From the NCBI RefSeq assembly GCF_004010195.1, contig NC_057717.1, positions 105,231,927 through 105,271,681 of the forward strand: a DNA stretch of 39,755 nucleotides. The letters run 5' to 3'. Numbering within the stretch: position 1 is the first letter of the stretch; every line of letters starts with the position of its first letter. Both the position numbers and the translations under genes were made by a program. Source of the stretch: Chiloscyllium plagiosum. Its lineage: Eukaryota. The notes under the pieces were generated by a model. That model saw only the letters and a list, made by a program, of their open reading frames with translations, ran no database searches and was not told where the DNA came from. Positions 1 to 39,755 of this stretch are shown here, piece by piece.

Positions 1-180
1 CTGAGGCAAGCAGATTGGAGAAGATGAGGTCAAGTATGTTTTTACCTCTTATTGGTTTCCTCGCCACCCCTACAGTAGATCCAGTCAAGCAGCAATGCCC
101 TTTGGGATTCGACTTGCACAATCAGTAGTACTGCTGCCAAGCAACACTTGGTGAGGATTCTTGTATTCAGCTAAGTACAG
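1..180 (-). mobile_element. CR1-clade LINE family B, endonuclease fragment (runs off the window edge)
   Basis: Minus strand reads like HQ..LGSSTTD..RI.KGIAA...RKPIRGKNILDLIFSNL; homologous to the family-B copy at ~27870-27980. Confidence 0.6.
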
Positions 181-199
181 GTTTATATTACTCAAATTC

Positions 200-2375
200 T
201 TTAAGATCCATCTGTTTTTGAGATGAACCAAATAAACTTTCTCTTGTATATCTTTTCTGAGATAAGGGGACCAAACGTTTTCACAGTATTTTTGGGGTGA
301 TCTAATCAATGATTTGTACAGTTTTAGCAAGATTTTCCTATTTTTATACTCCATTCCACTTTGAACAAAGGCCAACATTCCATTTGCATTCCCTATTACC
401 CACTGAACTTGGATGCTGGCTTTTTGTGATTCTTGCACGAGGATCCTTAAGCCCCTCTATACTGCAGCTTTCAGCAGTTTTTCTCGATTTAATTAATATT
501 CACTTTCTCTACTCTTTCTGTCAAAGTGCATGAACTCGCATTTTCCCACATTTTAGTCCAACTGACAACTTGTTTGCCTACTCACTTGGTGTCACCTTCA
601 TCTGTTGCCTCCCATCTACTTTTGTGACCATTACGAACTTGGAGATGTTACATTCAGTTCCTCATCCAAGTAATTAATACATATTGGAAATAATTGTGGC
701 TATAGCACTGACCCCTGTACCACTCCACTAATTACAGGTTGCTATTCTGAAAATGTCCTCTGAAACTGTCCCAACTCTCTGTCTCCTATTCGTTAGCCAA
801 TCCTCTAAGTATCATAATATATTACCTGCAACACTTGGGCTCTTATTTAGTAGCTTTATGTGCAATACCTTTTCAAATACATTTTGGAAACCAAATTAAT
901 TACATCTACTGGTTCCTCTTTAACTATCCAGCTTGTTATCCCCCGAAAGAATTCTAATAACTTTTTCAGGCATGATTTCCCCTTCATGAAGCCATGCTGA
1001 CTCTTCTTGAACATATTGGAGGACATTTAAATGCTCTATTATTACATCCTTTATTAATAAACACTAACTTTTTCTCACTAACAAATATTAAGCTAATGGG
1101 CCTTTCGCTGTCTGTCTTTATCTCCCTCCCTTTATGAGCAAGGATAGCACATTGGCAGTTTTCCAATCTCCTGGACGTTTCCAGAATCTAAGGATTCTTG
1201 GAAGATTACTATCAGCCCATCAGGTCTTAGAGATTAATCAGCCTTTAGACCTATTAGTAACCCTGGTGTTTTTTCTCTTGTGATAATTAATCTATTTGTA
1301 TCCTCCATACCTCTGCCCTAGATTATTTGCCATTTTTGGAATCCTATTAGTGTCTTCTAATGTGAAGATTGATGCAAAATCCTCAACTCCTCTACCAGTT
1401 CTTAGTTTCCTGTTATTATTTCCTCAGTCTCATTCTAAAGGGCTTACATTGTTCCTCGGCAGTTTTTTCTACTGAACACCTTACCCAGTCCACTCCGGCC
1501 ACCTCTGCCCTCATTCAGAGGTAGTTACCCTTAATTAAATTCAGCACTATTGTTTCTGACACAAGTTGCCCATTCTCAAGCCAAATGCCAAATTGTACAA
1601 TGTTATGGTCACTGTTTCCTACAGGATCTTTTACACTAACATTATTTATTAAACCTGCCTCATTACACATTATCAGATCCAAAATAGTCTGATCCCTGAT
1701 TGGATACTCAATACAATGCTCTAGGAAACTGTCCAAAATACACACTTTGAATTCTTCCTGGTCAACAATGATTTATATACTGCTTTGCTTACCTTCTTCC
1801 CTTTGCTATTTCTTACCTCCACCCGTACGGATCCCATATCTTCCTATCCAAGATAATTTCTTGCTATTGTACTTATTCCATCTTGTACTAAAAAAGCTAC
1901 CCCACCACCTTTTCCTTTCTGCCTGGCCTTCTGAAAAGTTATGTATCCATGAATGTTTCACTCCCAGCTTTGCTCCTTATTACTATGTCTCCAAAACAGG
2001 TATAAAATCATGTCCATTAAGCTCTATTTATATTGATAATTAATATAGTTTGTTCTGAATACTATGTGCATTTAAATAAAGAGCTATTAATTTTGCCTTT
2101 TTACCATTTTCATCACAGTGACCCTGTTTGTTGTTTATTTTTAAAATCATGTTTGTACACTCTGTCCCTTCCTGTCCTATTCTAGGCATCATTACCTAAC
2201 TAGCTTCTCTGCAATGCTGCCTTTTTTTTTGCTGTATAAGCAATACATAGCCCCTCTCTGAACCCTCCCTTCCTCTATTTAGCTTAAAGCCCTCTCTACA
2301 GCCCTATTCAATTTGGCACTGTTCCCAGAATGATTTAAGTAAAGCTCATCCCACTGAAACAGCTCCCTTCTACCC
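200..2375 (-). mobile_element. Degenerate CR1 LINE (ORF1 esterase C-terminus, APE endonuclease, RT, with internal deletions)
   Basis: ORF 1515-1745 P.RDQTILDL.MCNE...DPVGNSDHN (endonuclease end); ORF 85-438 ANGMLAF...LLKLYKSLIR..WSPYLRKDI (RT C-terminus); ORF1-like tail near 2280-2375. Confidence 0.8.
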
Positions 2376-2377
2376 AC

Positions 2378-2990
2378 TGTTGCAGCAGCTAAGAACTCTT
2401 TTACAATAATTATATATCTTTGTTCTGTTTTGGTCAAAGAATGAGAAACACAGTACACCAGTCTTCACTTAATTTACCCCGGAATCTGAAAAAGTGCACC
2501 TCTCATCCAGTCGATGATACTTCTCTGACAATAATTGTTGGCTCATTATAATTCAGAACTGCCAATGTGTTCAGTGATATTAACATTTCCTTAATCCTTT
2601 TAAACAACATTTGGCTTCTTCCCAGCAGAGAACCTGGTCTTGCCTTAGCAACGGATATAATGGTTCATTCATATTTGTTAAATTGGCGAAAAACTTCCCC
2701 ACTAGATTTACCATCCCCATGATTCACTAGAACTTGGTAACATTTTAAGGAGGCCAAAATTTTTAATCACTCTGGCTTTATGAGGATCTGCTTTGACTCC
2801 TGATTCATATGCAAAGGCACCCTAGGAATTTAATAGTCATTGTGAAAATTCACATTTATGATTACGGGCAAGACCTGATTCTTGTGGATGTTATAGCACA
2901 GATGACCTTCTGTCATCATGTTCCCAAGTCCATGAATTAGAGAGTCAACCATGTGGAAAATTACTCCCTCCAATAACTCCAGGATACTCA
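2378..2990 (-). mobile_element. Gypsy/Ty3 LTR retrotransposon pol fragment (RT-RNase H), pseudogenized
   Basis: Manual minus-strand translation across frameshifts: ILELLEGVIFHMVDSLIHG (YxDD region)...KCEFS..IKFLG..GVKADP..MGMVNLVGKF..NEPLYPLLR..PTIIVREVSSTG..VSHSLTKTEQRY..KEFLAA. Confidence 0.75.
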
Positions 2991-3077
2991 CGATGTGGAA
3001 GTGCCAGTGTTGGACTGGGGTGGACAAAGTTAAAAATCATACAACACCAAGTTATAGTCCAACTGGTTTATTTGGAA

Positions 3078-3114
3078 GTACAAGCTTTCAGAGCGCTGTT
3101 CCTTCATCAGGCAG
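3078..3114 (-). ncRNA. Minimal hammerhead ribozyme motif in PLE terminus
   Basis: Minus strand cugc-CUGAUGA-aggaacagcgcucu-GAAA-gcuu-guac; intact core boxes, imperfect stem II, palindromic AAGCUU in place of stem III. Confidence 0.65.
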
Positions 3115-3514
3115 CTAGTGGGGCAGGATCATAGGACACAGAATTTATAGTAAATGATCAAAGTGTCATACAACTGATGCAAAGTATTGAACAAACCTAG
3201 ATTGCTGTTAAAGTTTTAATGACTTAGACTGACACAGGTTTCGAGTAATTAATATGTAAATTCTTTCAAGTCACAGTCCCAACATAATTTAAGGTTTTAT
3301 AAAAGAAAGGTGGCATCTCAGCTCAGACGATGCATTAAAGGTGTGAGGTTAGAATATGTCTGTATCCCAACCTTTGAGACAGACTGGTTCTATTTCCATA
3401 GTAGGAATTTATAAAATGTCACATGGACTGACTGCCTATAAATTATGTGATTTTTGAATGAAATAGAATGTATCTGCAAATACAAATCTGCAAATGCAAA
3501 TTCACTCCATAGAC

Positions 3515-3745
3515 TTATATGTGTATGTGCATGCATGTGTGAGACAGAGAGAGTGTGTGTATGTGGGACAGAGGGTGAAAGTATGTGAGTGTGTGCATGC
3601 ATGCTTGATAGTGTGTGTGCAAATGTGACAAAGTATATGCCTGTGAGAGGGTGTGCACATGAGTTTGTGTGGGTATGTGTGTGTCTGAGAGACAGCATGT
3701 GTATGAGAAGGGGTCTGTGTGAGTGTGTGAGTGAGAGTGTATAAT
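3515..3745. repeat. Imperfect (GT/GA)n microsatellite-like tract inside the PLE
   Basis: Run of gtgt/gaga units; source of the His/Thr-rich spurious ORFs 3390-3758 and 3502-3813. Confidence 0.8.
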
Positions 3746-5959
3746 GTAGTGGTGTCACCTGTAGTGTGACATGAACCCCAGATCCTGGTTAAGGCCATTC
3801 TCACGAGTACCAAACTTGGTTATCAGTCTCTGCTCGGCAACTCTGCGTTATTGCATATCGCAAAGTCCGCCTTGGAGGACAGTCATCCAAATGTCCAAGG
3901 TCGAATGTTCTTGACTGCTGAAGTGTTCCCCGACTGGAAGTGTTCCCTGTCTGGCGATTGTTGCATGATTCATCCATTGTCATAAATCTGTTTGGTCTCG
4001 CCATAGACCATACCTCGGAGCATCCTTACTTGCAGCGCATGAGATAGACAACATTGGCTGAGTCACATGAGGACCTGCTATACATGTGGTGGGTGGTGTC
4101 CCCACATGTAATAGCAGTATCCTTGTCGACCGTCTGACAAGTCTTGCAGTGGTTTCTATGACAGGGTTGTATGATGTTGTAGTAGTTTGCTGCAAACAAT
4201 GGTCTGTTTAAGGATTGGCAGTTGTCTTAAGGCAAGAAGTGGAGACGTAGTGAAGATCTTCGCAAGGTGCCCATCCTCTTCAATAATGTGTTGCAGGCTG
4301 TGATGAACATGGCGTAATTTCTCCACTCCCGGGAAGTACTGGATGATAAAGGCTACCCTATCGGTCGTATCCCATGTCTGTCTACTGAGAAGGTCATTAC
4401 GGTTTCTCACTGTGGCACGACGAAACTGGTGATCGATGAATTGAGCATCACATCCTGTTCTTGTGAGGGCATCCTTCAGCACTTTCAGGTGTCCATCGTG
4501 TTCCTCCATATCTGAACAGATCCTGTGTATGCGTAGGGTTTGTCTGTAGGAGATGGCTGCTTTAATATGTTCAGGGTGGAAGGCTAGAGAAGTGCAACAT
4601 CGTGAAGTTATCCGTGGGCTTGTGGCAGAGAAACAGGATACTCAACATTATTATTCTTTTTCATGTTCCAGACTTGAAACTGTTTCATCTCCCAAAAATA
4701 TACTTCTCAAGTCCATGGTCCTTTTGTGGAAGAACTACTTACAGCTAGGTATTTACATGCATTATCTTCACTTGAGGTTACAGCTTCTCCTTCCTCCCAG
4801 GTCTCACCACCTACTCATGAAGCTCTGACATCTTTACATAACCATCATCTTCTGCCCCTCTACCCTTTCAAGTCTTACTCCAAGCATGTTTAGATTCTAT
4901 GTATCGCTATCAAAAATCTCAAGCTTTGTGGTACTGACCAATCTCTGTGATGTAGTCCTGAACTCCTTTAGAGATGTGAGAGTGTTCTGTTCATGGTGGT
5001 TGTAGAACTTTCTTCTTCTGAATAGAGTACTAAACCCAAGTTTCTATTGATTTCTTGTTTAACGATATTAACGTGAGTATGTCAAGCTTATGTCCTCAGT
5101 GCACTCCTCAACTGAAAAGCATATACTAGGCTGAAGAAAGGACAGTTTTCACCTTTATTATCTCAAACGTGTCCTGCAAAGAGCTGCCAAGGGTCTGATG
5201 CACGTAAATTCTGTCAGCATACTGTTTATGATGGAATTTGGGGAGTACACAGTTGTTCTGATCCCACTGCGGTATAGGTAACAATTGCCAAAATGACCAA
5301 TTAAACCACCACATTTCTTAAACTTTTTTGTTGATTATTTAATGAAGATGCAGTTATTGGTTCACATACATAATGAATAATTTGGAAGTAAAATACTTAT
5401 GCCTCACAAACACACACACACATAAGAGCACATAGACACACACTCCCTCCTTTCCTCTCTTTCTTCAGGAAAAGATGAAAAAAGGATTAGCTTTCTGAAA
5501 AGAAAATTTTGGCCAATGGGCTATTATTCAAGGCTAAAGGATAAATGTAGAGTGTTCTGGAGTCTACTGTTGATGTTCTAGCAGTGTGTTCAATCACTAA
5601 TCAAACATGGCTGTCTGAGGCCTTGCAGACAAATCTTGCTCAGAAAATACAATCTTAACATGTTTCTTCAATAAATCTTCCAAAAAAAAAGTCTGAAATC
5701 AATGAGAGATATTTCTTTTCAAGAATGGGAGAGATCAAATCGGCACTTTGTTCTCAGCAAGCTTTCCTCCAATTCAGCCTGCTCTTTGTAGGTTTTCCTC
5801 CAAATAAACCAGACAAAATAAGAATCTCCAGCCAGTCACTGTTTAAAACAACCCTAACAAGGATAAAAGCAAATTACTGCGGATGCTGGAATCTGAAACC
5901 AAAAGAGAAAATGCTGGAAAATCTCAGCAGGTCTAGCAGCATTTGCAAGGAGAGAAAAG

Positions 5960-5997
5960 AGCTGACGTTTCGAATCTAACTGACCTTTGTCAAAGCT
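5960..5997 (-). ncRNA. Variant hammerhead motif (U3-A8 core)
   Basis: Minus strand agcu-UUGACAA-aggucaguuagauuc-GAAAC-GUC-agcu; 4-bp stem I, weakened stem II. Confidence 0.5.
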
Positions 5998-6140
5998 AAA
6001 AAAAGGGAGAAATAGGGAGGTATTTGTATGAGGCTGAGAGAAGGTGAGGAGAAAGTGAGGACTGCAGATGCTGGAGATCAGAGCTGAAAATGTATTGCTG
6101 GAAAAGCGCAGCAGATCAGGCAGCATCCAAGGAGCAGGAG

Positions 6141-6176
6141 AATCGACGTTTCGGGCATAAGCCCTTCTTCAGGAAT
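6141..6176 (-). ncRNA. Minimal hammerhead ribozyme motif in PLE terminus
   Basis: Minus strand auuc-CUGAAGA-a-GGGC-uuau-GCCC-GAAAC-GUC-gauu: intact core, perfect stem II, GUC cleavage triplet. Confidence 0.8.
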
Positions 6177-6312
6177 GAGGAAAGTGTGTCCAGCAGGCTA
6201 AGATAAAAGGTAGGGAGGAGGGGCTTGGGGAAGGAGCATTGGAAATGCGATAGGTGGAAGGAGGTAAAGGTGAGGGTGATAGGCCGGAGTGGGGTGGGGG
6301 CGGAGAGGTCAG

Positions 6313-6403
6313 NNNNNNNNNNNNNNNNNNNNNNNNNNNNNNNNNNNNNNNNNNNNNNNNNNNNNNNNNNNNNNNNNNNNNNNNNNNNNNNNNNNNNNNN
6401 NNN
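6313..6403. other. Assembly gap (91 N)
   Basis: Run of n within the inner PLE. Confidence 0.99.
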
Positions 6404-8029
6404 ACTGGGTGGTTGGGTTGGTTGGTCCGGGTGTCCCAGAGGTGTTCTCTGAAGCGTTCCGCAAGTAGGCGGCCTGTCTCCCCAATATAGAGGAGGCCAC
6501 ATCGGGTGCAGCGGATGCAGTAAATGATGTGTGTGGAGGTGCAGGTGAATTTGTGGCGGATTTGGAAGGATCCCTTGGGGCCTTGGAGGGAAGTAAGGGG
6601 GGAGGTGTGGGCGCAAGTTTTGCACTTCTTGCGGTTGCAGGGGAAGGTGCCAGGAGTGGAGATTGGGTTGGTGGGGAATGTAGACCTGACGAGGGAGTCA
6701 CGGAGGGAGTGGTCTTTTCGGAACGCTGATAGGGGAGGGGAGGGAAATATATCCCTGGTGATGGGTTCCGTTTGGAGGTGGCGGAAATGACGATGGATGA
6801 TACGATGTATATGGAGGTTGATGGGGTGGTAGGTGAGGACCAGTGGGGTTCTGTCCTGGTGGCGATTGGAGGGGCGGGGCTCAAGGACGGAGGAGCGGGA
6901 AGTGGAGGAGATGTGGTGGAGGGCATCGTCGATCACATCTGGAGGGAAATTGCGGTCTTTGAGGAAGGAGGCCATCTGGGTTGTACGGTATTGGAACTGG
7001 TCCTCCTGGGAGCAGATGCGGCAGAGATGAAGGAATTGGGAATATGGGATGGCGTTTTTACAGGGGGCAGGGTGGGAGGAGGTGTAGTTTAGGTAGCTGT
7101 GGGAGTCGGACGGTTTATAGTAAATGTTCGTGTTGATTCGGTCGCCCGATATAGAAATGGAAAGGTCTAGGAAGGGAAGGGAGGAGTCTGAGACGGTCCA
7201 GGTAAATTTGAGGTCGGGGTGGAAGGTGTTGGTAAAGTGGATGAATTATTCAACCTCCTCGTGGGAGCATGAGGCAGCGCTGATACAGTCATTGATGTAG
7301 CGGAGGAAAAGGTGGGAGGTGGTGCCAGTGTAGCTGCGGAAGATGGACTGTTCCACATATCCTACAAAGAGGCAGGCATAGCTAGGGCCCATGCGGGCGC
7401 TCATGGCTACTCCTTTGGTTTGGAGGAAGTGGGAGGATTGGAAAGAGAAGTTGTTCAGGGTGAGGACCAGTTCAGTCAGTCGAAGGAGGGTGTCAGTGGA
7501 AGGGTACTGGTTGGTACGGCGGGAAAGGAAGAAGTGGAGGGCTTTGAGTCCTTCGTAATGGGGGATGGAGGTGTACAGGGACTGGATGTCCATGGTGAAG
7601 ATAAGGCGTTGGGGACCAGGGAAGCGAAAATCATGGAGGAGGTGGAGGGCATGGGTGGTGTCCTGAATGTAGATGGGGAGTTCTTGGGCTAAGGGAGACA
7701 GGACCGTGTCGAGGTATGCAGAGATGAGAGAAGGTGAGTCACGGTTCCAGAAGCAAAGGTAGCAATAAAGAGATGATAATGACAGTGCATAGAGAGATTA
7801 TAGGGAGATTAGGAGCTGTGAATAACAAGGATGTACATCAAAGCAACCTTTACACAAAGCCTTGTTTTAAAAAAACTCCACTGAGTTGTCAATCATTAAA
7901 GAAATCATTTCAAGTATCTCCACAAAACCCAAAGTAAATTCATTCTGCTCAACCCTTTAAAACTTAAGTCCTCCAAGCAGCATTTAGTATAAAGTATCTT
8001 AGTAATAACATTGCTAAGCCATCGATTTC

Positions 8030-8460
8030 TGAGCCCACTCAGCCATACTCATTGGCTGTCAGCCATTCAAAGACCTTCCGAATGGTAAATTTCCACTACC
8101 TCATAATCTTCTGGGTGCCATACAACGCTACAATGATACCTTCGAGCAAGGTATGAAGAGGGCAGATTTTGACACAACAACTAGGAGATAGTAACTGACA
8201 GCCATGGCCTCTAAAGTATGACTGGAAGGATAATGTCAGAGGTGAGCAGAAACAAAAAGGTCAGCTGGCCATGAAGAGGGCCCAGAGAAAACAAAGGCTC
8301 ACACATCATGCACTCTTAATCCCACTGTCTTCTCCTACAGCAAATGTGGCAGAAATTGACATGCCAAAGAATGAGACCCCTGAGTCACAACATGTGATGT
8401 TTAACACAGAGTTGACTATTATACCACAAAATATCAAAGACAGAAGACTTCCACAGACCA
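8030..8460 (+). mobile_element. RTE-clade LINE 3' fragment, highly degenerate
   Basis: Remnants resembling PKDL..GE..RY.DT....MK.A.FD..WE, QLAMKRAQRKQR and a C-terminal zinc finger (SKCGRN..A...LSH). Confidence 0.55.
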
Positions 8461-8764
8461 TCACAGATTTGTAAGGGTTAATAGCATATTATTTCTATTG
8501 CTAAATATTAATAACATTCATAGCACTACACAAGCTCTGTTGCCCTGGCTTAATTTCCCCCTCAATCTGCTGCTTGTCTAATTTTATACATAAAAAGGAG
8601 CTATCCAATTGGCTCTTTCGATTGTATGCCAGTAATCAGTTAACTTATGCCATTCAGTATCTACAAGTACCCTTCAGCCCCACTGATGTTACATCCTTCC
8701 CATTATGTCAACCATTAGATCAGAAGCTAAGCAGTGAGTAACTCACCTCCTGACTCCCCAAAGC

Positions 8765-8910
8765 CCAGAGATGTGTAGGCTAGATGGATTAGCCATGGGA
8801 AATGCAGGGTTTCAGGAATAGGATGGGGAGTGGGTCTGGGTGGGGTGCCCTTCATAGGGTTGGTGTGCATTTAATGGGCTGAAAGGCCTGCTTCCATACT
8901 GTAGGAGTTA
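8765..8910 (+). mobile_element. HE1-like (V-SINE) 3' fragment
   Basis: gatgtgtaggctagatggattagccatg V-domain-like core, followed by a CR1-type tail atgggctgaaaggcctgcttccatactgtagg. Confidence 0.6.
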
Positions 8911-8918
8911 CAAGAAAA

Positions 8919-9228
8919 TGAGCATAAACTCTATGCTGACACTGCAGTATAATACTGAAGGAATATTGCATTGACTCTGATGCCCTTTGCTGGATAACAT
9001 GCTGAACTACAGTTTCTGCCTATTGTGTTGAATGTTAAAGAAAAACAGAATTCTAGCCAATGGTCTTTTGTCAGATATTAAAATAACTGATCATTGTCTC
9101 ATTTGTTTGTCAGATCTCATTGTAATTAGAACAGTTACTGTGTTTGCCTACAAAAGCATTGTATACCCTGTACTTAGCTGCATTAAAAACATGTTAAGGT
9201 GTTTCAGAAATAAAGTCTATCTTTCTTC
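8919..9228 (+). mobile_element. Ancient DeuSINE (SacSINE1-like) remnant
   Basis: gagcataaactctatgctgacactgcagtataatactgaaggaatattgcattg resembles the recalled Deu-SINE body; tail aagtctatctttcttc. Confidence 0.5.
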
Positions 9229-12200
9229 AATGATGTTTGCTTTAATGTTACTAAATTAATTAAAAATTATATTATAAGGCATAGAAAAGTTTTGAATCCA
9301 GCTTTAAAATATGCTTCATGTCCAAGTTTAGAAATTTCTAAACACCTGAATCAAAGATTGGACTGTCCAGAACGCAAGGCCAGCTCCTGGTTTACAGTAT
9401 ATGTGACAGATTATTGAAACAAATGCTACACTGCAGATAGCTGGGAACATTTAAGCACCTAATGGGTTAATATGTAAACTCAAGTGTTGGAATTTGGGCC
9501 TGAGGAGATAGTGCTGAATAGCACAACTGCAGTAATTGGGAAAGCTAATTAGATGAAATGGAACAGCATTTAATGTAATTCAGATAATTGCCAACAACCC
9601 GTACTGTTTGAACTAATTAGCTTGCATTGTATAGAATTGAGAGAGCGCTATTTGAGGGTATTTGAAGGTATTGGGATTTCAAGTTTAATGGCTTGATTTT
9701 TCTAAAATGTTAAAATAACACTTCTGGTAATTTTGCATCATATCAGTGTTGCTCTTGCCAAACTAGCATATGCTGTTTTCTTAACTTCAATACAATGTTG
9801 ACTGATTATGTGCTTTCCAGAATTGAGATGACACAATATCAATATCATTTCACCTGTGGGACTTCAGGTCTGGCTTAGACTAATGGGTTGAAATTTTACA
9901 ATCTTTGCTGGACATATGATGAGATGGGTTTTGAGTTATTTCAATAAAGTGCACAGGGCTCCTACAAGACTCAACTACTCTGAATTGAGCAATAATTGCC
10001 AATGTCACTCAGACAAGCCTAATGATGGCTGATGTGTGAAATGAAAAATTGTCAAAGAAGATACTAATCAGAAACTGCTACATTATTGGGGCAGGTAGCT
10101 GAAACATCAGTGTACTGTGTTATAACTTATCCAAAAATGCCCATCATTGACTCATGATGCATATTTTAGAAAGAAAAGATCTTCTCAAGTATTAAAACCT
10201 CAATTTAAGTAACCTCAAAAATTTATAAATAAACAAATCTAACAGAGCACACCTCATTTCAAGGCATATATTAGACTAGGTGCATCACCAAAACACCTCC
10301 CAAACATCTCCCAAAATCTTTGTGGAGCATGTTTATGAGCAAGCATCATAAGACAATTTATAGAATTCTGCTCAATTGTATCAGTCTACAATTGATAACA
10401 TCACTAATATGACATCAGTGTAGAACACTCCCTACATATTGTGTTAATATCATCACAGCATTCCCACAGCCAGATTCAGGTTTCATGCAGAGTACACTTG
10501 CTCTATCCCAACAAGTACTCCTTTAGGTTAGAAACATGTAGGGGAACTGATGGCTTAGTGGTATTATCACTAGACTATTAATCCAGAAACTCAAATAATG
10601 TTCTGGTTCAAATTCCACACAGCAGATGCTGGAATTTGAATTCAATAAAAAACAAACTGGAATTAAGAATCTACTGATAATCATGAAATGATTGTCGACA
10701 GAAAACCCCATCTGGGTTCATTAATGTCCTTCAGGGAAAGAAATTTGCAAGCCTCACCTGATCTGGCCTACATGTGACTCTAAACTCACAGTAATGTGTT
10801 GCTTCACAATTTCCCTCTGAAATGGCCTAAAGGGCATACCATTTTGAAACAAAGTCTCAAAGAAGTGAAACCAGAGAGACCACCTGGCATTGACTGGAAA
10901 AGAGAATGGCAGAAACAGTCCTGTCGACCCTGCATATTCCTCCTTGGCTAGTGCCAAAATTATGACAGCTGTCTCACAAGACTATCAAGCAACAGTCTGA
11001 CAGTCATACTCACAGAAGCATATCTTACAGACAATCTCCCAGACATCACTATCACCATTCCCGATATTTGCTATTGGCAGGACAGATGGCAACACAGTGG
11101 TATACAGTCAGGAGGGAGTTGCCCTGGAAGTCGTCAACATTGATTCTGGACCCCTCCCCCAAGAAGTTTCATGGCTTCAGATTAAACATGGTTTAAGTGC
11201 TGGAGTAAGGCAACAACCTTCCGGCTCATACAAGTATTGCTAGTAACGGCACCTTGGCTGAAACAAATACAAGGATCCTCCTTGCAATCACCCAAGAAAT
11301 CATACAGTAGGGAAGACACCAAACATGAAACCTTTCTACTAGCACTGTTTCTTTAGATTCTCAATCCCATGTATATACCTCAGTACTTAAAAATCAAATG
11401 TCAGTTTGGTGAAGTTACAACATCAAACAACAGAAACAATCGGGTCAAGTAATCCCACAACCAATGGATAAAATCTAAACTCAACAGTTGTGCCGCATCC
11501 AGCCATGAATGCTAATGGACAATTAAATTAACTGGTTAAAGAGATGGCTCCATAAATATGCCTATTATCAAGAACGGAAGACTACTTCAGTGGAAAAGAC
11601 AAGTCAGGAGCATTTCCACCACCTTCAACTCGAGTACCCATGTGGATGATCCATCTCAACTTCCTCTGATGTCTCCAGCATCACAAATGCCAGTCTTCAA
11701 CTAACTTGATTTACACCATGTGAGATCAAGAAATGGGTGAAGACACTGAATGCTGCTATGGGGTCTGAAAGGAGTCTGGTAATGGTACTGAAGACATATG
11801 CTCCAGAACTAGCCACGCCTCTACCCAAGCTGTTCTAGTACAGCTACAACATTGGCATCTACCAAAATGGAAAATTGCCCAAGTGTGTCCTATGTTCAAA
11901 ACAAAGCAGGACAAATCCAACCTATGATCACTGTATCAGATGATTCTCAATCACCAGCAAAGTGATCTAAAGCTTCATCAATATTTCTGGCAAAGGATTG
12001 ACATGCTCATGCTCACAGACAATCAACTTGAGCTCTACTCCAAAACCCATAGCAGTTTTGGTCCAACCATTGTCAGAACTGAACTCTAGAGGTGAGGGGA
12101 GAGTGACTGCTCTTGGTATCAAGACAGTACTTTTCAGAGTATGGCATCAAAGAAACCTAGCAAAAGTAAAATCAAAGACAATTTTTAGATTTTCGTGTCG

Positions 12201-12555
12201 GGCCTGATGCAAAGGAAGTTGGTTGTGGCTTGTAGATCAATCATCTCAGCCTGAGTATATCATTACAGAGTAATTCCTAGGCCCAACCATCTTTAACTAC
12301 TTCATCACCTTCCTGCCATTATAAGGTCAGAAGTGGGGATGTTCAGCACCAATCATGATCCTCTGGCACTAAAGCAACCCATGTTCATAGGCAGCAAGAT
12401 CTGGACAACAACCTGGCTTTGGCTAATAAGGGGCAAGTAACATTGCCTGGCACTTGTGTGGCATGAATGACCATTTCCAAACAGACAGAATATCAGCATA
12501 TGTCCTGAATGTTCAATGGTATTATCATTGCTGAATCCCCCACTATCAACATCCT

Positions 12556-13608
12556 ATTTTTTTTTAATTCACTCGTGGAATGTGGGCATTGCTGGCTGGC
12601 CAGCATTTATTGCTCATTTCTAATTGCCCTTGACAAGGTTGTGGATAACTGCCTTCTTGAACCGCTGCAAGTCCACATCAATAAGTAGATCCAAAATGCC
12701 CTTAGGGAGGGAATTCCAGAATTTTGACTCAGCAACAGTAAAGGAAAGGCAATATATTTCCCTGTCAGGATGGTGAGTGGCTTGGAAGGGAACTTGAAGG
12801 TGATGGAGTATCTGTAGTCCTTATCCTTCTAGATGGAAGTGATTGTGAGTTTGAAAGGTGACGCCTAAGGATTTTTTGTGAATTTCTGCAGTACATCTTG
12901 TAAATAGCACACACTGCTATTATTGACTATCAGTGATCAAGGGAGTGGATGTGGTGCTGAATGAGTGAGATGCTTTGTCCTGGATTGTGTCAAGCTTCTT
13001 CAGTGTTATTGGAGCTGCACCCATATAGGCAAGTGGGGAGTATTCCATCACACTCCTGACTTGTGCCTTGTAGATGGTTGTTAGGCTTTCGTGAGTCAGA
13101 AGGTGAACTATTTGCTGCAGTATTTCTGCCCTCTGACCTGCTCTTATAGCCACTGTATCTATATGGGGAGTCTAGCTGAGTTTTGAGTCAACAGTAATCC
13201 CAAGGTGGTGGATTCAGTGATGGTAACACCACTGAATATCAAGGGGGTGATGGTTATATTATCTCTTATTGGTGATGGTCATTGCATGGCATTTGAGTAG
13301 CATGAGTGTTACTTGCCACTTGTCAGGCCAAGTCTGTTTGTTGTCTAGATCTTGTTGCATTTGAACATGGGCTGCTTCAGTATCTGAGGAATCTCAAACA
13401 ATGCTGGAGATTGTGAAATCGGCAAACATCCCTATTTCTGACTTTGTGACAGAGAGAAGATCATTGATGAAGCAGCTGAAAAAGGTTGGGCCTAGAATGA
13501 TATCTTGAGGAACTCCTGCAGAGAGGTCCTGGAGCTGAGATGACTGGCATTGACATCTTCCTATGTGCCAGGTATGATTCCAATCAGTGGAGAGTTTGCC
13601 CCTGATTC
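12556..13608 (-). mobile_element. CR1-clade LINE family B 3' portion, inserted antisense into a same-family copy
   Basis: ORF 13394-13855 SAGVPQDIILGPTFFSCFINDL..MFAD; ORF 12920-13153 IYKAQVRSVMEYSPLA; T-run (poly-A tail) at ~12557. Confidence 0.85.
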
Positions 13609-14185
13609 CTGTTACCAATAACAAAACACTGAACAATACTATGAACAATACAAGAGCAAGCCAAAGATAGGAATTCCATGGAAAGTAACTCATTTCCTGT
13701 TTTCCTAGTATCTGTTCACCATCTATAAGGCATAAATCAGGAGTGAGATAGAATACTCTCTCATTGCTTAGACGAGTGGAGCTCCAATGAAACTTCTGTA
13801 GGAATCCAGGATAAAGAAGCCCCCTTGAATGGCATCCTATCCACCAGTTCAACATTCACTCCCCTCAACACCGATGCAGAAGTGTGCACCATTTATAAGA
13901 TACACTGCATTAACTCACCATGGCTTTTTTGACATAATCTTCCAAAATCCAACCTTTACCACCTAGAAGCTTAAGGGCAGCAGATGTTTGAGAACACCAA
14001 TATTTGAAAATTCTCCTCCAAGTCACACACCACTCTGACTTGGAACTTATCATAATTCCTTCACTGTTGCTGTATTAAAATCCTGGAACTCCCTTCCTAA
14101 CAGTACTGTAGGTGTACTAACACCCAGGGATTGAAGCAGGTCAAGATAACAAATAATTACCACTTTTTCAACAGTAATTAGGGAT

Positions 14186-14398
14186 AGAGATGGAAATGTG
14201 TTGCTGGAGAAGCGCAGCAGGTCAGGCAGCATCTAGGGAACAGGAGAATCGACGTTTCGGGCATTAGCCCTTCTTCAGGAATTCTAATGCCCGAAACGTC
14301 GATTCTCCTGTTCCCTAGATGCTGCCTGACCTGCTGCGCTTCTCCAGCAACACATTTCCATCTCTGATCTCCAGCATCTGCAGACCTCATTTTCTCTT
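14186..14398. mobile_element. Non-coding mini-PLE with a perfect inverted duplication (82-bp arms, 16-nt loop)
   Basis: 14186-14267 is the exact reverse complement of 14284-14365; same family as the terminus at 6049-6176; 16-bp TSD cagtaattagggatag at 14172-14187 and 14399-14414. Confidence 0.92.
14247..14283 (-). ncRNA. Minimal hammerhead ribozyme motif
   Basis: Minus strand aauuc-CUGAAGA-a-GGGC-uaau-GCCC-GAAAC-GUC-gauu. Confidence 0.78.
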
Positions 14399-14839
14399 CA
14401 GTAATTAGGGATAGGCAATAAATGCTAATGCAGCCCACAATGGCCACATCCCATGAACAAAGAGAAAAATTATATTTAGAGACATCAGTTATCAATTGGA
14501 GAAAAACTCTCAAAAGAAAATCAAGTTTTGCTTTTTGATTATGTTTTAGCTTATTTCGTTCCTCCAGTGGTCTTCTGGGCCACACATCCCTCTGGGGTAT
14601 GAAAAGGCAATTATGCTGCTTCCAGGTTTCTCCCTGGACTTTGAGTCATGTAACATGCGTAATTCAGTAACAGCCACCGATGCAAGAAGACTTCTGGCCT
14701 CAAATCTCTGCCTCCCAATAGACATCTGCAATACTATAACTAGCTCAGCAAAGGTAGGGAGGCTAATTTCTATGAATCTATTGTGCACCTTCAAAAACCT
14801 TATTCACACAGTTTAGAATGGAAGCTCAAATTTTGAAGA

Positions 14840-15055
14840 GAAGAATGGTAATCAGCCCAGTCTGCTTCTGCTAACTCTTTGAAAAAGATCAATCCAATTT
14901 AGTCCAATGCCCCATTTTTTTTTCTCAATAGTCACGTAAAATTCGTCCTCATCAACACTTATCCAACTGCCATTTAAAATTTCTTATGGTATCTAATACC
15001 ACTATTCTTTCAGGTAGTGCAGTCCAGATCCTAACAATTCTTTGTGTAAGGAATG
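14840..15055 (-). mobile_element. Old CR1 3'-end fragment
   Basis: Minus strand LTQRIVRIWTALPERIV...FKWQLDK, typical of the CR1 ORF2 C-terminus, followed by 3' UTR. Confidence 0.55.
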
Positions 15056-15424
15056 TTCATAAAGAGTCATCATTATGGGTTTCAAATAGGTCAATTGTGG
15101 CTCCACTGACAGGTTCAGCCAAATGTGCCAGAAAAGTTACCATTTATATAATCCTCGATTTTAGTCAAAAGGAGTTAGCAAGCTACTATTCAATACAGGG
15201 AGGGCTCCAACAAAGTAAAGGCCTATTATATTTGCTGTATTTTTGAGAATTCAACAAAATGCATCAAGATTCTACAGCTAGCCAGAGTAATAATGGGAAA
15301 CTGAAGCCACCAACATTAAGGAAAAGAGATCAAAAAGAATGGAAAAATTAAAAACATGCCTTATTAATAATAAAAAGCAACAAAAAAAAAATTGTACTAA
15401 TAATCAATGTTAAGGAGGCTTATG

Positions 15425-18400
15425 TGTTGATGAGGCAGTAAGAGGGGGAGATGTGGCCTTGTTAGTCAAGGATAGTATAACGGTGGCTGAGAGAACTTTT
15501 GAGGACTCACCTACTGAGGTGGTGTGGGCTGTGGTTAGAAACAGAAGAGGAGAGGTCACATTGCTTGGAGTTTTTTATAGGCCTCTGCAGAGTTCCAGGG
15601 AAGTGGAAGAGAGGATTGGCAAAATTATTCTGGGTAGGAGTGAAAGAAACAGGGTGGCCATTATGGGGGACTTTAATTTCTCTAACATTGACTGGAAATG
15701 CTATAAATCTAGTACGTCGGATGGATCAGTTTCTGTCCAATGTGTACAGGAGGGTTTCCTGACACAGTACGTCAAAGAGCCGACAAGAGGAGAGGCCACA
15801 CTGGATCTGGTGCTTGGTAATGAACCAGGCCTGTTGTTTGATTTAGTTGTAGATTAGCTCTTTGGAGAGAGTAACCATAATTCAGGTACGTTTAGTTTAG
15901 TGATGGAAAGGGATAGGTACATGCCACAGGGCAAGAATTATCGATGGGGCAAGGGCAATTATAATGTGATTCGGCAAGAATTAGGATGCATAGAATGAGG
16001 TAGCAAAATGCAGGGGATGCAGACAATGGAAATATGGAGCTGGTTTAAGGAACAGATATTGCGTGTCCTTGATAGGTATGTCCCTGTCAGGCAGGGAGGA
16101 AGTGATAAGGTAAGGGAACCATGGTTTACGACAGAAATTGCATCTCTTGTTAAGCAGAAGAAGGAGGCTTATGTGCTGATGAGGCAAGATGGTTCAGATG
16201 AGATGATGGAGAGTTACAGGTCAGCTAGGAAGGATTTAAAGAGAGAGTTAAGAAGAGCAAAGAGAGGACACGAGCAGTCTTTAGCAAATAGAATAAAGGA
16301 GAACCTTAAAGCTTTCTATAGATATGTGAGGGATAAAAGGATGACTAGGGTAGGAATAGGGCCAGTCAAAGACAGAAGTGGGAAGTTGAGTGTGGACCCT
16401 GTGGAGATAGGAGAGGTACTAAATGAACATTGCTCATTGGTTTTCACTCAGGAAAGGGAGAATACTATAGAGGAAAAGAATGAGGTACGAGATATTAGAC
16501 TAGAGAGGATCGAGGTTAGTTAAGAACAGGTGTTATCAATTCTAGAAAGAGTGAAAGTAGACAAGTCCCTGGGCCAGATGGGATTTATCTGAGGATTCTC
16601 TGGGAAGCTAGGGAGGAGATAGCAGAGCCTTTGGCTTTGATATTTGAGTCATCATTGTCTATAGGCTTAGTGCCAGAGGACTGGTGGGTTGCAAATGTTG
16701 TGCCCTTTTTCAAGAAGGGCAGTAGAGATGACCCAGGTAATTATAGACCAGTGAGCCTTACGTCTGTTGTAGGAAAGGTTTTGGAAAGGATTATAAGAGA
16801 TAAGATTTATAATCATCTAGCAAGCAACAATTTGATTTCAGATAGTCAACATGGTTTCATCAAGGGCAGGTCGCACCTCACCAATCTCATTGAGTTTTTT
16901 TGAGAAGGTGACCAACCATGTAGATGAGGATAGGGCAGTTGACATGGTATACATGGACTTCAGTAAAGCCTTTGATAATGTTCCACATGGTAGGCTGTTG
17001 GAGAAAATACAGTGGCATGGAATTTAGTAGTTTAGTAGATTGGCTTTCTGAAAGAAGGCAGAAAGTGGTGGTTGATGGAAAATATTCAGTCTGGAGTCCG
17101 GTTACTAGTGGTGTGCCACAAGGATCTGTTTTGGGACCACTGCTGTTTGTCATTTTTATAAATGACTTAGACACAGGCATAGGTGAATGGATTAGTAAAT
17201 TTGCAGACGACACTAGAGTTGGTGGAGTAGTGGACAGTTTGGAAGAATGTTACAGGTTGCAGGGGGACTGGGATAAACTGCAGAGTTGGGCTGAGAGGTG
17301 GCAAATGGAGTTCAATGCAGCTAAATGTGAGGTGATGCACTTTGGGAAGAATAACAGGAAGGCAGAGTACTGGGTCAATGGAAAGATTCTTGATAGTGTG
17401 AATGTGCAGAGGGATCTTGGAGTCCATGTACATAGATCCCTGAAAGTTGCCACCCAGGTTGATAGTGCTATTAAGAAGGCATACGGTGTGTTAGGTTTCA
17501 TTTGTAAAGGGATTGAGTACTGGAGCCGCAATATCATGAAAGCAAGCATGCAGGTCAGGTACAGCAGGCAGTGAAGAAAGCTAATAGCATGCTGGCCTTC
17601 ATAACAAGAGGAATTGCATATAGAAGCAAAGAGGTTCTTCTGCAGCTGTACAGGACCCTGGTGAGACCACACCTGGAATATTTTGTGAAGTTTTGGTCTC
17701 CAAATTTGAGGAAAGACATTCTGGCCATTGAGGGAGTGCAGCGTAGGTTCACGAGGTCAATTCCCGGAATGGTGGGACTTTCTTACGTTGAAAGATTGGA
17801 GCGACTGGGCTTGTAGACCCTTGAGTTTAGAAGGCTGAGAGGGGATCTGATTGAGACGTATAAGATTATTAAAGGATTGGACACTCTGGAGGCAGGAAGC
17901 ATGTTTCCACTGATGGGTGAGTCCCGAACCAGAGGACACAGTTTAAAAATAAGGAGTAGGCCATTTAGAACAGAGTTGAGGAGAAACTTCTTCACCCAGA
18001 GAGTGGTGGGTGTGTGGAATGCTCTGCCCAGAAGGCTGTGGAGGCCACGTCTCTGGATACTTTCAAGAAAGAGTTGGATAGAGCTCTTAAGGATAGTGGA
18101 ATCAAGAGTTATGGGGATAAGGCAGGAACAGGAACTGATTGAGGATGATCAGCCATGATCATAATGAATGGTGGTGTTGGCTCGAAGTACAGAATGGCCT
18201 ACTCCTGCACCTATTGTCTATCATGCTGCAACTATACAAAACGCTAGTGCGGCCACAATTGGAATATTGTGTACAGTTCTGGTCACCCCATTTCAGGTAG
18301 GATGTGGAAGCATTGGAAAAGGTGCAGAGGAGATTTACCAGGATGTTGCCTGGACTGGAGGGAATGTCTTATGAGGAAAGGCTGAGAGACTTGGGTCTGT

Positions 18401-18782
18401 TCTCATTGGAAAGAAGAAGGCTAAGAGGGGTATTGATAGAGACATACAAGATGATCAGAGGATTAGATAGAGTCGACAGTAAAAGTCTTTTTCCGAGGAT
18501 GACAACATCAGCTTGTACGAGGGGCATTAACTACAAATTGAGGGGTGATCGATTTAAGACAGACATCAGAGACAGGTTCTTTACACAGAGAGTGGTAAGG
18601 GCGTGGAATGCCCTACCTGCTAATGTAGTCAACTCAGCCACATTAGGGAGATTTAAACAATCCTTAGATGGTTGATGATGGGATAGTGTAGGGAGACGAG
18701 CTGAGAATAGTTCACTGGTCAGCGCAACATCGCTGGCCGAAGGACCTGCTGTGCGCTGTATTGTTCTATGTTCTATATTCTA
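15425..18782 (+). mobile_element. CR1 (HER1-like) LINE, ORF2 nearly complete but with stops and frameshifts
   Basis: Endonuclease GVFYRP, MGDFNF, EPTRGEATLDLVL; RT NYRPVSLTSVVGK, SGVPQGSVLGP, KFADDT; 3' tail (gttctat)n at ~18762-18782. Confidence 0.93.
17539..18218 (+). mobile_element. CR1 3' fragment of another subfamily nested in the CR1 above
   Basis: 7-bp TSD tatcatg at 17532-17538 and 18219-18225; removing it rejoins YWSRNIM|LQLYKTLVRPQLEYC; carries its own 3' UTR. Confidence 0.85.
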
Positions 18783-18795
18783 ATCATCACTAATC

Positions 18796-19271
18796 AAGGA
18801 TGTTGCGAAACATGAAAGTGTTCAGAAAAGATTTACAAGGATGTTGTCAAGGTTGGAGGATTTGAGCTATAAGGAGAGGTTGAATAGGCTGGGATTGTTT
18901 TTCCTGGAGCGTTAGAGGCTGAGGGATGACCTTATAGAGGTTCATAAAATCATGAAGAGGTTGGAAAGGGGGTGGGCGAGTCCCGAACTAGAGGGTATAG
19001 ATTTAGGGTGAGAGGGGAAAGATATAAAAGAGACCTAAGGGGCAACTTTTTCATGCAGTGGCTGGTGCGCGTATGAAATGAGCTGCCAGAGGAAGTGGTG
19101 GAGATTGGTACAATTACAATATTATTTAAAAGGCATCTGGATGGGTATATGAATAGGAAGAGATATGGGCCAGGTGCTGGCAAGTGGGACTAGATTAGAT
19201 TTGGATATGTGGTCGGCATGGACAAGTTGGACTGAAGGATCTGTTTTCATGTACATCTCTATGACTCTATG
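18796..19271 (+). mobile_element. CR1 (HER1-like) 3' fragment
   Basis: VQKRFTRML..LEDLSYKERLNRLGLF; tail ctctatgactctatg. Confidence 0.85.
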
Positions 19272-19572
19272 CCTCTAATAATGGTTGATGGACATTCAGT
19301 TCTTTGCTGAATAAACTATGCCAAAGGTATATGAGCACCATCTATTGGCAGCAATGTGTTTAAACATCAGAAAAACATTCTGAACTTTCCTGTGAGCTCA
19401 AGTAAGATATAAAAAAACTCTAACCTTGCAATTATCTTTTTAAATGTGGTATAATAAAGTTTTGGTTCCAATGGTTGGCATCAAGCATGTAGAAATTATA
19501 ATGTTTTGCAAGGAATTTCAGTGCCTTTGACACTGAAAATATTGGACTTCTTCAAGGACAATTTACTTTATT

Positions 19573-19640
19573 TGGAAACTAGTGCTTCCAAATAAACCTG
19601 GTGTTGTGTGATTTTAACTTTGTCCACCCCAGTCCAATAC
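19573..19640 (+). mobile_element. PLE terminal-repeat fragment (same family as 2991-3110)
   Basis: ctagtgcttccaaataaacctggtgttgtgtgattttaactttgtccaccccagtccaa is a near reverse complement of 3008-3085, with an internal deletion. Confidence 0.75.
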
Positions 19641-20429
19641 CTGCACCTCCGAGTCATGATTTTCAAATAATGTCAGATTTACAGGGATATCTTGCAAATA
19701 CTGGCACAGTTATTGACATGCAACTAGACACTTTATATCTTAGCTTTCAAATAACAGTATTTACTATCCAAAAGAAAAAAAAGTCTCAAAACAGATGTCC
19801 ACAAATTCCAAGAGTTGGGGTTCAGTGACAAACAGCAGCCCTTACAAGTTAGGCAACATAGGCAACAGCACCAGCATATAAAGTGAGCAGCAGATAGCAG
19901 TGACATTTTCAGTCCATTTATAAAGTCAACTGAGGAGTCATGTCAAGTGAGTGTGAAGAAAAGCCAAAGAATAAAGGAGCAACTTGATGGATTACTGTCA
20001 AATGTGGCATTGGATAGTAACCAGAATATCAATTATTGCCATTTTATGGTGATTACAAATAAATAAAATACATAGTCTGGATAAATGACATTCAAAGCCT
20101 ACAGAAACCATAACTGATAAGGCCATGAAAAGTCTCTGGGAAGCCATTAATAGCAAAACCATTCCTTTTATTCAATGTACAATTTGGCCCAGAATTTGCT
20201 GAGTACACAATCCTGACATGAGGGGTGCAACATGTCAATCAGTACAATGAACTTAATTTCATTTCAGTTTCCTTGTTGTTCTCAGGTATTCAATTAATAC
20301 AGAAGTAATGCTGCACAGACTCAACAGGCAGACCTCATCAATATCCCATTTTTAAATCGAAGTGTCACATTTTTGAAAGTTAAGTTTAATCTGAATCTGA
20401 AGTGACTTTGATGGATTTTAAGATTTCCT

Positions 20430-20576
20430 TCGGGGACTTGGATTTCACTGGCTGGGCCAGTATTTGTTACCCATCTCTAGTTGCCATTGAGAAGGAAGTG
20501 ATGAGCATCATTCTTGAATTGTTGCAGACAAATAGTGCAAGTACATCCACAATGCTATCAGGCAGGCAATTCCAGT
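20430..20576 (-). mobile_element. CR1 family B 3' UTR fragment
   Basis: ggctgggccagtatttgttacccatctctagttgccattgagaagg parallels 12594-12640. Confidence 0.65.
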
Positions 20577-20577
20577 G

Positions 20578-20715
20578 AAAAGCAAACAATGAACTACAGA
20601 TATTGGAAATCAGAAAGAAAACAGAAATTGCTGAAAAATCTCAGCAGCTCTGGCAGCACCTGTAGAGGGAAAGCAAGTTAATGTTTTGGGTCCAGTGACT
20701 TCTTCAGAACAGTTC
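20578..20715 (-). mobile_element. Short PLE-terminus element with a decayed hammerhead
   Basis: Similar to 5865-5997; minus strand CUGAAGA-agucacuggaccc-AAAAC-AUU (GAAA mutated). Confidence 0.6.
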
Positions 20716-22140
20716 GTCTTAGCGCCATCCACAAACTTTCGCACTACACGTAGTCCCCAACTCCAAATCATCTATGTAAATTGTAAACAATTGCGGTCCC
20801 AAAAATATTGAGCAATTGTAAACAATTGCGGCACAATATTAGTCACAGATCGACAACCAGAAAAGTACTGATTTATCCCCACTGTTTGCTTCCTGGTGGT
20901 TAACCAATATATTGACAGTAATACCGTGCACCTTTATCTTATGCAGCAACCTTTTGTGCGGCACCTTGTCAAATGTTTTTGGAAGTCTAAATACACCACA
21001 TCTATTGGGTCCTTGTTGTCCACCATGCTCATAATGTCTTCATAGAATTCCAGTAAATTAGTGAAACATGCCCTACATGAACTCATGCTGTGTCTACCCA
21101 ATGGGGACAATTTCTATCTAGATGTCTTGCTATTTCTTCCTTGATGATAGATTCAAGCATTTTCTCCACTCCAGAAGTTAAGCTAACTGACCTATAATTT
21201 CCCCATCTTTTGTCTACCTCCTTTGTTAAACTGTGGTGCCACATTTGCTGTTTTCCAATATGCTGGAACTGCCCCAGAGTCCAACGGATTTTGGAAAATT
21301 GTCACAAGCGCATTTGCTATTTCACCCACCATCTCTTTTATTACCCTGGGATGCACTCCATCAGGGCCAGGAAACTTGTCTACTTTTAGCTCGATTAGCT
21401 TGCCCAACACTACCTCTTTTGTGATAATGATCATTTCTAGGTCCTCACCTACCTTAGTCTCCTTGTCAATTACTGGCATTTTATTCATATCCTCCACTGT
21501 GAAAACCGACCCAAAACACCTGTTCAATGCCATTTCCTCATTGCCCATTATTAGAACTCCCTTCTTGTCCTCTAAAGGTACAATGATTACTTTAGCCACT
21601 CTTTTATTTTATATATTTGTAGAAACCTTTGCTATCTATCTTTTTATTCTGAGAAAGTTTACTCTCATAGTCTATCTTACTTTTTTAATAGCTTTCTGTT
21701 GAACTTTTGAGTTTTCCCAATCTTCTAGTTTCCCAATGGTCTTTACTACTTTGTATGTCTAATCTTTTAATTTGATAGCCTCCCTTATTTCCTTAGACAT
21801 TTATGGCTGATTATCCTTTTTCCTGAGTCCTTCTTTTCACTGGTCTATACTTTTGCTGAACACTTTGAAAAATTGCTTTGAAAGTTCTCCACTATTTCCT
21901 CAACTGTCCCACCATAAAGTCTTTGCTTCCAGCCTACTTTAGCCAACTATTATTGTCCTGGATTCTATTGTAGTCTCCTTTGTTTACACATTGGACTCTG
22001 GTATTGGACTTTATCTTCTCACTTTCCATCTGTATTCTAAATTCAACCATATAGTGATCGCTCCTTCCAAGAGGATCCCTAACTATGAGATCATTACTTA
22101 TTCCTGTCTCATTACACAGGACTAGATCTAAGGTAGTTAA
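20716..22140 (-). mobile_element. CR1 LINE internal fragment (endonuclease end to RT)
   Basis: LDLVLCNETG..DPLGRSDH (21934-22167); KFPGPDGVHPRVIKE..WKTANVAP (21192-21599); KFVDGAK (FADDTK-like) near 20720-20740. Confidence 0.85.
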
Positions 22141-22169
22141 CCAAAACTCTTCAAAGTTTACATTCACAG

Positions 22170-22325
22170 GTACGGCAAGCCTAAGAATTAGGAAGGGGGC
22201 AAATTGGAGCCGAGGTGGAAGGACCCATTCCTAGTCTGGCTGGTCACCCACATAGCAGTCAAGGTCAAGGGGAGGCCACATGGACGCACAGGATGCAGTG
22301 CAAGAGAGCACAACCCCAAGTAGAA
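22170..22325 (+). mobile_element. Endogenous retrovirus integrase C-terminal (GPY/F) fragment A
   Basis: KLEPRWK.PFLV.LVT..AVKVKGRP.W.H...CKRA across frameshifts. Confidence 0.7.
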
Positions 22326-22428
22326 AATCTATTGATTCCTGCTGCATTACTTGCAAAACTCATGACTGCAGATGTCCCCAATTGATTGTTCTTGCAGTTA
22401 TTATATTGTTTTTATTTGTTTTTTTCTG

Positions 22429-23158
22429 ATGCTGCTCTTATTTGTCTGGGGTCCTCGGTATAACCTGGTGACCTCTACTAAGAAAGAACTACATTTTAAT
22501 ACCTTCCTTTACATGGCATAGCTTTATGCACAGAAGGTCAGCCACTCTGGTTGCTGGGTTTGTGAGCACATTCTATACGTGGAATTCACTTAAGGGCAGT
22601 TCCTTTTAGTGAACCTGACACTGCTGAATGGTGGCTGCATCAACGTCATTCTGCTGCTGTCACAACTTTTCGTAACCCTGCTGCCTTCCTAGAAATGATA
22701 GGTGCCCCTTCCACTTATGGGAACAACACCCAGCTACGATGCCATTCAGCGGGATATAGGATGGACATCTTTGAGGGATGGTTCCAGCCTCACTATACTC
22801 TATCCTGTGTTCCTCGTTAATGTAATGACCATGACTACACCTCTAGCAAGTATTTGCATTAAAAGTAAACACCCTTTGGGTTGGCGAGCTGGGTTCAGTA
22901 AATGCCTTCACTCCATCCTCCTCTCAACATCTGATTTCCAATCCACTATGGATGGCAGCATACTTATTCTCACTGTTCCCAACAGGAGTGCCATTAATTT
23001 CTCTTTTACAACCTCTTGGATTGGTATCCAACGTGATCATTTGTTAGCTTTCAATGGCAATTAATTCAATTGTGGCCAGAAGACATACCCCTGGCTGCCT
23101 GCCTCCTGGACTGGCAGCTGCTTTCTAGGGTATGTTGCCCCTTTCCTTTACCACTCCG
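22429..23158 (+). pseudogene. Retroviral gamma-type env SU fragment
   Basis: MLLLFVWG...NTFLYMA*LYAQKVSHSGCWVC (CxxC at 22552-22563, in frame with the ATG); later AFNGN*FNCGQKTYPWLPASWTGSCFLGYV; acceptor-like ttgttcttgcag at ~22386-22397. Confidence 0.75.
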
Positions 23159-23160
23159 CT

Positions 23161-24160
23161 GGTCAAATTTTTATGTCCGATGCTCTTGCCTCATGGGTCA
23201 TTGACTGTTTGCATAATGCTACTCATTGTGGTGCTCATTCAACATTTGACCTCCTCTTGACTACCTGATGGCACCCTCGCCCCCAGCAGATGGCCCAGAG
23301 TGTCAGTACTCGATGGCTCATCTGCCAAGAACACAACTCAGGCGAGGGTGTGCCTTGCGCGATGGGGTATACACCCCTTCCTGAAGAGCCCTTCCAGACC
23401 CTTCAGCTTCACTTTATTGAGTTGCAATGGTGTCAACATGATAAGAATGTTCTGGTTATTGTTGATGTTTTTTTCTAAATGGGTTGAAGCTTACCCTACT
23501 TCTAATGCTACTACCAAGACAGTTGAAAATATTTTGCTCAAAGAAATTATTCCCGTTTTGGTATTCCCTTTTGCCTGTCCTCTGACAATGGCCCTCCACT
23601 TTATTGGGGATATCAATGATGAAATATGCTATCATTTTGGGGTCTGCCGCTAACTTCATTGTGCTTATCGCCCTTAGGCTGCAGGGCTCGTGGAGTGTTG
23701 TAACCAGACTTTGAAAACTAAACTTGCAAAATTGACTTCTGAGACCGGTCTCTCCTGGGTTCAGTTGTTGCCTCTGGTATTGTTCCAACTGTGTTGCACT
23801 CCCGCGGGAAAAACTCGTTTGTCCCCAGCCAAAATCGAGCTTTCCACATGCCCTGAAATGATGTCTCTTCCCCTATTCATTTCCACCACATGACTGAGGA
23901 CATGTCCTCCTATATTCTTTCTTTGACTAAAATTTTGCGAGGTCTTCACTCCTAGTTCTGTGCTGCTCAGGAGAAGCTCCCCTCCCTCAACAGTGTTCCA
24001 GCTGTTGAACCCGGCTCTTTCGTTCTCATCAAGAATTGGACACGTCGCGGCCTCCAACCTTGATGGAGGGGCCGTTCCAGGTTCTCCTCACCACTCCTAG
24101 TGCTGTTAAGGTTGCTGGGCACACTGCCTGGGTTCATCTCCATCGTTACAAGGTCATCGG
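23161..24160 (+). pseudogene. Endogenous retrovirus integrase B (class I, gamma/epsilon-like), frameshifted
   Basis: LHNATHCG...WLICQEHN (HHCC zinc finger); PFQTLQLHFIEL, VIVDVFSKWVEAYP, KEIIP.FG.P..LSSDNG (DDE core); VECCNQTLKTKLAK; EGPFQVLLTTPSAVKV...WVH. Confidence 0.88.
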
Positions 24161-24360
24161 TCGAGGCCCTTGCAAGGGGGAAGATGATGGAGATGGAGAC
24201 GATGGGGAACTAGGAGAGGAACCGGAATCAGTTGGTAACAAACCAGACTCTTAAGATACAACTGCGTGGTTTGAACAGTAATTCTTCTTCTGTTTTAGAT
24301 ATCCTAATCCCTGACACTATGATGAAGATCTTAACCCCCGTCAGTTCCATGATCAGTCAA

Positions 24361-25042
24361 TGAGCACTCACAATCGGTCTGGCTGTTTAAGACTTCATTC
24401 TTTATTTCTTCATTCAACCGGGTGAAGAGTGTCCGGAAACACAGAAGTTGAGCACTTCCGTATTCCTCGGAGGAGCTGCACACCATAACTGAAGACAAAT
24501 ACATTTTTATACTTTTTTTAAAGCAGGGTACATGGCATGATCGCAGAGTGCATTCAAACAATTACCAATCAATACACATTGCTTCATTGACAGTTACTTG
24601 GTCCAATGATAATAACTGGTAAACAACTTATGTCCCAACGCTTAGGTCACTTTTTTCCTGTGACACAGAGCCGCTACACCTACACCTGAAGGTCAGTCAG
24701 AACAGTTAGTACTCCCATATTTTATCGAGTTACTTCTGTAATCTAAAGGGCGTACTGTCTGCTAATCTCTTTTTGCAATGGTCTGTGGTTAGTTATTCAT
24801 GCAACTCTAGCGGAATTTGTAGTTAGCAGCCTAGAAGTCATTATGCAGCTCTAGCAGAATTAGCAGTTAGCAGACTAGAAGCCATTTTGTCATGCTAACT
24901 TGCATCGAGAAGCCATCTTGTTGCCATCTAAGTTACCAAGAGCATCCATCAGACGGTTGCTCCTAACTGCAACTAGTCATGTAGGCGCAGGTCATGAGCC
25001 TCCATGTCCTAGCTCAGCCTGTATTCAGGTTTCAGGCTCTCA
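24361..25042 (-). mobile_element. Probable retroviral LTR (682 bp)
   Basis: TGAG...CTCA ends; minus-strand purine tract aagggatggaaa immediately upstream (25043-25054); 44-bp tandem pair in U3; TATAAAAA (24504-24511) then AATAAA (24401-24406) on the minus strand. No TSD seen. Confidence 0.62.
24799..24886. repeat. Two imperfect 44-bp tandem units in the LTR U3
   Basis: atgcaactctagcggaatttgtagttagcagcctagaagtcatt / atgcagctctagcagaattagcagttagcagactagaagccatt. Confidence 0.85.
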
Positions 25043-25306
25043 TTTCCATCCCTTGTGAGTAGGGAGAGAAGAAAAAGAGAATACCTAGGAGTGCGGTGGC
25101 TGACTTGGACCTTGCAATCCAAACACTGCACCATGCACTTGGTGTCTCAGCTTCCACTTTGGGAATCCCTGGTCTAGGCTGACATATGGTAAGTGTCCAC
25201 TTAGGTAAAGTACTTGAGAGCAGCCAGTGCTTGTGGGAATATGAGAACAAATTAAGAATTAGAATTAAGTTTTCTGCCAATATGTGAAGTAGAAGCCACT
25301 ACTTAC

Positions 25307-25651
25307 TCCCATTCCTTTCTCTTTGCCTGAGGGGTACTGTGCATTTTATGAGCTTCGTGTGCTTTGATGACATCTCTGTGATCTACCAGGCCTCCTCGCC
25401 TTCTATAAGGTGCAGCCAGCCCACTCTCCGTCATCTGGTAATACTGAGCTTCATGTAACGCACTGGAATTGCAATGGTTAATGGAATCTATGCCCACTTC
25501 ACCTTTCACTTCATAGAGCTCTTCATAATAACTAGGAGGGGATGATGAGCTGAAGTCCAGAACATGTGTTTGAAGATGTTCAAAAGGGTCCGTCCATGAA
25601 GTTGTGTTTGCATTCATCAATCTGTTTGCCCAGAGCGAGGTAGCTGAACAA
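25307..25651 (-). CDS. Host coding exon; probable upstream N-terminal extension exon of a Cav2 voltage-gated calcium channel alpha-1 subunit (CACNA1E/B/A, paralog undetermined)
   Basis: Non-repetitive and stop-free for 345 nt; acceptor ttttattttgcag| and donor GGGA|gtaagt; ends RRRGGLVDHRDVIKAHEAHKMHSTPQAKRKEW(E), which I recall preceding MARFG in long Cav2 isoform models. The phase-2 end GA fits a join to G-ATG. Confidence 0.72.
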
Positions 25652-25964
25652 CTGCAAAATAAAACACCAAGAGTAAAAAGAACTTCAACTCCTCCAAATC
25701 ACAAGGTATCAAAATCAATTGTGCATGCCCTATCACACAGTCAAGCAACACAACACACTGCTCAGCAATTCATCTGTCTTTCACACTATGATTACAAACA
25801 AAATAGACTTAATGGTACAATAAGTTACACACTAGCCTCTTACCTCAGCTCAATTTGATTAACTTAAAGTCTACAACATCTGTTGCCGATTAGGATCTAA
25901 CACTACTCCTACCTAACTTCTGGATGGAATAAACCAACAACATAAAACTGGTATTAAAAAGGTA

Positions 25965-26850
25965 GAAACATATGAATCAGGAATAGAAGTAAACCATTTG
26001 GTCCTTTAAGAAGATCATATGTTCTGAATATCACATGCACATCTACCCTTCAATTCCTTTTCCTTCAAAAATCCACTGCTGCTTTAAAAATAGTCAATGA
26101 CACCACCTTCGGCGACAAAGTCTCATAACTGTCTGAGAAAGTTTCTCCTCATCTCTGTGCTACAAGTACGACACCTAATTTTTAAATAGTGTCCCCTGGA
26201 CCAGATCTCTCCCACAATAGAAAACATCACTGTCAGTTTGTCAAAACATTCACTTCAATCAAGTCATCCATTGCTCTTATAAACTCCAATGGAAACAAGC
26301 CAATCTGTCCAACCTGTCCTCATAAGAGAATCCACTCATGCCAGGCATCAAACTAGTAAACCTCTTCTGAACCACCAAACATTTACATTGTTTCTCATAT
26401 AAGGAGACCAAAATGGCATGCCATTGTCAAGATGTGGTCTCACCAATGGCCTGTATAACAGAAGCATCACGTCCTTACTTTTCTGTTCATTTTCTCTCAT
26501 AATAAAAGATTGCATTTCATTAATTTTTTAATCATTTGTTTTATCTGCATATTAATTTATTGTCACTTGTGTACTAGCACAAACCTAGATTGCCCCTGCA
26601 GCTCACAATTCTGCAGTCATTACTGTTTAAAATGATACTCTGGGCTTTTTATTCTTCCTACCAAAGTCAACAACTTCACATTTTCCCACATTATTCTCCA
26701 TATGATGGATTTTTGCCCCCTCATATAAATCATGTATATCTGTCTGCATCCTTGTTATGTTATTATTACATCATACTTTCCTACCTATGTTTGTGTTATC
26801 TGCAAATTTAGCTACGATACCTACGGTCCCCTTATCTAAGTCATTGTAAA
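25965..26850 (-). mobile_element. CR1 3' portion, degenerate
   Basis: Minus strand NDLDK..IVAKFADNT...LLYRPLVRPHL...WSPYMR...SYEDRLDRL; the 3' UTR ends near 25965. Confidence 0.8.
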
Positions 26851-27206
26851 AGTTGAGTTTAAGAAAATAGTTCATGACTCAAAACAAGGTGAGGAAGAAG
26901 GATTCTAGGAAAGGGAAAATCCAACCATGGCTAACAAAGGAAGTTAAGGTGAATATCAAATTGTAAGGAAAAATATACAATGCAGCAATGATTGAACAAG
27001 AGGGTTGGAAAAGTTTTAAAAGCCAACAAAAGACAATCAAAAACATAATAAATTAGGAGAAACTGAGGGCTAACTTGCAAGTAATACAAAAATAGATAGT
27101 AAAAGCTTTTTTAAATCAATATAGAAAGGGAGAGGCCAAATCGAACATTAGCCCCTTAAAGAATGCAGCTGAGGAAATAATAATGGGTGAAGCAAGATTT
27201 GGCAGA

Positions 27207-27439
27207 TGTCATGATTTTTAATGAGGTTAGCCAAGTGGACCTCAGAATATGAGTTTCCTGATTGGACCAGATTAACAGCCCCAATCAGGGAGCCCTGCCA
27301 GTTAGATATAAATAGGAGTGTCAGAGGTTCTGTTCATTCAGAGCTGGCTGTGAGGAAGCTAGACCAGTTTCAAGTATTATACACATATAAATACAGAGTA
27401 GCTTAGTGACAGCATACCAATCTCTGTGGAATTATTTCA
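27207..27439 (+). mobile_element. Solo LTR (233 bp)
   Basis: TGTCA...TTTCA ends; 5-bp TSD gcaga/acaga (one mismatch); inverted CCAAT pair cctgattgg/ccaatcagg, TATA tataaatagg; interrupts CR1 coding sequence cleanly. Confidence 0.7.
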
Positions 27440-27865
27440 ACAGAGAAGTTAAAAAAATACTTTGCATGTGTCCTCATGGTTGAGAACATTAATAGCATTC
27501 CAAATGGAAGGATGCGGGGGGGTGAAAACAATAAATATCATTGGAGAATCAGCACCCAAGGAACAAACAAGACTAAAGGCTGATAAATTCCCTGGACCTG
27601 ACCTGTTACATCCTAGGATTTTAAAGGAAGTATCGACTGTGGTAATGGATGCACAGGTAGTAATCCACCAGGAATCCTTCAATTCAAAAAATGTCTCAAA
27701 GGAAAACTGCCAATGTAACACCCTTATTCAAAAAGGGAAGAAACAAAATACACATAACCGATAGGTTATTAGCTTAATGGGTCATTGGGAAAATGTCATA
27801 ACAGAAAATGATACATAATAATTATTGAGCAGAACTAGCATGACTTCATAAAGGGGAAATAATGA

Positions 27866-30240
27866 AAGATAAAGCACTGAAGGATACTGCTGCTAGAATG
27901 GGCTGCAGCACGTGGTGAGGGGTCCAACAAGTGGGCAAATATATTTGACCTCGTCCTTACCAGTCTGCCAGCTGCTGATGCATCTGTCCTTGACAGTATC
28001 AGTAAGACTGACTATCGGACAGTCCTTGTGGAGACAAAGTTCTGCCTTCATATTGAGAATATCTGCTATTGTGCTATGTGGCACCATCACTATGCTAAAT
28101 GGGACAGTCTTTGAACAGGTCTAGCAACTCAGCAGCGGGCATCCATCAACAGCAGCAGAATTGAACTCCACCATAATCTGCAACCTCATGACCTAGCATA
28201 TCCTCCACTCAAACATTACCATCAAGCCAGGGATCAATCCTGGTTCAATTGGGAGTGCGGGAGGACATGCCAGGAGCAGCACAAGACATTCTCCAAAATG
28301 AGGTGTCAATCTGATGAAGGTACTAAACAGGAGTACCTGCATGCCAAACAACATAAGCAGTGAGCGATAGACAGAGCTAAGTGATCCTTCAACCAACAGC
28401 TCTGCAGCCTGGCCACATCCAGTCATGATTGGTGGTGGACAATAAATAACGCACTGGAGGAGGAGGCTCCACAAATATCCCCTTCTTCAAAAATGGAAGA
28501 GCCCAGCATACAAATGCAAAAGATAAGGCTGAAGCATTCAGAACAATCTTCAGCCAGAAGTGCTAAGTGAATGGTCCATCTTAGCCTCCTCCAGTAGTTC
28601 CCAACATAACAGATACCAGTCTGTAGCCAATTTGATTCACTCCACATGATATCAAGAAACAGTTGGAGACATTGGATACTGCAAAGACTATGGGCCCTAA
28701 CAACATTCCAGCAATAGTACTTAGGTTTGTCCTCCAGAACTTGCCACTCTCCTAGCCAAGCTGTTCTAGTACAGTTACAATACTGGCATTTTTCACTGAC
28801 AATGTGGAAAGTTGCCCGAGTACGTCCTGCACAAAAAAGGCAGGACAATACTTGCTTAGCAATAACTGCTCAGTGATGGCCAGTTTGGGTTCCACTAGGA
28901 CCACTCAGCTCCTGACCTCATTATAGCCTTGGTTCCAACATGGGAAAAGAGCTGAATCCCAGATGTGAAGTGAGAGTGACAGCCCTCGACATCAAAGTCA
29001 TATTCAACTGCGTTTGGCATCAAAGAACCCAAGCAAGACTGGGATCAATGGGTATCAAGGGAAAACTCTCTAGAGGTTGGAGTCATACCTGGCACATAGG
29101 AAGACGATTGTGGTTGTTGGAATTCAGTCATCTCAGCTCCAGGACATCTCTGCAGGAATTCCTCAGGGTAGTGTTCTAGAGCCAACCATCTTCAGCTGCT
29201 TCATCAATGATCTTCCCTCCATCATAAGGTCAGAAATGGGGATGTTCACCAATCATTGCACAATGTTCACCACCATTTGCAACACCTCAGATACTGAAGC
29301 AATCCATGTTAAAATGCAACAAGATCTGGACAATATCCAGGTTTAGCCTGACAAGTGACAAGTAACATTTGCACCACACAATGCCATCTCCATTGACCAT
29401 CTCCAATCAGACCTAATCACCGCCTCTTGACATTCAATGGTGTGACAATCACTGAGTCCACCACTATTAACATCTTTGGGGTTACCATTGACCAGAAACT
29501 CAACTGGACTTGTCACATAAACACAATGGCTACAAAAGCAGGTCAGAGGGTAAGAATACTATAGTCAGTAACTCACCTGCTGACTTCCCAAAGCCTGTCA
29601 ACCATCTGCAAGGCTCAAGTCAGGAGTGTGATGAAATACTCCCCAGTTGCCTGGATGGGAGCTGATCTAACAACACTCAAGAAGCTTGACACCATCCAGG
29701 GCAAAGCAGCCTACTTGATTGGTACCACGTCCACAAGCATCCATTTCCTCCACCACCAATGCTCAGTACACACTGCTGCTACTACTGCTATCTGCAAGAT
29801 GCACTGCAGATATTCACCAAAGATCCTTAAACAGCATCATCCAAACCCCCGATCACTTCCATCTAGAGGACAAAGCTAGCAGATACACGGGAACACCACC
29901 AATTATAAGTTCCCTTCCAAGCAATTCCTAATGAAGGGCTTATGCCCAAAACATCGATTCTCCTGCTCCTCAGATGCTGCCTGACCTGCTGTGCTTTTCC
30001 AGCACCACACGTTCGACTCTGATCGCCAACATCTGCAGTCCTCACCATCCTGACTTGGAAATATATCACCATTCCTTCACTGTTGCTGGATATAAATCGT
30101 GGAATTCCCTCCTTAAGGGTATTGTGGGTCAACCTACAGCATATGGACTGCAGCAGACAAGAAGACAGCTCACCATCATGTTCTCAAGAGCATCTAGAGA
30201 CAGGCAGTAAATGCTGCCCACATGTCATGAATAAATAAAA
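27866..30240 (+). mobile_element. CR1-clade LINE family B, 5'-truncated
   Basis: VRVTALDIKVIFNCVWHQ, SAGIPQGSVLEPTIFSCFINDL, MKYSPVAWMG; tail catgaataaataaaa. Confidence 0.88.
29923..30042 (+). mobile_element. Mini-PLE terminus with a decayed hammerhead, inside the LINE 3' UTR
   Basis: ttc-ctaatga-agggcttatgccc-aaaac-atc-gattctcctgctcctcagatgctgcc; same family as 6049-6176. Confidence 0.8.
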
Positions 30241-30419
30241 TATGCATGACAAATTGATTTGAGCTTGTTGAGGAGATAACAAGCAGGATAGATAGAGAAC
30301 CAGTACATGTAATATATTTGGATTTTCAAAAGGAATTCAATTAAGGTTGGTACCTTAGGGTAAGTTGTGAGGATGGCACAGTTTTGGTCCCCTTATCTAA
30401 GGAAAAATAGATATTTTAA

Positions 30420-30525
30420 TCAATTTGTTCAGACATGTTAGAATATATCTCTGGAGCAGTTGAAACTTGCTCCTGAGCCTCTAGCCCAGAAATAAGTTCA
30501 CTACCACTGTGCCACAAGTGCCCAG
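30420..30525 (-). mobile_element. tRNA-derived SINE 5' fragment
   Basis: Minus strand gggcacttgtggcacagtggtagtg (A box); flanked by repeated ctaaggaaa(a/g) CR1 sequence. Confidence 0.5.
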
Positions 30526-30695
30526 CTCTAAGGAAAGATATACTGGCAATGGAGGCAGACCAAAGTCCAAAAGGGTGACTTTGAGGCTTATAAAATCATG
30601 AGGGCATAGATGAGGTGAATGACAAGGGTCTTTTCCCTGGGCTGGAGGTGTCCATAACTACAGGGCATATTTTTAATAAAGATTTAAAAAGAACA

Positions 30696-32021
30696 GACAG
30701 GGTTTGATGAGGAGCAGTCAGCACAGCTTTGGGCATGGGAGACCATGCCTCACAAATTTGTTAGAGTTCTTTGATGAAGTGACCAGGAAGGTTGACAAGG
30801 GCAGTCCAGATGGATTTCAGTAAAACCTTTAATAAGCTTCCACATGGTAGGCTGCTCTGAAAGGTAAGATTGCATGGAATCTGGGGGAGCTGGCAAATTG
30901 GACACAATTAATATAATGGTAGAAAGCAAAGAGTAATAGTGGAAGGATGCTTGTCAGACTGGAGGTCTGTGACGAGTACCTCACGGATTGATGCTGGACC
31001 CATTACTGTTTATTATCTATATCAATGATTTGAATGAGAATGTGCAAGGCATGATTAGTAAATTTGCAGATGGCACTAGAATAAGCGGTATCATGGACAG
31101 TGAGGAAGATTATCAGAAATTGCAGCAGGTCCTTGACCAGCTGGGGAAGTGGGCCAAGAAATGGAATATAGATACAGATCAGTGTGTGGTCTTGTTTAAT
31201 ATAGATCTATATCAGTTTAATATAGATCAGTGTGTGGTCTTGCATTTTGGAAAGTCAAATCAAGGCAGGAGTTTCATGGTGAATGGTAGGGCCTTCAGGA
31301 ATGTATGGAACAGAGGGATCTTGGAGTTCAGGTGCACGGCTCTCTGAAAGTGGAGTCACAGGGAGACAGGGCAGTGAAGAAAGATTTTGTCACAATGGCC
31401 TTCATCAGTCAGAGCACTGAGTATTAAAGTTGAGAAGCTATGTTGCAGTTGTACAGATGTTGGTGAGATTGCACTTGGAGTACTATGTTCAGTTTTGGTC
31501 ACCTTGGTGTAGGAAGGATGTCATTAAACTGGAAAGAGTGCAGAAGAAATTTACAAGGATGTTGCCAGGGCTCAATGGTCTGAGTTATAGGGAAAGGTTG
31601 GACAAGCTAGGACCTTTTTCTTTAGAGTGTAGGAAACTGAGGGGAGATCTTACAGAAGTGTATAAAATTACGAGAGGTATGGATAGGGTGAACACACACA
31701 GTCTTTTTCCCAGAGTTAGGGAATCGCAGAATAGAGGGCATCAGTTTAACATTAGAAGGGAAAGAATAAAAAGGAAACCTGAGGGGCAACTTTTTTTTAC
31801 AAAGAAGGTGTTATCCTTATGGAATGAGCTGCCAGCGGAAGTTGTTCAGTAGAATACATTAAAAACACTTAAAAGGCACTTAGACAAATACATGAATAGG
31901 AAAGGTTTAGAAGTTTATGGGTCAAGTGCAGGAAAATGGAGTTAGCATAGGTGGACATTTTGGTTGGGCATGGACCAGTTTGAGCCAAAGGGCCTGTGGT
32001 GTGGGACTCTATGACCCTATG
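30696..32021 (+). mobile_element. CR1 RT-3' portion nested in an older CR1 3' end
   Basis: IYINDLNENVQGMISKFADGT; VRLHLEYYVQFWSP..VQKKFTRMLPG; tail ctctatgaccctatga. Confidence 0.85.
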
Positions 32022-32364
32022 ACATATGGGGCAACTTGTTTTGTATAGGTATTTTTATTGAAAAAACAGAATTTTTAAAGATTTTTACAAAATTACAAAA
32101 GTAATATAAACAAGTATAAACACCAATATAAAATTAAATAAATAAGAAAAAAAGAAAAGAAATAAATAATAACCGAAACAAGAAAAAGAGAAAAACCCAA
32201 CTAACTGCTGATCTATCCTACAAACAACCAAAACATAAAATAGGATATCATACATTACTAGCTATAAACAACAGAATAATTAAATAACTAAGTAAACGCT
32301 AAACATAGATTTACATCAAGTCATAATGAAACCCGTATTTATATGGGATTCCTCCTCCCAGGAG

Positions 32365-35300
32365 TCACCGTACCAGCCAGAACCACTCCCACAGCCAGAC
32401 AAAAGCCCTGGACAATATGGCCAAAATATCTGTGTCGATATAGTTCAAAAAGGGCTGCCATATTTTACAGAATAATTCAATTTTTTGGTGCACCATATTT
32501 GTGAGGAAGTCAAGGGGGATATATTCCATGATTAGCCTGTTCGAAAGTCCTGGAGGGCCTTCAGCTGCCCAATTCATTAAAATATTTTTCCTTGCACAAA
32601 AGGAGAGGATGGAAAATAGTTTCCTCCCGTGCATGTCCAGGGAGGGAAAATCTGAAAAGCCCAAGAGTAGAGACACTGGATCCAATCTAATCTCCGTACC
32701 CAAGATCTCTGTCAAGGCATTCACTACTCTGTCCCAATACCTGCAGATCTTATGGTATGTCCATAGGCAATGCCTGAGAGTGCCAACTTCGATTTTGCAT
32801 TTAGGACACATTGGGGATGCTCCTACCTTAAATTTTGTGAGTCGTTCAGGTGCTATATGGGCCCTGTGGAGTATCTTTAATTGAATAGCTTGAGTTCTAT
32901 TACAAATAGAGACCTTTCTGGCATTTTCCCAGATGTCCTCCCACATTTCTGAAGAGATTTCTAACCCCAATTCTTGGTTCCATATTTTAAATAATTGTTC
33001 CAGGTCTTTCGATACCTCATTATGTAATGAGTGATAAAGAGTACTGACCGAGAGCGGCCCCATCAGCCAGAGCATTCTTCTTTCCATATCCGATTTGTAG
33101 GGATTGCCTATCAGTGTGGTCTTCGTCTGGATATAATCTCTTATTTGGAAATACCGAAAAAGGTCCCTGTTCGGCAGTTCAAACTTTTGGTGCAACTGCT
33201 CAAAAGACATCATAACCTCCCCATCAAACAGGTTCCCCCAAGTAAGAGATACTTTGAACTTCCAAGTTTTAATTGTAGCGTCTGTCAGCCCTGGCTGAAA
33301 TCCCGACGCTCCCACTATAGGAGTATAAGGGGAGGTTTTTTTGCAGGTTACCTTAATCTTGTCGCATTATCCTCCAGGCTTTAATTGTATTTAATACAAT
33401 AGGGTTTTTGCAATAGTTCATAATAGCTCTCATCTTATCCATAAATAAAAGATTGATGAGGGGACACTTTGCTTGGGAGGTCTCAATATCTAACCAAATT
33501 GATTGTGGGTCACAAGAGACCCATTCAGCTACATAAGATAATAAAGAGCTCAACTGATATCTCCTAAAGTCTGGGAAGTCCAGTCCTCCCCTTGCCTGTG
33601 GAAGCTGCAGCTTTTCTAATTTGATAAGGGGCCGTCTATCATTCCAGATAAAAGAACCAAGCCAGCCGTGGAGCTTACGCAACACCAATCTCGGCAACAT
33701 TAGAGGGAGCATTTTCATAGGATATAGAAGATGAGGTAGAATATTCATTTTAACTAGGGCTACTCTGCCCAACCAGGATATTGGGAGATCTCCCCAGCGT
33801 TGAAGATCCTGCCTTATTTTCTCTAATAGGTGCACAAAATTGGCTTTGTACAGCTGACCAAATACTAGGGTGATGAAAATACCCAAGTATAGAAAACCTT
33901 CCAGTGACCACTGAAAGGGAAAGCAAGATCCGTCCGGTAAGTTGGATATTCTGGCGAGACCACCCACCGACATGGCCTCCGATTTCATAAAATTGATTTT
34001 ATAGCCTGAGAACATGCTAAATAGATTGACCACTTGAATTAGGCGGATCAAAGGATCTCTTAAGAAAAGGAGGACATAATCTGTATAGAGAGTAATTTTA
34101 TGTTTACCCGAACCAACCCTCGGACCCGCTATGTTACGGTCAGTTCGTATAGCTTCCGCTAGTGGTTCGATTACGAGCGTGAGTAATACAGGCGAGAGAG
34201 GACATCCCTGATGACAGCCTTTCCCAACACTGAAGCTTTCCGAACCTAAACCATTGGTGATCACAGCTGCTTTGGGGTCATTATATAATACTGAGACCCA
34301 TTTAGAAAATAACTCTCCGACACCAAACCTTTCCAGTGTATAAAAAAGATATGACCATTCTACTCGATCAAAAGCCTTCCCTACGTCCAAGGACACAACT
34401 AATCCCGGTATTCTTCACTGTTGACAGGCTTGTATCATATTTAAGATCCTTCTAATATTATTAGTCGATTTGCGGCCCTTAATAAACCCCGTCTGGTCTT
34501 CTTTTATGATGTATGGTAAGACCCTCTCCAATCTTAATGCTATCATTTTAGAAAGAATTTTAAAATCCACATTTAGCAAGGATATTGGTCTATATGATGA
34601 GCAATATTCTGGGGCTTTTCCTTTTTTAAGAATGAGATATTTGCTTCTCTCAATGAAGGCGGGAGGCAGCCCTGACTATGTGAGTAATTATGCATATTTA
34701 TAAGTGGCCCAGCCAGTTCCCCTATAAATTCTATATAAAACTCAACCTGGAATCCGTCTGGTCGAGGGACTTTGCCATTCTGAAGCTGACTAATAGCATC
34801 AAGAACTTCCTGGGTTATCAGGGGGGCATTCAAGATCGGCACCTGCTCCGAGGTTAAGCCCGGAAAGGGCAAGTTTTTAAAGAAGAACTCCATCTTCTCA
34901 GTTCTATCCTCACAGTCCTGTCAGCTGCCTTCAAGCGAGCCTCGAGCAGGCGCTGTTGATCTCCCTTTTGTCTTTTCTGGGTCACAGAATATGAGATGAC
35001 CAAACCTCGCGCATAAGCCTTAATGGTCTCCCACATCGTCGACAGGTTACTGGCTGTACCTGAATTAATTTCCAAAAAGGTTTTGAATTCCTGAGAAAAA
35101 TTTTTATAAGTTTGCTATCCTTCAATAAGAAAGAATCCATACATCAATGTCAGCGGCCTAGCCCATCGTCCCTAGTCTTGACTTCCATATATACTGCAGC
35201 ATGATCAGAAATAGCTATATTACCTATTTTGCAAGACAATATGGAATTCAAAAGGGTCGAGGGAGATAAAAACATATCAATTCTGGTATGACACTTACGT

Positions 35301-35866
35301 GGGTTGGAGTAGAAAGTAAAATCTCTACCCTGGGGGTGAAAGCACCTCCACACATCTACTAGCCCTAGCTCCTTATTCAGATCCTTATTCAGTTGTCTAG
35401 ATCTAAGAGATTTGCCCACAGTTCTCTTAGGTATCCTATCTGTCTCTGAGTCCATAATACAGTTAAAATTTCCTCCTATAATTGTATGGCGGACCCCAAA
35501 AGCCATCAACTTAGAGAATGCTTCCAATAAAGATTCAAAATTCTATATTCCTCTCCATATATTAGGGCTTTGATCAGTATGTACCATCCAGACTCACCTT
35601 TTATCTGGCTTAACATTTGGAAAGGGAGATTCTTCCGAATGAGAATGACTACTCCCCTACTTTTTGAACTGAAAGAAGAGAAAAAAGCCCAATCAAATCC
35701 ACCCTGTTGCAGCTTTAAGTGCTTTTTGTCAAGCAGATATGTCTCCTGTAAGAGAGCTATGTCAACCCTTTCTTTTTTTGAGACTTGATAATATCTTTTT
35801 CCTTTTGATTGGTGAATTACTCTCCTTGACATTCCAGGTGCACCACCTAAGCGAATGGCTAGCCAT
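32365..35866 (-). pseudogene. L1 ORF2 (APE endonuclease, RT, CCHC), frameshifted with internal deletions
   Basis: MASHSLRWCTWNVK, DIALLQET, GGNFN, TRIDMF, ISDH; KAFDRVEW, GCHQGCPLSP, LYTDY (YADD); CPKC...HCLW. Confidence 0.9.
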
Positions 35867-36239
35867 GATTGTCCAGGCAAGTCCGAGACCCCCCAGGAGG
35901 AAGAACCCCACCCAAAATACTTTGAATAAAAACCATAGAAAATTCACAAATGCAAAAATTCTTTAAAACAATTACACCAACACAATAAAAAACTATTCCT
36001 AAGTTTAGAAAAAATGCAAAACACATTTGAAAGGAAACTTTCCCCCTTGCTCCCAGGGGGCGTGATGACCTGTCATTAACCCCACCATAACCTCTCCTAA
36101 CTCGGGCTCTGCCCTCAGCCCAGACGTTATAGAATGGAGTAGACAAATTCAGGTATTCTATAAAACCAGAGTTAAAAGTGAGATGAAGAAGGAAAAAAAG
36201 GGTAATCAAGGGGGGGGGGGGAGGGGCAAAATAAAATCG

Positions 36240-37087
36240 TTATCCATACAGTTTAAGTCCCGCAGTCTTTTTAAGATAGTCCAAGAATTCTTTAGCTTTT
36301 TCCGGTGATCCAAAGTTATATATGGATCCTTCATGGCTGAAGCACAGCATTGCTGGGTAACGCATGGAATATTGAATATTTAGGTCTCTTAGATGCTTCT
36401 TCACCTCATCAAATGCCCTCCTCTTGCAGACCACGGCTGGAGAGAAATCCTAAAATAACATTATCCTGGAACCTTTCTGCATCATGGCCTGGGGATCCTT
36501 CCCAGGGCTCTGGAGGCCTCCAGGAACATTTGTTTTTCTCTATAACATTGGAGTCGGAATAGAACCGGGCGGGGACGCTGGTCCGACCTGGGCCTGCGTA
36601 CAGCAACTCGGTGGGCCCACTCCACCCGCACCTGGCCTGGTCCCGACTCCAACTTTAATATTTGTGGAAGCCATAGCTCCAGAAAGTTTACAAGCTGGCC
36701 TTCCTTTTCCTGTCTGGGAAGGCCCAGCAACCGAATATTTTTTCGACAGCCCCAATTGTCGAGGTCGTCGATGTACTCCTCCAAGGTCCAGATTTGCTGC
36801 TCGAGAGCCCGGACCCGACCCACGGATGACTCGGCAGCAGTCTCTGAGGCGGCGGCCCATTGCTCTGCCCCACCCCTACCCACAGCATGACCGAGAACGT
36901 CTCCAACCTGGACCTGGACTCTTCAATAAAGGCATCGATCTTCTCTTGAAGTTTGTTGATCCCAGAGATCAGGCTTGCCTCTGCAGGTAAGTCCCCCGAA
37001 GCAGCCGCGGACGTATCTACTGCTACGGGAGGGGGTGGGGGTGGTCCCTGCCTGTTGCGAACTGCAGGAATTTTTGCCCTTAGTCAT
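36240..37087 (-). pseudogene. L1 ORF1 (coiled coil, RRM, CTD), frameshifted
   Basis: ATG at 37087; IDDLDNWGCRKNIRLLGLP, VEWAHRV..RPRPVL, KRRAFDEVKKHL..IQYSMRYPAML. Confidence 0.85.
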
Positions 37088-37254
37088 TTTAAAAACAACA
37101 CCAAACTGTCCAAGTTTGATGTAAAATGACTATGCTGGGCAAAAGCTATCTTAAATGATTTAAAGGGTGTGGTGAAGATGGGTTCCCATTTTGACCAAGT
37201 CTTAGGCAGAGCACTACAGACTCAGACTTGCTGGGTTGCTGCCATCTTGAATCT

Positions 37255-37680
37255 GCAACTTTTTTTTACACACAGTGATTCGCATGTGGAATGAACTGCC
37301 AGACAAAGTGGTGGGTGCAGGTACAGTTATAACATTTAAAAGACATTTGGATAAGTTCATGAATAGGCAAGGTTTGGAGTGATATGGGCCAAGCAAAGAC
37401 AGATGGGACTAACTTAGTTTGGGCACATGGTCGGCTTGGACTGAAGGATTTGTTTCCATGCTGTATGAATCTTTGACTCTGAAAGGTTGGGCTGATTCTC
37501 AGTAGAGTTTAAAAGAATGACAGGCAACCTTATTGAAACTTTTAAAATTCTTAGGGGGCTTGACAGAATAGCTGCTGAGAAGTTGTTTCCCCTTGCCTGA
37601 GAGTCTAGAACCAGCAAGCATATCTCAGAGTAAGGGATCATCTATTTAAGACAGATGAGGAGGATTTTTTTCAAAGTGTC
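37255..37680 (+). mobile_element. CR1 3'-end fragments (continuation of the L1 target plus an adjacent copy)
   Basis: TVIRMWNELPDKVVGAGTVITFKRHLDK, then RRMTGNLIETFKILRGLDRI. Confidence 0.75.
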
Positions 37681-37808
37681 TACTGACAGCAACAATTTAA
37701 TAAACTTTGACTGTGCATGCTCACCTCTGTTTTTCCCCAGCCTGTACACATGCATATGCAATATAAAATTAATTTTAAAATATTTACATAAAAATCTACT
37801 TTGTTTAA

Positions 37809-38310
37809 CAGTCATAGAGATGTACAGCATGGAAACAGATCCTTCGGTTCAACTTGTCCATGTCAACCAGATATCCTAATCTAGTCCCATTTGCCAGCAT
37901 TTTGGCCATATCCCTCCAAACCCTTCCTATTCCTATACCCATCCAGATGCCTTTTAAATGTTGTAATTGTACCAGCCTCCACCACTTCCACTGGCAGCTC
38001 ATTCCATATTTGCACAACCCTTTGCATGAAGAAGTTTCCCTTTTTGGTACTTTTAAAACTTTTCCCCTCTCACCTTAAACCTATGCCCTCTAGCTCTGGA
38101 CTCCCCACCCCAGGGAAAAGACCATGTCTATTCACCCTATCCTTGCCCCTTATGATTTTATAAACCTCTAAAGTCACCCCTCAGTCTCCAATGCTCCAGG
38201 GAAAATAGCCTCAACATGTTCAGCCTCTCGCTATAGTTCAAACCCTCCAACCCTGGCAACATCATTGTAAATCTTTTCTGAACCCTTTCAAGTTTCACTA
38301 TATCCTTCCA
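37809..38310 (-). mobile_element. CR1 (HER1-like) 3' fragment
   Basis: Antisense homologue of 18815-19270; tail gtcatagag. Confidence 0.85.
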
Positions 38311-38469
38311 ATATATTTTTCATATTTTATTTACAATTTAAGCTTTTTTTTAGATTTTTAACCCTATTTCAATTTGATTCAGTGATTTTTCTCCTACCAC
38401 ACGTGCTCCAAGGCATCAGTGAAAACAGTCTTTTTCTACCATTCAGAGTACTGAATTAATGGAAATTTT

Positions 38470-38628
38470 TACCCCAAAGGGCTATCAAGGCTGGGTCATT
38501 GAGTGTGTTCAAGGCTGAGATAGACAGATTTTCAAATAAGTAAATGAATCAAAGGTTATGGTGATAAAGCCAGAAAGTGCAGTTGAAGATGACTAGATCA
38601 GCCGTGATCTCATTAAGATGGCGGGTAC
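38470..38628 (+). mobile_element. CR1 extreme 3' fragment
   Basis: PQRAIKAGSLSVFKAEIDRF...gatcagccgtgatctcattaagatggcgg. Confidence 0.6.
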
Positions 38629-39292
38629 AAGAACAACGGGTACCAGTCTGCTGATTCTTAAACAACAAAGCCAAACAAGATGCCACAACACGCCCAGAGG
38701 CTCTAGCCACACTACCAAACATCAAAGACATCTCAGAGATGATAACTAGACTACTCTGACCCCTGGGCATCATGGTAGCCTATACACCTACCAACACATT
38801 GTAACAGCTACTGATGAACCTAAAGGAACCTGTACCAACAGCCAGCAAAATGAATGTCATATGCAAAATACCCTGCAAGGACTACAACAAACACTATATC
38901 GGACAGACAGGCAGAAAACTAGCCACCAGGATTCATGAACACCAACTAGCCACCAAAAGACATGACCAACTATTTACTAGTATCCTTACACACAGACGAA
39001 GGACACCACTTTGACTGGGACAACACATCCATCCTAGGACAGGTTAAACAAAGATATGCACAGGAATTCCTAGAGGCCTGGCATTCAAACCAGAACTCCA
39101 TTAATAAACACAATAATTTGGACCCCAGTTACTAACCTGAGAGAAAGAACCCACCATAACAGAAAAAACACATAACAAAGCGAGACAGAACACCAGCGCT
39201 TCAACGGAGGCTCACTGATGATGTCACCTAGCCTGGTGATGAAATGTCTGAGAACAAACCTACCATCTCAGTGAGCAAACGTACAATCCATG
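38629..39292 (+). mobile_element. Penelope-like element 3' portion (GIY-YIG plus terminal repeat)
   Basis: NVICKIPCKDYNKHYIGQTGRKLATRIHEHQLA (38814-39014), HFDWDNTSIL, FLEAWHS. Confidence 0.88.
39210..39252 (+). ncRNA. Minimal hammerhead ribozyme motif in PLE terminus
   Basis: cuca-CUGAUGA-u-GUCACC-uagccu-GGUGAU-GAAA-u-GUC-ugag; stem I cuca/ugag, 6-bp stem II. Confidence 0.72.
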
Positions 39293-39365
39293 GAAGGTTT
39301 GAATTAGAAAGGACTTTCTTCATTGGACCATAGGAGTTTGAGAGGTGACCTGATAGAAGTTTATT

Positions 39366-39755
39366 TCGCATCAGAGAGCGGTGGAAGCTGGGCGGAAGTG
39401 AAGGCAGAGCGCAAAGCTGGTCGGGAAGGTAAGTGATTGTTATTTGAGTGGGTGTGTTCTAGACCCCAAGTCCTACAAAGTAGGGCCTCCTCTAACCTGA
39501 ATTAAAAGTCCACAGACTTACCCCAAAAAGAGGGTCCAAGGAAGTTCCTGTGGATTGAAGAGTGAGGCTTTAGCTCAGGAGTCTTTGACAAGGAGGTTGA
39601 GTGAAGTGATTACGCCACAGTTGAAGAGGGTGAAGACAAGACTGCCAAGCTGGTTCAGTGTGCTTCGTGCTTGATGTGGGAGGTCAACGACTCTTGTGTG
39701 TCTGGCTCGTATAAGTGTGGAAAGTGTGTGCACGTTCAGCTACTGACAGAGCATA
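39366..39755 (+). mobile_element. CR1 5' UTR and start of ORF1 (zinc finger), running off the window edge
   Basis: From 39638: (K)TAKLVQCASCLMWEV...YKCGKCVHVQLLTEH, a CxxC...CxxC motif; the start codon appears mutated to AAG; ETS-like cggaagtg upstream. Confidence 0.75.

What the first reader, a model, noticed from the sequence alone, without database searches (positions are those of the whole stretch)
25307..25651. Isolated intact exon encoding a putative, poorly characterised N-terminal extension of a Cav2 calcium channel
Seen: this is the only clean non-transposon coding block in 40 kb, 345 nt (a multiple of 3), with a strong acceptor and a GTAAGT donor, phase 2 at both ends. It encodes an acidic Ser/Tyr-rich segment, including PPSY (a PPxY WW-domain ligand consensus), followed by a basic helix-like motif GLVDHRDVIKAHEAHKMHSTPQAKRKEWE. 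Recalled, not verified: a near-identical motif precedes the canonical MARFG start in predicted long isoforms of vertebrate CACNA1E/B/A. Inference: an ancient optional N-terminal module of Cav2 channels, conserved from sharks to mammals, that could affect trafficking or G-protein modulation. If the intron is retained, the TAA in GTAAGT ends the frame exactly at EWE, so a standalone microprotein is also possible.
Basis: partly seen in the sequence, partly recalled or inferred. Interest (0 to 1): 0.75.

Follow-up and report, generated by a model that had tools for sequence, protein, structure and literature searches.

The report
Upstream coding exon of shark Cav2.1
This is a real, spliced and strongly conserved upstream coding exon that puts about 119 extra amino acids in front of the usual start of a P/Q-type (Cav2.1-like) calcium channel; the add-on appears in automatic gene models from sharks to mammals, but I found no study of it.

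Summary
Window 25307-25651 (minus strand) is a single-copy 345-nt exon with a pyrimidine-rich CAG acceptor and a GTAAGT donor.

- **Splicing:** Transcript-like contigs from two related organisms break exactly at both exon ends, while a DNA run of the window's own species reads straight through.
- **Partner exon:** 92.7 kb downstream on the same strand lies a Cav2 exon starting MARFG. Its splice acceptor sits 1 nt before the ATG, so the frame runs from ...KRKEW-E into MARFG.
- **Other species:** Database models show the same join. It occurs in CACNA1A of an electric ray, turtles, lizards and a jaguar, and in CACNA1E of birds, lizards, a frog and rat.
- **Paralogue:** A second copy of the exon heads the CACNA1E-like gene on another chromosome. 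Between the two copies synonymous sites are saturated (pS 0.79) and protein change is low (pN 0.10).
- **Shape:** The module is mostly disordered and ends in one conserved basic, His-bearing helix.
- **Corrections:** The in-frame TAA follows automatically from a phase-2 consensus donor. PPSY is not universally conserved. No CACNA1B copy was seen.
- **Status:** It is present in databases. Its function is unstudied in seven literature searches.

The parts
25307..25651 (-). 345-nt internal coding exon (1 base + 114 codons + 2 bases) of the long N-terminal isoform of the Cav2.1-like (CACNA1A-type) gene
   Evidence: Sequence and translation. Single copy in the genome. Contigs of X1, X2 and X3 break at 25307 and 25653/25654, while the DNA run X6 is contiguous. 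79% identical to a catshark protein and 63% to an electric-ray protein that continues into MARFG.
25652..25680 (-). Splice acceptor: pyrimidine-rich tract ending in CAG
   Evidence: Read directly. Three contigs stop fitting at 25653/25654 and then run on unlike the genome.
25301..25306 (-). Splice donor GTAAGT (phase 2). Read through, it gives GAG TAA.
   Evidence: Read directly. The X2 and X3 contigs start fitting exactly at 25307 after 30 and 38 unmatched letters.
25309..25404 (-). Conserved C-terminal motif of the extension (residues R83-W114 of P0001). Invariant in 34 aligned sequences: R84 R85 G86 G87 D93 A97 H98 H101 K102 T106 P107 A109 K112 W114.
   Evidence: Alignment A1. Against the paralogous copy on C11, pS is 0.79 and pN is 0.10 over 32 codons.
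25339..25380 (-). The only confidently predicted secondary structure: a helix at H91-H104
   Evidence: AlphaFold2 on alignment A1 gave mean pLDDT 59.9, block 91-100 pLDDT 89, and a helix at 91-104.
25528..25539 (-). PPSY (PPxY-type motif) inside a Tyr-rich island (SYYEELYE)
   Evidence: Read directly. It is kept in catshark, turtle and lizard proteins, altered in the ray (PPNY), changed to NPTY, DPTY or other forms in some teleost proteins, and lost in the jaguar model.

Best explanation
The block is a genuine alternative 5' coding exon of the Cav2.1-like (CACNA1A-type) calcium-channel gene of a cartilaginous fish.

Shown:
- It is spliced at both ends.
- It lies on the same strand, 92.7 kb upstream of the channel's exon that starts MARFG.
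- That exon carries a splice acceptor 1 nt before its ATG, so the phase-2 donor (GA|) completes a Glu codon and the frame runs straight into Met-Ala-Arg-Phe-Gly.
- The same join is written in database proteins of CACNA1A and CACNA1E from ray to mammals.
- The peptide is under strong purifying selection.

Inferred:
- Transcription starts at a distal promoter about 31.5 kb further upstream. A mini-exon there (ATG GAT TCC AG|GTGAGC) would supply Met-Asp-Ser and two bases of a Ser codon, giving a 119-residue cytoplasmic extension.
- The extension is mostly disordered. It carries a Tyr-rich island (PPSY / YxxL-like) and ends in a short basic, His-bearing helix with one invariant face (D93, A97, H98, H101, K102), directly abutting the channel's N-terminus.
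- From recalled knowledge, that N-terminus takes part in G-beta-gamma inhibition and in contacts with the I-II linker.

The most likely role is therefore a promoter-specific docking or regulatory module that changes surface delivery, turnover or N-terminus-dependent modulation of the channel, not its pore. The exon identity is well supported. The functional step is a guess.
For: - Exon anatomy.
- A MARFG exon at C8:105164295-105164561 on the minus strand, 91% identical to the ray protein's residues 117-205, with further Cav2 exons of the same gene down to C8:104780928.
- The acceptor ...tttatag|A ATG GCA.
- That exon scores best against P/Q-type alpha-1A: 132 bits, versus 116 for N-type and 114 for R-type.
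- The ray protein P0002 reads ...KRKEWE then MARFGDEV.
- Five P/Q-type models (two turtles, gecko, anole, jaguar) and 22 of 24 R-type models have KEWE directly followed by MARFG.
- 55 of 59 HMMER hits carry the motif.
- Contigs from three runs, two organisms and three studies break exactly at the exon ends, while DNA of the window's species does not. X1, which carries the same organism label as X3, fits through the donor into the intron, so X3's break at 25307 is not divergence.
- The paralogous copies C8 and C11 give pS 0.79 and pN 0.10. Ungapped identity is 0.76 in the exon and 0.31 in the adjacent intron.
- 14 columns are invariant across 34 sequences.
- A helix is predicted at 91-104.
- The candidate first mini-exon is the only one of 9 short ATG...GTRAG candidates in about 114 kb that begins Met-Asp. 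It reproduces the length and start of the catshark and ray models, which begin MDSSSS... and MDFSSS....
Against: - The letters beyond the splice breaks were not shown, so the join to the MARFG exon in this lineage rests on position, frame and the ray gene model, not on a read.
- The runs are labelled 'RNA?' as a guess only. A processed retrocopy in DNA would look the same.
- No RNA of the window's own species was examined.
- X1's contig continues 207 nt into the downstream intron, so some molecules are unspliced there.
- Most database joins are automatic predictions.
- No peptide or ribosome evidence was seen.
- The first mini-exon is inferred from an 11-nt match and could not be checked with reads. 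In addition, 8.7 kb of the stretch scanned (this window plus 100 kb upstream) reads N.
- Nothing tested here speaks to function.
- PPxY is not conserved in all lineages.
Confidence: 0.85

Rival explanations
1. The exon also, or mainly, makes a stand-alone protein of about 119 residues ending ...KEWE. This would come from transcripts that keep the downstream intron or end inside it, with the stop supplied by GAG TAA.
For: X1's contig is spliced at the acceptor but runs 207 nt into the downstream intron. The catshark gene model P0003 is 119 aa and ends at EWE. Many database ORFs end at EWE.
Against: - Any phase-2 donor with consensus GTRAGT gives an immediate TAA or TGA. The paralogue does the same with TGA. 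ORF callers that ignore splicing would therefore end there, so these endings carry no information.
- No AATAAA or ATTAAA occurs in the 207 nt of intron covered (read).
- A 93-kb intron is expected to leave unspliced nascent RNA.
- An acceptor 1 nt before the ATG, seen on the C8 exon and on the C30 paralogue, is explained by the join, not by a microprotein.
Confidence: 0.08
2. The exon is transcribed and spliced but serves as 5' leader only. Translation of the channel would still begin at the MARFG methionine, and the open frame would be incidental or act as an upstream ORF.
For: No translation evidence was obtained here. All solved Cav2 structures and the functional work I recall start at MARFG. 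A profile of the module finds no PDB chain.
Against: The protein sequence is conserved, not just openness of the frame: 14 columns are invariant in 34 sequences, pN is 0.10 against a saturated pS of 0.79 between paralogues, and the frame is continuous into MARFG in all joined models.
Confidence: 0.05
3. The exon belongs to a separate, uncharacterised gene that merely lies upstream of the channel gene.
For: Several records call it 'uncharacterized protein' or 'hypothetical protein', namely Narcine, Solea, Scyliorhinus and Chelonia.
Against: The 'uncharacterised' models P0002 and P0057 themselves contain the channel's MARFG exon. P0057, P0103 and P0106 then run on into the AT-AC intron (...EWPYP...), which points to gene models split at a U12-type intron. 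The same pairing of module and Cav2 gene recurs on a second chromosome.
Confidence: 0.02

Closest known systems
Predicted long isoforms of CACNA1A (P/Q-type): Caretta caretta X14, Mauremys mutica, Heteronotia binoei X2, Anolis sagrei X3, Panthera onca X6 (P0098-P0102)
   Same: The extension ends ...RRGG.VDHRD.I.AHQAHK.H.TPQA.RKEWE directly before MARFGDE. Reptiles keep the SPPSYY island. It is the same gene type as the window's C8 gene.
   Different: The extensions are shorter (82-106 residues before MARFG). The middle part is poorly alignable, the jaguar has lost PPxY, and the N-terminal starts differ. All are automatic models, and I saw no experimental paper.
Predicted long isoforms of CACNA1E (R-type) in birds, lizards, a frog and rat (P0074-P0097), and the paralogous exon in this genome at C11:93630690-93631010
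   Same: The terminal motif, the phase-2 donor and the position before MARFG are the same. This indicates a module older than the split of the Cav2.1 and Cav2.3 genes.
   Different: It is a different paralogue. It has VSP.VIKRRRGGLIEQRD instead of APYRRRGGLVDHRD, no PPxY, and a longer, different N-terminal part (MLG...).
Alternative transcription start sites of Aplysia CaV2 (PMC10657410, passages read)
   Same: One Cav2 gene has several start sites, and the longer ones add upstream exons to the channel's N-terminus. Usage differs between cell types.
   Different: It is a mollusc, and no sequence comparison with the vertebrate module was made here, so homology is unknown.
Canonical Cav2 N-terminus as in the solved structures 8x90 (Cav2.1), 7mix (Cav2.2) and 7xlq (Cav2.3)
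   Same: The exon that the module is spliced onto matches these chains from their MARFG start.
   Different: None of the solved chains contains the module. The profile search found 0 hits at E up to 1.

Membership tests
N-terminal extension exon of vertebrate Cav2 genes (as in predicted long CACNA1A/CACNA1E isoforms) | Terminal motif RRGG-x5-D-x3-AH-x2-HK-x3-TPxA-x2-K-x-W-E | tested here: met
   All 14 invariant columns of the 34-sequence alignment are present in the window's peptide.
N-terminal extension exon of vertebrate Cav2 genes (as in predicted long CACNA1A/CACNA1E isoforms) | A phase-2 donor immediately after ...EW + GA, matched by an acceptor 1 nt before the ATG of the MARFG exon | tested here: met
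   The donor is GA|GTAAGT. The acceptor is tttatag|A ATG at C8:105164553. The paralogue donor is GA|GTGAGT. The C30 paralogue acceptor is ttccag|A ATG.
N-terminal extension exon of vertebrate Cav2 genes (as in predicted long CACNA1A/CACNA1E isoforms) | Lies upstream of a Cav2 gene, on the same strand | tested here: met
   Cav2 exons lie on the minus strand of C8 from 105164561 down to 104780928.
N-terminal extension exon of vertebrate Cav2 genes (as in predicted long CACNA1A/CACNA1E isoforms) | Used in RNA: spliced at both ends and joined to the MARFG exon | tested here: inconclusive
   Breaks occur at both exon ends in contigs of three runs from two related organisms. The partner letters were not displayed, the runs are only guessed to be RNA, and no RNA of the window's own species was examined.
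CACNA1A (P/Q-type) orthologue rather than CACNA1B or CACNA1E | Downstream exon and extension closest to named P/Q-type proteins | tested here: met
   The C8 MARFG exon scores 132 bits against alpha-1A, 116 against alpha-1B and 114 against alpha-1E. Relatives of the window's subtype are named P/Q-type in Arapaima and Clarias. The turtle relative P0005 (51% identical to the window's peptide) has P/Q-type models of turtles, lizards and jaguar as its best long matches. The margin on one exon is modest and no tree was built.
PPxY (PY) ligands of WW-domain proteins | A Pro-Pro-x-Tyr core that is conserved and accessible | tested here: inconclusive
   PPSY is present in a low-confidence (disordered) part of the model. 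It is kept in catshark, turtles and lizards, but is PPNY in the ray, NPTY, DPTY or absent in several teleost proteins, and lost in the jaguar model.
PPxY (PY) ligands of WW-domain proteins | Binding to a WW domain | not testable with these tools
   No binding test was run.

The most novel reading that the evidence does not exclude
Cav2.1 and Cav2.3 share an ancient regulatory N-terminal module that is older than the gene duplication separating them and is kept from sharks to mammals. It would be made from a distal promoter and would be missing from every channel construct so far expressed or solved. Its invariant basic, His-bearing helix would dock a partner, or the channel's own N-terminus / I-II linker unit, and so set trafficking, turnover or G-protein sensitivity in the cells that use the distal promoter. 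Variants in it would be overlooked in CACNA1A and CACNA1E disease testing.
Probability: 0.45. Interest if true: 0.7.

Novelty: new member of a known kind. Interest (0 to 1): 0.5.

Why it matters
Cav2.1 and Cav2.3 are among the most studied presynaptic and neuronal calcium channels. From recalled knowledge, they are disease genes for ataxia, migraine and epileptic encephalopathy.

As far as the solved structures show, and as far as I recall for functional work, studies begin at the MARFG methionine. A conserved alternative N-terminus of about 80-160 residues next to the region implicated in G-protein inhibition would be a new handle on cell-type-specific regulation.

It is directly testable with long versus short constructs. 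It would also add coding sequence to be considered when interpreting variants.

The shark exon itself adds the deep end of the phylogeny. It shows, within one genome, that two paralogous copies have kept the same 32-residue end while their synonymous sites saturated.

Tried and rejected
- **Pfam on the peptide and on long isoforms:** no family covers the module.
- **ESM Atlas:** the nearest clusters were phage and peptidase-prodomain proteins at 0.87-0.92 with few shared features. I treated them as chance.
- **Bacterial promoter/terminator scan:** irrelevant to a vertebrate gene and found nothing.
- **The look-up of sequencing runs:** no RNA holder was listed.
- **First searches for an upstream start exon:** these demanded too many Ser codons and found nothing. 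A looser scan gave the candidate. The 14 kb of the window upstream of the exon holds no such exon.
- **MARFG exon of the C11 (CACNA1E-like) gene:** not found in three protein searches. It may lie in a gap or a masked stretch.
- **Third copy of the module near the C30 Cav2 gene:** the protein searches found only C8 and C11. A strict 35-place pattern gave 8 hits, of which 6 were chance matches without the flanking motif.
- **C30 exon 1:** it could not be assigned to N-type on its own (114, 109 and 108 bits).
- **Alignment query against the own genome:** not accepted.
- **Second cluster look-up for names of a sequence subgroup:** could not be made. The gene assignment of the teleost subgroup ending ...AHQAHKLHNTPQA.RKQWE therefore stays open.
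- **Differences between relatives inside the exon:** of the differences displayed, 9 fall in the exon (26 further rows were not shown). Three are synonymous and six are not, and all lie in the variable N-terminal half. That is too few for a rate test.
- **Earlier findings of this scan:** none.
- **Literature:** seven searches turned up nothing on this extension (plus, which failed on syntax). Passages of PMC12465193 (rat Cacna1e long reads) never use the word N-terminal. PMC11317171 (translated 5' regions) does not mention CACNA1 in its main text, and I did not open its supplements. Subscription-only papers were not searchable.

Full report
**Observation.** On the minus strand, window 25651 down to 25307 is a 345-nt block in an open frame (25303-25698, 131 aa stop to stop). 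A pyrimidine-rich tract ending in CAG precedes it and GTAAGT follows it. It reads as 1 base + 114 codons + 2 bases, so both ends are phase 2. PPSY and the ...GGLVDHRDVIKAHEAHKMHSTPQAKRKEW end are there as described. ORF length is not special, since the window holds 28 ORFs of 130 aa or more. The stretch is single-copy in the 3.56-Gb genome, where the window is contig C8:105231927-105271681.

**What it is attached to.** The one near-full-length database match in the first search was a 269-aa 'uncharacterized protein' of the electric ray Narcine bancroftii, 63% identical over the whole exon. After ...KRKEWE it continues MARFGDEVPARYG... and then into a stretch (...RARTMALYNPIPVRQNC...) that matches Cav2 exon 1. 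Searching the window's own genome with that protein found three things:
- The matching MARFG exon at C8:105164295-105164561 on the minus strand, 91% identical.
- A second MARFG exon on C30.
- A second copy of the terminal motif on C11.

The C8 exon starts with ...tgtttatag|A ATG GCA. There is therefore a splice acceptor 1 nt before the ATG. The donor's GA plus this A makes GAA (Glu), and the frame runs into Met-Ala-Arg-Phe-Gly. The intron between them is 92,679 nt. More Cav2 exons follow on the same strand down to C8:104780928. The C8 MARFG exon scores best against P/Q-type alpha-1A in the PDB: 132 bits, against 116 for N-type and 114 for R-type.

**Relatives.** A full HMMER scan of 1.84 billion representatives gave 59 hits at E up to 0.001. 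Of these, 55 carry the terminal motif by a simple pattern, and three continue into MARFG. The three weakest or repetitive hits (P0004, P0053, P0060) are Ser-rich false positives. P0025 missed my pattern.

Named members include:
- a catshark hypothetical protein, 79% identical, 119 aa, ending at EWE;
- a green-turtle hypothetical protein;
- 'P/Q-type alpha-1A-like' proteins of Arapaima and Clarias;
- models from Solea, Gadus, Scleropages and a skink.

Searching longer proteins with the ray motif listed 24 proteins. Nearly all are 'R-type alpha-1E isoform X..' of birds and lizards, plus a frog and rat X14. In 22 of the 24, KEWE is followed directly by MARFG. Searching with the turtle protein listed 13 proteins. 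Five are P/Q-type alpha-1A models with the same join: Mauremys, Caretta X14, Heteronotia X2, Anolis sagrei X3 and Panthera onca X6. None of the 37 listed rows is named N-type. The search tool only covers proteins up to 2000 residues, so full-length models were outside its reach.

**RNA-type evidence.** No run is on record as RNA, so what follows rests on how contigs lie:
- X2 (organism B): a 550-nt contig fits 25307-25654 with its letters 31-378, leaving 30 and 172 letters that fit nothing in the 3-kb stretch.
- X3 (organism A): one contig fits from exactly 25307 after 38 unmatched letters. Another fits up to 25653 and has 81 more letters.
- X1 (organism A): a 664-nt contig fits 25100-25654, so it runs 207 nt into the downstream intron, and then has 124 unmatched letters beyond the acceptor.
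- X6 (same species label as the window, behaving as DNA): a contig is contiguous over 25172-25803.

Because X1 shows that organism A's intron is alignable, X3's break at 25307 is a junction and not divergence. This amounts to three runs, two related organisms and three studies. The unmatched letters were not displayed, so the partner exons were not seen. A retrocopy in DNA would look the same.

**Constraint.** The copy on C11 (...SPHIIKRRRGGIVEQRDIIKAHQAHKMQSTPQAKRKEWE, donor GA|GTGAGT) lies upstream of Cav2 exons on the same strand (C11:93776979 onward). It matches bird CACNA1E residues 45-136 at 61% identity. Over the last 32 codons, the C8 and C11 copies differ at 15.5 of 19.7 synonymous sites (pS 0.79, saturated) but at only 7.5 of 76.3 non-synonymous sites (pN 0.10). 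The 96 nt of intron after the donors are 31% identical ungapped, against 76% for the exon end. The module therefore predates the split of these two Cav2 genes and has been kept as protein.

**Anatomy of the module.** In 34 aligned sequences of all subgroups the invariant columns are R84 R85 G86 G87 D93 A97 H98 H101 K102 T106 P107 A109 K112 W114, numbered on the window's peptide. Everything upstream aligns poorly except a Tyr-rich island. AlphaFold2 with this alignment gave mean pLDDT 59.9 and a single confident element, a helix at 91-104. D93, A97, H98, H101 and K102 fall on one side of it. That placement is my inference from the i/i+3/i+4 spacing.

No Pfam family and no PDB chain contains the module. 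PPSY is kept in the catshark, turtles and lizards. It is PPNY in the ray, NPTY, DPTY or other forms in several teleost proteins, and absent in the jaguar model. A WW-ligand role can therefore hold at most for some lineages.

**The 5' end.** Residues before the exon's internal Met are conserved: SLWANR here, WLWADR in the catshark, SLWAER in the ray, and SPLYAD in bony fishes. This shows that coding starts further upstream. The catshark and ray models begin MDS.../MDF..., followed by a Ser where the window's exon has its split first codon.

I scanned the 14 kb of window upstream plus 100 kb fetched beyond it; the stretch scanned (window included) holds 8.7 kb of N. The scan gave 9 short ATG...GTRAG candidates. 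One begins Met-Asp: ATG GAT TCC AG|GTGAGC at C8:105289109-105289119, which is 31,531 nt upstream. It has a GC box, a CCAAT and a TATA-like element within 130 nt before it. It would give an extension of 119 residues, the length of the catshark model. Its last three bases equal the last three of the intron, which would explain why two of the three contigs fit to 25654 and not 25651. This is an inference and could not be tested with reads.

**The stop after EWE.** A phase-2 donor with consensus GTRAGT always reads xxG TRA, so an in-frame TAA or TGA follows automatically. This explains why so many database ORFs end at EWE. X1's intron-containing contig is compatible with nascent RNA of a 93-kb intron. 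No poly(A) signal lies in the 207 nt it covers. A stand-alone product is not excluded but has no specific support.

**Knownness.** The module is written into automatic gene models of many species. Seven full-text searches, including the motif strings themselves, found no paper on it (which failed, 40, 47, 66). Passages of a rat Cacna1e long-read catalogue never mention the N-terminus (PMC12465193). A survey of translated 5' regions does not mention CACNA1 in its main text (PMC11317171; supplements not opened). Aplysia CaV2 is reported to have four start sites, the longer ones adding upstream exons (PMC10657410, passages). That is the closest described principle.

**Mechanism.** Three things are shown: a spliced, constrained coding exon; in-frame geometry with the channel's MARFG exon; and the same join in CACNA1A and CACNA1E models across jawed vertebrates. 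Three things are inferred: a distal promoter and mini-exon; translation of the 119-residue extension; and a role as a cytoplasmic docking or regulatory module next to the N-terminal region. From recalled literature, that region is needed for G-beta-gamma inhibition and contacts the I-II linker. I put 0.85 on the exon identity and much less on any particular function.

**Limits.**
- No RNA of the window's own species was examined.
- The partner letters at the junctions were not seen.
- No protein-level evidence was obtained.
- No tree was built, and the orthology margin rests on one exon and on names.
- One planned name look-up could not be made.

Noticed in passing
L002 about 1490-1500 (C8, end of the MARFG exon) and L004 about 1490-1500 (C30): The MARFG exon of both Cav2 paralogues ends ...TGG CC|ATATCCTTT, the 5' splice-site consensus of U12-type AT-AC introns. 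Several database gene models read through it (...EWPYPF...), and some stop soon after. This probably explains why the extension plus this exon is filed as a separate 'uncharacterized protein' in some species.
   Followed up: partly
L005 1087-1602 (C11:93630690-93631010, + strand): A paralogous extension exon lies upstream of the CACNA1E-like gene. It has donor GA|GTGAGT and a possible start MLGFASGS... resembling the bird and frog CACNA1E models. The MARFG exon of that gene was not found in the assembly.
   Followed up: partly
L004 1400-1900 (C30:19228392-19228670, - strand): A third Cav2 gene also has an acceptor-like ttttccag 1 nt before its ATG, but no extension exon was detectable anywhere for it. 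Either that exon was lost, or it is too diverged, or only non-coding leader exons splice there.
   Followed up: partly
L024 7428-7600 (C8:105289109-105289281, - strand; outside the window): This is the candidate first exon and promoter of the long isoform. A GC box, a CCAAT and a TATA-like element precede ATG GAT TCC AG|GTGAGC. A weak out-of-frame ATG lies 8 nt before the proposed start.
   Followed up: partly
window 6169-7797 (-): Two adjacent ORFs give weak reverse-transcriptase and GIY-YIG hits, both below Pfam's cut-offs. This is the domain pair of Penelope-like retroelements. A 91-base run of N lies inside at 6313-6403.
   Followed up: no
window 16924-17574 (+) and 33353-34414 (-): Reverse-transcriptase fragments score above Pfam's cut-off (52 and 61.6 bits). 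They are retrotransposon remains in the intron.
   Followed up: no
window 26421-26824 and 27229-27300: Contig depth spikes very high in all four runs laid, up to 138,689 in the DNA run. These are high-copy repeats shared with the related organisms.
   Followed up: no
L002 1760-1900 (upstream of the C8 MARFG ATG): The 140 nt before the acceptor are AT-rich and hold several ATGs with early stops. This looks more like intron than a leader, so the MARFG exon in this shark may usually be reached by splicing from upstream exons.
   Followed up: no
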